In this document: piece after piece, positions 1 to 64,000 of the stretch
Layout: each line of letters begins with the position of its first letter
Numbering within the stretch: the first letter of the stretch is position 1
Source of the DNA: Rhizobium sp. Q54
GTDB taxonomy: Bacteria; Pseudomonadota; Alphaproteobacteria; UBA7879; VGCX01
Assembly (NCBI GenBank): GCA_945870825.1
Contig: CAMBTM010000003.1
Location: 5,290-69,289, forward strand
DNA length: 64,000 bases
Direction: 5' to 3'
Notes under the pieces: generated by a model
The model's input: the letters and a program-made list of their open reading frames with translations, nothing else
Told to the model about the DNA's origin: nothing
Database searches by the model: none
Program-made: the position numbers and the translations under genes

Positions 1-1404
1 CGTAACCACAACATTTTCTTCAGGCGTTACGGGAAGAAATATCTCTGGTTTCAGTTCCGTTTTAACATAGCCTTGCATCCGCCCAAAAACGGCTAAGTAA
101 GGATGAATCATTGCACTGATGCGGGTTCCTTTCCGGGGCTGAAGGCCACCGATAACATCAGAGTATTTCATGCCTAGGGGCAATCCAATAATACGGTAGA
201 TATTTTCGTTCTTACCGTTCTTTGCCACATTGTTGATTTCAAAAGATAAACCACCAGTTCCAACGAGTTGCGGCCCAAAGACTGGATATTGTACAAAAGA
301 TTTCATTTCAATGCCTTGTTTGGTATAGGCAGGCCATTCCCATTTTCCAGTTTTTACATTCGTTACCAAATCAAGATTTGTTGTTTGAAAATCGGGGAGA
401 AGAATGGAAACTTCCCCAGTTTTCTGTGTGGGGCCAACGTCAGCTCCCAGATTAATAATTTCCCCTCGTTCCATGAGGTTGCGACCTTCCCACTGTACTG
501 AATTGGTGAGTAGTTTTTTGGGTTGATAGTCTCCACCTATACTGTAATCACTTGGAAGACTGCCAACCAAGTTCACATAGATGTCCATAAATCCTTCAGG
601 GCTTACGGTTACACCATTGGTGATTTTAATCGTTTTGAAAAGACGGCTGTTATGAAGCGTTTGAATCGTTTCAATAATTTTTTCTCGGTTATAAATATCC
701 CCTTTTTTCCAAGCCAGTTTGCTTTGGATAAATTCAGCTTTTACCCCCCCACTATTTTCGATCACAATGTTTCCAAACCGCACAAGAGGACCTGTATCCA
801 GAAGAAGAGCCACATGCATTTCTTTTGTCGCCCGGTCAATGACCATACGATCTTCCTTGACTTTTGCCAAAGGCTGACCACGATCCTTTAAAAATCTGAT
901 AGTCTTATCAATAGCCGCTTTAATTTTATCCTTCTGGGCTGGCATGCCCATGTGAATCCCAACGCGTGAAATATTTTCAGCAATAAGGGGGATTTGCGGA
1001 TTATCTGAGGGATCTGATTTAATCTTAAAGGCCCCAAGGGTATAAAGTTTTCCAAGGTTAATTTTTAAATAAACCGTGACGGGAACCGTTGCAATCTCAA
1101 CGAAGAAGTCCATCTCTGCATCATAATACCCTTGATCTGCAAGAACCGTTTGCAAGTGTTTCATATCTTGAACAGCCAATTCTTTGAGTTCATTAATGGT
1201 TCTAGGCGGTGTTCCTTGGCCAGCCACAAGTTTTGAAGCCGATCTTAAAACTTTTCTGAGAGCTATATCATCTGCACCGTATATAAAGGTTTTATAGGAA
1301 ATGTAATGCCTTGGTGCAAGGAGTGATTGCTCTGCAAATGCAGAACCAAAAACCCCAAGGACTCCACAGAACAAAAGAAAAATGAAATGCTGTTTTTTAG
1401 ACAC
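1..1404 (-). CDS. Omp85/TamA-family outer membrane protein (POTRA repeats plus onset of beta-barrel); N-terminal ~468 aa, 3' end off-window
   Basis: Absent from the ORF track because its stop lies left of the window. Hand translation of the minus strand from GTG at 1404 gives VSKKQHFIFLLFCGVLGVFGSAFAEQ (signal peptide). The frame is unbroken down to base 1 (..GKLYTLGAFKIKSD.., ..TGPLVRFGNIVIENSGGVKAEFIQSKLAWKKGDIYNREKI.., ..WEGRNLMERGE..), a POTRA/surface-antigen pattern. Plus-strand ORFs 268-501 and 523-891 are its shadows. Confidence 0.7.
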   Translation of the reverse strand, partial: MSKKQHFIFLLFCGVLGVFGSAFAEQSLLAPRHYISYKTFIYGADDIALRKVLRSASKLVAGQGTPPRTINELKELAVQDMKHLQTVLADQGYYDAEMDFFVEIATVPVTVYLKINLGKLYTLGAFKIKSDPSDNPQIPLIAENISRVGIHMGMPAQKDKIKAAIDKTIRFLKDRGQPLAKVKEDRMVIDRATKEMHVALLLDTGPLVRFGNIVIENSGGVKAEFIQSKLAWKKGDIYNREKIIETIQTLHNSRLFKTIKITNGVTVSPEGFMDIYVNLVGSLPSDYSIGGDYQPKKLLTNSVQWEGRNLMERGEIINLGADVGPTQKTGEVSILLPDFQTTNLDLVTNVKTGKWEWPAYTKQGIEMKSFVQYPVFGPQLVGTGGLSFEINNVAKNGKNENIYRIIGLPLGMKYSDVIGGLQPRKGTRISAMIHPYLAVFGRMQGYVKTELKPEIFLPVTPEENVVVT

Positions 1405-1622
1405 CCTGCAACTACTTTTATTATTGTTATTACGCAATGATCCTATCATAGATTTTTTTAAAGCAAAAGGAGAAAGAATAAGGGGTTGTGAACCAAAGTT
1501 TGGTAGGAGTTTCTTGTTTTCTATTAACCAAAATCGATTGATATTTGGGGTAAATTCTTTTATAGTATCGGGGAAGTTTTGTTTTGTGCAAAACGTATAT
1601 TACTCACGATGAGGAGGAAAAA

Positions 1623-2366
1623 ATGCGTAATGATTTTCAAAAAAAGGGTTCTTTTCAGGCAGTTTATGAACGCGCTCAGTCTGATGCGGGGCTTCGTCAG
1701 TATCTTCTAAACGTTTACAACTATATGTTCTTAGGGCTTGGTGTCACAGCTGTGACGGCTTACTTCAGCCTTCGTCTCCCTGTTTTGCAAGCACTTTTGT
1801 TTAATGTTTCGCCAGAGGGGTATGCAAGTCCCAGTGGGTTTACATGGGTTTTGTTTTTTGCCCAGCTTGGTATTGTTTTCTATCTTGCATCCCGTGTTCA
1901 CACTATGTCTTTAAGTAAAGCCCAGGGTCTTTTCTGGCTTTATGCAGGACTTATGGGGATGAGTCTTGCACCCATCTGCTTTATGTACACAGGGGCTAGT
2001 CTTTTCCGGACGTTTTTGGTGACATCAGCGACCTTTGGAGGAATGAGTCTTTATGGGTATACGACTAAGCGTGATCTTTCAACCTTTAGTTCTTTCTTTA
2101 CCATGGGGCTTTTGGGCATGATGATCGCCATGGTTGTGAATATGTTCTTGCACAGTGCTCTGATGGACTTTGTTTTGTCAGCCTTTGGAGTTCTTTTGTT
2201 CACAGGACTTACAGCCTATGATACTCAACGGATTAAGGCCGTCTATTTTGAAGGGGACAGCACACAAGTGGCTGGACAAAAAGCTGTTTTGGGAGCGTTA
2301 ACGCTTTACCTTGATTTCATCAACCTCTTTTTGTTCATGCTGCGGTTTCTCGGAGATCGTCGTTAA
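1623..2366 (+). CDS. BAX inhibitor-1/YccA family integral membrane protein
   Basis: ORF 1584-2366. The ATG at 1623 is preceded by GAGGAGG (1611-1617). Multi-TM protein with ..GLRQYLLNVYNYMFLGLGVTAV.. and the C-terminal ..TAYDTQRIK...LTLYLDFINLFLFMLRFLG signature of UPF0005/BI-1. Confidence 0.85.
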   Translation: MRNDFQKKGSFQAVYERAQSDAGLRQYLLNVYNYMFLGLGVTAVTAYFSLRLPVLQALLFNVSPEGYASPSGFTWVLFFAQLGIVFYLASRVHTMSLSKAQGLFWLYAGLMGMSLAPICFMYTGASLFRTFLVTSATFGGMSLYGYTTKRDLSTFSSFFTMGLLGMMIAMVVNMFLHSALMDFVLSAFGVLLFTGLTAYDTQRIKAVYFEGDSTQVAGQKAVLGALTLYLDFINLFLFMLRFLGDRR

Positions 2367-2383
2367 GGTTAAATGATGCGTTG

Positions 2384-2938
2384 ATGGATATCAGCAGAAG
2401 ATACCTTTTTTTTAATCTAATAAAACAGCCCCAGGAAACGTATGAGTCCATGGGGCCTTTTACAGCCTATTATCTTAAAATTTATGATCAGCATGATGAA
2501 AAGGTCTGGTTCCTGAGTTGGAATTGGGTTGCTTTTTTCTCATCATTTTTTGGCGGTGAAATCCTTTGGCTTCTTTATCGACGGATGTACCTTTTTGCCT
2601 TTTTGATCTCTTTTTTAGGCCGTGGACTTTATGAACTGTTGACCTTTAAGGTAATTATACTGAGCCACAGTGCAGGGGGGCCTTTGCTCGCTAAAAGTAT
2701 CAATTGGATCTTTCGGTTAGGATTTACCTTTGGGTTTACGGTCATTGCGAATGCTCTTTATTTTTACTGGCTCAGCAAAAAGGTTGAACAAGGTGTCAAA
2801 AAGAAAGGGACAGATCCTTTCACGCCCATTATTTTCTTTATCATCCATGTCTATATCATGTTCGTTTTTCTGCCCGGGTTTCTTGCAAAAAATACAGAGA
2901 TTGCTACCTTGATTAAAAGTGTTTTGGGTGGGACTTAG
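2384..2938 (+). CDS. Small membrane protein, DUF2628-like
   Basis: ORF 2381-2938 (TTG at 2381, ATG at 2384). ..FLSWNWVAFFSSFFGGEILWLLYRRMY.. resembles the DUF2628 core (NWxAFFfgpxWxlYRkMw). The family assignment is from memory only. Confidence 0.45.
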   Translation: MDISRRYLFFNLIKQPQETYESMGPFTAYYLKIYDQHDEKVWFLSWNWVAFFSSFFGGEILWLLYRRMYLFAFLISFLGRGLYELLTFKVIILSHSAGGPLLAKSINWIFRLGFTFGFTVIANALYFYWLSKKVEQGVKKKGTDPFTPIIFFIIHVYIMFVFLPGFLAKNTEIATLIKSVLGGT

Positions 2939-2950
2939 GGCTTACCAGGC

Positions 2951-3391
2951 ATGCTGTTCTCTCTGTTAACATTTCCTTCCAGCCCCTATTTTATTGTTCC
3001 TGTTTTTCTATGGGGGTTGATATGGGGGAAACGCTGGGCGTTTATTTTAGCCCTGGTTCTTTTTTTCCTGTCAGCTCAGATTAATGTGCTGTTAAAAGAA
3101 TTCTTTCAAATTCCTATGAACCCTTCTTTAGGATTAGGGGACACATACGCTTTTCCAAGTGGGCATATACAAAATACGACTGTTCTTTGGGGGATTATTG
3201 CAGGGGCTTATAAAAAACCCCTCCTGGTAATTCTAATAACACTGATGATGCTATCCAATAGCTTTGCCATTTACAAGCTCGGCTATCACACCGTCATAGA
3301 AATTGTGGGAGGGGCTTATATAGGCCTCATTATTATGGCTGGGCTATTCCTTCTTCTTAGGCTTCGCAACGCCAACCATGGCAGGCCTTAA
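2951..3391 (+). CDS. PAP2-superfamily-like membrane protein (partly degenerate phosphatase motifs)
   Basis: 146 aa with 4-5 TM segments. PSGH is present (..YAFPSGHIQN..) and a C-terminal H-x3-E (..YHTVIEIVGG..). The K-x6-RP and SR motifs are not conserved. The 3' end overlaps the grpE 3' end by 48 bp (convergent). Confidence 0.5.
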   Translation: MLFSLLTFPSSPYFIVPVFLWGLIWGKRWAFILALVLFFLSAQINVLLKEFFQIPMNPSLGLGDTYAFPSGHIQNTTVLWGIIAGAYKKPLLVILITLMMLSNSFAIYKLGYHTVIEIVGGAYIGLIIMAGLFLLLRLRNANHGRP

Positions 3392-3859
3392 AAGGCGACC
3401 ATAGAGTTTGTATCCTCTTTGGAGAACCTGGACGACAGTCCCTTCCTCAGCGTCTGTTTCTTCAATCTCAAACATGGCTTGATGGTCGTGATGGTTAAAT
3501 TTTTCCCCTTGGGGGTTTAAAACTTCAATCTTATGTTTTTCAAACGTCTTCATCAAATCAGCTTCTGTCATGGAAACCCCTTCATAAAGGGTCTTTAAGG
3601 TATCATTATCTTTTAATGTTTCACGTGAAACACTTTCTAAGGCCCGCAGCAAATTGTCACTGACAGGCAAAAGATCGCGTGCAAAACTGGTAATTGCGAA
3701 CTTTAAGGATTCATCACGGTCTCGCTCAAAGCGCTTTCGATCGTTCTCAAGGTCGGCGAGAGCACGAAACAAGCGATCTTTGAGATCAGCATTTTCTTTT
3801 TGAAGCACATCGTCAGAATTTTCTTTGATGTCTTCGATGATTTCTTTTTCGTTGTCCAT
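3344..3859 (-). CDS. grpE: Nucleotide exchange factor GrpE
   Basis: 171 aa. ..LKDRLFRALADLENDRKRFERD.. coiled-coil followed by ..VVQVLQRGYKLYGRLLRPAMVGVAK.. C-terminal beta domain. Immediately downstream of hrcA. Confidence 0.95.
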   Translation of the reverse strand: MDNEKEIIEDIKENSDDVLQKENADLKDRLFRALADLENDRKRFERDRDESLKFAITSFARDLLPVSDNLLRALESVSRETLKDNDTLKTLYEGVSMTEADLMKTFEKHKIEVLNPQGEKFNHHDHQAMFEIEETDAEEGTVVQVLQRGYKLYGRLLRPAMVGVAKPKKKE

Positions 3860-3867
3860 TTTTTCCT

Positions 3868-4923
3868 CTAATCTAATAATCGGCTGATGACCTTGGCCGT
3901 ATAATCGACCATGGGAATGATACGTCCATAGTTGATTCGGGTTGGCCCAATAACACCTAAGGCTCCTATAACATTTCCCTGCGTATTTTCAAAGGGAGAA
4001 AGTACGAGAGAACAGCCTGTCATTTCAAATAATTTGTTTTCAGATCCAATAAAAATCTGGACACCCGCCCCGTCTAAGGAGGCCTCCAAAAGGCTCATGA
4101 GATTTTCTTTTGTTTCAAGGACTGAAAAGATATGACGAATACGTTCAAGATCTTCAACACTGTCCACATCATTGAGAAGGTGAGATTGTCCATGGACGAT
4201 TAAAGATTCTGAATCTCCCATTTTAGACCAACCTGCAAGGCCTTTATCAATAATGTCATAAGCAAGAGCATCAAGGGCAGCCTTGTGGGATGCCAGTTCT
4301 TTTCTGATGTGCCCAATGGCATCATTGAGGGTTAAATTGTTGAGTTTATGATTGAGATAATTTCCTGCTTCTACCAAGACAGAAGGCGGCATACCTGCGG
4401 GTGTTTTAATGATACGATTTTCAACTTGCCCATCGGTTGTGACAAGAATAGCCAGAGCCTGGGTTGGTGTAATTTGAATAAATTCTATATGTTTAATCCG
4501 CTGGTCACTTTTTGGTGCAATAACAATACTCGCACATTCGGAAAGTCCTGATAAAATGGAACTGGCCTCTTTCAAGACATTGGCTGTGTCAATGCCTCGT
4601 TCTGTACAAGCAATTTCGATACGGTGTTGATCTTCAAGTGTAATGTTACCTTGTTCTAGAATCCCATTGACGAAAAACCGCAACCCCTGGTCTGTGGGGA
4701 GTCTTCCAGCAGACGTATGAGGGGAATAAAGGTACCCTAAAGTCTCCAGCTGTGCCATGATGTTGCGAATGGTTGCAGACGATAATTGGTGGTCTAATTT
4801 CAAGGCCAATGTTTTCGAACCAACAGGTTCCCCTGTTTCAAAAAAAGCATCCACAATATGCTTAAAAATATCTAATGTTCTTTTATCAAGAGGGATCATT
4901 AAAAATCTACTTTCACCTTCCAA
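3868..4923 (-). CDS. hrcA: Heat-inducible transcription repressor HrcA
   Basis: 351 aa. N-terminal winged helix ..IFKHIVDAFFETGEPVGSKTLA.., ..IRNIMAQLETLGYLYSPHTSAGRLPT... The start could instead be the ATG at 4899 (MIPLDKR..). Confidence 0.95.
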   Translation of the reverse strand: MEGESRFLMIPLDKRTLDIFKHIVDAFFETGEPVGSKTLALKLDHQLSSATIRNIMAQLETLGYLYSPHTSAGRLPTDQGLRFFVNGILEQGNITLEDQHRIEIACTERGIDTANVLKEASSILSGLSECASIVIAPKSDQRIKHIEFIQITPTQALAILVTTDGQVENRIIKTPAGMPPSVLVEAGNYLNHKLNNLTLNDAIGHIRKELASHKAALDALAYDIIDKGLAGWSKMGDSESLIVHGQSHLLNDVDSVEDLERIRHIFSVLETKENLMSLLEASLDGAGVQIFIGSENKLFEMTGCSLVLSPFENTQGNVIGALGVIGPTRINYGRIIPMVDYTAKVISRLLD

Positions 4924-4992
4924 GATTCTCAGTTAGAGTTCGTTTCTATAATGTAGACTTAGCTACCATAAACGTCAATAAAAGGAACCATC

Positions 4993-5727
4993 ATGCGCCC
5001 ATCTGGCAGAAAAAAAAATGTCCTTCGCACTGTTGTATTAGAACCCCATTATTCTAAGCATGCAGAGGGATCCTGTTTAATCAAAATGGGAGACACGCAT
5101 GTTTTATGCACAGCAAGCTTAGAGGAAAAAGTTCCTCCTTTTTTACGCAATAGTGGGACAGGGTGGATTACGGCAGAGTATGGCATGTTGCCACGGTCCA
5201 CAACAACACGGGTTGACCGAGAGGCGGCCAAGGGCAAACAATCAGGGCGTACCCAAGAAATTCAACGTCTTATAGGCCGGGCCTTGCGCGCAGTAATTGA
5301 TCTAAAAGCACTGGGGGAACGTCAAATTAAAATCGACTGTGATGTGATTCAAGCGGATGGTGGCACACGCACGGCATCGATTACGGGGGCTTATGTGGCC
5401 CTTCATTTAGCGTTAGCAAAGATGGTGAGTGATGGTGTTATTAAAACCTTGCCGCTCATTGATTCAGTCGCCGCTGTTTCATGTGGTATTTATAAAGGTG
5501 ATGTGATTTTGGATCTTGATTATGCAGAAGATAGTGAGGCTGAAACAGACGCTAACTTTGTGCTGACAGGCAAAGGAAAACTCATTGAAATTCAAGCAAC
5601 CGCTGAGAAAGCACCTTTTGAAGAAACCCATCTTCTTGAGATGTTAAATCTTGCCAAAGAAGGCATCAAAGTGCTTGTGCAAAAGCAACTTGTAGCGATT
5701 ATGAGTCCGCGTAGTGTTGCCCCTTAA
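4993..5727 (+). CDS. rph: Ribonuclease PH
   Basis: 244 aa. [74 protein letters not shown]. Confidence 0.95.
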
Positions 5728-6880
5728 AAAACCACTCGCCCTTTATATCCATTGGCCTTTTTGTCTTTCTAAATGTCCTTACTGTGATTTTAATAGTCAT
5801 GTGAGAGAGTCTATTGATATTGATCTTTGGAAGAAGGCTTTGTTGGCAGATCTTCAAAGTTTTGCGGCACATACTGAGAATTTTAAAGTTTCCAGTATTT
5901 TCTTTGGAGGTGGTACGCCTTCTTTGATGCCTCCTCCTTTGGTTGAGTCTTTGCTCAAGGCTATTGCAGCGCAGTATACCCTATCATCCCATGTAGAAAT
6001 TACTCTTGAAGCCAACCCCACATCTGTGGAGATTGATAATTTTCAAGCATTAAGCAGCGCTGGGATTAATCGACTTTCGCTAGGCGTGCAATCCTTGAAT
6101 GCAAAGGACTTGAAATTTTTAGGGCGGACACATTCTTTGGAAGATGCCTTAAGAGCCATCCATATCTCAGATCAGTTTTTTAAACGGCGTTCGTTTGATT
6201 TAATCTATACCCTTCCTGGTCAATCCATTGATATGTGGCAAACGGAATTAGAAAAAGCCCTGGGCCTTGCGGGCGATCACTTATCGCTGTATCAACTGAC
6301 TATCGAACAGGGAACACCTTTTTACCTAGCCCATCATCGGGGTGATTTTCAAATGGCATCCGAGGATATCAGTGATACATTTTTTGAATGGACCCACGGG
6401 TTTATGAAGGACCGGGGGTATCCTGCTTACGAAGTCTCCAATTTTGCAAAACCGGGCCAAGAATGTCAGCACAATAAGCATTACTGGTTCTATGATGATT
6501 ATATTGGCATTGGCCCGGGCGCTCATAGTCGTTTAACCATCGATGGTAAAAAGCATGCGCTCCGTCGGCATCGGTCCCCTGAAGAATGGCTCAAGATTGT
6601 TGAAGATCGGGGGAATGGGATGCATAAGGACGTGATTATTGAAGGGCATACCCTTGTGGAAGAATACCTGATGATGCGTATGCGGTTGGTAGAGGGATTT
6701 TCTTTAGAGGCATTTTTGGAAAAAACAGGACAGAACTTATTTGATTGTATTCCAGAACAACGCTTTAGGGCATTAGAAACCGAGGGTCTTTTAACCATTA
6801 ATAACACAATCACACCAACGTTCAGTGGACTCAAAAAATTAAATGCCCTCCTGGGCTTTCTTTTGAAAGAGAAAATTTAG
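5714..6880 (+). CDS. hemW: Radical SAM heme chaperone HemW (HemN-like, oxygen-independent coproporphyrinogen oxidase family)
   Basis: 388 aa. ..[19 protein letters not shown].. (CxxxCxxC), ..[10 protein letters not shown].., HemN_C-like tail. Overlaps the rph end by 14 bp. Confidence 0.9.
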
Positions 6881-6882
6881 CG

Positions 6883-7395
6883 TTAGGACGCTGCGTGTTT
6901 TCCAACTTCCATATCAATTTCATCTTGGGTACAAAGACCCATTTCAATGGGGCTACGTGGGTGGATATGTTGAATATTCCAATGATTGCGGGTACGGATT
7001 TTTTCAATAGTGTTCTTTGTGGTGCCGACAAGCTTAATAATCTGAGCATCACTTAGTTCTGCATGATGGCGCAAAAGCCAAATAACCGCATCGGGCTTGT
7101 CTTGTCTTTTGGCGATAGGGACATAACGGGCCCCTGGAGAACGCCGATATTTCTCGTTTGATTCCCCAAGAAGTGTCAAGGAACGTGTTGGATCTTTCTG
7201 ACATAGTTCAATTTCATCTTGGGTTAATTGGCCTTGGGCCACAGGATTAATACCAAGCATATTCACGTCACCATCCGCCATGGCCTGTATTTCTAAGACA
7301 TGGAGATGACAAAAATTCGCAATTTGTTCAAAGCTTAAGGTGGTATTATCCACAAGCCATGCTGCTGTTGATTTGGGCATTAAAGGAACTGCCAT
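6883..7395 (-). CDS. DUF1013 protein (alphaproteobacterial TrcR-like cell-cycle regulator family)
   Basis: ORF 6883-7422. The ATG at 7395 (MAVPLMPKSTAAWLVDNTTLSFEQIANFCHLH..) has AGGAGG upstream. The N-terminus matches the conserved DUF1013 opening MxLPLMPKATAxWLVDNT. Confidence 0.8.
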   Translation of the reverse strand: MAVPLMPKSTAAWLVDNTTLSFEQIANFCHLHVLEIQAMADGDVNMLGINPVAQGQLTQDEIELCQKDPTRSLTLLGESNEKYRRSPGARYVPIAKRQDKPDAVIWLLRHHAELSDAQIIKLVGTTKNTIEKIRTRNHWNIQHIHPRSPIEMGLCTQDEIDMEVGKHAAS

Positions 7396-7472
7396 GCTAT
7401 ATCCTCCTGTAAAAAAACTCATTGCATTCTAGCTGTAATACCTTGTGGCGGTAAAGCGTTTATTCATCACTG

Positions 7473-8591
7473 TTACTCGTCACCAAGGGAAATCCCAAGA
7501 CCTCGGGCTGTTGCGACAAGGCTTCCGTCCAAGTCCACACGTTGGTAAGACCCAATGGCCTCTTTCAAAGGTAAATCTGTGACAGATCTATTTTGCCACG
7601 CAACCATGCGGCCAAATTTCCCTTCCGCCACTAATTCAACAGCTTTTACCCCAAAGGCAGCAGCCATAATGCGGTCATTGGCAATGGGTTGTCCACCACG
7701 CTGAATATGTCCTAAAGCCATGGATCGGGTTTCTACATTCATTATCTCATTCAACTTGCGGCTAATGAAATCCCCAATCCCACCATAACGCTCAGACCCA
7801 TCTTGGTAGGTGACCATCAACGGATCCAGGTCTTCCATATGGGCCGATTCTGCAACAACCACCAAAGAAAAATTGCGCCCTTTTTGGATAACGGACTGAA
7901 TTTTATGGGTAATGTGTTTAAGGTTAAAAGGGATTTCTGGGATCAAGATAACATCAGCGCCTCCTGCAATCCCAGCGTTTAAAGCAATATGTCCTGCATC
8001 ACGCCCCATGACTTCAAGGATCATGACACGATCATGACTGGCGGCTGTGGGTTGAAGGCCATCAAGGGCATAGGTTGCAACTTCAACCGCGGTTGAAAAT
8101 CCGATGGATTCTGTGTGACTGATATCATTATCAATCGTCTTTGGAATGCCGACCAGGTTAATATTGCCTTGCTCGGCTAATTGACTCATGATTTTAAGAC
8201 CCCCATCTCCGCCAACAGCGATCAACGCATCAAGACCAAGTTTATGAAAGGTATCAATAGCTTTTTGAGAACAATCCTCAAAAGTGCCATCTTCTTTCTT
8301 ATAAGAAAAAGGATTACCTTTGCTGGTGGACCCAAGAATCGTTCCTCCCATTCGCAAAAGAGCATGGCCGATGCCTTTAAAATTCACATCCAATTTTTCA
8401 ACCATAGGGGGATCTGTCAGAAGACCAACGGTTCCGTTGCGAATCCCGTAGACTTCCCACCCATGCTTTAAAATAGCACACTGTGTGACAGAACGAATGA
8501 CGGCATTCAATCCCGCACAATCGCCACCACACGTTAAAATTCCTATCCTTTTCACTTGAACCTCATGAGTCTTTTGCCTTAAAGTGAACAT
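7473..8591 (-). CDS. 6-phosphofructokinase (PfkA family; phosphoryl donor ATP or PPi not resolvable)
   Basis: 372 aa. ..IGILTCGGDCAGLNAVIRS.., ..AVGGDGGLK.., ..GIPKTIDNDI.., ..MGRDAGHIAL.., ..LGHIQRGG.. Confidence 0.9.
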   Translation of the reverse strand: MFTLRQKTHEVQVKRIGILTCGGDCAGLNAVIRSVTQCAILKHGWEVYGIRNGTVGLLTDPPMVEKLDVNFKGIGHALLRMGGTILGSTSKGNPFSYKKEDGTFEDCSQKAIDTFHKLGLDALIAVGGDGGLKIMSQLAEQGNINLVGIPKTIDNDISHTESIGFSTAVEVATYALDGLQPTAASHDRVMILEVMGRDAGHIALNAGIAGGADVILIPEIPFNLKHITHKIQSVIQKGRNFSLVVVAESAHMEDLDPLMVTYQDGSERYGGIGDFISRKLNEIMNVETRSMALGHIQRGGQPIANDRIMAAAFGVKAVELVAEGKFGRMVAWQNRSVTDLPLKEAIGSYQRVDLDGSLVATARGLGISLGDE

Positions 8592-8593
8592 CG

Positions 8594-9895
8594 TTGCCTT
8601 TCTTATATCATCTTTTTAGAATGGATAAAATGACATTCACATCCTACCCTATTATTCTTTATCTTACATTTTTTAGTCTTCCTTTGGTTGCAACCCTTAA
8701 GGGAAAGGGGACTGTTGTTTTGGTGTGCCTCCTGTTGATTGTTCATGGTAAAACACTTTGGACCCATCGGTATCAGGCATTCAAAGATTTGGTGCTCCGG
8801 GTTAAAAATCCTGTGGGCCTTTGTGCCGTGTCTTTCGCAGCGTGGTGTTTTCTGAGCACTCTTTGGGCCCCTGATATGGGTAAGGCTTTTCTTGATGCGG
8901 CACGGTATCTTATTTTGATAGTAGCGGGTCTCTTAGTTTATGGGGGTGTACAACACGAAACAGCGTCGAGAAAACAAATCTTCTTTAAGGCTTTTTATGG
9001 GGGATTCCTATTTTACGCAGTTTTTTTTCTTGTAGAGATTTATATTTTTCCGATCGCGACTAAGCTTTATATCAATGGAGCATATTTTAGCAAAACCCTC
9101 TTTATTAAAGGCTTTGTGAATTTTTGTTTTCTCTTTTGGCCGTTTCTTTTGATTCTTTTGCAGAAGAATTCAAAAATTGCATCTTGGAAGGTTATTCTTA
9201 TACCTAGTTTTATTCTCATGGCAGTTCTTTTAAAAACAGGGCCTCATGCCGCGCTTTTTGGGATATTGTTAGGGACTATGGGGGCTCTTTCTATCAACCG
9301 ATTCCCAAAAGCGCCTTATGTTGCAGCTTTTTTGTTTACACTTTTTTCCCTTTCAACGCCGTGGCTTTTTACAAAAATAGTTAATCAAAAAACACTGGGG
9401 GATAATTTCCATTATATTGCTGGCAGTTATCAACATCGCCTTTTAATGTGGGAAAGACTGGGGGAAGAAACGTTGAAAAATCCTCTTATCGGGCAAGGAT
9501 TCGAAGCATCGACCACGTTTCCAAAAGGGGATATTGTTAGAATTATTGTGAAAAAGCCTATTTTTGATTTTTCTTCAAGACAAGTGACCTCAATTATTGC
9601 CAATGACGGAATTGACAATATCTTTTCTACCCATCCCCACAACGGCATTGTCCAAATATGGGTGGACATGGGCTTTATTGGCATTATCCTTATTTTGAGT
9701 GTCTTGTGGGCCGTGACCCATGCTATAACACGCATTCAAAGCCCTTTAGAACGATCGTGTCTTTTTGGGTTCCTTCTGTTTTATGAGGTTATCCATTTGG
9801 TGGGATTTGGCCTTTGGCAAAAATGGATTGGGGCCAGTATAATTCTTTCTCTTTTATGCTTTTCTGTGGTAAAGAATCGTCAATGTTGGGTTTAA
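8594..9895 (+). CDS. O-antigen ligase (Wzy_C/RfaL-like) family membrane protein
   Basis: 433 aa polytopic protein. Periplasmic loop motif ..FSTHPHNGIVQIWVDMGFIGIILIL.. (H-x-HN..lq...e.G..G). Starts at TTG 8594; an alternative ATG is at 8621. Confidence 0.75.
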   Translation: MPFLYHLFRMDKMTFTSYPIILYLTFFSLPLVATLKGKGTVVLVCLLLIVHGKTLWTHRYQAFKDLVLRVKNPVGLCAVSFAAWCFLSTLWAPDMGKAFLDAARYLILIVAGLLVYGGVQHETASRKQIFFKAFYGGFLFYAVFFLVEIYIFPIATKLYINGAYFSKTLFIKGFVNFCFLFWPFLLILLQKNSKIASWKVILIPSFILMAVLLKTGPHAALFGILLGTMGALSINRFPKAPYVAAFLFTLFSLSTPWLFTKIVNQKTLGDNFHYIAGSYQHRLLMWERLGEETLKNPLIGQGFEASTTFPKGDIVRIIVKKPIFDFSSRQVTSIIANDGIDNIFSTHPHNGIVQIWVDMGFIGIILILSVLWAVTHAITRIQSPLERSCLFGFLLFYEVIHLVGFGLWQKWIGASIILSLLCFSVVKNRQCWV

Positions 9896-9913
9896 AGAGA
9901 GTATGTCATTATT

Positions 9914-10861
9914 ATGGTTACTTTAGAATTTGAAAAGCACATCAGTGCCCTTGAGAAGAAAATCGATGAACTTCGCCATATGTCCAAAGAAGATGGTGTG
10001 AGCATTGTCGATGAAATTTCCAAATTACAGTCCAAGGTTGATAAGCTTTTGAAAGAAAAGTATGAAAAACTTTCTCCTTGGGAAAAAGTCCTTGTGGCAC
10101 GCCATCCAGAAAGGCCCCATTTTACAGACTACATTGCGGAACTTGTGGAGGACTTTATTGAGCTCTCAGGAGACCGTAGTTTTTCAGAAGATGCTGCAAT
10201 TGTTGGGGGGTTTGGTAAATTTAGGGGGCAACCTGTCCTCATTATGGGCCATGAAAAAGGTCGCGACACGACATCCAGGCTGAAACACAATTTTGGAATG
10301 CCACGACCAGAAGGGTACCGAAAGGCCCAACGGTTGATGAAATTGGCCGATCACTATGGTCTTCCCATTATAACCTTGGTTGATACAGCAGGGGCTTATC
10401 CAGGCATTGACGCTGAAGAACGGGGGCAGTCTGAAGCCATCGCTCGGTCTATCGAAGTATGTTTATCCGTTAAGGTGCCGTTGTTAACGGTTATTATTGG
10501 AGAAGGGGGATCAGGGGGCGCTATTGCAATTGCTGCTGCCAACCGTATCTTTATGCTTGAGCATGCCATTTATTCAGTTATTTCTCCTGAAGGATGTGCC
10601 TCCATTTTGTGGCGCAGTAGCGATAAAAAACAAGATGCAGCAGAAGCTCAAAAGTTGACAGCCCAAGATCTTTTAAAGTTGAAGGTCATTGATGGGATTA
10701 TTAAAGAACCCTTGGGGGGCGCCCACCGGGATCATAAAGAAGCAATTAAAAATCTTGGTGATATGCTGGCAAAAGAACTTGAAAAACAGATGACTCTTTC
10801 ACCCCAAGATCTTTTAGGCGAGCGTCACAAGAAATTCTTAGATATGGGTCGCGTTTCTTAG
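9914..10861 (+). CDS. accA: Acetyl-CoA carboxylase carboxyltransferase alpha subunit
   Basis: 315 aa. ..ARHPERPHFTDYI.., ..GFGKFRGQPVLIMGHEKGRDT..NFGMPRPEGYRKA.., ..DTAGAYPGIDAEERGQSEAIA..GEGGSGGALA-like. Confidence 0.95.
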   Translation: MVTLEFEKHISALEKKIDELRHMSKEDGVSIVDEISKLQSKVDKLLKEKYEKLSPWEKVLVARHPERPHFTDYIAELVEDFIELSGDRSFSEDAAIVGGFGKFRGQPVLIMGHEKGRDTTSRLKHNFGMPRPEGYRKAQRLMKLADHYGLPIITLVDTAGAYPGIDAEERGQSEAIARSIEVCLSVKVPLLTVIIGEGGSGGAIAIAAANRIFMLEHAIYSVISPEGCASILWRSSDKKQDAAEAQKLTAQDLLKLKVIDGIIKEPLGGAHRDHKEAIKNLGDMLAKELEKQMTLSPQDLLGERHKKFLDMGRVS

Positions 10862-10955
10862 TTTTATCCCCCTATAAGCCCAAAAAAATGTGTGGTATTA
10901 TTTTAACAATAATACCATTGCCGTGTAGGATATAAAAAAATTAAAGGGGCTTTCA

Positions 10956-12368
10956 ATGGAAATTATGTCGATTCAGCGTTATGCCTATAGAAAATTTCTC
11001 CCGTCCGTTGTGATTCAGTTTTTTCTGATCTTAAGTTACCTGTGTCTCCAAGATATTAAAGCCAGAAGCCTTATTGAAACAGGGCTTCATGATACGCTCT
11101 TTTCGGCATATCTTTGGGGGGGATTGCCGTTGTCAATTCTCTTTGTGGTTGCTTATTTTAAGGTTACCAATGTCTTGGAACGCTGCCATCATCTTTCCTT
11201 TTTCCTTATCCCTTTCGGGGTTTTCTTTTTACTTTATGCGTATGTGTTACATCCCTATAAGGGTCATTTTCATATCTCATCTGCTGAATTTATTGCATTG
11301 ATGCAGAAATATCCAGGGTTTGCAGGGCCTATCCAATTCTATGCCCATTGGGCAACAGGTCTTTTGTTGATGCTCATTGATATTTGGGGAAGTTTCGTCG
11401 TGGGTGTTTTATTTTGGCAGTTCATGAATGATACGACATCGATCAAACAAGCCCGCACAGCCTATCCATTGTTTGGTATTGGGGCTTTGTTTGCAACAAG
11501 TATAGGATTGGCCTTAACGACGATCCTTTCTCACCATACGGCATACTATGATGAATATTTGCGTTTTTCTGTTTTTCTTATTACGTGCTTTTGTGGATGT
11601 GCAGCGTTGATTCAGCGTTATATGTATACGTCTGCTCCTGTCGGTCAGGATAAATTATCTATGGGAATTTTTGAAACATTTGGGTATGTCTTTACATCCC
11701 GCTATCTTGCTTACATGGCCATTATGGGGGTCAGTTTTGGGGTTATCATCCATCTTTTTGAAAGATTATTTTTTAATTACAAAATGGCGATTGTGCATAT
11801 TCAATCATACATTGATCCAGGGATTGCATCTTTCTTAGTATCCTTTTTAGGGATATCGATTAGTATTTTTATGGCCCTTTTTTCTATTCGCCTCATGAAC
11901 AGAAAAAATGGTTGGTTTAAATCAGCGATTGTAACGCCCATTATGTTGATTGCTCTGTCGATTTTTATATTGATTGCTTTTGATAGCAAAGAACTGATGA
12001 CCTCGAACGCTATGCTTTTTGTGATGATGTCCTGTATGTTCACATTCATCCAACACATTAAACCGTTTTTTTTCAAACCCCTTATGGAGATGGCGTATAT
12101 TCCTTTGCCTTTTGAATTAAAGGTCAAAGGGAAAGCTGTTCTTGATTTGACTGTTGAACGCTTTGCTGTTGCGTTGGGGGTGCCAACATTCACCATGATT
12201 TCTATAGTTGCAGCCCGGTGGGATCCCTCTATGCGTCTCGAGATCCCTATTCTTTGGGTTATCATAGGACTCAGTATTGTGTATGCTTTTTGTGCAGCAG
12301 GACTGTCGAAAGAGTTCAAGATACTCACGCAAGATACGTCTTGTTCTGTTTTCTCTTGTTTCAAATAA
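10956..12368 (+). CDS. tlc: TLC-family nucleotide (ATP/ADP) translocase
   Basis: 470 aa, ~12 TM. ..YRKFLPSVVIQFFLILSYLCLQDIKA.. and ..IDIWGSFVVGVLFWQFMNDTTSIKQARTAYPLFGIGA.. parallel the rickettsial/chlamydial Tlc motifs (KFLP..., ELWG..mlslLFWqFAN.it...eAKRfY..FG). Confidence 0.85.
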   Translation: MEIMSIQRYAYRKFLPSVVIQFFLILSYLCLQDIKARSLIETGLHDTLFSAYLWGGLPLSILFVVAYFKVTNVLERCHHLSFFLIPFGVFFLLYAYVLHPYKGHFHISSAEFIALMQKYPGFAGPIQFYAHWATGLLLMLIDIWGSFVVGVLFWQFMNDTTSIKQARTAYPLFGIGALFATSIGLALTTILSHHTAYYDEYLRFSVFLITCFCGCAALIQRYMYTSAPVGQDKLSMGIFETFGYVFTSRYLAYMAIMGVSFGVIIHLFERLFFNYKMAIVHIQSYIDPGIASFLVSFLGISISIFMALFSIRLMNRKNGWFKSAIVTPIMLIALSIFILIAFDSKELMTSNAMLFVMMSCMFTFIQHIKPFFFKPLMEMAYIPLPFELKVKGKAVLDLTVERFAVALGVPTFTMISIVAARWDPSMRLEIPILWVIIGLSIVYAFCAAGLSKEFKILTQDTSCSVFSCFK

Positions 12369-12400
12369 TATTTACATGACAACTTGTTAAGAGAATCTCT

Positions 12401-13831
12401 TTACAGGTCTTCCAAAATCGCCAAGAGGATATTGTCCATCAAGGATTTTCTCTCTTTTTCTTTCTCGCGATGACCAGTGATGAAAATAGTGACAATGTAA
12501 GGTGATTGACCATTTTTCTGGAGATATCCACCAAAGTTTGTAATGCCGCGCATTTGGCCTGTTTTCCCCAAGATTTTTGAGCAAGGTGGTAAGTCTTTCA
12601 ATCGGCTCGATAAGGTTCCGTCAACACCTGCTTGCGATAGACAGTCTAAAAACCCTTGACCCAGTTTTGCATAAATTTTTCTCAAGATTTGACTTAAGGT
12701 TGACGGGGTCAACCGGTTATAAAAAGAAAGACCTGATCCACTTTGCAGATCATCTTCTGGGGAAAAAGTAACACCAAAAACCTTTTCCATGTGACCCTTT
12801 AATGCACGCCCTGCAAAATCCCAGTTGCGCGGCCAAGAAGGGTTTTGTGTTAACTTCCCAAAAAGCGCATCTGTGACAAGATTGTTAGAATCTTTTAAAC
12901 AAAGATTCAAAAGTTTCTCCAACTTGGACGAAGAATATGAAAACTTTTTTAACCCTTTTCCAGACGGCAATTTGTCTCTAAACACGATGTTCGCCGTGAC
13001 ATGATGCCGTTTTAAAGCCTCAACAAGGAACGCCCTTATATAAGGTTCCATAGCATGGGGCAAAACAGGTAAACACATTTTGGCCTCAAACAAGGTCGTC
13101 ACACATCCTGTCACGGTAATTTTTTTGCCATCAAAATAAAGGGCTGAGCGTTGCACCTGATCCCATTGACCCACAATAGGGTCAACAAAACATATGTCTG
13201 CCGTATGGGTTTTATTTTCAACAGGAAATGCAGGTTGCCCCTCATCCAATGTAATGCGTGCTTGGTCTGTCTTTGACTTGCCAGATAGATCAAAGCTTAC
13301 ACGATTTTGGTTGATGACCGCAGAAGACACGATTCCCCCATAACAAAATTCGATCCCTTCATGGGGACATCCGGGAGACGTAGGGGGCAGATCTTCTGGT
13401 CGCGTCATCACAACATACAATGTTTTCCCTATCAACCCTTTGGTTTTAGCTTCTTGAAAGATATGATTGAGGTCTTTCAGATTCAACAAAGGATCACCCC
13501 CAAAAACAAGATAGGTCGCATTGTTTTTGGGATCATAAACAATCTCTGTCACAAAAGGGGTTTTGCCAAAAGATGAGGAAAGGTGAGGAATAAGTCCCGG
13601 ATCCTTAGAGGCTGCCAACGCTAAGGCGGCTGGAAGAATTTTTTGCGTACTTGCGGTTACAAAAGACTGTTGAGCATTTCTGGAAAAAATTACCTGACCT
13701 TTAATATCTTGAACCTCTATCCCAATAGAAAAAGAGGAATCTGTAGTCTGGAGCAGATGTTGAATTTTTGACTCTATTGCGTAAGAGATAAGAGGATACC
13801 CAAGCAAACAGGAAATAAGAAATTTTTTCAT
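12401..13831 (-). CDS. dacB: D-alanyl-D-alanine carboxypeptidase/endopeptidase, PBP4 (peptidase S13)
   Basis: ORF 12401-13918. The ATG at 13831 (MKKFLISCLLGYPLISYA, signal peptide) avoids overlap with the upstream gene. S-x-x-K as in E. coli PBP4 (..TASTQKILP..), S-x-N (..KDSNNL..), KTG (..LGKTGQMRG..). Confidence 0.85.
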   Translation of the reverse strand: MKKFLISCLLGYPLISYAIESKIQHLLQTTDSSFSIGIEVQDIKGQVIFSRNAQQSFVTASTQKILPAALALAASKDPGLIPHLSSSFGKTPFVTEIVYDPKNNATYLVFGGDPLLNLKDLNHIFQEAKTKGLIGKTLYVVMTRPEDLPPTSPGCPHEGIEFCYGGIVSSAVINQNRVSFDLSGKSKTDQARITLDEGQPAFPVENKTHTADICFVDPIVGQWDQVQRSALYFDGKKITVTGCVTTLFEAKMCLPVLPHAMEPYIRAFLVEALKRHHVTANIVFRDKLPSGKGLKKFSYSSSKLEKLLNLCLKDSNNLVTDALFGKLTQNPSWPRNWDFAGRALKGHMEKVFGVTFSPEDDLQSGSGLSFYNRLTPSTLSQILRKIYAKLGQGFLDCLSQAGVDGTLSSRLKDLPPCSKILGKTGQMRGITNFGGYLQKNGQSPYIVTIFITGHREKEKERKSLMDNILLAILEDL

Positions 13832-13850
13832 AAAAGTACATATAAATGAT

Positions 13851-16421
13851 TTATATGATCGAGCCAAGGCCCATCGCAGCAAGCGCATCATTAAAATAGA
13901 TGGTAAGCCCAAGACCAAAACGGTTGTCGATAATGGTCTGTTTTTCTCTAGCTACTGGGTTAGTTGTGCCTTTGAATTCAAGATTGGGATAATAATCCAT
14001 GGTCCAATCACCCCGAATACCAAGGACACGACTGACGGTGACTTCAAGGCCACCGCCTGTACGAATACCAAAGAGGTATTTATGAATTTTACGGGCTACA
14101 CCAATTTGTTGTTGTGTTAAACCTGTTCCGCCATTATCAAACGAACGGCTAAACTTAGCTGATGCGAATCCCAACTTTCCATAAGCCACAACTCCATGGT
14201 TCAGGATATAACCAAAGCGTCCAACACCACCCCACCGCCATTTCAAGGCATCTTGGAAGGATTCATAGTTCGTTCCTGTTTGGAAATCGACACGTTGCGT
14301 TGTCACAGTTTCAGACAATGAAATATCCGTTTCACCAGCATAGTAGAACCGGCCTTTTGCCTTTGCATACCCTAAATAAAATCCCCAGACAGGATCTGTA
14401 TTGCTATCGCCGCCATAGTAGCTGACCTTATTGGCGCCAATCGTGTTATTAAACGTACGCTTGGCGTACATGGTATTTAAGGCAAAGGTCACACCCCCAT
14501 AAAGGCCTCTCACAACACTTTCTTCGTAGATGGGAGACGCTGCAGGGCCTGACATGACCTTAAAGTGGTGGGTCATACCAAGGGAGAATTGATTAAGGAT
14601 AAAGCGATGCTTTATAGTTTGCGTACCATTTTCATATCTAAAAGGCTGATAGGTTACTTGATTTAATTCGAAATGAACGGAAGTGTAGTCATTATAGGCG
14701 GCATCAATACCTACACCATAAAGGAATCCCGTCCTGTTTTTGCGGGCATAATTTCCAGCTGGAACCACTTCACCGGTAGAATCAGGAGTTCCCTTAAAAA
14801 AGAAGTCTGTGCTGACAGCACCAAAACGAGCATACAATAGCGCCATGGGGGATACATAGCCACCCACACGCATACTTCCACCCCAGGTCATATCGATGTT
14901 CAAGGATCCCTCATAAAAAGATCCAGCGGTTCCTTGGAAAGAACGGGTTTGTTTATCAAGATAGTATCCCACCATTAATTCTCCACCCACGTAAAGACTG
15001 CTTGGTAGTTCGAGTCCAAAACCCATATAACCGTCAAATCCTCCTCCTGTAACCCCTGCATACATTTTATGGGTAGCACCATTTCCATTATCAACTTCTT
15101 CCTTGTCTTCAGAGCCAAAGAATTTAAGATTCCATCCCGCATAAAGTCCTTGACCAATACTAACTGTGGGTGAAACACCTCCGCGGTAAAGTATAGGGAT
15201 TGTCTCTATTGCTTCCTTATTATTTTCATGATCAACCAATTCTTCTGTCGTTGCATCCACAAGCCATTCTGGTAATTTATGTTCATTAGTATTCAAATGT
15301 ATAATGAACCGATGAGACTGTGTGTTGCCTCCAGATACAGTCTTTTTTCCAATAACGTTGGTTCCTTTCTTTACACTAAACACAAGATTTGTTCCATCGG
15401 GTGACGATTGATCAACGGTATACCCATCAATAAGCCCCCCGTTTTTATCCAAAGCATTCACATTCATCCAATCAACTTTTGGAAGATGAACTATTATCTG
15501 ATGCGTATAGTCGTTATCTGTGACGTCTAGGTTCAAGGGTTCTTTTGTAACAAATTTAATCACCGTGTCGTCATTTTGAGTCAAGATATCCATGCTTTGA
15601 ATCAGTCCCGTATCGTTCATTATGGGGCGGGGGCGGGGTTGTGTTGGGTCGAAAAGATTGGAATCTCCCACGGACGAAATCGTATCAGGCATCAAATCAA
15701 TAATATACTTTGGATTAGACCCATTGGCATCTTGGATATAAGACTTCCCCACCTTTGTTCCTGGCATAGTCTTTATTTTCAAAAACATACGATCATTTTG
15801 TTCCAAAAGCTCATACCCCATGAATAAGCCAGATGGTGCCTCCATCGTCGTTTGGGCTTCCCAGCGAAGACGTTCATCTGGCACCACACGGGTCTCAGTT
15901 CCTCCTTGATTCGTTGAGAAATTTAGATTTGTTGCTTGATTCATATAAAGAACTATACGGGTTGCATCCCCACTTTGGCCTACTTGTACTTTTTTAACGA
16001 CCACCGTTTCATGGCTTGGTCTGGATTGAACTGATGGATCTCCTCCAGTTGCCTGCAATAGAACTTCATAGTGGTAGGTGCTGCCGCGTGGAACCATATT
16101 GGCACTAACGATACGGAATCCGGGTTTTGTCCGAATCACTAATTCTCCACCACCGCTGGAATAATCTTCTATGTAGTAGTCTTTGATATCTCCCTCGCCA
16201 GATCCCTTTTTGTCCATGGCCCAATCACTTAAAGAGAATCCGTCAATTACAAAAACTTCATCCGATTCAGAAACAGCTTTGAGGGGAATGGGGGTATCCA
16301 TGACAAGTGACAACAAGGTGCCATTCTCTTGCGGACGCATCACAATTTTTTTAATAGAAGATAATGCTTCGGACGATAGCACAACAAGAAAAAGAAAGAG
16401 TGTTATAAGTCTATTGAACAA
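13851..16421 (-). CDS. Large outer membrane protein: signal peptide + three AMIN-like modules + two tandem OMP beta-barrel domains
   Basis: 856 aa. MFNRLITLFLFLVVLSSEALS signal. Three ~100-aa modules each open with a conserved strand pattern (IKKIVMRPQENGTLLSLVMD.., VKKVQVGQSGDATRIVLYMN.., IQSMDILTQNDDTVIKFVTK..). There are two C-terminal regions with alternating-hydrophobic strands ending ..LNQFSLGMTHHF and ..NRFGLGLTIYF. Domain names come from pattern recognition only. Confidence 0.65.
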   Translation of the reverse strand: MFNRLITLFLFLVVLSSEALSSIKKIVMRPQENGTLLSLVMDTPIPLKAVSESDEVFVIDGFSLSDWAMDKKGSGEGDIKDYYIEDYSSGGGELVIRTKPGFRIVSANMVPRGSTYHYEVLLQATGGDPSVQSRPSHETVVVKKVQVGQSGDATRIVLYMNQATNLNFSTNQGGTETRVVPDERLRWEAQTTMEAPSGLFMGYELLEQNDRMFLKIKTMPGTKVGKSYIQDANGSNPKYIIDLMPDTISSVGDSNLFDPTQPRPRPIMNDTGLIQSMDILTQNDDTVIKFVTKEPLNLDVTDNDYTHQIIVHLPKVDWMNVNALDKNGGLIDGYTVDQSSPDGTNLVFSVKKGTNVIGKKTVSGGNTQSHRFIIHLNTNEHKLPEWLVDATTEELVDHENNKEAIETIPILYRGGVSPTVSIGQGLYAGWNLKFFGSEDKEEVDNGNGATHKMYAGVTGGGFDGYMGFGLELPSSLYVGGELMVGYYLDKQTRSFQGTAGSFYEGSLNIDMTWGGSMRVGGYVSPMALLYARFGAVSTDFFFKGTPDSTGEVVPAGNYARKNRTGFLYGVGIDAAYNDYTSVHFELNQVTYQPFRYENGTQTIKHRFILNQFSLGMTHHFKVMSGPAASPIYEESVVRGLYGGVTFALNTMYAKRTFNNTIGANKVSYYGGDSNTDPVWGFYLGYAKAKGRFYYAGETDISLSETVTTQRVDFQTGTNYESFQDALKWRWGGVGRFGYILNHGVVAYGKLGFASAKFSRSFDNGGTGLTQQQIGVARKIHKYLFGIRTGGGLEVTVSRVLGIRGDWTMDYYPNLEFKGTTNPVAREKQTIIDNRFGLGLTIYFNDALAAMGLGSII

Positions 16422-16543
16422 GGCCAGCCCATTATTTTTTATAATTTTTCTTTTAATCTATAACAGTTCCTGAGTTTTTTCCAGGGAAAGTTAAGTGATG
16501 TCAACGCAATTTAGGAATGTCCTTCTCAATTGTATGATGACCA

Positions 16544-17281
16544 TCAAGCGGCAATAGCCACCTTAATATGAGGAATAAGATCAGGTGCACCCAGTAAATG
16601 GGCAGCAGCAGTCAATAAATTGTCTTTATCGATGGGCTCTTTCTGTTCTTCAGGCCAAACGCTTTCACCAGGATCAGGCGGTGGAGTTTCCCCTTCCCGT
16701 GCTTTTTCTGTAGATTCCATGGTTTTGCGACCGATACCCCCCCCTTCTTCTTTGCCAGAGGTATCAATGGATAGTTGGGGAATGACAGATTTTTCTTCGC
16801 CCGTTTGGTGGCCTATTTTAGCTGCTTGATGAAAGTGGAGCGAGATGTTTTCTTGGCTAAATCCACTTTTCAGTCCTTCAGGTGTTTTTGTCATGCCTTG
16901 TAAATGAGAGGTTTGTGCTGTTTGCATCATTAGTACTGGATTTGACAACCGCCCAGGGTTTGCTGTTGTTATAGTCGTGCTACTTGGCAATTGGAGGATG
17001 ACATTCTGTCCCCTTGACGTAGGCAGACTCGGAGAGTTTGTGACGGCTTGTTTAAGTGCCGTATCAGAGATTGCCTGAGATGATATACGGTTTGTACGTC
17101 CAACAGCACGGTTAAACCGTTCTTTAACATTACCCATAAAACGACCAACGCGACCAAAACGGCCTTGAGGCTGGCCTTGTTGATCGATTTCCACTGCCCC
17201 TGCAAACGTGGGTACAAGCGTATTCAAGATACAAAGAGATAAGAAAAGCACTAGAAATTTTTTCACGTTATAAAATGCCAA
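16544..17281 (-). CDS. Secreted low-complexity hypothetical protein
   Basis: 245 aa. Signal-peptide-like N-terminus (..KKFLVLFLSLCILNTLVPTFAGA; likely GTG start at 17266). The rest is S/T/Q/G/P/E-rich with no recognisable motif. Confidence 0.55.
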   Translation of the reverse strand: MAFYNVKKFLVLFLSLCILNTLVPTFAGAVEIDQQGQPQGRFGRVGRFMGNVKERFNRAVGRTNRISSQAISDTALKQAVTNSPSLPTSRGQNVILQLPSSTTITTANPGRLSNPVLMMQTAQTSHLQGMTKTPEGLKSGFSQENISLHFHQAAKIGHQTGEEKSVIPQLSIDTSGKEEGGGIGRKTMESTEKAREGETPPPDPGESVWPEEQKEPIDKDNLLTAAAHLLGAPDLIPHIKVAIAA

Positions 17282-17373
17282 TTGGCCCCGTTTGTTATTA
17301 TTATAATTTTATTCTACGCCAAGGATGACAGAAAGGTCAAATGGGTTTATAACGCTTAAAAAAAGAGGATAAC

Positions 17374-17907
17374 ATGACGGGTCAATCAAAGAATTTCATG
17401 GAATTAGCGCATAATAACCCTTGTGAGGGATGTCCGGCGCCTTGCTGTCAAATGCAGGTCATGCCATGGGTGCCACCACGGGCGTTGATGAGTGTGGACC
17501 ACATGCGGTTTTCACTTCTTTTCCCGGGAACAGAATTTATTGTGGCAGCAACCGGTGAATTTTCATTGGTGAAGTGGAGCACGTGCAGCTTGTTTAATGA
17601 AAAAACCTGTCGGTGCAGTGTGCACGGTACGCCCAAGCAGCCCCTAACTTGTGTACATTTTAACCCTTTTCAGTGTTGGTATAAACGGAATTTTGTAACT
17701 GACGGGCCGTCTCCCGATGTTTATCGCCTGAATATGGCGCGTTATGAGGTGTGGGTGAAGAACATAGAGTTTGATGATGACAATAATATCAAGGCCCTTC
17801 CTTCTTTTCAAGAGGCTCAAGAACTAGTGAAAGATATTCCCTTGGATTATATCTTCAAGAGAAATAAAGCATTGGTTAAAAATGAAGAGGTGCGGGCGAC
17901 AGCCTAA
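17374..17907 (+). CDS. Cys-rich YkgJ/UPF0153-like (CxxCxxCC) putative Fe-S/Zn protein
   Basis: 177 aa. ..NPCEGCPAPCCQMQV.. and ..CSLFNEKTCRCSVHGTPKQPLTCVHFNPFQCWYK.. fit the CxxCxxCC ... C-x-iY..RP..C pattern loosely. Confidence 0.55.
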   Translation: MTGQSKNFMELAHNNPCEGCPAPCCQMQVMPWVPPRALMSVDHMRFSLLFPGTEFIVAATGEFSLVKWSTCSLFNEKTCRCSVHGTPKQPLTCVHFNPFQCWYKRNFVTDGPSPDVYRLNMARYEVWVKNIEFDDDNNIKALPSFQEAQELVKDIPLDYIFKRNKALVKNEEVRATA

Positions 17908-17923
17908 GATCTTTGGATTAAAC

Positions 17924-18127
17924 TTAAGACTTTTGGATCAAACTAAAATCCAGATTTAAAATATTACCAACCTTCAAAAGAACCCCAAGGCTTGTGCCAT
18001 CAAGACCTGCTTCTAGCCGTTGAATGGACGTGCGACTAAGGTCTGCGCTTTTTGCGAGGTCCGATTGGGACATTTGCCCAAGCCGTCGGTAGTATCGCAC
18101 GTAATTGCCAATTTCTTTTTCAGTCAT
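17924..18127 (-). CDS. XRE-family helix-turn-helix transcriptional regulator
   Basis: 67 aa. ..YYRRLGQMSQSDLAKSADLSRTSIQRLEAG.. is a canonical HTH_3. Confidence 0.8.
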   Translation of the reverse strand: MTEKEIGNYVRYYRRLGQMSQSDLAKSADLSRTSIQRLEAGLDGTSLGVLLKVGNILNLDFSLIQKS

Positions 18128-18174
18128 AAAGTTATTATGAAAGAAATTGATTTATATATCAATCAATATTTTCA

Positions 18175-18531
18175 TCAATAACTATGCTGGTCATGCTCTT
18201 TTACAAACGACTTTAATTTCCGAAGAGCCACAAGTTTCTCTGCCGTTGTTTTGTGTTCTTCTTCAACGGTGCCAACGACATTACCATCAAGATCAAACCG
18301 CTCTTTCTTATGAGTAAGGGCTTTTTGGTAGGAAGGATGATTGGTATAAAACTTCAATGTACGTCGTATCTGAATCCGGCTGATGCTTTGATCTTCCGGC
18401 AGTTTTTCAAAAATATCTTTTAAGATGCCGACCTTCAGGGGAAGACCGTGATCATGTCTAAAACATTTGGGGAAGTGTTGAAACAACCACGCCTGGGTTT
18501 CAGCGATGACATGTTTTTGTCCATCATTCAT
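18175..18531 (-). CDS. ProQ/FinO-domain RNA chaperone
   Basis: 118 aa. ..HFPKCFRHDHGLPLKVGILKDIFEKL..SISRIQIRRTLKFYTNHPSYQKAL..ERFDLDGNVVGTVEEEH.. aligns position-for-position with the E. coli ProQ N-domain (FPHCF...PLKIGIFQDL...LRSALRLYTSSWRYL...RVDLDGNPCGELDEQH). Confidence 0.85.
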   Translation of the reverse strand: MNDGQKHVIAETQAWLFQHFPKCFRHDHGLPLKVGILKDIFEKLPEDQSISRIQIRRTLKFYTNHPSYQKALTHKKERFDLDGNVVGTVEEEHKTTAEKLVALRKLKSFVKEHDQHSY

Positions 18532-18706
18532 TTAGGCACACCTCTTGCTTTCGAAAATCAACATAGAGGGAGTGTATCAAATTTTTTTTTAAACCTCTAT
18601 CCCATAAATAGCTGTGAGGAATAAGAAATTAAGGTGTAATTTTATCTGTTCATAATAAAAAAATTTCCTTATAGTCCCACCTGGATTTTAGCTTTGGAGG
18701 ATTTTA

Positions 18707-20254
18707 ATGAAGCGACTATTTTATATCTTTTTATTCTTATCTTTTTCATATTCTCCTCAATCAGAAGGGGCGGGGTTCAAAAAAGCTTGGGAGTGGCTTA
18801 CGGGATCCCCGCATAAGGCCAGCATTGCTGCAGCAAGAAACATAGCAGGTGATGATGTATTTCCTGATCCAACGACACCTTCTACAGGTCAGTCTATCGC
18901 AAATGTCATGGACAAAGGTATTGCCATTGCTATTGGTGCTTTTGCAGGACAGGTTTTTGGAGAATTCATAACAGGTGGTGGGGGCATTGGGGCCGGCATT
19001 ACAACCGGGGTCGTGGTTGCTGTTTCTGTCCTTTATGACCCCATTCTTGACAAAGCAACAGCACTATTTGGATCCTGTAAAAGAGCTTTTCGGGCAAAGC
19101 ATTGGAAAGAAATGGCTGGCGATGGGACGGCCCTCGTTTTGGGAGCAGGAACGGCAGCGCCTTGGATCCCTCTTGGTGTTTCTCTATTGGTTCAAACTCT
19201 TATCCCGCAAGGAAAATGCTTAGATGATGTGCCATATGCCAATGTGTCAGCCACGGCACTTACTGTTTTTGGTGTAGTGGCTTTTGGTAATGCGACCCGT
19301 GTTCTTTTTAAACTGATCACATCTGACAGAAAAAGAGAACAGACCTTCTCTTTGTGGAAGCAAGGATATAAAGAATATGGACATAAAGAACTAAGTCGCA
19401 CATTAATATGGAGAATACCTTTTCTGCTTTTAAGCGTTTCATCCTTTGAAGCTATTAATATGTTTGCCCGTTACGCATCGTTGCAATACTTCTTTAATTG
19501 TCCAAAAGGAACACCAACCCCGGCAATGCCCAGTGATTGGGTGGCTTTTCAGCAAAAAACGAGTGATTTTACTGACGGCATATGGATGGCGGGTGTTATT
19601 CCTATGTCTATCCTTGTGGCAAGTGGTTGGAAGTACGGAGGATTGATCCAACACATGATCGATTCTAATGCTTGGTCACCCGTTTTGGCTTTTCTGTCTG
19701 CCAATTTTGTGGGAATATTTTCTGGTGTTATAGTTGCCCATACTATGGAAAAAAAGGTTTTACCTGCTCAATCTCTGCTTGTTCCCCTGAGTCTTGCAAC
19801 AGAAGGTCTTGGTCAATTGATGGGAGTCATTAATACTGCAACGGTGCAGTATCCTGCGGCAACGTTTGGCATATTTTCTGGGGCTGTTTTGAGTAATGTA
19901 CAAAAGGTCTTAGGCCCCCTTCAAGTGGGCAGCGGTTTGATGATAGGATCCAAGCCAGTCCTTCTTCAACTTCCCTTAGCGATTGCTAGCACCATGGCAG
20001 TAACAGTCTTTTTATACCCAGGGCTAGAGAGATTCTTTAACAGATGGGTGCATAGTGATGTTGTTGACAAAATTGACGGCGCTGGACTTTTGATGGGCCG
20101 TGTTGCAGATATGTCTCCAGAGGTATTGAGAATATTGTCGTCACAAGAAGAACAACCAACAACAGGGGGGGCAGCACGTGCGCAGAGGGTTCGAAGCGTT
20201 AATTCAACTACGTGGGTAAAAAATCCATTACCAGAAACTCCGCCACAGATTTAA
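18707..20254 (+). CDS. Polytopic Gly/Ala-rich membrane protein, unknown function
   Basis: 515 aa. Signal/anchor MKRLFYIFLFLSFSYSPQSEG, many G/A-rich TM segments (..GGGGIGAGITTGVVVAVSVL..), hydrophilic P/T/Q-rich tail. No motif recognised. Confidence 0.6.
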   Translation: MKRLFYIFLFLSFSYSPQSEGAGFKKAWEWLTGSPHKASIAAARNIAGDDVFPDPTTPSTGQSIANVMDKGIAIAIGAFAGQVFGEFITGGGGIGAGITTGVVVAVSVLYDPILDKATALFGSCKRAFRAKHWKEMAGDGTALVLGAGTAAPWIPLGVSLLVQTLIPQGKCLDDVPYANVSATALTVFGVVAFGNATRVLFKLITSDRKREQTFSLWKQGYKEYGHKELSRTLIWRIPFLLLSVSSFEAINMFARYASLQYFFNCPKGTPTPAMPSDWVAFQQKTSDFTDGIWMAGVIPMSILVASGWKYGGLIQHMIDSNAWSPVLAFLSANFVGIFSGVIVAHTMEKKVLPAQSLLVPLSLATEGLGQLMGVINTATVQYPAATFGIFSGAVLSNVQKVLGPLQVGSGLMIGSKPVLLQLPLAIASTMAVTVFLYPGLERFFNRWVHSDVVDKIDGAGLLMGRVADMSPEVLRILSSQEEQPTTGGAARAQRVRSVNSTTWVKNPLPETPPQI

Positions 20255-21639
20255 TGACGTGACGACAAAGATTTAATAATCAACGCCTTCCACTGGCCTT
20301 TTCTATACCGTCTGTAAAATAGGGAAAAGTTGATCAAGCTATAACAAGCCAAAAACGCCCAAATATTACCCGGATGTTGTTGGAGAAAGAAAAAAAAGAT
20401 ACAGATAGGAAAAATCAAAAAGATCCAAACGTTTATCAAACACATCTTCATGATGAACTTTGTATCTCCAGCAGCGGTCAAAACGCCGATCAACATCAAT
20501 GACGTGGATTCCAGAAAGAAATAAAACCAAAGCCAAACAAGAGTTGTGTAACTGTGGTGAACGATATTTTCCATAGCTAATGGATCCAATTCACTGCCTA
20601 GAAAAAGCTTAATAAAATGAGACGGAAAGATCAAAAGGGGGAGGGTTAAAAAGAACATAATCAACACATGGGTTGAAAAAGAAGACCTTAGGATTTGAGG
20701 AATCTTTGGGGGACTCCCCTGACCAATAGCGTTAGATGACAAGATCATCACCCCTTTTTGAAGGCCTTCAGGAAAGAAATAAAACAATGTATAAAGTGAA
20801 TATCCAATTTGTAGAATCGTTACATGGCATGTTCCCATGCGGTCTGCAATAATAAAGAGGATATACCAAGCGGTCATATCAACCAAATAGTTGATGGCGT
20901 TGGGACCCCCAATAGAAATGCATTCCCTGAGCGTCTTCCAACAGAGTTTACACACATTGCGCATATTTTGGTGGTCAGAGGATCTTAAGAACAGCGTACC
21001 CAATGTTACTGTTTGGGTGAGTAACCCTGTGATGGTTGCAATAGCGGCTCCCTTCGTTCCCATAGGTTCCAAAATCCCTGCCACACCAAAGATAAGAATC
21101 AGGTCAAGACATAGGTTTACAAGGTTTCCAGCAATCGCTGTCATGGTGATAATTTTTACTTTTCCACGTCCCACAAAGAACGATGCCAAGGCCACATTGA
21201 GGGGCAGCAAAAATCCCGTCGACATCATAAGTTGGTAATAAGACAAACCCTCCTTTGCAAAAGAGTCCGTTAAAACATAAGGCCCAGCCCAGATGCCAAT
21301 CGGGATGAACAGAAGGCCGAGGAATAAAGAAAACCAAACCATCTGCCAAACCGGTTGGGCGACCTTGTCGTGTTTTTTAGCGCCGTGGGTTTGGCCTACA
21401 AAAACTTCTGCAATAGAGGCGACAGACCAGGCACTAAATGACAAGGGGGCAATGGCGCTCGCAGCGGCTGCGATGGCATTCATAGCCTCAATGGAATAGT
21501 GACTAATGATGATACGATCCAAGACAATCATAAGACTGTTGGAAAGACTGATGGACATAATAGGAAGAGAAAGGGATACAATGTCCCATGTCGGTTTTGT
21601 AAAAACTTTTTTAAGATTGGTGAATGCTAACGTGCCCAT
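20251..21639 (-). CDS. MATE family efflux transporter
   Basis: 462 aa, 12 TM, two-fold internal repeat. ..LSLPIMSISLSNSLMIVLDRIIISHYS.. and ..ISIGGPNAINYLVDMTAWYILFII.. are typical MatE domain openings. Confidence 0.85.
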   Translation of the reverse strand: MGTLAFTNLKKVFTKPTWDIVSLSLPIMSISLSNSLMIVLDRIIISHYSIEAMNAIAAAASAIAPLSFSAWSVASIAEVFVGQTHGAKKHDKVAQPVWQMVWFSLFLGLLFIPIGIWAGPYVLTDSFAKEGLSYYQLMMSTGFLLPLNVALASFFVGRGKVKIITMTAIAGNLVNLCLDLILIFGVAGILEPMGTKGAAIATITGLLTQTVTLGTLFLRSSDHQNMRNVCKLCWKTLRECISIGGPNAINYLVDMTAWYILFIIADRMGTCHVTILQIGYSLYTLFYFFPEGLQKGVMILSSNAIGQGSPPKIPQILRSSFSTHVLIMFFLTLPLLIFPSHFIKLFLGSELDPLAMENIVHHSYTTLVWLWFYFFLESTSLMLIGVLTAAGDTKFIMKMCLINVWIFLIFPICIFFFFLQQHPGNIWAFLACYSLINFSLFYRRYRKGQWKALIIKSLSSRH

Positions 21640-21944
21640 AAAAAACCTTAATAATTTTATGTTTTAGAACAATTCAATATAATACCAATTTCCATTTTTA
21701 AATGAGTCCTACGTGACCGAAGGTGAATCGCGACGTTCAACGACGCAGGAGTTCAAAAAGGGGTTCAGTATAATTAAATCAGGAGAACCTATGCTTTAAA
21801 CTTTCCAATGTCAAACAGTTATTGAGGGCTCATTTTCCCCCTTAAAAACACGGTGAGTTTCTCTTGATTTTCCTTATCTTTAAGCCTCCCTTAGGCTATA
21901 GTATTTTTTAAATATTCTTCAATGATAGAGGAAAATGATTTCTT

Positions 21945-23402
21945 ATGACAGATAAAATAATCATTTTATGGTTACGTCAGGATTTGAGACTGAAAGACAA
22001 TCCCGCTCTTGTCGCAGCCTCTTCTTACCCTATTTTACCTATCTATATTAATGACACGACAGCCACCTATCAAACGGGAAGTGCAAGTCGTTGGTGGCTT
22101 CATCATTCCTTAAAAAAACTCCAAGATAGTTTGAAGGGGAACTTGTCCTTTTATCAAGGAGATCCTCAAGAGGTCCTTTTGAATTTACTGCAGCGGTTTT
22201 CAGTGCAAGGCGTTTATTGGAATCGATGTTATGAACCTTTTCAAATAGACCGCGATAAAAAAATCAAGACCTCTTTGAAAATGAAAGGTTTGGATATAAA
22301 AAGTTTTAATGGATCCCTTCTTTTCGAGCCTTGGGATGTACTTAAAAATGATGGGTCTCCTTATAAGGTTTTTACGCCTTTTTATAAAAATGGTTGTCTA
22401 TCCAGACCTGCTCCCCGAAAGCCTCTGGATGTCCCTCAAGGGTTAAATCTTTTAAAAGATAAAGAAAGTTTTTTGCTCGAAAAATTTGATTTTTTGCCAC
22501 ATCATGCTTGGAGTAAAAAATTAGAAAATCACTGGGAAATTGGAGAAGAAGCTGCCCAAAAAAGACTCTATGATTTTATAGATCACGATTTGAGGCATTA
22601 TAAAAAAGGCAGAGATTTTCCCGCCCAAAAAACAACATCTCGTCTTTCACCCTATCTTCATTTTGGCGAAGTATCCCCCAATCAAGTTTGGTACGCTGCT
22701 CAAACACAAAAACCGGATGATAATCTTATTCACTTTTTATCAGAACTTGGGTGGCGAGAATTTTCGTACTATCTTCTGTATCATTTCCCCCACCTGCCTC
22801 ATCAAAACTTTAATCCCAAATTTGATGCATTTCCTTGGATAGAGGCCCCATCTTTTCTTGAGAAGTGGCAGAAAGGAAAGACAGGATATCCTATTGTGGA
22901 TGCGGGCATGCGAGAATTATGGCAAACAGGATCCATGCACAATCGGGTCCGCATGATCGTCGGGTCTTTTTTGGTAAAAAATTTACGTCTCCACTGGCGG
23001 CAAGGGGCTTCTTGGTTTTGGGATTGTCTTGTGGATGCGGATTGTGCCAATAATAGCGCTGGGTGGCAGTGGGTTGCGGGCTCTGGTGCTGATGCCTCTC
23101 CGTATTTTAGGATTTTTAATCCTGTAACCCAGGGGCAGAAATTTGATCCAGAGGGATCTTATACATACCACCATGTGCCTGAACTTAAAAATCTGCCCAT
23201 TCGGTATCTTTTTAATCCTTGGGAAGCACCTCAAGACGTTTTAGAAAAAGCAGGAGTGATTCTTGGAAAAACGTACCCATTCCCTTTAGTGAATCTTCAA
23301 CAATCGCGCAAAGAAGCCCTTGAGGCTTTTAAAACCTTGTCTTCTCAGATTTCTGGCTCAACACCCAATTTCCCACAAGGGATACAACACCGATGCCCAT
23401 GA
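21945..23402 (+). CDS. phrB: Deoxyribodipyrimidine photolyase (class I CPD type)
   Basis: 485 aa. ..WLRQDLRLKDNPAL.., ..GWREFSYYLLYHFP.., ..TGYPIVDAGMRELWQTGSMHNRVRMIVGSFLVKNL.., ..GWQWVAGSGADASPYFRIFNP... The last ~74 bp overlap the convergent MFS gene. Confidence 0.9.
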   Translation: MTDKIIILWLRQDLRLKDNPALVAASSYPILPIYINDTTATYQTGSASRWWLHHSLKKLQDSLKGNLSFYQGDPQEVLLNLLQRFSVQGVYWNRCYEPFQIDRDKKIKTSLKMKGLDIKSFNGSLLFEPWDVLKNDGSPYKVFTPFYKNGCLSRPAPRKPLDVPQGLNLLKDKESFLLEKFDFLPHHAWSKKLENHWEIGEEAAQKRLYDFIDHDLRHYKKGRDFPAQKTTSRLSPYLHFGEVSPNQVWYAAQTQKPDDNLIHFLSELGWREFSYYLLYHFPHLPHQNFNPKFDAFPWIEAPSFLEKWQKGKTGYPIVDAGMRELWQTGSMHNRVRMIVGSFLVKNLRLHWRQGASWFWDCLVDADCANNSAGWQWVAGSGADASPYFRIFNPVTQGQKFDPEGSYTYHHVPELKNLPIRYLFNPWEAPQDVLEKAGVILGKTYPFPLVNLQQSRKEALEAFKTLSSQISGSTPNFPQGIQHRCP

Positions 23403-24585
23403 GAATCAAAGTCAGTAGAGAAGGGGTGAGATCGATGGAGGCAAGAATAGCGGGCAGGATATTCACAAGGGCATAGGTGACATTGTAACAAACTGCAATG
23501 GATGTAAAACGAATATTGGTTTGAAATGAGGCCACGAGGATGGGGAAATAACTTGAGACAAAGCCTGCGATAAACGTTTGGAAAAGCAGGCAAAAACAGA
23601 GGAGTCCCCAAAATCCTTTTTCCAAAAAACCAAAGATTGGCGAAATAAGCAGGATGAAAAAAATGCCCGTTGATAGGAAAAGATTATGTCGCCCAATATG
23701 ATCCCCCAATCGCCCAAAAATAGGGTTCAACAAAGCACACCAGATAAGCGCTAGTGTGATACAAAGATAAATATCTGCTTTTTCATGACCATAAAGCTTA
23801 CTGAGAAGAACGGGAAAATAAATATTAGTTGTGACAAGGGTTGCTAAAATAAAACCAAGGGCAATCCCTGCGCCAATAAATCCTTTTTGATTTTGCAATA
23901 CTTCTTTCAAAGGATCCCACAGAGCTTTATGGGACTGGGTCTTTTGAATAGAAAGGAATTCAGTGGTTTCTTGAAGATTGCGACGAATCAAAAGGTTGAA
24001 AATCCCAAAAACGCCGCCTATGAGAAAAGGAATACGCCACATCCAACTGATAATATCCTCAGAAGAATAAAAACTTGTTATAAAAAGGACTCCCGTGGAG
24101 GCTAAAATACTGCCTAAACTCACGCTGGAAAGAATGAACCCGCAATGACTACCTTGCTTCTTTTTTTCTAGATTTTCACTGACCACGATGATCGCGCCTG
24201 GAAGTTCGGCGCCAAACGAAAGACCTTGGATGAATCGCAAGATAAATAATAACACCGGGGCTGCTATCCCAATACTTTCATAAGAGGGCAAAAGACCAAT
24301 CCCAAGGGTTGAAGCAGCCATGGTGTACATAATATTGAGAAATGTTTTGTAACGACCTTTCACATCGCCCACAGCGCCATAAACAAAAGACCCCAAAGGT
24401 CTTGCAAAATAACCAACGGCATAAATCATATAGGTATTGATGAGGGAAACGGTTTCAGATCCTTGAAAAAAAACCTGACTGAGGAAGGGGGCAAGGTAGG
24501 CAAAAACAACGAAATCGTAATATTCAAACCCAGCGCCAAGACTGGACCAAAAGGTGACATTCTTTTTTAAATTTATTTTAATCAT
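23329..24585 (-). CDS. MFS transporter, metabolite:H+ symporter (ProP-like) family
   Basis: 418 aa. ..GAGFEYYDFVVFAYLAPFLSQVFF.. and ..GSFVYGAVGDVKGRYKT.. are typical of ProP/KgtP-type MHS transporters, which are expanded in rickettsia-like genomes. Confidence 0.85.
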   Translation of the reverse strand: MIKINLKKNVTFWSSLGAGFEYYDFVVFAYLAPFLSQVFFQGSETVSLINTYMIYAVGYFARPLGSFVYGAVGDVKGRYKTFLNIMYTMAASTLGIGLLPSYESIGIAAPVLLFILRFIQGLSFGAELPGAIIVVSENLEKKKQGSHCGFILSSVSLGSILASTGVLFITSFYSSEDIISWMWRIPFLIGGVFGIFNLLIRRNLQETTEFLSIQKTQSHKALWDPLKEVLQNQKGFIGAGIALGFILATLVTTNIYFPVLLSKLYGHEKADIYLCITLALIWCALLNPIFGRLGDHIGRHNLFLSTGIFFILLISPIFGFLEKGFWGLLCFCLLFQTFIAGFVSSYFPILVASFQTNIRFTSIAVCYNVTYALVNILPAILASIDLTPSLLTLILMGIGVVSLVGNWVLSQKSEKTRF

Positions 24586-24617
24586 GCATGTTCCTCCTTC
24601 TTAATCGCTAAAGGAAC

Positions 24618-24643
24618 GGGAGGGCAGCAGATACCGCCCTCCC
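24618..24643 (-). terminator. Possible hppA terminator hairpin
   Basis: gggagggc-N10-gccctccc, 8-bp GC stem just downstream of the hppA stop. The T-tract on the minus strand is weak (gttccttt). Confidence 0.35.
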
Positions 24644-24654
24644 TCATTGATCCT

Positions 24655-26754
24655 TTAATGGGCTAATGCCGCAAGCAATAAAAGCGCTACGATATTGATG
24701 ATTTTTATCATGGGGTTAATGGCAGGACCTGCCGTATCCTTATAAGGATCCCCCACCGTATCACCAGTGACAGAGGCACGATGCGCTTCAGAATTCTTGC
24801 CACCGTGATGACCATCTTCAATATATTTCTTGGCATTGTCCCAAGCACCACCGCCTGATGTCATAGACAGGGCGACGAAAATACCTGTAATAATCGTTCC
24901 AAGAAGCATAGCACCAAGGGCTGTAAAGGCCGCTGCTTGGTCTTCCACAGCCTTGATGATGTAGTAAAGAACAACGGGTGCTAGAATTGGAAGCAACGAT
25001 GGTAAAATCATTTCCTTAATGGCTGTCTTAGTCAAAAGATCAACAGCACGACCATAGTCTGGTTTTTCTTTTCCAGTCATGATGCCTTTGATTTCTTTAA
25101 ACTGACGACGCACTTCAACCACAACAGCACCACCAGCACGTCCGACAGCCTTCATCGCCATGGCCCCAAAAAGGTAAGGAAGTAAACCACCAATGAAAAG
25201 ACCCACGACAACGTAGGGATCCTGCAAACGGAACTCACACTGTAAGTGCGGGAAATAGTGTTTGAGGTCTTCTGTGTAGGCTGCAAAAAGCACAAGGGCT
25301 GCAAGGGCGGCCGATCCAATGGCATACCCCTTCGTCACAGCCTTGGTTGTGTTGCCAACCGCGTCCAGTGCATCTGTGACTTTACGAACACTTTCAGGTA
25401 AAGACGCCATTTCTGCAATGCCGCCTGCGTTATCCGTCACAGGTCCATAAGCATCAAGGGCGATAATGATACCCGCAAGAGACAACATGGTGGTCGCTGC
25501 AATGGCAACCCCGTAAAGATCGGCTGTCATATAGGAAAAAATGATTCCCATACAGATGATCAATACTGGTAGTGCCGTTGCTTCCATGGAAACAGCAAGT
25601 CCTTGGATAATATTGGTCGCATGACCCGTTTCAGAAGCCTGCGCAATACTTTTGACCGGACGATAAAGGGTGGACGTGTAATATTCTGTCACCCAAACCA
25701 AAAGACCAGTCACCAAAAGACCCGTCATGGCACAAATCATAAGACCATCGCTTGAAACAAGTTTCTTGCCAAGAGTCAGGACTTCTGTCCCAAAAACCCA
25801 CTGGGTTGAATAGTGAATGAGGCCCGCTGAAATAATAGCAGAGACAAACAAGGCCTTATAAAGGGCGTTCATGACATTCTTGTTTTTACCAAGTTTGACG
25901 AAGAATGTACCAATGACAGAACCGATAATACAAACGCCACCAATAAGCAATGGATATACCATAACAAGTTCTTGGATGTGGCTGCCTGTAAAGTAGATGT
26001 ATCCGATTAACATGGTGGCAACAATGGTCACCACATAAGTTTCAAAAAGGTCAGCAGCCATGCCAGCGCAGTCACCGACGTTGTCGCCAACGTTATCGGC
26101 AATCACCGCGGGGTTCCGTGGATCATCTTCTGGGATTCCAGCTTCGATTTTACCAACCAAGTCGGCTCCAACGTCTGCACCCTTTGTGAAGATACCACCT
26201 CCCAAACGGGCAAAGATGGAAATAAGGGACGCACCAAAACTCAAGGCCACAAGACCTTCAAGGAGAAGGCGGGTGTCGGTATTATAGTGAAGGAGCGTGA
26301 TATAGTAACCCGCAACACCCAACAATGCCAATCCAACAACCAAGAGACCTGTCACGGCACCTGACTTGAAGGCAATCCCCAGGGCTTTTTCAATCCCAGT
26401 CTTTGCGGCTTCAGCCGTTCGCACATTAGCCCTGACAGAAACATGCATCCCGATATATCCAGCAATTCCTGAAAGAACAGCACCAATCACAAAACCAATG
26501 CCTACATGGGTTCCCATAAACATCCACAAGATAAGGGTGATAACAGCACCGACCAACCCAATGGTTTGGTATTGGCGGTTGAGGTAAGCACGCGCCCCTT
26601 CTTGAATAGCCTGGGCGATAGCCTGCATCTTTTCTGTTCCTGCTGGCGCAGACAAAATGGAAAAGGCAGTGATAAATCCATAAGCAAGGGCAAGACCGCC
26701 ACAAGCAATGATGAGTGTATGAATGGTCGACATAGTTTCTTTAAACTCCTTCAC
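24655..26754 (-). CDS. hppA: H+-translocating membrane pyrophosphatase, K+-independent type
   Basis: 699 aa. ..[19 protein letters not shown].., ..[12 protein letters not shown].., ..[15 protein letters not shown]... The GNTTKA motif (Lys rather than Ala) marks the K+-independent subfamily. Confidence 0.95.
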
Positions 26755-26820
26755 TATTTAATTAAGGGTCCCAGCTTATGCAAAATCATTCAAAAAATCC
26801 ACAGAAAATTCCAAAAACAT

Positions 26821-26850
26821 CTTGACCTCTTTTAGAAAGGGTTTTATAAC
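26821..26850 (+). promoter_or_regulatory. Putative groESL promoter (sigma70/sigma32-like)
   Basis: cTTGACc (26822-26827), 17-bp spacer, TATAAC (26845-26850), directly abutting the CIRCE operator. Confidence 0.5.
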
Positions 26851-26854
26851 GACT

Positions 26855-26881
26855 TTAGCACTCTCAGTATATGAGTGCTAA
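26855..26881 (+). promoter_or_regulatory. CIRCE operator (HrcA binding site)
   Basis: Perfect consensus TTAGCACTC-N9-GAGTGCTAA (ttagcactc tcagtatat gagtgctaa), 33 bp upstream of the groES ATG. Confidence 0.95.
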
Positions 26882-26913
26882 TTAATGTAAAAAGTGCAAA
26901 AAGGAGTCTAGAA

Positions 26914-27201
26914 ATGAAATTCCAACCATTACATGATCGCGTTCTTGTAAAACGCCTCGAAGGGGAATCAAAAACTGCTGGCGGGATTATCATCCCTGAT
27001 ACGGCCAAAGAAAAACCCATTGAAGGCGAAGTGATCGCTGTTGGCCCAGGGGCCCGTGATGAAAGCGGAAAAGTAACCCCGCTTTGTGTGGCAAAAGGTG
27101 ACCGCGTCCTTTTCGGTAAATGGTCAGGGACTGAAGTCAAGCTTAATGGAGAAGATCTTCTCATTATGAAGGAATCTGATCTTTTCGGCATCATTGCTTA
27201 A
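26914..27201 (+). CDS. groES: Co-chaperonin GroES
   Basis: ATG at 26914 preceded by AAGGAG (26901-26906). [43 protein letters not shown]. Confidence 0.97.
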
Positions 27202-27220
27202 AAGATAATTGTACGATTAG

Positions 27221-28894
<1,674 letters not shown>

Positions 28895-28935
28895 TCCCAG
28901 ATCCCCAGCTTTTCTGAAGCCCTTGCTTTATTAAT

Positions 28936-28972
28936 AAAAAACCACAGTTCCAAAAGGGGCTGTGGTTTTTTT
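28936..28972 (+). terminator. Rho-independent terminator of groESL
   Basis: aaaaaccacag-N12-ctgtggttttttt, stem followed by a T-run, 42 bp after the groEL stop. Confidence 0.75.
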
Positions 28973-29078
28973 ATAGATGACTTAGGACTCCCAAAAAACT
29001 TATTTTCTTTTTTTGACTTTTTCGAAAATTCGAAAATAAGAAGCAGCATGAGACAATCATGAAAAAGAGGATCTACTC

Positions 29079-30134
29079 ATGAATATTAAGAATCTCCTTC
29101 AGGAAAAGTCATAAAAGTATTAACAGGCTATCACTCTTTCCTTCCCAATCCTCATCTTCTTTTAAGGCCGTTTATTACACGTGAAGCTGTTCTCTCAAGT
29201 AAAATTCAAGGAACCCAGGCAAAATTCTTGCTCAAGAAGCTGGTATACGTGTAGATCGAAATCCAGATGATTTACAAGAGGTTCACAACTATATTTTAGC
29301 CCTAGAATATGGTCTTTTACGCTTAAAAAATCTTCCCCTATCGCTACGGCTTATAAAAGAAATTCATGAAAAACTCATGCAAGGCGTAAGAGGATCCCAC
29401 GCAACACCAGGAGAATTTAGAAAATCACAAAATTGGATAGGAAAACCCGGATCCACACTCAACAATGCAAAATATATCCCACCAACGCCTGATCATCTAC
29501 AAGACTGTCTCAGCGCTTTTGAGATGTTCTTACATGATAGAACCCTTCCTCCTCTTATTCATATAGCTCTTTGCCACTATCAATTTGAAGCCATTCACCC
29601 CTTTTTAGAAGGTAATGGACGTGTAGGGCGCTTGTTGATTACGTTACTTCTGATCGAATGGAATATTTTACCATCCCCTCTTCTCTATCTAAGCGCTTTT
29701 TTTGAAGCAACAAGAAATGAATACTACAAACAACTCTATGACATAAGTCATTATGGAACATGGCGGGATTGGTTCTTGTATTTTCTAAGTGGCATTGCAG
29801 TCCAAGGACTTGACGTTTTATCGAGAGCAGAGCGTGTCAATGAATTAATCACAAAATGGCAAATTGAAGCAAGTGAGCGAGCCGATAATGTCGTACAACA
29901 TATTATAAAGCACCTCGCAGTCAATCCATACTGTACGACGAAAAAATAGCTGATCAGCTAGAAATCGCTTTTACGACAGCACAAAGAGCCATTGCAAAAC
30001 TTGAAAATTTAGGAATTCTCGTTCAAATATCTAAAGGTAAAAGGCACAGAGTGTATTGCGCTATCCAGATTCTAGAAATTTTAGAAGAATCTACAAAAAT
30101 TATGGAAACGCTGGATGGCACACTACAGGCGTGA
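29079..30134 (+). pseudogene. Fic/DOC family (AMPylase-type) gene, decayed by several frame disruptions
   Basis: The central ORF 29377-29949 carries the Fic motif HPFLEGNGRVGRLL. The upstream piece (..RPFITREAVLSSKIQGTQA..) is in another frame with a stop at 29252. The linking part (..ILAQEAGIRVDRNPDDLQEVHNYILALEYGLLRLKNLPLSLRLIKEIHEKLMQGVRG) is in the ORF frame. The C-terminal wHTH (IADQLEIAFTTAQRAIAKLENLGILVQISKGKRHRVY..) is shifted after an A6 run at 29941-29946. Confidence 0.75.
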
Positions 30135-30169
30135 TTAAGACCGTGACCCCTTAATGATCAAGCATATCT

Positions 30170-30604
30170 TTACCGATGATACGGATGGCCCTGGATGATT
30201 TGCTGGGCGCGGTAGAGTTGTTCTAACAGCATGACACGCACCATGAGATGGGGCCAGGTGGCCTTGCCAAAGGCGATTTTTTTATGGACATGGGGGGTAA
30301 TGCTTTTGTCAAACCCGTCAGCAGTTCCAATCAGAAAACAAAAATGAGAGTGGCCTTCGACTTGTTTTCCTTCAATCCACTGGGTAAACAAAGGACTTGT
30401 CAGATTTTCACCCATTTCATCAAGGGCAATAACCACAGCATCTTTGGGGATTTTTTCAATAAAAAGAGACGTTGCATTTTTCGACGTGTTCTCCGGGACT
30501 TCGACCACAGATACTTTCCAAAAAAGTCGCTTTTCGTATTCCTTCATCAAAAGTTGCAAGGGACCTGCTTTGAGATACCCCCCTGCAATAAGGGTGATTT
30601 TCAT
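30170..30604 (-). CDS. rlmH: 23S rRNA (pseudouridine1915-N3)-methyltransferase RlmH
   Basis: ORF 30170-30646. ATG at 30604 (MKITLIAGGYLK..). SPOUT C-terminus ..FLIGTADGF..FGKATWPHLMVRVMLLEQLYRA... 4-bp overlap with rsfS. Confidence 0.9.
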   Translation of the reverse strand: MKITLIAGGYLKAGPLQLLMKEYEKRLFWKVSVVEVPENTSKNATSLFIEKIPKDAVVIALDEMGENLTSPLFTQWIEGKQVEGHSHFCFLIGTADGFDKSITPHVHKKIAFGKATWPHLMVRVMLLEQLYRAQQIIQGHPYHR

Positions 30605-30927
30605 GGGGTATCTTGAGAGGTCCGCTGGTACAATTTTGGATTCCACATGCTTTCCAAATCGTACAAGACTCTCGTTTCAGCCAAGAATAAATGTACGATC
30701 ACATCGCCTAAGTCCAAAATGACCCAGCCGGACGCATCCGTTCCTTCAAGGCGGGTGTGGCCAATACCCAAGGCTTTGGCTTTTTCTTGGGCATAGAGGG
30801 CCAAGGCGTGCAGATGCCGTTGGCTGGTTCCTGTTGCAATCAGAAGAAAATCACCAATGCTGGATTTTCCATTCAGATCAATGACAGTAATATCAACAGC
30901 TTTGTGCTGATCGAGGACCGCCTCCAT
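30601..30927 (-). CDS. rsfS: Ribosomal silencing factor RsfS (iojap family)
   Basis: ..HKAVDITVIDLNGKSSIGDFLLIATGTSQRHLHAL..GWVILDLGDVIVHLF... The frame is open a further 16 codons upstream to an ATT with a good SD (see findings). Confidence 0.9.
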   Translation of the reverse strand: MEAVLDQHKAVDITVIDLNGKSSIGDFLLIATGTSQRHLHALALYAQEKAKALGIGHTRLEGTDASGWVILDLGDVIVHLFLAETRVLYDLESMWNPKLYQRTSQDTP

Positions 30928-31017
30928 GGATTCACAGAGTTTAACGGCGTCGGTTTTGGTTTTTTTACTAGAAATAGGTGTCTCCTTAAATATTTTCTTT
31001 ATATACCACTAAACCAT

Positions 31018-34000
31018 TTAAAATGTCTCGATGATTTTTTGTGCGTCAATCCAAAGCAGGAAAGTTTGAACGGTATGGGTGGGGTAAATTTTCTTGAGGA
31101 TGTCTTTGTAGATCCTCATTTGTTCCACATATCCTGCAGGGGGTATCTCACTGAACGATCCTGTTTTATAGTCCACGATATGAATCGTATTTTCATGGAT
31201 CCAGAGAAAGTCCATGGTACCTTTAATAACCTGATGATTCTGCGTATCAACTGACTGCAAGGGGACTTCCGTTAAAATGGCGCCTTTCTGGAAATAGGGA
31301 CTCAGACGCTTCATGCTTTCTTGAAGGACTATTATGCTTTCTGCAGTTTCCATCGCTGTTAGATGCTCTGATAGAAAATGCCTTGTCATCGTCATCCGGT
31401 CTTTCCCTGGATCTTTTACCAACCACTCCAAGGCTTTATGCAGGAGGGTTCCACGGTCTTTTTGGGAAATGGAATAGGAAATACCCGGACTTTTTTTCTC
31501 ATCATCATGGGTCATTCCAGACGGCGTGATTCTTTTAAAAACGGGTTCGTTTTTGACCGGTTCAAAAAGCCATGAGGGGTGGGGAATTTTATTTTCCACA
31601 GGTGCTGTATGGACGGTGGTTGAGGGGATGACAATTCTTTCTTTGTGGAGATACAAACCCTTTCCATCGGCAAAAGGTTCCATAACATCTTTTGCCCCCT
31701 CCAAAATCACTTGGTACCAACTCTTTTCATCCAGGCCATTTTTAGGCTGCCAGCCACAGATATAAAGTTCATCTTCTGCTCGGGTGAGTGCTACATAAAG
31801 GAGGCGATAATATTCAGCCATCTCATCAAAATGGGGATGGAGGTTTTTAATTTTATCTGTTTTAAACCGCGCCTTGGGACACCAAAATAAAAGGGGGTTT
31901 TCTGGATCATCATCCCAAAAAAGGGTAGAGCGACTTAAGGGTACTTGAGTGGTGTCGGGAAGAAAGACGATGGGGGCTTGAAGACCTTTGGCACCGTGTA
32001 CGGTCATGATACGGACTTTATCCCCGTCCCCTTCCAGGTTCCGTTTGATTTCCATATTTTCTTGGCGGATCCATGCAACAAATTCTTGAAGAGATCCGAT
32101 GTGTTCGTTAGAGAATGTAAGGGCTAGATTTAAAAATTCTTCAAGGGCATCTTCCACCTCAGTTCCAAGGCGTGCCACCATTTTTTGATGTCCCCCAAGG
32201 GTATTAAGGATGTGGCTATAAAGGTCAAAGGGAGAGAGAAAATCAACCTGATTCATCAGATCCGTTAGGAAATTAAAAGAATGAAAATATATGTCTTTTT
32301 CAAGGATTTTGTTTTTTAAAACATGCCAAAGACTACGATGACCACGTCCATAGGCCAAGTCAAAAAGATCGTCCTCGGTCATACCGACAAGAGGACCTTT
32401 TAAAACCGTTGCCAACGATAAATCATCTTCTGGCAGCAGCAAAAAGTCACTTAACACCAAAAGATCCATCACGCCAATGTTATCGGTGAGGACCAAGCGA
32501 TCAACGCCTGTTACAGGGATTCCATGATTTTTAAGGGCACGGACCAGTTCTTCCACAAAGGCATCCCGACGTCTGACCAGAATCATAATATCTTGGGGTT
32601 GGATGGGTCTGTTTTTGGAGGTAAGTATTTTACCGCCCATCATCCATCCTTGAATTTCTTGGGCAATTTTCTGGGCTAGGTCTTTCCTGGGATTGCTGGT
32701 TTTTATTTGTTTGTTGGGTATGGACCAAGCAGATCTCTCTTCTTTTTCTTGGGACGTGATCAACGGCCAAATTTCTACGTGGCCCCCATGATCTATACGG
32801 TGGACACTATGAGCAAGATACGGGAGATCAAGACCAAGAGGTGATAATCGTGGACTTTTTTGAAACACACTGTCCACCAGGGATAAAATAGGTTCCGTTG
32901 ATCGAAAGGATGTTGAAAGATTAACATCCTTCCAAGGATGCCCCGCGGTTGTTGATGCGTTTTTAAAAAAGTCTTTCATCGATTGAAACGCTGCAGGATT
33001 TGCCCCTTGAAAACTATAGATTGACTGTTTCATGTCACCCACCACAAAAAGGGTACGGGGAGTTTCAGGATCTTCTCTAAAAAATTCTTCCGCGATAGAA
33101 CCGATCACTTGCCATTGGTATTCGTTTGTATCCTGGGCTTCATCTACCAAAATATGTTGAATACCCCCATCCAATTTATAAAGAACCCACGGGGCAATAT
33201 CGGGTTTTTGAAACAAATTAGCAGTGAGGTGGATGAGGTCATCATAATCCAAAAGAGCCCCTGACGCTTTGAGGGTTTTATAGTCTTGAAAACAACAGAG
33301 GATAAAGGTGAGGAAAGCGTCTGTTGCTTCAGCGACGATGCTCTGGTGATAAAGGGTTTCAAGCTGCTGGAGACGGTCTGCCTCATCACTAAAAAAGGAC
33401 AAAATTTCTGGATTCCTTTTAGAGATATCTGCCGCCACGAAAGACTTTCGTTTTCCCCCTGTGGTGGTTAAAAAAATCGATTGATACGCTCGGAATTGGT
33501 GGGCCCGCTCAAGGGGTGTCAGGGTTACCCATTTTTTAAGGAAAAGTCCCATTTTTTGATCTTTTTGAGAACTTTCAGCCAAAAGCGGAAGAATTTTTAA
33601 AAAATCACCATGGGATGTAAACGCTTCCTCCAAAAGTTTGAGCGGGGATAGGTGCAATGGAATACTGAGGGCGCCATAAACTTTTTCAGCAAGTTTATCA
33701 AAAGAAGGTGTGTGGGTTAACAAGGCGTCCACCTTGGGGCGTTTGTGGCATAAAGACCACAACAGATCAAAAAGTTGGGTGGGTGAGGCGTGCTTGGACA
33801 AAACATCCAACAGACTGTGAGACAAAATACTCAACGTCTTTTGAAATGCTTCTTTCAAAAGTCCATAACTTTTGGCCTCATCCATCACTGTGAAATGAGG
33901 GGGAATATCAGCCTCCAGTGGAAACTTTTTCAAAATGGTTTGGCAGAAGGAATGGATCGTTTGGATCTTCATGCCCCCTGGTGTATCGATCACTGTTTGG

Positions 34001-34329
34001 AAAAGTTTTTTGGCCTTTTTAATCTCATCTCCTGTTGCGGGACGACTCAAGAGCCCCCCCAGTTCTGCTCTTAATGTTTCTTCAGGAAGCGCTGCCCAGG
34101 TTGCAAGTTTTTCTTGAATACGGTTTGCCATTTCTGCTGCTGCTGCCTTTGTAAACGTAAGGCACAAAATATGTTCTGCTGGGGCCCCCATGAGTAATAA
34201 ATTCAGCACGCGGTCTGTCAGGACTTTTGTTTTACCTGTACCAGCAGAGGCCTCAACCCAACAAGAATGGGCGGGAGACGTCGCATCGCGTTGCTCAAGA
34301 GAGGAATGAATCATGGGTTTAACCGCCAT
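31018..34329 (-). CDS. addA: Double-strand break repair helicase-nuclease AddA
   Basis: 1103 aa. UvrD-type helicase (..VEASAGTGKTKVLTDR.., ..ILVDEAQDTN..) plus C-terminal PD-(D/E)XK nuclease (..MDFLWIHENTIHIVDYKTG..). Confidence 0.9.
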   Translation of the reverse strand: MAVKPMIHSSLEQRDATSPAHSCWVEASAGTGKTKVLTDRVLNLLLMGAPAEHILCLTFTKAAAAEMANRIQEKLATWAALPEETLRAELGGLLSRPATGDEIKKAKKLFQTVIDTPGGMKIQTIHSFCQTILKKFPLEADIPPHFTVMDEAKSYGLLKEAFQKTLSILSHSLLDVLSKHASPTQLFDLLWSLCHKRPKVDALLTHTPSFDKLAEKVYGALSIPLHLSPLKLLEEAFTSHGDFLKILPLLAESSQKDQKMGLFLKKWVTLTPLERAHQFRAYQSIFLTTTGGKRKSFVAADISKRNPEILSFFSDEADRLQQLETLYHQSIVAEATDAFLTFILCCFQDYKTLKASGALLDYDDLIHLTANLFQKPDIAPWVLYKLDGGIQHILVDEAQDTNEYQWQVIGSIAEEFFREDPETPRTLFVVGDMKQSIYSFQGANPAAFQSMKDFFKNASTTAGHPWKDVNLSTSFRSTEPILSLVDSVFQKSPRLSPLGLDLPYLAHSVHRIDHGGHVEIWPLITSQEKEERSAWSIPNKQIKTSNPRKDLAQKIAQEIQGWMMGGKILTSKNRPIQPQDIMILVRRRDAFVEELVRALKNHGIPVTGVDRLVLTDNIGVMDLLVLSDFLLLPEDDLSLATVLKGPLVGMTEDDLFDLAYGRGHRSLWHVLKNKILEKDIYFHSFNFLTDLMNQVDFLSPFDLYSHILNTLGGHQKMVARLGTEVEDALEEFLNLALTFSNEHIGSLQEFVAWIRQENMEIKRNLEGDGDKVRIMTVHGAKGLQAPIVFLPDTTQVPLSRSTLFWDDDPENPLLFWCPKARFKTDKIKNLHPHFDEMAEYYRLLYVALTRAEDELYICGWQPKNGLDEKSWYQVILEGAKDVMEPFADGKGLYLHKERIVIPSTTVHTAPVENKIPHPSWLFEPVKNEPVFKRITPSGMTHDDEKKSPGISYSISQKDRGTLLHKALEWLVKDPGKDRMTMTRHFLSEHLTAMETAESIIVLQESMKRLSPYFQKGAILTEVPLQSVDTQNHQVIKGTMDFLWIHENTIHIVDYKTGSFSEIPPAGYVEQMRIYKDILKKIYPTHTVQTFLLWIDAQKIIETF

Positions 34330-37091
34330 TCTTTAATGCGTGCGAGATGATGATAATCATCATAAAGACCCGCTTCATAGGGAATAGAAAGATAGGGCGT
34401 TGAAGGATCATTAAAGGTTTCAATGAGATCTCTAAGCCCTTCATCAGTCACATCCAAAAGACCAATCAAATCCTTTGTGTATTGGGTTATGGTGCCCCCT
34501 TCCATATCACCTTGGAGTTTCCAAAATGACAATGCATGAATTGTTGTCGGTGTGATCTTATCAAAACCCCCGTGACGCAGAATAAGCGCTTCTAGAGCGA
34601 GTTGGGGGGCAAGTCCTTTTTCCATTTCTTTCTGGGTTGGAATGCTCCCCGTTTTATAGTCAATAATCGTCCAGCCTTCAGGATTTTCTTCAATGCGATC
34701 GGCTTTGCCGATGAGGGTAAAGGTATCAAAAGACCATGTCCCTTTTACCTCTTCAAAATGCCGCAGAGGTAGGCCCATGTCTTTGGTTGTTTGAATAAAC
34801 CAATCAAGAATCCTTTCAAAACGACACCACCACAAGAACTGCTCAGAACAATTTTCAAAATACCGCTGAAAAAATTGTTGACCCAACGCCATCCCATTTT
34901 CTTTAGTCACGGGACCCTTCATAAGGTGTTCGAGAATTTCATGGACAAAGATACCAAATTCCAGAGGCCCTGCTTGATAGTCAAGGGGCTTGAGCGGTTT
35001 GAGTTTCAAGATATGTTTAGCATAAACGCTATAAGGGTCATGCATCAATGTTGTAACATCTGTGATGGATAGGCTTTTGGGTCTTGTATCAAGGGGGGGG
35101 CAGGGGCTTGGGGGTGATAATAATAGGCGCTCTTTTGGTTTATGAAGATCTTGGGATAAAGTCAAAAGAGTATCATCTATCTTGAGGGACAAGTTGTTCT
35201 GTTTCAAATATGACTGAAAGCGGCTTAGAAGACGAGAGGGAACAGTGGGGGATCCCCCAGATCGCATCGACCGCGTCAGTAATACCTGCTCGCAAGATGC
35301 GGCATGGATAAAGTCCAGGGATGAAAGACCCACGCGACGTTCATGATCGGGAAGTCCAAATTTTTTCCGCATAGCTTGGTTGAACCATGGATCACTAGAA
35401 GGCTTAGGGGGCCAGGCATTTTCGTTAAGCCCTCCTAAAATCATGAAATCTGCTGGGATGAGACGGGCCTCAATTAGTCCCAAAATTGTGAGACGGGGAT
35501 GAAGGGCATATTTTTGTCGAACCGTGACAAGTGAAATAAAATGCCTAAAACATGTACTATAATCATTGCCTTTTTGAAGCAAGAAGGATGGGGTATCCAT
35601 GTGTTCCAAAAAGATCTGAAAGGCTTGGGTTTCTTCGTTATCGTTAAACATCAATAGTGGATCTTGACTCAGGATTTTCAAGATATGTTTATGGTAATCC
35701 CAGAGCTCCTGAAATGAGACATTTTCTTTTAAAGCAAATAGCTTAGCATCGTTAATAACCGTCTTTATGAACATAAATTGGTCATCATCGAGGACAATAC
35801 GGTGGAAGGGAGTTCCCTTTCTAAGGAAGTCTTTTTCTAACGTTTGTCCAAGATTTTTAAAGGTTTTCGCATGGGGATGTTTAAGCGTTGCAAGAAGGGT
35901 CACAGGAGGAACGGTTTCTTGAAACCATTCGCTGGTCAAAAGACAAAAGATACCCAAAGGTGTTTGGGAAAAAGGGGTGCCAGCGGAATCATTAGCCCGG
36001 ATTTTCCAACGTTTGAGATCATTGATGACCCGCTTAGCAAGATCTCTGTCAGGCGTGATAAAAGCAATAGTTTTTGTTATATCTTCGAGAGCTTCTCGAA
36101 TGGCGAGAGCAATGACAGCGGATTCTTCTTGGGGGTGTGCACATTGTGTAAGACGGATGGTCGCGATTCCCTTTTCAACCTCTTCCTTGGTTAAGGTCTT
36201 TGGCGTTTCTTGAAACATTTCCCCCATAATATGGGTACGGGGATGGGGCGTTATGCAAGGAGGTACAAAAGGTTCTACATCAACGGGATCAATCTCTAGA
36301 ATTTTTAAAAGATGTTGCATCGTATGTTGGGGATGGGACGAGACTACATTGACCTGCACTGCAGGATCCAACCCTGGAAGAATGACCTGTCCTTTTGGTA
36401 ATCGACTGATGGTTTTAAGCAACGCGGCGGTTGCGGGGATACTGCCCGTTGATCCCGCTGCAATCACAGGATAAGCCGGCGGATTCTGCTCCCAATCCGC
36501 ATTGCGACGTTCAAGCAAAAGTCTTTGGACTGTGGCCCGTTCAATCTTTCCTTTTTGTACAAGAAGCTTGGGCCATGCATCACCAATCATATCGAGAAAA
36601 TGGAGCGTAATTTGCCAATGCGCCGCGTAATCGTCTGGCACCAAATTCTTCAGTTCCTGAAAACTTAGTCCTTCGGTTTGTACTTGATTAATAAACGTAA
36701 TAAGAGTTGCGGCAAGACTTGCAGCTTGGGATGTCTTAAGAGGTTTTTGTTCTTTTTGATAAAAGTCTTGGACCATGCCTGTGAGTAACCCAAGGCGTTC
36801 TTCTTCCGTGATTAAAGGGGGAAGGTCTTTCATAAACTCACAAGAGTCCAAAGAAGACAAGGCAATATCATCCATATCCATACCGCCCAAGGGAATAAGC
36901 GTTGGAAGAAGGGTGCTATGGGTAGGGGAATGATGGGTTAAAATCTCGGCCAGTTTCAAACAGGCCCGCTGGGTTGGCAATAAAACACTATGCTGGGCCA
37001 AAGCAATAGGGGTGTTTTCGGTCAAAAGATGCTGGGCAAGCGTCTTTAAGAAAGGAAGGTGGGGGGGGATAAAGGAAACACGTCCCGTCAC
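34311..37091 (-). CDS. addB: Double-strand break repair protein AddB
   Basis: 926 aa directly upstream of and overlapping addA by 19 bp. C-terminal nuclease motif ..GKADRIEENPEGWTIIDYKTGS.., the alphaproteobacterial AddB layout. Confidence 0.88.
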   Translation of the reverse strand: MTGRVSFIPPHLPFLKTLAQHLLTENTPIALAQHSVLLPTQRACLKLAEILTHHSPTHSTLLPTLIPLGGMDMDDIALSSLDSCEFMKDLPPLITEEERLGLLTGMVQDFYQKEQKPLKTSQAASLAATLITFINQVQTEGLSFQELKNLVPDDYAAHWQITLHFLDMIGDAWPKLLVQKGKIERATVQRLLLERRNADWEQNPPAYPVIAAGSTGSIPATAALLKTISRLPKGQVILPGLDPAVQVNVVSSHPQHTMQHLLKILEIDPVDVEPFVPPCITPHPRTHIMGEMFQETPKTLTKEEVEKGIATIRLTQCAHPQEESAVIALAIREALEDITKTIAFITPDRDLAKRVINDLKRWKIRANDSAGTPFSQTPLGIFCLLTSEWFQETVPPVTLLATLKHPHAKTFKNLGQTLEKDFLRKGTPFHRIVLDDDQFMFIKTVINDAKLFALKENVSFQELWDYHKHILKILSQDPLLMFNDNEETQAFQIFLEHMDTPSFLLQKGNDYSTCFRHFISLVTVRQKYALHPRLTILGLIEARLIPADFMILGGLNENAWPPKPSSDPWFNQAMRKKFGLPDHERRVGLSSLDFIHAASCEQVLLTRSMRSGGSPTVPSRLLSRFQSYLKQNNLSLKIDDTLLTLSQDLHKPKERLLLSPPSPCPPLDTRPKSLSITDVTTLMHDPYSVYAKHILKLKPLKPLDYQAGPLEFGIFVHEILEHLMKGPVTKENGMALGQQFFQRYFENCSEQFLWWCRFERILDWFIQTTKDMGLPLRHFEEVKGTWSFDTFTLIGKADRIEENPEGWTIIDYKTGSIPTQKEMEKGLAPQLALEALILRHGGFDKITPTTIHALSFWKLQGDMEGGTITQYTKDLIGLLDVTDEGLRDLIETFNDPSTPYLSIPYEAGLYDDYHHLARIKEWRLNP

Positions 37092-37819
37092 GCAGATTTT
37101 TCCCCATGCTGATCCTTGTGCTGTTCAAACCATTCTCGTGTAGAGGCAAGATGTTCGGGCGTGCCTACATGAAACCAAAGCCCTTTGAGTTCAAGGCCGT
37201 AAAGTTCACCTTTTTCTTCCAGACCATCATAGACAGCTTTGAGGGAAAACCGACCTGGCTCAAGCCCTTTGAAAATGCTAGGACGTAGAATTTGAATGCC
37301 TGAGAAAACGTATGTTGCTTTTTCCCCAGGTTCTTTTTGTCTAAGGACACCATGACTGTTCATATTATAGTCCCCATCCCCTTGATATCCTCTCGCTTTA
37401 TCGAGGGGAACCATCAGCAGTAACGCTTGCATATCTTTTTTCCAAGATTGAGACAGTTCTTTGAGACAATTTGCTTTTTGATCAGACCATACAACATCTC
37501 CGTTAATGACAAAAAATGGTTCTTCGCCAAACGCAGGTAATGCCTTCACAACGCCACCGCCCGTTTCTAAGGGACGATCTTCATCGGAAAAATGAATGGT
37601 GGGCGATGCTCTTTTTTCAAGATGTTCATGGAGCATATCCCCAAGGTACGACGTATTAACCACCACATCCTTGACACCAATTTCTTCCAAATGGTCCAAA
37701 ATATGATCAATCATGGGGGCGCCGTCCACACTAATGAGGGGCTTGGGACAAGTATCCGTCAAGGGTCGCATGCGTTCCCCCCGGCCGGCTGCTAAAATCA
37801 TCGCTTTATTAATTATCAT
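37088..37819 (-). CDS. murU: Nucleotidyltransferase, MurU-like (N-acetylmuramate-1-phosphate uridylyltransferase)
   Basis: ATG at 37819 (MIINKAMILAAGRGERMRPLTDTCPKPL..). NTP_transferase G-x-G-x-R motif. Position between amgK and addB as in other alphaproteobacteria. Confidence 0.75.
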   Translation of the reverse strand: MIINKAMILAAGRGERMRPLTDTCPKPLISVDGAPMIDHILDHLEEIGVKDVVVNTSYLGDMLHEHLEKRASPTIHFSDEDRPLETGGGVVKALPAFGEEPFFVINGDVVWSDQKANCLKELSQSWKKDMQALLLMVPLDKARGYQGDGDYNMNSHGVLRQKEPGEKATYVFSGIQILRPSIFKGLEPGRFSLKAVYDGLEEKGELYGLELKGLWFHVGTPEHLASTREWFEQHKDQHGEKSA

Positions 37820-38816
37820 GTAATATACCTCTTTTCTCCGGTGGGATATGGGTGTCAAACCAACGGCGAATGTCTAATAGATTATCATGTTTTAAATCAT
37901 TTTCCAGCCATTTCCATGCACGGGGCAAAAAGGCCATATAATGGGGACGCTTGTCTTGGATTAACATACGGGAGAAAACCCCAATGATACGGGTGATACG
38001 TTGGGCCCCCAGAGTATAATATTGGGCCATAAAAGCCTCTTCGTCCAAATATGAAAAGTGAGATAAATACTTTTGTATCAACTTTTTAGCCATGACTTGA
38101 TCAACGTCCTGGCGAACATCTTCAAAAAGTGATACCAGATCATAACTTTGGCCCCCAAGCGCCGCATCTTGAAAATCCAAAAGACCACAACGTTGATGAT
38201 CTTTGCGGTCCTTAAGCCACAAGAGATTATCCACATGAAAATCTCTTAAAATCAGGGTTTTTGGTGCATTGTTTAAAATTTTAAAGGCCTCGTGCCAGCT
38301 ATCCGTCCACGCGTCCTTGATGGCCTGGGTCACGTCTGTCCCGTGGATACGGGGGTAGTACCAGTCTAAAAATTGGTTGTTTTTTGTGAGCATTTCTTCT
38401 GTGCCATAAGCGGGAAGATCAGGACAAAGAGATACATCAAAGTTTTGATGAATTTGGATTAATGCGTCAACAGCTGTCTCATAAAGGGGGGTTGGATCCA
38501 TACCTTGTTTCAAACAATAGGTAAAGGTTGCATCCCCTAGATCTTCTAAAAGAATAAACCGCTGGGGCATGTCATAGCCCAAAACCTTGGGAGCTGAACA
38601 CCCTAAACTACCCAAAAGTTCGGCAATTTTGATAAAAGGCGCGATATGTTCGTTGTCACCATAAGCATCCATCAAAACAGCCGTCGTCCCATCTGGTTTG
38701 TTGAGTCGATAATAGTGGCGGTTAGAACAATCCCCGGCTAAAAAAAAGCATGAGGCGTCTGTCCATCCATTAACTTTAATAAAATTTTCCCGTAACGATT
38801 CTCGTAATTTATTCAT
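37809..38816 (-). CDS. amgK: Aminoglycoside-phosphotransferase-fold kinase, AmgK-like (MurNAc/GlcNAc anomeric kinase)
   Basis: 335 aa. APH-fold catalytic loop ..LILRDFHVDNLLWL.. and ..GLLDFQDAALG.. Confidence 0.75.
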   Translation of the reverse strand: MNKLRESLRENFIKVNGWTDASCFFLAGDCSNRHYYRLNKPDGTTAVLMDAYGDNEHIAPFIKIAELLGSLGCSAPKVLGYDMPQRFILLEDLGDATFTYCLKQGMDPTPLYETAVDALIQIHQNFDVSLCPDLPAYGTEEMLTKNNQFLDWYYPRIHGTDVTQAIKDAWTDSWHEAFKILNNAPKTLILRDFHVDNLLWLKDRKDHQRCGLLDFQDAALGGQSYDLVSLFEDVRQDVDQVMAKKLIQKYLSHFSYLDEEAFMAQYYTLGAQRITRIIGVFSRMLIQDKRPHYMAFLPRAWKWLENDLKHDNLLDIRRWFDTHIPPEKRGILHDN

Positions 38817-39276
38817 TGAATACTCTCGTTTTCCAAGTCCCTGAGGGAGTCAGTTTAACATGGTGTTCATGCTCTTGTTCAATGGAAAATTTCAAATTCA
38901 ACCTGTTTTCTGGTACAAAAGACCCTGCCCGACAGGGCCATTCAATCAACAATACGCCATGACTGAGGGCCTCTTCAAAGCCTGTTTCAAAAAGCTCCTC
39001 TTCATTTTTTAGGCGATAAAGATCAAAGTGCCAGATGGGATAGGTAGGGGTATCGTAAATCTGGACAAGATTAAAGGTGGGACTTGTCACATCAATGGGT
39101 TTTTGGACAAGACTTTGGATTAAAAAACGCGCAAAGGTTGTCTTGCCACTGCCAAGGGGTCCCTCGAGCGTCACAATATCGCCATTTTTTAATTGTCGGC
39201 CGAGCCGTTGAGCAAGGGTTTTGGTATGGTCTACACTAGACAAAAAGAGGGGCTGATCGAAAAATATCTTAGGCAT
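38809..39276 (-). CDS. tsaE: tRNA t6A37 biosynthesis ATPase TsaE
   Basis: 155 aa. ..TLEGPLGSGKTTFAR.., ..PTFNLVQIY....WHFDLYRL.. Confidence 0.9.
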   Translation of the reverse strand: MPKIFFDQPLFLSSVDHTKTLAQRLGRQLKNGDIVTLEGPLGSGKTTFARFLIQSLVQKPIDVTSPTFNLVQIYDTPTYPIWHFDLYRLKNEEELFETGFEEALSHGVLLIEWPCRAGSFVPENRLNLKFSIEQEHEHHVKLTPSGTWKTRVFNE

Positions 39277-39351
39277 TTGTAAAACGACAATAAAAGTTGT
39301 AAACTCAGCGTAATTTTTATCCTATTTTAGGACAGAATCCTAGGAAAACTT

Positions 39352-40362
39352 ATGACCGTACACAAAACAGATGTAGCCATCATTGGGGCGGGGCCTGTCG
39401 GCCTTTTCGCCATCTTTGAATGTGGTATGATGAATATGAAATGTCATGTGATTGACGCTTTGTCGGAAATCGGTGGACAATGTGTGGCGCTTTATCCAGA
39501 AAAACCCATTTATGATATTCCCGCCTGGCCCCGTATTTTGGCGAAAGACCTAATTGCGCGATTAGAAGAACAAGCAGCCCCTTTCAACCCAACCTACCAT
39601 TTGGGTCAAAATGTTGTGAAATTAGCAAAGCAGGAAGAAGGTACATGGCTTCTGGAAACGTCTAAAGGAATCAAGATTGAGGCAAAAGCTGTTGTGATTG
39701 CTGCAGGGGTTGGGGCCTTTGGGCCAAACCGTCCGCCTTTAGAGGGCATTGAAGATTTTGAAGAAAAAAGCGTCTTTTATTATGTGAAGGATCCCCAACG
39801 CTTTAAGGACAAAACCATTGTGATTGCAGGGGGTGGGGATTCGGCTATTGATTGGGCCTTGTCACTCGCACCTCTTGCAAAAAAAGTGTACGTTGTTCAC
39901 CGGCGGGATAAATTCCGAGCAGCCCCTGATAGCTTGAATAAGATAAAAGAACTGTCACAAGGGTCAAGCCTAGAACTTGTTGTACCCTATCAACTTGATA
40001 GCCTTGAAGGCCAAGATGGGATTTTGACAGGCGTTGGCGTGAAAACCCTGGAAGGAACAGAGCGCCTATTGCAGGCAGATATTTTGTTGCCATTTTTTGG
40101 TCTCTCCATGAATTTGGGCCCCATTGCAGAATGGGGACTCAATTTGGAACGCAACCACATTGAGGTATCCCCCATCGATAACAGCACATCAACCCGGGGG
40201 ATTTTTGCCATAGGTGACGTTGCGACTTACGAGAATAAGCAAAAATTAATCCTGACCGGCTTTGCGGAAGCTGCGCGTGCCGCTTGTGTGATGCGTTCCT
40301 TGGTTTATCCAGGGGAAGTGTTTCATTTTGAATATTCCACAACGCAAGGGGTGCCAAAATAG
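39352..40362 (+). CDS. Ferredoxin-NADP+ reductase, thioredoxin-reductase-like type
   Basis: 336 aa. ..DVAIIGAGPVGLFAIFECG.., ..GGQCVALYPEKPIYDIPAWP.., second Rossmann ..IVIAGGGDSAIDWAL.., ..FAIGDVATY.. Confidence 0.85.
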   Translation: MTVHKTDVAIIGAGPVGLFAIFECGMMNMKCHVIDALSEIGGQCVALYPEKPIYDIPAWPRILAKDLIARLEEQAAPFNPTYHLGQNVVKLAKQEEGTWLLETSKGIKIEAKAVVIAAGVGAFGPNRPPLEGIEDFEEKSVFYYVKDPQRFKDKTIVIAGGGDSAIDWALSLAPLAKKVYVVHRRDKFRAAPDSLNKIKELSQGSSLELVVPYQLDSLEGQDGILTGVGVKTLEGTERLLQADILLPFFGLSMNLGPIAEWGLNLERNHIEVSPIDNSTSTRGIFAIGDVATYENKQKLILTGFAEAARAACVMRSLVYPGEVFHFEYSTTQGVPK

Positions 40363-40385
40363 TCCGTTTTCGTTACCTCAGACAC

Positions 40386-41699
40386 TTGGAATTATGGACA
40401 AGCGTTTCCTGCTTTTTGCTAGGGTTCTTTTTGATATGCCTGGATTTCTATGACAATTATCAAGATGATGTGGCAAAGACGATCGGGGAAGAAGTTTATC
40501 AAGAACCCGAAGAAGCAGAGGCAGCGTTAGCAGAGGCTGAGTCAGATTCCAAGGTCGTCTCGGAGGAAAAAGGGGGCCCCATTGAAACGGTCTTGGTGGA
40601 ATCGCGCGTTAAAAAGGGAGAAACATTAGAGAAATTCCTCATCCGTAATAATATCGATCCAAGTGACCGTCAAGGGATTATCAAGGCTATTTTAAAGTAC
40701 TTTTCACCACGCCTTATTATGCCCGGCCATCGGTTTTATTTCAGAAAGGTGAGGCAAGGCAACGCAAGACAGACAATTCAAAAGATTGTTTTCATCCTAT
40801 CCAATAACAAAAAATTAACCATAGAACGTAATACCCTTGGGGAATTCCACGCGTCATCTCCGCCTATTTTCTTAAAAAAGAAATTGCAGTATAAAAGCGG
40901 GACCGTTGAAGACAATTTTTATGGGGCGGCGATTAAATCTGGCCTCACCAGTTCTCTCATTAGTCAAATAACCCGGATCTATAGTTATTCCATCGACTTC
41001 CAACGTGCTATTGGTCAAGGGGATACCTTTGAAGTTTTGGTAGAGTTGCCCTTTGATGAAGAGACCCGGTATGAAGGACAAGCAGAAGTTGTTTACGCAG
41101 GTCTTTCTCTATCAGCAGGTCCCTTAAAACTATTCCGGTATACATTAAAAGATGGCAGTGTTGAATATTTCAATGAACGAGGGGAAGGGGCGCGTCGGGC
41201 ACTGTTGAAAACACCCATTAAAGGGGCGCGCGTGTCATCAAAATTCGGCAAACGTCACCATCCTGTCCAGGGCTATACGAAAATGCACCGTGGTGTAGAC
41301 TTCTCAGCCCCTCTTGGAACCCCCATCATCGCCTCTGGTAATGGGATTGTGAAAAAGATGGGACGGCTTCGGGGGTATGGCAATTATGTCTTTATCCAAC
41401 ATAATCGAGACTATGGAACGGCTTATGCCCATCTGCACTGTTACGTTAAAAATCTAAGACAAGGGAAGATGGTGAAACAAGGCGATATTATTGGGTATGT
41501 GGGCATGACAGGCACCGCAACAGGTCCACACCTACATTATGAAATCCATTATCGGGGCCAACAGGTCAATCCTCAAGTTGTGAACATGGCGTCTCAGCGA
41601 CATCTTGCGGGGCGGCCATTAGAAAACTTTCTAGCCTTCACCCGCAAAATAAAAGAAAAGGCGGCTTTGTTGAAAAAGCATTCAGAGTATGGGTCTTAA
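40386..41699 (+). CDS. M23 family metallopeptidase (membrane-anchored)
   Basis: 437 aa. N-terminal TM. ..HRGVDFSAPLGTPIIASGNGIV.. and ..GTATGPHLHYEI.. (HxxxD / HxH). Confidence 0.85.
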   Translation: MELWTSVSCFLLGFFLICLDFYDNYQDDVAKTIGEEVYQEPEEAEAALAEAESDSKVVSEEKGGPIETVLVESRVKKGETLEKFLIRNNIDPSDRQGIIKAILKYFSPRLIMPGHRFYFRKVRQGNARQTIQKIVFILSNNKKLTIERNTLGEFHASSPPIFLKKKLQYKSGTVEDNFYGAAIKSGLTSSLISQITRIYSYSIDFQRAIGQGDTFEVLVELPFDEETRYEGQAEVVYAGLSLSAGPLKLFRYTLKDGSVEYFNERGEGARRALLKTPIKGARVSSKFGKRHHPVQGYTKMHRGVDFSAPLGTPIIASGNGIVKKMGRLRGYGNYVFIQHNRDYGTAYAHLHCYVKNLRQGKMVKQGDIIGYVGMTGTATGPHLHYEIHYRGQQVNPQVVNMASQRHLAGRPLENFLAFTRKIKEKAALLKKHSEYGS

Positions 41700-41707
41700 G
41701 GACGACA

Positions 41708-42715
41708 ATGCGTGTCTTGGGGATTGAAACCAGTTGCGATGAAACGGCCGCTGCTGTTGTAACGGAAAAGAAAGAAGTTCTTTCTCATGTTGTCTTTTCC
41801 CAAATAGAATCCCATAAAATCTTTGGTGGTGTGGTCCCTGAAATTGGGGCTCGGGCGCACCTTGAAAAAATTCAAGACGTTATTGAACAAACGATGAAAG
41901 AAGCCAATCTTGAATTCCAAGATTTGGACGCCATTGCAGCCACCTGTGGCCCTGGACTTATAGGGGGTGTGTTGGTTGGGGCTGTTACTGGAAAATCAAT
42001 TGCGGCCTATCACCAAAAACCTTTTATTGCGGTTAACCATCTTGAGGCCCATGCCTTGTCTGTACGCCTGACAGAAGATGTGGGATTTCCTTACCTTTTG
42101 CTCCTTGTGTCAGGGGGGCATTGTCAGATGTTTCATGTGAAACATCTAGGCGTGTATGAAATTTTAGGCGGTACATTGGATGACGCTGTGGGGGAAACCT
42201 TTGATAAAGTGGCGCGTCTCTTGGGCCTTCCTTATCCAGGCGGCCCTGCTGTTGAGCACTGTGCATTGACGGGCGATGAGACACGGTTTTCTTTTCCACG
42301 TCCTTTGTTAGCGCAAAAGAATTATGACTTTTCCTTTTCGGGATTAAAAACAGCTGTCCTTCGGGAGGTGGAAAAACAGGGGCCATCGTTGGAGGAAAAC
42401 AAACCCCATATTGCCGCATCTTTTCAAAAAGCGGTGGCAGATATTTTCTTGAATCGGTTGGACAGAGCCATGACAACCTTGCCCCATTTAAAAACCGTTG
42501 TGATCGCAGGAGGCGTTGCGGCTAATCAGTATCTTCAAGGACATTTACAAGCGTTGGTGGCATCCAAGGATAAAAGACTTGTGGCGCCGCCCTTAAAGTA
42601 CTGCACCGATAATGGGGCAATGGTCGCTTGGGCTGGCCTTGAACATTGGCGTCTGGGTCATCAAGACCCCCTAACCTTCGCCCCGCGTCCCCGCTGGCCC
42701 CTTGGCAGTGTATGA
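41708..42715 (+). CDS. tsaD: tRNA N6-adenosine threonylcarbamoyltransferase TsaD
   Basis: 335 aa. MRVLGIETSCDETAAAV.., ..VNHLEAHAL.., ..LLVSGGHCQ.., ..VIAGGVAAN.. Confidence 0.95.
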   Translation: MRVLGIETSCDETAAAVVTEKKEVLSHVVFSQIESHKIFGGVVPEIGARAHLEKIQDVIEQTMKEANLEFQDLDAIAATCGPGLIGGVLVGAVTGKSIAAYHQKPFIAVNHLEAHALSVRLTEDVGFPYLLLLVSGGHCQMFHVKHLGVYEILGGTLDDAVGETFDKVARLLGLPYPGGPAVEHCALTGDETRFSFPRPLLAQKNYDFSFSGLKTAVLREVEKQGPSLEENKPHIAASFQKAVADIFLNRLDRAMTTLPHLKTVVIAGGVAANQYLQGHLQALVASKDKRLVAPPLKYCTDNGAMVAWAGLEHWRLGHQDPLTFAPRPRWPLGSV

Positions 42716-42780
42716 TGATACTATCCGTCATTTTTTTTGATTGATATTCCTGCCTTGTCACCGCCGCGTCCCCTCCAATT

Positions 42781-43320
42781 GTTATCCCCGCTCCTCTCCG
42801 CCGTCATCCCCGCGCAGGCGGGGACCCAGGGCAACCCTCAAGAAATTGCGGTCAAAGCATGGCGGCTCAAAGGCCTTTCCGCTTGAGAGATCTCGTTTGT
42901 AACCCTGGGCCCCCGCTTCCGCGGGGGTGACAAAAAAGAAAGAGATCCCCGCATTCTCCACTGTCATCCCCGCCCCCTCCGCCCTCATCCCCGCGGAGGC
43001 GGGGACCCAAGGCAACCCTCAAGATATTGCGGTCAAAGCATGGCGGTTCAAAGGCCTTTCCACTTGAGAGATCTCGTTTGTAACCCTGGGCCCCCGCTTC
43101 CGCGGGGGTGACAAAAAAGAAAGAGATCCCCGCATTCTCCACTGTCTTCCCCGCTCCCCTCTGCCGTCATCCCCGCGCAGGCGGGGAACCAGGGCAACCC
43201 TCAAGATATTGCGGTCAAAGCATGGCGGCTCAAAGGCCTTTCCATTTGAGAAATCTTGTTTGCACCCCTGGGTCCCCGCCTGCGCGGGGATGACGGCGGA
43301 GAGGGCGGGGATGACGACGG
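42781..43320. repeat. Tandem array: three 181-182-bp units, each holding a ~129-bp GC-rich palindromic (MITE-like) family-A element
   Basis: The landmark tcatcc recurs at 42804, 42985 and 43167. Element 1 = 42803-42931, with termini gtcatccccgcgcaggcggggacccaggg / ccctgggcccccgcttccgcgggggtgac (25/29 complementary). Each terminus is itself a ccccgc..gcgggg hairpin. Confidence 0.9.
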
Positions 43321-43437
43321 TGGGGGGGGGGGTAACTTCAACGGTGACCCACGATAACAAAAGGGGGAAACGACGAGGAATGATGGGACAAAATACCCAA
43401 AAAACCATAAAAAAATCCCCCGTGAAGGGGGATTTTT
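43313..43437. repeat. Left copy of a ~125-140-bp direct repeat flanking the AAA ATPase gene
   Basis: gacgacggtgggg..G11..taacttcaacggtgacccacgataacaaaagggggaaacgacgaggaatgatgggacaaaatacccaaaaaaccataaaaaaatcccccgtgaagggggattt. Near-identical to 44954-45095. Confidence 0.9.
43411..43437. terminator. Bidirectional rho-independent terminator
   Basis: aaaaatccccc-gtgaa-gggggattttt. Perfect stem flanked by an A-run and a T-run. It closes both the tsaD side (+) and the ATPase gene (-). Confidence 0.8.
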
Positions 43438-43603
43438 GAAACCTAGAAGAAATCTCAGACGACGCTAATATTTCCCGCTCCTACGTCTACAAGATAGCCG
43501 ATCAGATATTCAAAAGAATCCAAGGATATGTCCCAGAACTGCGCCGTCTTTGTGATGGCGTTGAAGGATGGTGATATAGATTGTCGAATGTGGAAGAACC
43601 CTA

Positions 43604-44842
43604 TCAAATCCACCCTACAGGAATTTGGACGATCTGAGGGGTCACCCATTCGATTGAAACACTTTGATTAATCACCATGCCAAAGGGCAATTGGTGGTCA
43701 TTTACAAACTCAGCCAACGATTTAAGCTGCTTCAGGGTCACAGAGCTACCATATTTTATTTCTATGGGAAGCACGCCAAAAGGCCCATCAAGCAATAAGT
43801 CTATTTCTGCACCATTTTTTGTGCGATAATAATAAGGTTGCCAGTTCGTTACGAATGTCGCCTCTAATCCTTTTAAGATTTCTTCTATGACAAATGCCTC
43901 AAAAGAATGTCCAACAGAAGGATCTTCCATCAAATCCTCCAAAGAACGGATATGCGTTAAATAGTGAAGAAGCCCTGTATCACGGATATATCCTTTTGGC
44001 ATTTTAATCACAGACTTAATAATATTACGCTCAAAGCTTGGCAAAGACCGCCATAAAAATGTTCCCTCTGCGATAGATATATAATCTTTAACTGTAACTT
44101 CACTGATTTCAAGTGCTCTACCTACATCTCTTTTATTAATAATAGTACCTGATAGTTTAGACAAAATAGTTAAAAAGCGCTGATAAGCCAATTTATTGAG
44201 CCGTGGGAATAAATGAGCAATGTCGCGATTGATATAAGTCTCACGATAATTATCCATCCACTGCGTATAGAATAGGTCATTTTGTGCAAGCACGGGCTCA
44301 GGATATCCGCCCTTCACCCAAAACTGTTGCATTTGAGAGATAGACAGCGGTGCTTGACCCTTGACAAGATGACGCGGATTCAATTTTTCAGAAAATAAAT
44401 CATAAAAAGGACTCAGGGGTTTTTGATAATATTCATTCGCTTTCAATGTTCCTAGTTCAATAATACCAATGCGCCCTGCAAGCGTTTCAGAAACATTAGA
44501 TAATAAGGTTGGACTGCTAGATCCTGTAATAATAAATCGTCCTTTTTCTGAGCGCGCCCCATCGATAACACCCCTTAATATTGAAAATAGTTCTGGGTAA
44601 AGTTGGGCTTCATCAATAATCACATGACGCGGATGATGCTGAAAAAACAACGTTGGATTTCTTGTAAGCACATTATAATCATCCGGATTTTGAAGATCGA
44701 TGTATTTCCACCCCTCTATCAAGCTTTTTCCAAGAGTTGTCTTGCCGACCTGTCTTGCACCAAGAAGGGCAATGACAGGAAACATATCCAGCATTTTTCT
44801 TGCTTTATGATCAATATTGCGCTTTACACCAGTCATATCCAT
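43604..44842 (-). CDS. AAA+ ATPase with DUF4143 C-terminal domain (COG1373-like)
   Basis: 412 aa. Walker A ..LLGARQVGKTTLG.., Walker B ..HVIIDEAQLYP.., ..RFIITGSSS... C-terminal ..YYYRTKNGAEIDLLL.. restriction-endonuclease-like fold signature typical of DUF4143. Confidence 0.85.
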   Translation of the reverse strand: MDMTGVKRNIDHKARKMLDMFPVIALLGARQVGKTTLGKSLIEGWKYIDLQNPDDYNVLTRNPTLFFQHHPRHVIIDEAQLYPELFSILRGVIDGARSEKGRFIITGSSSPTLLSNVSETLAGRIGIIELGTLKANEYYQKPLSPFYDLFSEKLNPRHLVKGQAPLSISQMQQFWVKGGYPEPVLAQNDLFYTQWMDNYRETYINRDIAHLFPRLNKLAYQRFLTILSKLSGTIINKRDVGRALEISEVTVKDYISIAEGTFLWRSLPSFERNIIKSVIKMPKGYIRDTGLLHYLTHIRSLEDLMEDPSVGHSFEAFVIEEILKGLEATFVTNWQPYYYRTKNGAEIDLLLDGPFGVLPIEIKYGSSVTLKQLKSLAEFVNDHQLPFGMVINQSVSIEWVTPQIVQIPVGWI

Positions 44843-44953
44843 ACCCTACCCATGGTTTGGATTGGTGTAAAGTGTTTTGTATGATGTGTCCTTACCGCCC
44901 TCTCCGCTGTCATCCTCGCTCCCCACCGTCGTTATCCCCGCTTCCGCGGGGCT

Positions 44954-45095
44954 GACGACGGTGGGGGCGGGGACGGCGTCGGGGGGGGGGTAAACTTCAA
45001 CGGTGACCCACGATAACAAAAGGGGGAAACGACGAGGAATGATGGGACAAAATACCCAAAAAATCATAAAAAAAATCCCCCGTGAAGGGGGATTT
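44954..45095. repeat. Right copy of the direct repeat flanking the AAA ATPase gene
   Basis: Same sequence as 43313-43437 with a ~15-bp insertion (cggggacggcgtcgg), a G10 tract (44981-44990) and the same terminator hairpin. Confidence 0.9.
45068..45095 (-). terminator. Rho-independent terminator downstream of the 292-aa repeat protein gene
   Basis: Read on the minus strand: aaatccccc-ttcac-gggggatttttttt (stem + T8). Confidence 0.75.
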
Positions 45096-45215
45096 ATTAA
45101 TCAAGTAGTATGTCGCTAGTCGTTTTACGGGTTTCCTTCATCTTCAGCTGGGCATTCCACAACAGTGGGAGGCGTCGCGGGGCGGCTGGCCGTCGCCGTC
45201 CGCGGCCTAGAGGCT

Positions 45216-46094
45216 TTACCTATCCGTGAAATTTGTTGGTAACGCCCCATTTTGAAGATTATCAAAACCCAATCTAGTGATCAATACTCTGAAAATTTTT
45301 CTTTCCTCCTCCTGATCTAACAACCATCTCCTGGCTACGGTATACCATAATCCGTTGCCCGCACCCTGATGAAGATTATCAAGGGTTCCCTTGAATATCC
45401 GGTACGCGGCTTGTTTCCCAATAGCATGATGACCTGCTTCAAGCTCAACAATCACTTGATTCCGCAAATTTTCATCATCCACAACCTCAGCTGCTGTGGC
45501 AATAGCATAACGACCTGCTCGAAGCGCAGCAATCACTTGATTCCGTAAAGGCTCATCACGCACAATCGCATCTGCTGTGGTTCCAGGATTATGGACGGCC
45601 ATCGCCGCAATCAACGCAGGTTTATGAGCGTCTGCAAGAGCCTCCAGTGTAGGTGCATCACGCACAATCGCAGCTGCTGTGGTTCCATGATTATCGTCTC
45701 TCATCGCCGCAATCAACTGATCTTTATGAGCGGCTGCAAGAGCCCGCAGTGTATCTGCATCACCCACAATCGCAGCTGCTGTGCCCGGAGCATCACCGCC
45801 GCCCATCGCCGCAATCAACGCAGGTTTATGAGCGGCTGCAACAACAGGTGCAGCAGCAGCGGCATCAGTTAGTGCCCATGTACTATAGGCTGCATCTAAA
45901 TTTGCCTTTATAACCCCGGTCTTTCTACTACTCGCGAGAGCCCTTGCATAATCTGGAGTAGCTTCAAATCTGTCCCATCCACCTTTTCCAGTTTTTGCTG
46001 CCGCTATTGCCTGACTTTGTTCAGTCGATGCACCAACGTCAAAAGCCAAAAGACTGGCCCCCAAAATTATGGCGTTTATCAAAGATTTTTTCAT
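45216..46094 (-). CDS. Secreted Ala-rich protein with ~35-aa tandem helical repeats, unknown function
   Basis: 292 aa. Signal peptide MKKSLINAIILGASLLAFDVGAS. Repeats are AHKPALIAAMGGGDAPGTAAAIVGDADTLRALAA / AHKDQLIAAMRDDNHGTTAAAIVRDAPTLEALAD / AHKPALIAAMAVHNPGTTADAIVRDEPLRNQVIA, plus two shorter degenerate copies. Confidence 0.7.
   Translation of the reverse strand: MKKSLINAIILGASLLAFDVGASTEQSQAIAAAKTGKGGWDRFEATPDYARALASSRKTGVIKANLDAAYSTWALTDAAAAAPVVAAAHKPALIAAMGGGDAPGTAAAIVGDADTLRALAAAHKDQLIAAMRDDNHGTTAAAIVRDAPTLEALADAHKPALIAAMAVHNPGTTADAIVRDEPLRNQVIAALRAGRYAIATAAEVVDDENLRNQVIVELEAGHHAIGKQAAYRIFKGTLDNLHQGAGNGLWYTVARRWLLDQEEERKIFRVLITRLGFDNLQNGALPTNFTDR
45438..45846. repeat. Intragenic tandem repeat, ~105-bp unit (about 4-5 copies, outer ones degenerate)
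   Basis: catcgccgcaatcaac..tttatgagcg.ctgcaagagcc..cagtgta..tgcatcac.cacaatcgcagctgctgtg recurs starting at 45600, 45705 and 45810, with weaker copies at 45438-45599. Confidence 0.85.
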
Positions 46095-46124
46095 GTTTTT
46101 CTCCCTTTTTTAACTTTTTTATTG

Positions 46125-46820
46125 TTAGAATGTTTTCTTAACCGTCAAGCCAACCACATGGTAACGAGGCTTTGCTTGAAACAAGAGTCCCTTATCCGTA
46201 GATTCATCAGCGCTAAAATATTTAACCTGTTCATACATTTGATATTCGTAATTCAGGCCTATATCAAAAGAACCAATGCGTTTTTCCACCTTAAATCCAG
46301 GGGCAAACCCTATGGCATTCACAGTATTGCTTGAAGAAAAATTACTATTTCTATCAGTACGTTGAACACCTATATCAAAACGGCTTCCAATCAACCCAGC
46401 CTTCAAGGACACATCAAATCCTTTGAATTCTTTGCCCATACCAACATCAAACCCAAGTGACCCAACACGGCGCAGTGATGTCGTTGCACTGAGTATTTCT
46501 GGTGTTTGAACGTTATTTTTCTCCTTTTTGGTACTATCCATGGATCCATTAGCTTGAACAAACCAGTTAAAATTTGTGTGTTCAAATGTATGCCCTGCAA
46601 AAAGAAGACCTAGCAATGAGTCACTGGAAGATTTTGTTTTCGCATATCCCCAAGGCCCTTCATCACCCAAATTGATACTACCAAAGTCACCTTTCGTATT
46701 CGATTGCTTCCATCCGGCCCCAACGCCTGCGTACCAGCCCTTGGCATTGGACTCAGGAACACCCCCAAGGCTTGCACCAAGGACGAGCGCTGCCATGCTG
46801 GGTGTAATGATTTTTTTCAT
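46125..46820 (-). CDS. Small outer membrane beta-barrel protein (Omp25/OMP_b-brl-like)
   Basis: ORF 46125-46886. ATG at 46820 gives MKKIITPSMAALVLGASLGGVPESNA signal. ..KGWYAGVGAGWKQ.. opening strand, alternating-hydrophobic strands, terminal ..HVVGLTVKKTF. Confidence 0.8.
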   Translation of the reverse strand: MKKIITPSMAALVLGASLGGVPESNAKGWYAGVGAGWKQSNTKGDFGSINLGDEGPWGYAKTKSSSDSLLGLLFAGHTFEHTNFNWFVQANGSMDSTKKEKNNVQTPEILSATTSLRRVGSLGFDVGMGKEFKGFDVSLKAGLIGSRFDIGVQRTDRNSNFSSSNTVNAIGFAPGFKVEKRIGSFDIGLNYEYQMYEQVKYFSADESTDKGLLFQAKPRYHVVGLTVKKTF

Positions 46821-46893
46821 GGTATTCTCCCTATTAAAATTCTTAATTATTAAATTAAGATTAGCGAAGAAATCCTTCTCATGCAATCCCCTT

Positions 46894-47157
46894 TTATTTT
46901 GTCAAAAGAATTTTTAAGTCTCCAGACTGATCCAACGTAGACAGATCAGTAAATCCGCCAATTCCTTTATCACCAATGAAAATTTGGGGTACCGTTTTGC
47001 GACCTTCCGCTTTGATGACAAGGGCCTGTCTTGCAGCAGAATCATCCGTGACATCGATTTCTTCAAAGACCAGACCTTTTGATGCTAAAAGTTCCTTGGA
47101 CTTGGTGCAATAAGGACAATAGCTTGCTGTATAGATAGTAATTTTTGGTTGTTGCAT
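46894..47157 (-). CDS. grxC: Glutaredoxin 3
   Basis: ORF 46894-47268. ATG at 47157 gives MQQPKITIYTASYCPYCTKSKELL..TVPQIFIGDKGIGGFTDL (CPYC active site). Confidence 0.9.
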   Translation of the reverse strand: MQQPKITIYTASYCPYCTKSKELLASKGLVFEEIDVTDDSAARQALVIKAEGRKTVPQIFIGDKGIGGFTDLSTLDQSGDLKILLTK

Positions 47158-47326
47158 GGGTTTCTCCTTCTTTAAAGCGATTATACAAAGGCTTGGCGAG
47201 GCCAACCAAACATAAGGATTCGGTTTAATACGGTTGAAAGTCAAATTAAAGTTACAAAACACCATCAAAAAAGTGAATATGAAAATTTTAAAAATTTACT
47301 TATACCAGTTTTCTGTGTCCCTTGTT

Positions 47327-47945
47327 CGTCATCCCCGCTGCAAGCGGGGCGTGGGACCCAGGAGGTTAGCCGAATGCCTAAAATACCCCTTTTCAACCCT
47401 CTAAAACGTTGGGGGAGTCAAATCGTGAGTAGCCCTAACGGGCTATTTTTCTGGATCCCACGCCCACCTCCGGTGGGCTCTGGAAGACAACGTCGGGGGA
47501 GTCTCGACGAGGCTCTGGAAGACGGCATGGGGGGATCGGTGGGCTCTGGAGGACAACGTCGGGGGGGGATTCAGCGGGGCTTTGGAGCTGATACAACGCC
47601 TACGAAATGTGTGAGAGAAATATAGGCTTTTTTGTTTTAAAGCCCTTGAAAATACTGTGTTTTAGCCCCCCGACGCCGTCTTCCAGAGCCCTGCTGCAGG
47701 CAGGGCGTGGGACCCAGGAGGTTAGCCGAATGCCTAAAATACCCCTTTTCAACTGTCTCAATGGTGGGGGAGTCAAATCGTGAGTAGCCCTAACGGGCTA
47801 TTTTTCTGGATCCCACGCCCACCTCCGGTGGGCTTTGGAAGACGGCGTCGGGGGATCGGTGGGCTCTGGAAGACGGCGTCGGGGGAGTTTTGGCGGGGCT
47901 CTGGAAGACGGCGTCGGGGGAGTTTCAGCTCCAGAGGCCTACGAA
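47327..47945. mobile_element. Two family-B MITE-like elements in tandem (B1 47327-47499, B2 47666-47854), with amplified right-end motifs and a family-C linker
   Basis: B2 has the termini ccccccgacgccgtcttccagagccc ... gggctttggaagacggcgtcggggg. B1 lacks the left terminus. The extra ggctctggaagacggcgtcggggg-type units run to 47568 and to 47920. Confidence 0.85.
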
Positions 47946-47952
47946 CATTCCC

Positions 47953-48696
47953 CTAAACTTTCGACCGACAGACCACTTGGACTTTTACAGCCTTGGCCCC
48001 TGCCTTCAAAAGATTCTCTGCGCAAAACCGTAAGGTGGCCCCAGAGGCCATCACGTCATCCACCAATAAAATGGTTTTGCCTTGGAAGTGAGATTTCATA
48101 GACGGATTCACGTGAAACACTTTTTTCACATTGCGTGCTCGCTCTTTTTTGGACAGTCCGCCTTGAGACGGCGTTTCTTTAAGGCGTTTTAAAATTCCAG
48201 GGGCATGGGGAATCCCTGATTGAAGACTGAGACGCTTTCCAAGTAAGGCCGCTTGGTTAAACCCCCGTTTCAACAAACGCGTCCAGTGCAAGGGGACTGG
48301 GACAATCAGATCAACGTCCTTGAAATAGCCCCGATCACGCAGCATCCAATGGGCAAAAAAATCCGCAAGATAGGTCATGTCACCGTGTTTGAAATTTAAA
48401 ATCAGGGGGCTTGATGCAGGGGTATAACGAAACACCGCCCTTGCTGCCTTGAAGGGAAAGGGATCGGTTAAACACCGCCCGCAGATAATGGTCGGCGCCA
48501 TGGCGCATTCCAACGGCTGCCCACACTGGTCACAAAAAGGGGCACTGATGAATTCAACGACGGGCCAACATGTGGCACACAAAGTATAATCTTGTTCCAC
48601 AGGGATGTGGCACAAGGGACAAAGCGGGGGAATCAAGGGTTTTAAAAAATGGCGAAAAAAGGATTGAATCAAGGCCTTTACCCCCCCCACTAGCAC
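47953..48696 (-). CDS. comF: ComF family protein (phosphoribosyltransferase domain)
   Basis: 247 aa, GTG start. N-terminal zinc-finger-like ..CPLCHIPV..CATCW..FCDQCGQPL..CGRC.. and PRT motif ..ILLVDDVMASGATL.. Confidence 0.85.
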   Translation of the reverse strand: MLVGGVKALIQSFFRHFLKPLIPPLCPLCHIPVEQDYTLCATCWPVVEFISAPFCDQCGQPLECAMAPTIICGRCLTDPFPFKAARAVFRYTPASSPLILNFKHGDMTYLADFFAHWMLRDRGYFKDVDLIVPVPLHWTRLLKRGFNQAALLGKRLSLQSGIPHAPGILKRLKETPSQGGLSKKERARNVKKVFHVNPSMKSHFQGKTILLVDDVMASGATLRFCAENLLKAGAKAVKVQVVCRSKV

Positions 48697-49142
48697 TAAT
48701 TTTGCAGTTTGAGAATATCCTCTTTAGAAAGTCCTGTATACCTTATGATGTCTCCAATAGACATTTGATCCTGCAAAAGATTGATAGCAATACCCCGGAC
48801 CTTTTCGAAAGCACCTTTTTCAAGCCCTTGGCTTATGCCCTGGGTTATGCCTTTTTCTCTGCCTTTATCGAACTGCTCTTGGAAAACGATAGAATAATCA
48901 TCTCGGTTGAATTTCTCAAATTCATATTTTTTCATGATCTCTCCTCTCCATGCGCCAAGATCCAGTAAACTGAGGGCTTTTTTCATCACTGGATCAAAAT
49001 CTTCTGGAATGTTCTCCATGCTTGCAGATTCTTTTAATATTTTCAACCACTGTTTTTTAGGGCCTTCTTCCACCAAATCCAACTTCACCCGGGGCAGTTC
49101 AATTTCCTCCCCCCGACGCCGTCTTCCAGAGCCCCGCTGCAA
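48696..49142 (-). pseudogene. C-terminal remnant of an Rpn/YhgA-like (TIGR01784-type PD-(D/E)XK) putative transposase, truncated at a MITE
   Basis: ..IELPRVKLDLVEEGPKKQWLKILKE.., ..PVMKKALSLLDLGAWRGEIMKKYEFEK.., ..GITQGISQGLEKGAFEKVRGIAINLLQDQMSIGDIIRYTGLSKEDILKL match the C-terminal third of this family. The first 13 codons (MQRGSGRRRRGEE) are read from the left terminus of MITE B3. No nuclease domain is present. Confidence 0.55.
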
Positions 49143-49328
49143 GCGGGGCGTGGGATCCAGAAGGTTAGCCGAATGGCTAAAATACCCCTTTTCAACTGTC
49201 TCAATGTTGGGGGAGTCAAATCGTGAGTAGCCCTAACGGGCTATTTTTCTGGATCCCACGCCCACCTCCGGTGGGCTCTGGAAGACGGCGTCGGGGGGAT
49301 CGGTGGGCTCTGGAGGACAACGTCGGGG
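49109..49328. mobile_element. Family-B MITE-like element, best-preserved copy (core 49109-49298) plus one extra right-end unit
   Basis: Perfect 26-bp terminal inverted repeats: ccccccgacgccgtcttccagagccc (49109-49134) and gggctctggaagacggcgtcgggggg (49273-49298). There is an inner perfect 14-bp pair cgtgggatccagaa/ttctggatcccacg and four local hairpins. Confidence 0.9.
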
Positions 49329-49395
49329 AGATACAAAGTCGCGTTGATAGATTTCACTTCTATCAACTCAATGGCTAAAAAAGAAATCAAACGTT

Positions 49396-50631
49396 CTACA
49401 CCTTACCCACGTGCACCAAGGTCACCCGGTGGTGATGGCATTTGAGAATTCTGAATTGGAAACTCTGGAAGCGATAGACTTGGCCAGGCTTTGGGATGGC
49501 TTGGGCTTCATATAGTAAGAACCCCCCAAGGGTCGTTGCCTTTCTGTGGGACAGTTTCCACCCCACTTTTCGCTTGATATCGCGCAGCGTCACCGCGCCT
49601 TTAATTTTGTACCCTTCTTTGGGATTCCCTTGAATCCCATCGGTCCTGACGTCATGTTCATCCAACATTTGACCCAAGACTTCCTCCAAAATATCTTCCA
49701 ACGTCACAACGCCTTGGACATCCCCGTATTCATCAACGACTACAGCCATATGCTGGTGGGTGGCCCGAAAAACCTCAATTTGATCGGCCAATGATGTTGT
49801 TTCCGGGGCGTACAAAGGTTCTTGGTAAATATCTTCCAGTCTTAAATTTGGGGTTTCCTCCATCCGCTGCAAGAATGTCTTCACGTGGAGAATGCCTAGA
49901 ATATTGTCAGGACTTTTGTCCCACACAGGAAGGCGCGTATAGGGGCTTTTCATCACTTGGGCACGGATGTCTTTTAAACTTTTGGATTTATTGATGGCTT
50001 CTACATCTTTTCTGTGAATCATCACTTCTTCAATATTTACAAAGGACAAGTCCAAGATTCCATGGAGCATTTCCTTTTGGTCTTTGCGCTCGTGATGGGT
50101 AAAAATATCAATGGCGCCGCGCAGTTCCTCATGCAGAGAATTTTCATCGTTATTTCTAAGGGACACACCAAAAAATTCCCAAATATTTTCAGCCAGTTGC
50201 CGTACCACTTGGGTGACCGGCGAAAAAACTCTCACACACCATTGCATCAACGGGCTGACCATAAGGGATACTTGTTCAGGATTATGAATGGCATAGAGTT
50301 TGGGCATGACTTCTGAAAAGATCAGGATCAAAAATGTCATACAAAGAGTCGCAATACCAATTCCCGTTTCATCAAAAAGCTTGATAAAGACGTGGGTTGC
50401 AAGGGATGTTGCCAAAATATTAACCAGGTTATTGCCTAAAAGAACGGTTCCCAAGACACGCCCCATATTCAATGACAAGGTCTTCACCCGCTTGCCGCGT
50501 TTGGGGTCTTTCGTCATCATTTGGTGGATCTGAAGCTGGGTAACAGCCGTCAATGCCGTTTCACAAGCTGAAAAAAATGCCGAACAAATGAGCAGGAAAA
50601 CAATCACGCCAAAAATAATAAGGAGTGTCAT
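49396..50631 (-). CDS. HlyC/CorC (CNNM) family transporter: DUF21 + CBS pair + CorC_HlyC
   Basis: ORF 49396-50841. ATG at 50631 (MTLLIIFGVIVFLLICSAFFSACETALTAV..) is the typical DUF21 opening. CBS region ..IMIHRKDV.., ..AVVVDEYGDVQGVVTLEDILEEV... The longer N-extension would overlap gpsA. Confidence 0.88.
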   Translation of the reverse strand: MTLLIIFGVIVFLLICSAFFSACETALTAVTQLQIHQMMTKDPKRGKRVKTLSLNMGRVLGTVLLGNNLVNILATSLATHVFIKLFDETGIGIATLCMTFLILIFSEVMPKLYAIHNPEQVSLMVSPLMQWCVRVFSPVTQVVRQLAENIWEFFGVSLRNNDENSLHEELRGAIDIFTHHERKDQKEMLHGILDLSFVNIEEVMIHRKDVEAINKSKSLKDIRAQVMKSPYTRLPVWDKSPDNILGILHVKTFLQRMEETPNLRLEDIYQEPLYAPETTSLADQIEVFRATHQHMAVVVDEYGDVQGVVTLEDILEEVLGQMLDEHDVRTDGIQGNPKEGYKIKGAVTLRDIKRKVGWKLSHRKATTLGGFLLYEAQAIPKPGQVYRFQSFQFRILKCHHHRVTLVHVGKV

Positions 50632-50764
50632 GAGAGTACCCCCTGTTGAAGCAGGTGCCATAAAAAGTAATGCACTGAAGAAATCTCGTGGGTCATGGTT
50701 TTCTTTTAAACGATTTATGATATAAGTATAGGGAGAATTTTTCAAAAAAAAAGGACAAAGAGTT

Positions 50765-51757
50765 GTGTCAAAGGTATTTATCGTAGGTGCCGGTGCTTGG
50801 GGAACAGCCCTTGGGGTAGTCGCCCAACAAGCAGGATCCAAAGTTATCCTCTGGGGCCGGTCATTAGATCATGTCACAAGCATCAACACAGAACATAGGA
50901 TTAAACATCTGCCTGACGTGACGCTTAGTGCCTCTATCACAGCCACCAATGATATTGCCGAAATTGAAAATCACGACATTATTATCCTTGCAGTTCCCTC
51001 CCAGTCTTTGCGGGATGTGTTAAAGATGATCAAACCCCACGCCACAAAGAAAATGATTTTTGTGGTGGCGTGTAAGGGAATTGAAATGAAAACGGGCCTT
51101 TTGATGACGGAAGTGATTGAAGAGGTTGTGCCAGGTATGACGGTCGCTGTTTTGTCAGGCCCTAATTTTGCCCCCGAAATTGCAAAAACATTGCCAACAG
51201 CCACCACATTAGCCTGCGCCGATAATGCCGCGCGTGATAAAGTTGTGCAGGCCCTTAACTACACGAATTTCCGTCTTTACCTTAATAATGATATTATCGG
51301 CGCCCAGGTGGGAGGTGCCCTTAAGAATGTCTTGGCTATTGGCTGTGGCATTGCCCAAGGATACGGTCTTGGGGAAAATTCCATGGCGTCCCTTATTACC
51401 CGAGGACTGGTTGAGATTGCTGAACTGGGGGTAAAAAAGGGCGGCATTCAAGAGACATTTTATGGCCTTTCTGGCCTTGGCGACATTATTTTAACCTGCA
51501 TGGGCAGCCAATCCCGTAACTATAAATTGGGCCGGGCTATTGGCCGTGGTGCCAAGATCGAGGATATTTTGGAAAGCACCAAAGATACGGTTGAAGGGTT
51601 TCATACAGCCGATTCTGTCAGAACCCTTGCTAAAAAACTGGGCGTTGATATGCCCATTTGCGAAACGATCTTTAAATCTTTGTATGAGGACCTGAACGTC
51701 CCCAACGCCATTTCATTTTTGCTGGATAGACCCGTGCGGGAAGAAATTATTCTTTAA
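50765..51757 (+). CDS. gpsA: NAD(P)H-dependent glycerol-3-phosphate dehydrogenase
   Basis: 330 aa, GTG start. ..VFIVGAGAWGTALG.., ..GPNFAPEIA.., ..GALKNVLAIGCGI.. Confidence 0.95.
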   Translation: MSKVFIVGAGAWGTALGVVAQQAGSKVILWGRSLDHVTSINTEHRIKHLPDVTLSASITATNDIAEIENHDIIILAVPSQSLRDVLKMIKPHATKKMIFVVACKGIEMKTGLLMTEVIEEVVPGMTVAVLSGPNFAPEIAKTLPTATTLACADNAARDKVVQALNYTNFRLYLNNDIIGAQVGGALKNVLAIGCGIAQGYGLGENSMASLITRGLVEIAELGVKKGGIQETFYGLSGLGDIILTCMGSQSRNYKLGRAIGRGAKIEDILESTKDTVEGFHTADSVRTLAKKLGVDMPICETIFKSLYEDLNVPNAISFLLDRPVREEIIL

Positions 51758-52654
51758 GAGTTCATCCATCACTTTCTCAACCGTCAATGTCCCCATGATG
51801 TTTTGACCCTGTTTGGCAAGATCCATGGCCTCTTGGAAAGACATATCCGTTCTTATATAGGTTGCCCTTTCACCCCACGGGGCATAAATGGTTTCAGGAC
51901 TTGGTCCAAAAAGGCCCAATGTGGGTGTTCCAACGGCAGCGGCCAAATGCATCAATCCAGAATCATTGCCGACAAAAAGATCTGCCTTTTTAAGAATCGC
52001 GGCCAAGACTGGAAGGGGTGCCTGACCCACCAAATCCAATGTTTTTTCTTTGGGCATGGCCTCAAAAAGTGGGGCAAGTTCACCACGCTGAGAAGGGGCC
52101 CCCAGAATGGCAACAGTGCCTTTTCCCTTGATCAGTTTATTTCCAAGCGCCGCAAAGTTCTCCAACGGCCAAGACTTTTTGTCCCAGTTGGATGCCGGTG
52201 ATAGACAGATCAAGGGATTCATTCCCTCAACAATACGCTGAGCCTCTGCCTCATGCTGGGCACTGATGTGGATCTTGGAAGGAGGGGTCTTGGCAAGCCC
52301 CAAAAAAGCTGACAACTGATGAACCCGCAGGGTTTTTGCTGCAGAGCTGCTCCAAATATAGCGCTTTTTCCCGACTAAAAAATGACTCAACCCTGTACCA
52401 CGTAGATCCACAATAATGTCCCACCGTGTCAGCGCGCACGTGGCCCAAAGCTTTAGCCAATGCCTTGAATAAGAAAGTTTTTCAATGGGAATCAGGCATT
52501 CAAGTTGAGGCATTGCCTCAAAAAGCGGCAGAGGAATAGGGCCACACGCAATGGTGAATTTGGCGTTAGGATATTGAAGCCGCAAGGACTCCAAGATGCC
52601 GGTTGAAATAATGGCATCGCCTAGATACGTGGAAGTAATAAAAAGAATCCGCAT
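51713..52654 (-). CDS. Glycosyltransferase family 9 (LPS heptosyltransferase-like)
   Basis: 313 aa. MRILFITSTYLGDAIISTGILESL.., ..FVGNDSGLMHLAAAVGTPTLGLFGPS.. Confidence 0.85.
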   Translation of the reverse strand: MRILFITSTYLGDAIISTGILESLRLQYPNAKFTIACGPIPLPLFEAMPQLECLIPIEKLSYSRHWLKLWATCALTRWDIIVDLRGTGLSHFLVGKKRYIWSSSAAKTLRVHQLSAFLGLAKTPPSKIHISAQHEAEAQRIVEGMNPLICLSPASNWDKKSWPLENFAALGNKLIKGKGTVAILGAPSQRGELAPLFEAMPKEKTLDLVGQAPLPVLAAILKKADLFVGNDSGLMHLAAAVGTPTLGLFGPSPETIYAPWGERATYIRTDMSFQEAMDLAKQGQNIMGTLTVEKVMDELLKNNFFPHGSIQQK

Positions 52655-52660
52655 GGGAAA

Positions 52661-53452
52661 TTATGCCTTATAAGGTGGACAATCCCATCCCTTGGGGGAC
52701 AACGTGAAAATCTCATAGCCTGTTTTTGTAACGCCTAAACTATGTTCAAACTGGGCTGACAAGGATTTATCCCGCGTGACGGCAGTCCAGCCGTCTTGGA
52801 GTATTTTAGACTCATAGCCGCCTGCATTAATCATGGGCTCGATGGTAAAAAACATCCCTTCTTCCATGACCACACCCTCGCCGGGTTTGCCAAAATGGGT
52901 CACCTCAGGGGAGGTGTGAAAAACACGTCCCAATCCATGTCCACAAAAATCCCTCACCACGGAATACCCTTTTTTTTCCACAAAGCTTTGGATAGCGTGC
53001 CCAATATCGCCAAAGGTATTGCCTGGTTTCACGCATTCAATGGCACGCATCATAGCCTCGTACGTCACATCCACCAAGCGTTTGGCTTTGATATTGACTT
53101 TGTCACCAACCAAAAACATCCGACTTGTATCGCCATACCATCCATCCAAAATCACCGTCACATCAATATTCAAGATATCGCCCACAACCAACTTTTTAGG
53201 CCCTGGGATCCCATGACAGATGACGTGATTCAGGGAAGTACAAATAGATTTTGGAAAGCCATGATAATTCAAAGGTGCTGGAATAGCGCGATGGGCTATA
53301 ATAAAATCATGGCACAAGGTGTTCAGTTCCTCTGTCGTGATACCGGGCGTCACGTAGGGCGTGATATAATCAAGGGTTTCAGCCGCAAGACGTCCTGCCC
53401 GATGCATGGCTTTAAAATCTTCTGATGTGTGGATTTGAATTTTTTTCATCAC
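52661..53452 (-). CDS. map: Type I methionine aminopeptidase
   Basis: 263 aa. ..ICHGIPG.., ..NIDVTVILDGWYGDTSRMF.., ..FCGHGLG.., ..FTIEPM.., ..QFEHS.. Confidence 0.95.
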   Translation of the reverse strand: MMKKIQIHTSEDFKAMHRAGRLAAETLDYITPYVTPGITTEELNTLCHDFIIAHRAIPAPLNYHGFPKSICTSLNHVICHGIPGPKKLVVGDILNIDVTVILDGWYGDTSRMFLVGDKVNIKAKRLVDVTYEAMMRAIECVKPGNTFGDIGHAIQSFVEKKGYSVVRDFCGHGLGRVFHTSPEVTHFGKPGEGVVMEEGMFFTIEPMINAGGYESKILQDGWTAVTRDKSLSAQFEHSLGVTKTGYEIFTLSPKGWDCPPYKA

Positions 53453-54156
53453 AAACGAATTTTCAATTTATCTTTTAATCTGATTTCTTCAGGGGTTACA
53501 TGGCATCCGTACGCCAAAACTTCAACCCCGTGGTCTATTGCTTTCATAAGAGTTTCTGCATAAAGGGGATCAATGTCTTTTGCAACAGTAAATGTCGTAC
53601 AATCTGACCGTTGGCTTATATAAAACATCACGGCCCGGTGTCCTTCATCAACCATACGCATGAGTCCCAGCAAGTGTTTTGTCCCCCGGGATGTTACTGC
53701 ATCTGGGAAACAAAGATGGTCGTCAACACGCATGCTCACATTCTTTACTTCGACATAGGTTACTGGTTTATCGGGGGATGTCAGTAAGATATCGATTCTG
53801 GAATTTTCATCATAGCGCACTTCCCGTTTTAAGGATTCATAATATAAAAGCGCGTCAATTTTCCCACCTTGAATGGCTTCTACGGCAATTTTATTGGGGT
53901 TTTGGGTGTTCACCCCCACCATCCCGTAAGATGTTTCGATCATCTCCAAGGTATAGGGGAGTTGACGTTGGGCATTCTCAGCAGGACTGATCCAGGCTGT
54001 TGGCTCAGGGTCATTTTCGTAAATACCTTTCATGGAACCCGAATTGGGGCAATGCACCGTGAAGGTTAAATCCATTTCTTTGGAATAAACATCGGCCAAA
54101 AAACGTTTGTACCGCCTTAAAAGTTTGACCCGTAATAAGGGTTTTTGAAATCGCAT
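53449..54156 (-). CDS. sfsA: Sugar fermentation stimulation protein SfsA (nuclease-fold DNA-binding)
   Basis: ORF 53449-54261. The ATG at 54156 (MRFQKPLLRVKLLRRYKRFLADV..) matches the conserved SfsA N-terminus and removes the overlap with serS. Confidence 0.88.
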   Translation of the reverse strand: MRFQKPLLRVKLLRRYKRFLADVYSKEMDLTFTVHCPNSGSMKGIYENDPEPTAWISPAENAQRQLPYTLEMIETSYGMVGVNTQNPNKIAVEAIQGGKIDALLYYESLKREVRYDENSRIDILLTSPDKPVTYVEVKNVSMRVDDHLCFPDAVTSRGTKHLLGLMRMVDEGHRAVMFYISQRSDCTTFTVAKDIDPLYAETLMKAIDHGVEVLAYGCHVTPEEIRLKDKLKIRL

Positions 54157-54231
54157 GACCTGGTTCCCAACGCTTTTGAATGATGCTATATTATTCCACA
54201 AATATGATACCGTAAAGACGAGCAACATCCC

Positions 54232-55509
54232 ATGCATGATATTAAATGGATCCGCGAGCATCCAGAAGACTTTGATGAAAACTTAAAGAAAAGAGGCAAA
54301 GCGCCTCACGCTGAAATCCTTTTGTCTTTGGACCAATCTTACCGGTCCTGTGTGGCTGAAACACAGGCATTGCAACAAAAACGCAATGACGTTGCGGCAA
54401 CCATGGGAAAAATGCGAGGCAAAGGTGAGGATACAGCCGCTCTTGTGGAAGAAGGCACGGCCCTTAAAAACAAGCTTGCAACTCTTGAGGCAGAAGAACG
54501 CGCGCTATTTGAAAAGTTAAACTTTTCCCTCGCGTCCCTGCCCAATCTTATGTTGGACAGTGTACCTCAAGGGACCAGTGACGCTGACAATAAAACAGTG
54601 CGTGTGGTGGGTGATCCGGCCCTCTTTTCCTTTAAACCCAAAGAACATTTTGAACTGGGTGAGGCCCTTGGTCTTATGGATTTTGAACAAGCAGCCCAAG
54701 TATCTGGCAGCCGTTTTGTGATTTTAAAGGGCGCTCTTGCGAGGCTTGAGAGGGCCTTGGCTCAGTTCATGCTTGATACCCATGTGAATGAATTTGGCTA
54801 TACAGAAGTCTCCCCCCCTTTGCTGGTGACATCAGACACCATGTTTGGCACGGGACAACTCCCGAATCTTGGGGAAGATTCCTTTAAAACCCAAAACCAT
54901 TGGCTGATCCCAACGGCTGAAGTGCCTTTGACCAATTTGGTTGCAAAAAAGACATTAGATGAAAGCCAACTGCCGCTTCGGTTTGTAGGTCACACACCTT
55001 GCTTTCGTTCAGAAGCGGGGGCTGCTGGCAAAGATACCCGGGGCATGCTCCGCCAACATCAATTTTATAAAGTAGAACTGGTCAGCATCGTGCATCCTGA
55101 TGATGCACAGGGTGAATTGGAACGCATGACGGGTGCTGCCGAAAGAATTTTGCAAAAACTCAATCTGCCTTACCGTGTACAACTACTGTGTACGGGGGAC
55201 GCTGGGTTTTGTTCTCAGAAAACTTATGATCTTGAAGTCTGGCTTCCAGGTCAAGATCAATACCGGGAAATTTCCAGTTGTTCCACCTGCGGACCTTTCC
55301 AGGCACGCCGGATGAATGCGCGGTTTCGACCTAAAGACATCGATGGTCAAAAACAAAAGCCCCAGTTTGTTCATACATTAAATGGATCGGGTCTAGCCGT
55401 GGGGCGGACGTTAATCGCAGTGCTTGAAAACTATCAACAAGCCGATGGGTCCATTCGGATTCCGGAGGTGCTTTACCCTTATATGAATGGATTGAAGGAG
55501 ATCAAATAA
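54232..55509 (+). CDS. serS: Serine-tRNA ligase
   Basis: 425 aa. MHDIKWIREHPE.. coiled-coil arm. Class II motifs ..TPCFRSEAGAAGKDTRGMLRQHQFYKVE.., ..GSGLAVGRTLIAVLENYQ.. Confidence 0.97.
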   Translation: MHDIKWIREHPEDFDENLKKRGKAPHAEILLSLDQSYRSCVAETQALQQKRNDVAATMGKMRGKGEDTAALVEEGTALKNKLATLEAEERALFEKLNFSLASLPNLMLDSVPQGTSDADNKTVRVVGDPALFSFKPKEHFELGEALGLMDFEQAAQVSGSRFVILKGALARLERALAQFMLDTHVNEFGYTEVSPPLLVTSDTMFGTGQLPNLGEDSFKTQNHWLIPTAEVPLTNLVAKKTLDESQLPLRFVGHTPCFRSEAGAAGKDTRGMLRQHQFYKVELVSIVHPDDAQGELERMTGAAERILQKLNLPYRVQLLCTGDAGFCSQKTYDLEVWLPGQDQYREISSCSTCGPFQARRMNARFRPKDIDGQKQKPQFVHTLNGSGLAVGRTLIAVLENYQQADGSIRIPEVLYPYMNGLKEIK

Positions 55510-55511
55510 CA

Positions 55512-56279
55512 ATGAAAAAAGATAATCCGTGTATCCTACTGTCAAATGACGATGGTATTCATGCCCCGGGACTGAAAATCCTCGAACAAATTGCGGCAAC
55601 ACTCAGTGATGATATTTGGGTGGTGGCCCCTTCTTCAGAACAAAGTGGTGCTGGGCATTCATTGACGCTGAACCGCCCACTGCGGGCCCACAAATTTTCT
55701 GAAAAGCGGTTTTCTGTGGACGGAACGCCCACAGACTGTGTCCTGATGGCCATTGAAGATTTGATGGGTGGGAAAAAACCTGACCTTCTGCTTTCTGGTG
55801 TAAATCACGGATCGAACGTGGGTGATGATGTAACTTATTCTGGAACTGTGGCGGCTGCTATGGAGGGGACATCTTTTGGGATTCCATCTATTGCCTTAAG
55901 TCAAGACCTTTCCTGGGGACATCCGGCCAAGTGGCATACAGCCCTTGACCATGCCCCAAGTATCTTGAAAAAACTTATCCATAAAGGTTGGCCCAAGAAT
56001 GTCTTGATCAACATTAACTTCCCCAATGTCATTTCCAAATCTGTTGCAGGCATAGAGGTTGTTCGTCAAGGATTCAGGGCCCCTTATAAATCCATCGTCA
56101 AAGCAGTTGACCCCCGAGGTGGCAATTATTATTGGTTAGGCTGTATCCCAGAACAGTTGGATATGACAGAGGAAACGGATCTCGCCGCCATGGTTAAAAA
56201 GAAGATTTCCATCACCCCCTTGTATTTGGATTTAACCCATGACAAGACACTCAGTCATTTGGCCAAAGCTTTTGACTAA
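55512..56279 (+). CDS. surE: 5'/3'-nucleotidase SurE
   Basis: 255 aa. ..ILLSNDDGIHAPGL.., ..PSSEQSGAGHSLT.., ..GTPTDCV.., ..SGVNHGSNVGDDVTYSGTVAAAMEG.. Confidence 0.95.
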   Translation: MKKDNPCILLSNDDGIHAPGLKILEQIAATLSDDIWVVAPSSEQSGAGHSLTLNRPLRAHKFSEKRFSVDGTPTDCVLMAIEDLMGGKKPDLLLSGVNHGSNVGDDVTYSGTVAAAMEGTSFGIPSIALSQDLSWGHPAKWHTALDHAPSILKKLIHKGWPKNVLININFPNVISKSVAGIEVVRQGFRAPYKSIVKAVDPRGGNYYWLGCIPEQLDMTEETDLAAMVKKKISITPLYLDLTHDKTLSHLAKAFD

Positions 56280-57342
56280 AATTATATTCCTCATTGCTTG
56301 TTTGTTGAGCTTAAGGGGTTATTCTTCCCTTTGGACGCCTTTTACCCATAAGGTCGTCAAGGGCGAAACCCTTGCCGAGGTTGCCCGAAAAACAGGAATT
56401 AGAGAAGACGCGATCATCCAGCAAAACCAACTGAAATCCCCCTTTGCGTTGAAAGAGGGACAAAATCTTCTTCTCCCCAAACCATCGATATTGGAAGAGC
56501 GGGAAGAAAAAGAACGCGTGGCATTAGAGAAGAAGCAACATTCTTCCTTGTCACCCCCGCGAAGGCAGGGACCCACGGTCACAAACAAGATCTTGAAAAC
56601 GGAAAAATTATCTGACCGCAAGGCGTTGACGGATCCCCTGGATCCCCGCCTTCGTGGGGATGACAACAAAGGAAATGGGGATGACAAAAAAGCAATTAGG
56701 GATGATAAAAAAAGAAGTAGAGATGATAAAAAACGGAATGGGAATGACAAAAAAGGAAGTAGAGATGACCAAAAGAAATCCATCCATGTCACCCCAGCCT
56801 CTTCTCTTGTCTCTCCGGCTTCTCCTGTTATTGCAGCCTCTTCTCCTGTTGTTGCTCCCGCTTCTTCTCTTGTCACCCCCGCGAAGGCGGGGGCCCAGAG
56901 CCACAAACGCAATCTTTTAAAACAAAAACCCAGCCCCATCAAAGCGCCCACAAAAAAATTGTGTTTCTTAAAACCCATCAAAGGCCCGACACTCGCTCCC
57001 TATGGTCCGCTGAAGAATGGCACTCAAAATGACGGGATTAATATTGGAGGTAAAAAGGGATCCCCTGTCAAAGCGAGCGAGCATGGCACCGTGATTTATC
57101 GAGGTAATGATATTGAAAGCTACGGCAATCTTGTGTTGATTAAGCATAATGACACCTGGGTTTCAACCTATGGGCATCTTAAAGATATCAAGATCAAACG
57201 GGGTGAGCGTATCAAACGCGGCCAAATAATTGGAACAGTTGGAACCACCGGACATGTGAAAAAACCTCAACTACATTTTGAATTGAGACGTCATCACCGT
57301 CCCGTGGATCCAACCGCTTACCTTGAAAAGAAATCGGACTGA
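56239..57342 (+). CDS. nlpD: LysM + M23 peptidase lipoprotein-like protein (NlpD-like), with a repeat-derived linker
   Basis: 367 aa. LysM ..HKVVKGETLAEVARKTGIREDAIIQQNQL... M23 ..DGINIGGKKGSPVKASEHGTVIY..GNLVLIKHN..STYGHL..GTTGHVKKPQLHFELR... The start is uncertain (overlaps surE by 41 bp). Confidence 0.85.
   Translation: MTRHSVIWPKLLTKIIFLIACLLSLRGYSSLWTPFTHKVVKGETLAEVARKTGIREDAIIQQNQLKSPFALKEGQNLLLPKPSILEEREEKERVALEKKQHSSLSPPRRQGPTVTNKILKTEKLSDRKALTDPLDPRLRGDDNKGNGDDKKAIRDDKKRSRDDKKRNGNDKKGSRDDQKKSIHVTPASSLVSPASPVIAASSPVVAPASSLVTPAKAGAQSHKRNLLKQKPSPIKAPTKKLCFLKPIKGPTLAPYGPLKNGTQNDGINIGGKKGSPVKASEHGTVIYRGNDIESYGNLVLIKHNDTWVSTYGHLKDIKIKRGERIKRGQIIGTVGTTGHVKKPQLHFELRRHHRPVDPTAYLEKKSD
56550..56664. 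mobile_element. Family-A palindromic element copy lying in-frame inside the nlpD-like CDS
   Basis: The termini gtcacccccgcgaaggcagggaccca / tggatccccgccttcgtggggatgac are mutually inverted and match the intergenic family-A termini. A further terminus lies at 56872-56900. Confidence 0.8.
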
Positions 57343-57540
57343 TCCTGTTGCTATCCCGAGAAAAGTTAGAAATAACTAAAAGATCATGCAATGCAGAGGT
57401 TTCGTTACGAAGTCGTCTTCCTGAATCACGCCGTATTGCGTTGAAGACAGCTAGGACGAAGACGAAGCGTCTGGTGTGGGGATCCAGGATGAGCCGTAAG
57501 GCGATGCGTTAGCACATGATAATTTACGTTAAGGATCTAT

Positions 57541-58088
57541 AATAAGGCTCTTATGCAAAATGAGTGGGTAAGTGAAAAAGCTAGAAACATATATCCGACC
57601 TCACTTTTTAAAAATCCCCCTCACCGCCCATCATCCAGAGCTGAACCAACGCCTACGAAATTTATGATAAAGAAAAACCCTTCTCTCCATCGATCATTCA
57701 GGCACCGCTAAAGCCCCACCAGTGCCGTCCTCCAAAGCCCACCGATCCCCCCGACGCCGTCTTCCAGAGCCCACCGAAGGTGGGCGTGGGATCCAGAAAA
57801 ATAGCCCGTTAGGGCTACTCACGATTTGACTCCCTCACCATTTTAGAGGGTTGAAAGGGCGCATTTTAGCCATTCGGCTAACCTTCTAGATCCCACGCCC
57901 CGCTTGTAGCGGGGCTCTGGAAGACGGCGTCGGGGGGCTAAAATACAATATTTTCAAGGACTTTAAACCAAAAAAGCCTACATTTCTCTCACACATTTCG
58001 TAGGCGATGGTTCAGCTCTGGATGACGGGCAGGGGGGGTGTTTTTAAATGCTTACCCACTCGTTTTGCATAAGAGCCGATTATTATGA
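57541..58088. repeat. ~550-bp composite palindrome (family-C arms enclosing MITE B4)
   Basis: The left arm ataataaggctcttatgcaaaatgagtgggtaagt .. aaaaatccccctcaccgcccatcatccagagctgaaccaacgcctacgaaat is mirrored by atttcgtaggcgatggttcagctctggatgacgggcagggggggtgttttt .. gcttacccactcgttttgcataagagccgattattat on the right. Confidence 0.85.
57726..57939. mobile_element. Family-B MITE-like element, inverted orientation (B4)
   Basis: Reverse complement of the B2/B3 sequence, including both termini (ccccccgacgccgtcttccagagccc at 57749; ggggctctggaagacggcgtcgggggg ending at 57939) and one extra end unit at 57726-57748. Confidence 0.88.
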
Positions 58089-58097
58089 CTAGGTGGC

Positions 58098-59414
58098 TTA
58101 ATATTTATAAAGTCTCCGTCCTTGAAATTTCACAAGGATGAAAAGTGGTGTGCTGGCAAAAAATAGAATGGCGCCATAAAAGAAAACTTCTTGACCTGCG
58201 CCTACAATCGCCCAAAGGGTATAGAATAAGGCCCCAAGCGAAAGACAGACTGCTCCAAACGATATTTTGACGGCTTTGCGTTCTTTCAGACTAATCATTA
58301 TCTCCGACACAATGGAAAAAAGGTAGGTGGTCAAAGCGGCTAAGGTTGCAAGGGTAATCAGAAATGTAAACTGCTCCACAAGACTTTTGTCATAATTCAT
58401 CCAAAGGACAATCGACATAATGCATCCTGTCATAAAAAGGGTTCTAACTGGGGTTCCTTGTTTGGATGTTTTACCAAAAAAACTGGGGAAAAGTTTATCA
58501 CGCGCTGCTGCCATAGGAATTTGGGACTGGATAAAGATAAACCCATTTAAGGATCCAAGGGCTGCAATGATGGCGCCAAGGGCAATGGCAAGCGCTCCCC
58601 AGTGACCAAATAAGCGTTCAGCTGCAACAGCAAACGGGGCAGGGGTATTTTGCAAAACATCATTGGGTATAAGACCAATCATGGTTGTTTCAGTTACCAT
58701 GTAAATAACGCCCACAATCAAGGTTCCTAAAACTGTTGCAAGAGGGACGATGCGTTTTGCATTCATGACATTATCAGAGGGAATAGTCGCACTCTCAAGG
58801 CCAATGAATGTCCACATGGTCAACGTAGCTGTTGCCATAAATGCACTATGATTTGGCATGCTTGTCACATTAAAGGCTTGGAAATGGCTAGAGTCTATGT
58901 GAGGAATTCCCCATACAACGATCGCTACAAGGGGTAGGATTTTAAGAATCGTTGTAACAATCTGGAAGGTTCCAGAAACCTTGAGGCTCAACATGTTAAG
59001 GATTGTAAGCCCCCAAATGATGCCAAGACCACAGCTAAATCCAATATAACTACTACCCTGTAGTGTTGGAAAAAAGACACCTAAATATCCAACGACCATG
59101 ACAACAGTTGCAGCACTTCCCACCCACATAGAAATCCAGTAGTTCCAGGCGACCTGAAATCCCATAAAGTCTCCAAGACCTTCCTTACAGTAGGCATAGG
59201 GTCCTCCAACATTGGGAACTTTTTGGGAAAGTTTAGAAAATATCAGAGCAATAAGAAGAGATCCTCCTGCTGTAAAGCCCCAGCCCAAAAGACTAATGCT
59301 GCCATAGTGCGCTAGACTTGCTGGCAGGGAAAATACACCAGAACCAATCATGTTGCCCATTACCAGACAAAGAAGTGTCCAAAATCCAATTTTCGTTTTG
59401 GTAGGGCTTGTCAT
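58098..59414 (-). CDS. APC-superfamily amino acid permease/antiporter
   Basis: ORF 58098-59435. ATG at 59414 (MTSPTKTKIGFWTLLCLVMGNMIGSGVFSLPASLA..), a typical APC opening. 12 TM. Confidence 0.85.
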   Translation of the reverse strand: MTSPTKTKIGFWTLLCLVMGNMIGSGVFSLPASLAHYGSISLLGWGFTAGGSLLIALIFSKLSQKVPNVGGPYAYCKEGLGDFMGFQVAWNYWISMWVGSAATVVMVVGYLGVFFPTLQGSSYIGFSCGLGIIWGLTILNMLSLKVSGTFQIVTTILKILPLVAIVVWGIPHIDSSHFQAFNVTSMPNHSAFMATATLTMWTFIGLESATIPSDNVMNAKRIVPLATVLGTLIVGVIYMVTETTMIGLIPNDVLQNTPAPFAVAAERLFGHWGALAIALGAIIAALGSLNGFIFIQSQIPMAAARDKLFPSFFGKTSKQGTPVRTLFMTGCIMSIVLWMNYDKSLVEQFTFLITLATLAALTTYLFSIVSEIMISLKERKAVKISFGAVCLSLGALFYTLWAIVGAGQEVFFYGAILFFASTPLFILVKFQGRRLYKY

Positions 59415-59418
59415 GTCT

Positions 59419-60735
59419 TTACACCTTATACACAATGTCTTTTCGTAGTCTCAAAATGCCGGCCAAATTAATCAGCATCAAAAGGCCACCGACGATGTTC
59501 ATGATCATAAAGGCATAACGGGATTCAAAAAAAGAAAAGAATACGAAGGAAAAGGCTGCGTAACAAAGGTAAATCTTCATACCATGATTAGGCATCAAGA
59601 ATTTGGCACACTTAATGCCAGCAACCAAGTAAGCAATAATGGTAGAATATCCTAAGACAAAAAGACAGGTGGGCATAAAATATTCCATGTAGGGGAAATA
59701 TTTGGAAAGGGCTGTTTGAACAAGAAGGCTGCTATCTATATCTGTTGTCCAAACACCGGTCAATACCACAAGCAAAATAGTACACGAACAAACAATGAAG
59801 GTATCAAGAAAAATCCCTAAAATCGTCAGGCTTGCTTGTTTGGATGGATCTTGAAATTTTGTTTCGCTATGAAGGATGGAGGCGTATCCAATCCCGATAT
59901 CCCCAGAGTAAGCACCGCTGGCAATTCCCTTTGAGAGTGTCAGGATAAAGGTACTCCCGGCAAAGCCACCAACGGCGGCATGGCCGTTAAAGGCAGAATG
60001 AAGAATAACACCCAACACATGGGGCAATTGATCGATTTCAAGGATAATGACCCAGAGCGTCATGGCAAGATAGATAATGACAAATCCTGGAATCAAGATA
60101 CTGTTAATGGTTCCAATGCGCTCGACCCCGCCCAGAACGGCAAAAAGAATGAGGGCCAAAAACATCGGAATAACAAAGGTTGCATCCACGTCAAAGTTGG
60201 TTTCAAAGGAATGCTTCACCACGTTAAACATGTAGATCTCAACACCGTAAATACAAAGCAGAACACACATAATGCCTGCAATCCAGGGATACTTGGGGAA
60301 TGCTTTTTGAAGAAAGTACATAGGCCCACCGTCATAACCATTTTTCCGGTCATGGTGACGGTATTTGACGCCTAGATACACCTCAGAATACTTGATGATC
60401 ATGCCAAGAAACGCCACAAGCAATACCCAAACCAAAGCGCCAGGTCCCCCAATTTGAACGGCGAGTGAAACGCCTGCAATATTCCCGATCCCAATGACCC
60501 CGCCAATGGTTGCAAAAAAGATCTTGAGGGGGGAAACACCTCGATCTTCTTTGCTAAATTCCTTGCTTTTGCCGCACGCAATAAAGTGTTTAAAGGCTTT
60601 GCCGAAATGGGTAATTTGAAACCACCGGGCCTTGAAAGATAAGTAAAACCCAAGAGTTATGATAAACCCGAGGCCCAAATATCCCCAAAGAATCGTGTCA
60701 TTAAAGTATTGTAAGGCGTGAAAGATACGGTCCAT
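59419..60735 (-). CDS. Alanine/glycine:cation symporter (AGCS family)
   Basis: 438 aa. ..LGFYLSFKARWFQITHF.., ..GVSPLKIFFATIGGVIGIGNIAGVSLAVQIGGPGALVWV.., the AGCS signature. Confidence 0.9.
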   Translation of the reverse strand: MDRIFHALQYFNDTILWGYLGLGFIITLGFYLSFKARWFQITHFGKAFKHFIACGKSKEFSKEDRGVSPLKIFFATIGGVIGIGNIAGVSLAVQIGGPGALVWVLLVAFLGMIIKYSEVYLGVKYRHHDRKNGYDGGPMYFLQKAFPKYPWIAGIMCVLLCIYGVEIYMFNVVKHSFETNFDVDATFVIPMFLALILFAVLGGVERIGTINSILIPGFVIIYLAMTLWVIILEIDQLPHVLGVILHSAFNGHAAVGGFAGSTFILTLSKGIASGAYSGDIGIGYASILHSETKFQDPSKQASLTILGIFLDTFIVCSCTILLVVLTGVWTTDIDSSLLVQTALSKYFPYMEYFMPTCLFVLGYSTIIAYLVAGIKCAKFLMPNHGMKIYLCYAAFSFVFFSFFESRYAFMIMNIVGGLLMLINLAGILRLRKDIVYKV

Positions 60736-60736
60736 G

Positions 60737-62548
60737 TTAATCTGTTCTCTTCAGGGCTTCTAAAAAGGCACTGTGGGGGATTTCAACGTTTCCGATCTCG
60801 CGCATGCGCTTTTTCCCCTTCTTTTGTTTGTCTAATAGTTTCCGTTTACGGCTTACGTCACCGCCATAACACTTAGCCGTCACGTCTTTCCTTAAGGCTG
60901 ATATGGTTTCGCGTGCAATGACCTTTCCACCGATGGCTGCTTGCAGGGCGATTTTAAAGAGCTGGCGTGGGATTAAATCTTTAAGTTTTTCGCAAATTTC
61001 ACGGCCACGGGCCTCGGATCGGTCGCGGTGGGCTATGAAAGACAAAGCATCAACCGGTTCGCTGTTCACCATAATACCGACTTTCACCAAATTAGACCGT
61101 TCATAGGAATCTAGCTGATAATCAAAGCTGGCATAGCCTTTGCTGACGGATTTGAGGCGATCATAAAAGTCAAAAACAACCTCATTCAAGGGGAGGCGAT
61201 AAACAGCCATAGCGCGATTGCCGACATAGGTTAAATCCACTTGCTGGCCCCGACGATCTGTGCACAGTGTCAAAATGGAACCTAAAAATTCATCAGGGAC
61301 CAAAATTGTGGCCTTGATCCAGGGTTCTTCGATAAAATCAATCAAGACGGGATCTGGCATATCGGCAGGGTTATGGAGTTCTTCCACAGTATGGTTGGTT
61401 TTATGAACCCGGTAGACAACACTGGGCGCTGTACTCACGATATCCAGATCAAATTCACGCTCCAGCCGTTCTTGGATAATTTCCAAGTGCAGCAGTCCCA
61501 AAAATCCACAGCGAAAGCCAAATCCTAAAGCAGCAGAACTTTCTGTTTCATATTGAAAACTCGCGTCATTCAGGCGTAATTTCGCCAAGCTATCTTTCAA
61601 GACTTCAAAATCTGCAGCGTCAGCGGGAAATAACCCACAAAACACAACAGGAACGGAGGGTTTAAATCCAGGCAAGGGTTCTTGGCAAGGGCGGCGTTCT
61701 TCCGTGATCGTATCCCCAATTTGACAGTCAGCCACCTGTTTGATGCCTGCAATGATATAACCCACTTCGCCAGGGCTTAAATTGTCTTTCTTTTCTTTTT
61801 TCGGGGTAAAGACCCCGACTTCATCCACTTCGTAAATGGAGCGTGTTCCCATCATCTGGACTTTCATCCCGGCTTTTAAGATGCCGTCCTTGATTCGGAC
61901 CAACGTCACAACACCCAAATAGGTGTCGTACCAACTATCGACCAAGAGCGCCTTCAACGGCGCTGTGGCGTCTCCCTCGGGGGCGGGAAGACGTTTAACG
62001 ATGGCTTCGCACAGATCTTGAATGCCAATACCTGTTTTGGCCGAAACCAAAATGGCATCTGACGCATCTAACCCAATGACTTCCTCAATCTGGTCGCGGA
62101 CCCGGTCGGGTTCAGCGGCGGGTAGATCGATTTTATTCAAGACAGGAATGATTTCATGGTCCACTTCAATGGCTTTATAAACGTTTGCCAGTGTCTGGGC
62201 CTCAACGCCTTGACTGGCGTCTACCACCAGGATAGATCCCTCACACGCCGCAAGGCAGCGACTGACTTCGTAAGCAAAGTCCACGTGACCCGGGGTGTCC
62301 ATCAAGTTCAGCTGATAGGTTTTGCCGTCCAGGGCATTGTACGTCAACCGGACCGTTTGGGCCTTGATGGTAATACCGCGTTCTTTTTCAATATCCATGG
62401 AATCCAGCATCTGTTCCGTCATATCGCGCTTGGACACAGCGTTGCAGTGCTCAATAAGACGATCTGCTAACGTAGACTTGCCGTGGTCAATATGGGCAAT
62501 AATGGAAAAATTCCGAATATGTTCTATTTTCGTTCTATTATTTTCCAT
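60737..62548 (-). CDS. lepA: Translation elongation factor 4 (LepA)
   Basis: 603 aa. ..[21 protein letters not shown].., ..DTPGHVDF.., ..NKIDL.., LepA_C ..[23 protein letters not shown].. Confidence 0.97.
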
Positions 62549-64000
62549 CGCGTAAAATGCCTCCTAATTCCTTTTCAACAGCGTTGATGATGCGATTAAA
62601 GACACCATGAATATCCCCGTCCGTCAAGGTCGCATCGATGGGTTGCAGATGAAACCGGATAGCAATAGACTTTTTGCCATCGGTCACATTGGCCCCTACA
62701 TACACATCAAAGACACCAATCGTCGTCAATAATGGTTGTCCTGCTTTCTTTGCAACCGCCACCAATGCTTCTGACGGTACGTTCTGATCCACAATAAAGG
62801 CCAGGTCCTTTTCAACGGGTTGGAAGGATGACAATATCACAGCCCCTTTATTCGTTGGTTTGGCCTTTGGCATGGGCAATGATGATAAAAACACCTCAAA
62901 AGCCATGACAGGCACTTTAATCCCGAAAGTTTTCAAAATAGAGGGATGCATTTCCCCAAAATAGCCGAGGATATTTTTAGGCCCTTGCATCAAAAGACCT
63001 GAGCGGTAGGGATGCATCCAATTTGGAATATTAGTTTGGCTGATTTGAACAGACGGCATACCAAGAACAGCCAAGGCATCTTGTTTCACGTCAAAAATGT
63101 CATAAGGCCTTTCTTCTTTGGTCCAATGGTTCCCATTCAAAAGGCCTACCCTCACGCCGCCTGCAACGCTTTTTTGATCCTCTGGTTGAATGCCCTGGTA
63201 CGTGGGACCGACTTCAAATAAATTTAAAGGCGTAATGCCGCGACTCAAATTTCGCTTCAAGGCAAAAAGAAGCTGGGGCAAAAGGGAAGGGCGCATCCAT
63301 TCCAAATCCGTTGTGATAGGATTTACGATACGCAGGGTCTCATGGGTGCCGCCAAACAGTTGGAATGTTTTGGTGTCGACCATAGACCAGGTGATAGCCT
63401 CCATCATGTGCCGGTTGGCCAAAAGACTTCGAACCCGAGCAATCCGTTGTTGTGAAAGGGTCAAGGGAGCAAAAGTATAGGTGTTGATAGGAGGTAGGGG
63501 GAGAAGTGGGATGGTGTCATAGCCCACAAGGCGCAAAACCTCTTCCACCAAGTCTTGGGGAATTTTTAAATCATGGCGCCAAGACGGCGTTTCAACAGTG
63601 ATGGCCGTGTTGGTTTCATTGAGGATTTGGCATCCCAGAGAGGTCAAAATAGGTGTTATGCTTGATACCGGTAGGTCGACACCCGTTAAATCTTTTACCA
63701 TCCCATAGGGCAATTCAATCGTGTGTTGATTCTTCAAGGCCTTGCCTGCTTCAACAACGCTACTCGCTTCCCCACCACATAAATCCAGAATCATCTGGGT
63801 TGCAAGGTCAAGACCCGGCCCTGTGCTTTGAGGGTCAATGCCACGTTCGAAGCGGTACCGGGCATCGCTATGGATCCCGAGTTTCCGACCTGTTTGGGCC
63901 GTACGGATGGGATCAAAATAAGCAGCTTCTAAGAAAACATCTGTTGTCTCAAGGGTACATCCCGATTCAAGACTTCCCATGATACCCCCAAGGGCCAAGA
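62538..64000 (-). CDS. pheT: Phenylalanine-tRNA ligase beta subunit, C-terminal ~487 aa (5' end off-window)
   Basis: The frame is open to the window edge. B3_4 ..[27 protein letters not shown].., B5 and the C-terminal FDX-ACB domain ..[15 protein letters not shown]... The Met at 63998 is internal, not the true start. Confidence 0.93.

Follow-up and report, generated by a model that had tools for sequence, protein, structure and literature searches.

A genome-specific palindromic repeat has very probably become part of the LysM-M23 linker of an NlpD-like protein in an uncultured alphaproteobacterial lineage

INTRODUCTION

REPs usually carry a conserved 5′ head of the GTAG type, and in E. coli, REP units are joined with fixed linker motifs into intergenic tandem arrays, the BIMEs. 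LytM factors of the NlpD/DipM type are amidase activators that combine LysM with a degenerate M23 domain, and degenerate M23 ligands go with an activator role, as established for NlpD and EnvC of E. coli.

REPINs, or REP doublets, are mobilized by RAYT transposases (PMC3337134, PMC3116915). Other palindromic repeats have been found within genes. The Rickettsia palindromic elements (RPEs; Ogata et al. 2000, 2002), a form of selfish DNA, are, as summarized in PMC10969869, repeats of ~100-150 bp that lie between genes as well as in frame within unrelated housekeeping genes. The same source and PMC5896051 describe intragenic MITEs, namely, ERIC, QMITE1/2 of Coxiella, and MITEb/e of Anabaena, which overlap with or are fused to annotated ORFs; according to the Discussion of PMC5896051, the overlaps of Coxiella QMITEs with functional annotated genes are at 3′ ends. 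Here we describe family A, a palindromic repeat in a 64-kb stretch of alphaproteobacterial DNA (the window, meaning the whole stretch analyzed). We conclude that this genome-specific repeat of ~115-130 bp very probably became part of the LysM-M23 linker of nlpD.

RESULTS

The host gene, nlpD, has a role in cell division and is a 367-aa NlpD-like ORF (positions 56239..57342, plus strand) identified from the ORF list and from Pfam matches to LysM and Peptidase_M23. It encodes one LysM domain (aa 37-80; 56347..56478, plus strand; Pfam E=2e-9; AlphaFold pLDDT 74-91), a long linker, and a degenerate LytM/M23 domain (aa 263-358; 57025..57312, plus strand; Pfam E=2.5e-30; pLDDT 88-97). The N terminus is a probable lipoprotein signal, and the gene order serS-surE-nlpD is the same at relatives' loci L008-L011. 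In the M23 domain, the metal ligands are degenerate, with NDGIN in place of HxxxD and QLH in place of HxH; N264, N268, and Q344 are invariant across the homologue alignment, and the other M23 protein of the window (40386-41699) retains HRGVD and HLH. Because the ligands are degenerate, the product is probably an amidase activator rather than a peptidase, so that of the two roles offered in an earlier note on this DNA, "hydrolase activator or peptidase," the first is the more probable. An identical protein was found in three independent assemblies, two of them megahit-style ENA assemblies (ERZ27280276 and ERZ27280271) and one a Logan assembly (ERR3719156), and it is also present at NCBI. The three share 99.9-100% DNA identity. 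A family-B repeat marks the point, ~600 bp or less downstream of nlpD, where all three independent contigs stop. No tRNA or tmRNA was found in the 64-kb window.

Repeat DNA makes up ~375 bp (56548-56922), or ~125 codons, of the linker between LysM and M23. The earlier note had taken 56547-56910 as a single element; the stretch is repeat DNA, but it is a composite of 1.5 family-A elements and two opposed 21-bp arrays. The full 115-bp family-A element (56550..56664, plus strand), translated as SPPRRQGPTVTNKILKTEKLSDRKALTDPLDPRLRGDD, has the inverted termini that the note had recognized, with 36-nt arms (56543-56578 versus 56636-56671) that are 81% complementary and a predicted RNA fold of -60.1 kcal/mol (z=-6.6). 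A tandem array of 5.6 units of 21 bp (unit GGGATGACAAAAAAGGAAATA; 56657..56774, plus strand) was detected by TRF and repeat search, with TRF scores of 124 for period 21 and 143 for period 42; it derives from the right-terminus motif and codes for heptads of the form GDDKKxx or RDDKKxx. The opposed array of 4.6 units (unit TGTCACCCCCGCTTCTCCTCT; 56787..56882, plus strand), detected by TRF at period 21 and as direct and inverted repeat pairs, derives from the left-terminus motif and codes for P/A/S-rich heptads (VTPASSL VSPASPV ...). Lastly, a 50-bp half copy (56872..56921, plus strand) consists of the left terminus and ~30 nt of interior and is read in another frame than the first copy (VTPAKAGAQSHKRNLLK). 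It takes part in a direct repeat that the note had placed at 56547-56588 and 56869-56910; the repeat is present but longer than 42 bp, as it spans 60 nt at 78% (56547-56606 versus 56869-56928).

Three intergenic copies of the element lie in a tandem array with a period of 181 bp and 2.8 units (42780..43294, minus strand; TRF, repeat search, and nhmmer), which contains three 129-bp family-A elements, carries 21-bp half-site arrays in its spacers, and is flanked by tsaD and an AAA_14/DUF4143 gene. An nhmmer profile built from these three copies alone matched the full copy in nlpD (56550-56663, model positions 1-128, E=2.6e-18, 62.9 bits) and the half copy (56872-56921, model positions 1-50, E=1.2e-6), as expected from the similarity between linker and intergenic copies claimed earlier. 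Moreover, there are 12 occurrences of the terminus motif GTCAYCCCCGCNNNNGCNGGG in the window, where shuffles predict 0.03; six lie in the array and three in nlpD. The interior likewise parallels the reverse complement of 42876-42902, which reads ttacaaacgagatctctcaagcggaaa. The nlpD copy is 84-90% identical to every other copy over the termini. Its length of 115 bp does not reflect a deletion peculiar to nlpD; copies at other sites mostly measure 115-120 bp, and the 129-bp copies of the array are the long variant.

Five family-A copies were found in the window and eight on contigs L012-L016. The element plan is two GC-rich REP-like hairpins, GTCAYCCCCGCGnnnGCGGGGnCCCAGGG (hairpin sequence GTCAYCCCCGCG), inverted around a variable spacer of ~60-70 nt to give inverted repeats of ~30 nt. 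All 10 aligned copies have the left end GTCACCCCCGCGnnnGCGGGGGCCCAGGG and the right end CCCTGGnTCCCCGCnnnCGCGGGGATGAC, the head is (TT)GTCA throughout, flanking TT/AA prolongs the inverted repeat, and 21-bp half-site iterations often adjoin the termini. A solo REP-like hairpin, GTTATCCCCGCTTCCGCGGGGCTGAC, was found at 44931..44956 by pattern matches on both strands. Because the termini are self-complementary GC hairpins, the element resembles a REP doublet, unlike a classical MITE with TIRs and target-site duplications, and no target-site duplication flanked the aligned copies. Compensatory change in the long hairpin was seen in 3 of 30 pairs. A search of Rfam gave no match at gathering thresholds and, at permissive thresholds, sub-threshold look-alikes of plant miRNA hairpins alone. 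Among GTDB species genomes, the pattern of left terminus plus interior had only four matches, which came from one Acetobacteraceae MAG and the genomes of three sphingomonads. All are short REP doublets that share the hairpin and have a different interior. We conclude that, as far as its sequence tells, family A looks like a REP doublet of the REPIN-like kind.

A second clean in-frame copy of 117 bp was found in pgpA (L014:513-629) on a metagenome contig with family-A repeats, which may not come from the organism of the window. The copy splits the Pfam PgpA match in two, leaving a 45-aa gap relative to a 157-aa orthologue, and its edges read cacacatt/GTCAC..GTGAC/aagggag, again with no target-site duplication. 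The insertions in nlpD and pgpA are the only two certain ones in genes; the other family-A copies are intergenic, and no further copy in a gene came from a phmmer search run exhaustively with a single pair of translated frames. Several candidates were set aside. In P0121 (ArnT-like PMT_2), the element lies at aa 50-88, upstream of a domain that starts at aa 166, and probably reflects N-terminal over-extension by the gene caller. The phmmer search, for which the query was a 129-aa ORF over the intergenic copies, returned P0248 and P0250, which are short spurious ORFs, and otherwise unrelated repeat proteins; the score of P0245, a protein of 6010 aa with tandem domain repeats, was inflated by those repeats.

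One way in which the composite could have arisen is by transposition of a REPIN-like element into nlpD, which would have followed a single-strand route of the RAYT/IS200 type without target duplication; the 21-bp arrays would then have expanded in situ. No transposase or RAYT was found among the ORFs of the 64-kb window, and no Y1_Tnp domain was detected by Pfam in nine small ORFs of the window, for which reason we only infer the route. An unlikely but still credible alternative is that a single event of recombination or gene conversion, involving a preexisting tandem BIME-like array such as that at 42.8-43.3 kb, brought in the whole insert. The nlpD segment does share the grammar of the intergenic array, in which an element is followed by 21-bp half-site iterations and then by another element, and its second copy is truncated, as a recombination end point would be. 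The two nlpD arrays face each other, however, whereas the spacer half-sites of the intergenic array have a single orientation; the 42-bp super-period in nlpD suggests local duplication, and pgpA provides a case of clean single-element insertion.

To place the insert among orthologues, syntenic loci of relatives were compared. At these serS-surE-nlpD loci, the orthologues have short, unrelated P/K/S-rich linkers that lack the insert, although orthologous linkers are unalignable and the nearest orthologues are distant, with SerS identity of at most 80%. In the nearest available relative, whose SerS is 80% identical, NlpD has 313 aa and lacks the insert. The terminus motif had no match in the 64 kb of loci L008-L011, and the family-A profile found no copy in ~53 kb of contigs L008, L010, and L011. 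When 5.8 billion protein clusters were searched with six translated frames joined, the linker was found in the NlpD-like protein only, apart from three weak matches. The best named relatives of SerS, 60-64% identical, were generic Alphaproteobacteria, a Nucleicultricaceae MAG, and Rhodospirillales-type bacteria, and no Rickettsia name was present among the SerS matches. These results bear out the lineage-specific insertion envisaged in the earlier note. Neither of the two outcomes that the note had named as refuting was seen: orthologues from relatives in whose scanned DNA no repeat was found do not share the linker, and the linker aligns significantly with the intergenic copies.

Identity to the closest NlpD homologues is ~40% over the whole protein and 59-67% in M23; these homologues have two LysM domains and linkers of ~42 aa in P0002 and still less in the others read, compared with ~160 aa here. 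The retained LysM gave local alignment scores of 100-132 against LysM2 and 78-102 against LysM1 of the nine closest homologues; therefore, LysM1 is the lost domain, and the element lies in the LysM2-M23 tether. MAFFT had placed the element opposite LysM2, but replacement of the second LysM was rejected for the better fit of the retained domain to LysM2. It is conceivable that, once one LysM had been lost, the new tether was recruited, such that 125 residues offset the missing N-terminal region and LysM1 and kept the periplasmic reach of LytM. The protein has one LysM where orthologues have two and lacks their N-terminal LPTRIV..SVW segment, its first array is a charged K/D tract and its second a P/A/S-rich tract, and its 367 aa remain close to the 304-361 aa of orthologues P0002-P0010. 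Similar total length is weak evidence, however, and as the three assemblies are identical, they offer no polymorphism or dN/dS signal; we consider recruitment improbable.

The reading frame stays open across the insert, as the earlier note had stated, and reads ..LSPPRRQGPTVTNK..DPRLRGDD.. and ..VTPAKAGAQSHK..; the junctions of the insert fall at aa 103 and 228. One terminus is translated in two frames within the protein, as SPPRRQGP and VTPAKAGAQ, and the linker thus has its origin at the DNA level. Stop-free frames among family-A copies numbered 12 of 30 forward and 8 of 30 reverse; these counts are indistinguishable from expectation, and an adaptation of the family to openness in all frames was rejected. 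For the insert itself, 43 of 5,000 dinucleotide shuffles (0.9%) kept all 125 codons open. We conclude that, judged from the sequence, the open frame across the insert is under selection. In the AlphaFold model, aa 101-238 have pLDDT of <50 and no secondary structure, although with an alignment depth of 13 sequences low pLDDT is weak proof of disorder, and LysM and M23 reach 74-97. As modeled, the ~125 residues of the insert are apparently unstructured between two folded domains, in line with the looped-out or disordered linker that had been suggested.

It is very improbable that nlpD is instead decaying, with a frame that is open by chance and an M23 part that is unmade or made from an internal start. 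Repeat DNA is often open in several frames, the antisense frame across the insert is open too, and the hairpins of the nlpD copy contain mismatches, which indicate an old insertion. Nonetheless, so few shuffles remain open, M23 keeps all residues that are invariant in aligned homologues, LysM and M23 both fold confidently, and the gene, whose sequence is the same in three samples, has stayed in its syntenic place. Misjoining of repeat reads within nlpD has next to no probability, since, even though contigs of this genome break at repeats (three contigs, at the family-B repeat downstream of nlpD), three different assemblies agree, differing at 0 to 10 positions over 8-12 kb, and the divergence of the nlpD copy from all others makes reads there unique.

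DISCUSSION

Insertion of a family-A element into nlpD, followed by growth of its arrays, would leave a full-length NlpD-like protein that is translated and an insert that is neutral or tolerated. The insert probably persists because its net length is divisible by three, the frame in use lacks a stop codon, and changes in array length do not disturb that frame. The 115-bp variant passes from SPPRR.. into the ..PRLRGDD frame and therefore avoids the right-terminus TGA of the third frame. Because 21 bp equal seven codons, slippage in the arrays is frame-neutral, and because the insert sits in a naturally variable, unstructured tether, both folded domains are untouched.

Rickettsia offers the best-documented case of palindromic repeats that colonize genes in frame, and family A shows unrelated-looking repeats of the REP-doublet type doing likewise in another, uncultured alphaproteobacterial lineage, with independent hits in two genes. 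In nlpD, repeat DNA concretely became ~125 residues of new linker, with one motif in two frames and a 21-bp periodicity that makes expansion frame-neutral. It is a tentative and rather doubtful generalization that a family of the REP/REPIN type, not an IS-derived MITE, colonizes coding sequences outside Rickettsia and that its 21-bp arrays expand in frame into new protein sequence. If true, REP arrays would be a general source, so far overlooked, from which disordered linkers arise de novo. As a warning for annotation, peptides such as VTPAKAGAQ and PRLRGDD within real proteins are repeat derived, and repeats of this family break assemblies.

Like LytM factors of the NlpD/DipM type, the host protein combines LysM and an M23 domain with degenerate Zn ligands separated by a low-complexity tether, and its gene adjoins surE. 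It differs in having a single LysM instead of two and a tether of which ~125 of ~160 aa come from the repeat. With MITEs, family A shares its small size, lack of autonomy, fusion to ORFs, and inverted termini of ~30 nt, but it inserts internally, inside domains or between them, and shows none of the target-site duplications that typically accompany the TIRs of MITEs. The mosaic grammar of the 181-bp array and of the nlpD composite recalls BIMEs, although the composite sits inside a gene, and, to our knowledge, iterated 21-bp half-sites have not been described for BIMEs. Family A is closer to REPINs: two short imperfect palindromes are inverted around a spacer to form a long hairpin, and the element is strongly overrepresented, lacks its own coding capacity, and is not flanked by a target-site duplication. 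Unlike REPINs, which are extragenic by definition, the nlpD and pgpA copies lie within coding sequence; moreover, the head is GTCA rather than GTAG, and the spacer is long.

The closest parallel is with RPEs, to which family A is likened by form and in-gene position, not by sequence comparison. Both are palindromic repeats of ~100-150 bp in several copies, located between genes and in frame within genes, here nlpD and pgpA, and both add a peptide of 38-45 residues that preserves the host protein and falls outside the folded core, as AlphaFold predicts for nlpD. Family A differs from RPEs in that its host belongs to a separate alphaproteobacterial lineage and is no Rickettsia, its termini are REP-like GC hairpins seen also as short sphingomonad doublets, its copies carry 21-bp satellite arrays that have grown to 11 heptads in nlpD, and its documented insertions in genes number only two. 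The analogy with RPEs, raised in the earlier note for a different element, is strengthened by the second clean in-frame insertion in pgpA. We conclude that, by analogy, the nlpD insert is a real RPE-like case from a different repeat family.

Family-A repeat DNA lies in an open frame within nlpD

The nlpD open reading frame (56239-57342, + strand, 367 aa) follows serS and surE, the same order as in relatives, and its start codon lies inside surE with an overlap of 41 nt. Between the LysM domain (aa 37-80) and the Peptidase_M23 domain (aa 263-358) assigned by Pfam, the gene carries inverted termini, as the earlier note had claimed (56543-56578 versus 56636-56671, 36 nt at 81%), and a direct repeat that was present but spanned 60 nt at 78% (56547-56606 versus 56869-56928) rather than the ~42 bp first given. 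Two 21-bp tandem arrays, GGGATGACAAAAAAGGAAATA (5.6 copies, 56657-56774) and TGTCACCCCCGCTTCTCCTCT (4.6 copies, 56787-56882), are opposed in orientation and form an inverted pair. The terminus motif GTCAYCCCCGCNNNNGCNGGG occurred 12 times in the window versus 0.03 expected by chance, with half of the occurrences inside 42780-43294, an intergenic tandem array of 181-bp period that contains three 129-bp palindromic elements. A profile HMM trained on these three intergenic copies alone aligned end to end with 56550-56663 (model positions 1-128, E=2.6e-18) and through model positions 1-50 with 56872-56921 (E=1.2e-6), and thus the proposed match between linker and intergenic element withstood formal alignment with significant similarity. 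Alignments of the copies indicated conservation of the termini and of the ACAAACRAGATCT interior block, and folding of the nlpD element gave a long hairpin (-60.1 kcal/mol, z=-6.6). We conclude from sequence similarity that the nlpD segment is the same element as the intergenic family-A copies.

The segment 56548-56922 is 375 nt long and is read as 125 codons without a stop, consistent with the earlier claim of translation within an open frame, to give LSPPRRQGPTVTNKILKTEKLSDRKALTDPLDPRLRGDD-NKGNGDDKKAIRDDKKRSRDDKKRNGNDKKGSRDDQKKSIH-VTPASSLVSPASPVIAASSPVVAPASSL-VTPAKAGAQSHKRNLLK. When the segment was dinucleotide shuffled, 43 of 5000 shuffles were stop-free in the frame used. The left terminus has two readings in NlpD, SPPRRQGP and VTPAKAGAQ, which indicates that the repetition is one of DNA and does not stem from duplication of a protein motif. 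The right terminus of family A contains TGA in one of three frames, and the 115-bp nlpD copy enters in the SPPRR frame and leaves in the PRLRGDD frame. An antisense ORF of 220 aa (56319-56981, - strand) spans the entire repeat region; repeat composition almost certainly accounts for it, and it could mislead gene callers.

The insert is lineage specific and lies in a predicted unstructured tether

The identical NlpD protein was encoded in three independent assemblies (ERZ27280276, ERZ27280271, and ERR3719156) with DNA 99.9-100% identical to that of the window, an agreement that excludes an assembly chimera. The closest homologues among 5.8 billion protein clusters were 38-39% identical overall and 59-67% in M23, and their LysM2-M23 linkers, with lengths read off the alignment by eye, were unrelated, P/K/S-rich, and much shorter (~42 aa in the homologue P0002 versus ~160 aa here). 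The tatC-serS-surE-nlpD synteny common to the window and its relatives supports orthology of the compared genes; in the nearest relative among those found, SerS is 80% identical and NlpD, of 313 aa, lacks the insert. The terminus motif was absent from the relatives' syntenic loci L008-L011 (64 kb scanned), the profile had no match in L008, L010, and L011 (~53 kb scanned), and the translated linker, used as a query, was seen in no protein but this NlpD. Hence relatives without the repeat family were not found to share the linker, the other result that might have spoken against an insertion.

The N terminus of NlpD (56239-56500) contains one LysM and lacks the LPTRIV..PSVW segment; in every close orthologue, two LysM domains are present. 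The single LysM scored best against the orthologues' second LysM, which places the insert in the tether between LysM2 and M23 and means that LysM1 has been lost together with the N-terminal region. The M23 domain (57025-57312) has NDGIN for HxxxD and QLH for HxH, substitutions that were invariant among aligned NlpD homologues. Degenerate M23 ligands, as in E. coli NlpD and EnvC, mark an amidase activator and not an active peptidase. The nlpD product, with these replacements, is therefore probably a LytM factor that lacks catalytic activity. HRGVD and HLH are retained in the second M23 protein encoded in the window (40386-41699).

AlphaFold2, run on a 13-sequence alignment, gave block-mean pLDDT of 74-91 in the LysM region and 88-97 in the M23 region. 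Residues 101-238 had pLDDT <50 and no secondary structure, noting that unique sequence in a shallow alignment gets low pLDDT regardless. The repeat-derived residues (~aa 104-228) fall entirely within this predicted unstructured tether.

Further copies include an in-frame insertion in pgpA

JGI metagenomes scanned with a family-specific pattern yielded five contigs from one sample, Ga0214919 (L012-L016, GC 42-47%), with eight more family-A copies of 115-120 bp; the source organism may differ from that of the window. One copy of exactly 117 bp lies in-frame in pgpA (L014:513-629), the 201-aa product of which reads ..FTHI-VTPAKAGAQDYKEDLATGNDSATRNAPPVGLDPRFRGGD-KGENDPQEIVIDE... The Pfam match to this PgpA was split in two by the insert, that to the 157-aa L008 orthologue was contiguous, and BLASTP between the two placed a 45-residue gap precisely at the element. 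At the end of another contig, downstream of pilB/pilC-like genes, an ORF that has no annotation (L015:3-680, - strand) reads through a family-A copy in its C-terminal part (..IFVTPASSPVTPAKAGAQGYKQDLATG..). In P0121, an ArnT-like protein of the PMT_2 family, the element is within the N-terminal 90 aa, upstream of the domain, and this N terminus is probably an over-extended gene call. Both the L015 ORF and P0121 may be gene fusions with family-A copies. The remaining copies were intergenic, and copies inside reading frames had one and the same orientation relative to the frame in all cases.

Family A resembles a REP doublet

Both ends of a family-A element consist of a GC hairpin (CCCCGCG-nnn-GCGGGG) with CCCAGGG after it, in inverted orientation to each other. 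Hairpin stems are invariant, whereas loops vary, whether the two arms of a copy or different copies are compared. Comparison of flanks revealed no target-site duplication around the pgpA insertion or other family-A copies; flanking TT..AA prolongs the inverted repeat. Iterations of a 21-bp half-site occur beside intergenic copies (42945-42994, 43284-43331, L012, L015, and L016) and in P0248, a short spurious ORF, and because intergenic copies are flanked too, the iterations are intrinsic to family A. A REPIN consists of two inverted REPs around a spacer and is thought to be RAYT mobilised (PMC3337134). Judged by sequence, the anatomy of family A is that of a REP doublet or REPIN.

Loci with the hairpin in GTDB genomes came from three sphingomonad genomes and an Acetobacteraceae MAG, and a short doublet with a ~10-40-nt spacer was plain in three of the four. 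These short REP doublets (L004:1669-1752, L006:7518-7588, and L007:6392-6471) have nearly the same hairpin, GTCATCCCCGCGAAAGCGGGGACCCAG, and are carried by the Acetobacteraceae MAG, Sphingomonas caseinilyticus, and an uncultured Sphingomonas; Novosphingobium (L005:7059-7130) has two hairpins, the second on the other side of the match. Thus, the hairpin has a much wider distribution than the family-A interior.

Other repeats of the window

A second palindromic repeat, family B (~200-300 bp), occurs at 47333-47575, 47666-47929, 49109-49328, and, inverted, 57714-58018. Its core begins with CCCCGCTGCAAGCGGGG, and inverted CCCCCCGACGCCGTCTTCCAGAGCCC / GGGCTCTGGAAGACGGCGTCGGGGGG motifs, repeated as 31-35-bp tandem arrays, mark its boundaries. 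Each of the three independent contigs stops in or near a copy located ~370 bp downstream of nlpD. ERZ27280271 (contig L002) lacks ~1.6 kb (47524-49131) that is present in the window and in the contig L001 and that includes an ORF of 148 aa and a gene for a comF-like phosphoribosyltransferase; as the break points are in two direct family-B copies, this strain polymorphism resembles a deletion or insertion mediated by repeats. An AAA_14/DUF4143 ATPase gene (43604-44842) adjoins the family-A array between 146-nt direct repeats (43304-43449 and 44963-45108, 83% identical), each containing a terminator-like hairpin, AAAAATCCCCCGTGAAGGGGGATTTTT; its bracketing and location suggest a cassette-like insertion. 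Tandem repeats of 81 bp and 102 bp (45419-45841) lie within ORF 45216-46094 (- strand), which encodes an alanine-rich, secreted-looking protein of 292 aa with no Pfam match.

Proposed history and comparison with known elements

Most likely, an element, or 1.5 units of an array, would have entered a tolerant nlpD tether, survival would have been limited to combinations of length and frame without stops, and the half-site arrays would have expanded afterwards in steps of 21 or 42 bp. Expansion would be frame neutral, since 21 bp is 7 codons, and the 42-bp super-period of the array suggests local duplication. Hairpins of the nlpD copy carry mismatches (GCAGGG and CGTGGGG), the accumulation of which indicates that the insertion is not recent. 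The longer tether may be neutral or may make up for the missing N-terminal region and LysM1; NlpD totals 367 aa, near the 304-361 aa of its closest orthologues.

The anatomy of family A is not that of a TIR/TSD MITE. Family A also differs from typical REPINs in its head, GTCA and not GTAG, and in its long spacer, and neither a RAYT nor another transposase was present among the ORFs of the 64-kb window; mobilisation is therefore inferred. A complete genome that had a cognate RAYT, or a large number of in-frame copies, would make the case more interesting. Rickettsia palindromic elements are ~150 bp, and nearly half of 44 R. conorii copies are in-frame ORF fusions; intragenic ERIC, QMITE1, and Anabaena MITEs are also listed (PMC10969869). 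The Coxiella QMITE insertions that affect functional genes are at 3' ends (PMC5896051). The in-frame copies in nlpD and pgpA uphold the earlier parallel with the Rickettsia phenomenon for another element, and we consider both the observation and its interpretation solid. Family A differs from the Rickettsia elements in its host, which is of a different alphaproteobacterial lineage, in its REP-doublet-like form, and in its satellite arrays, which supply most of the new residues.
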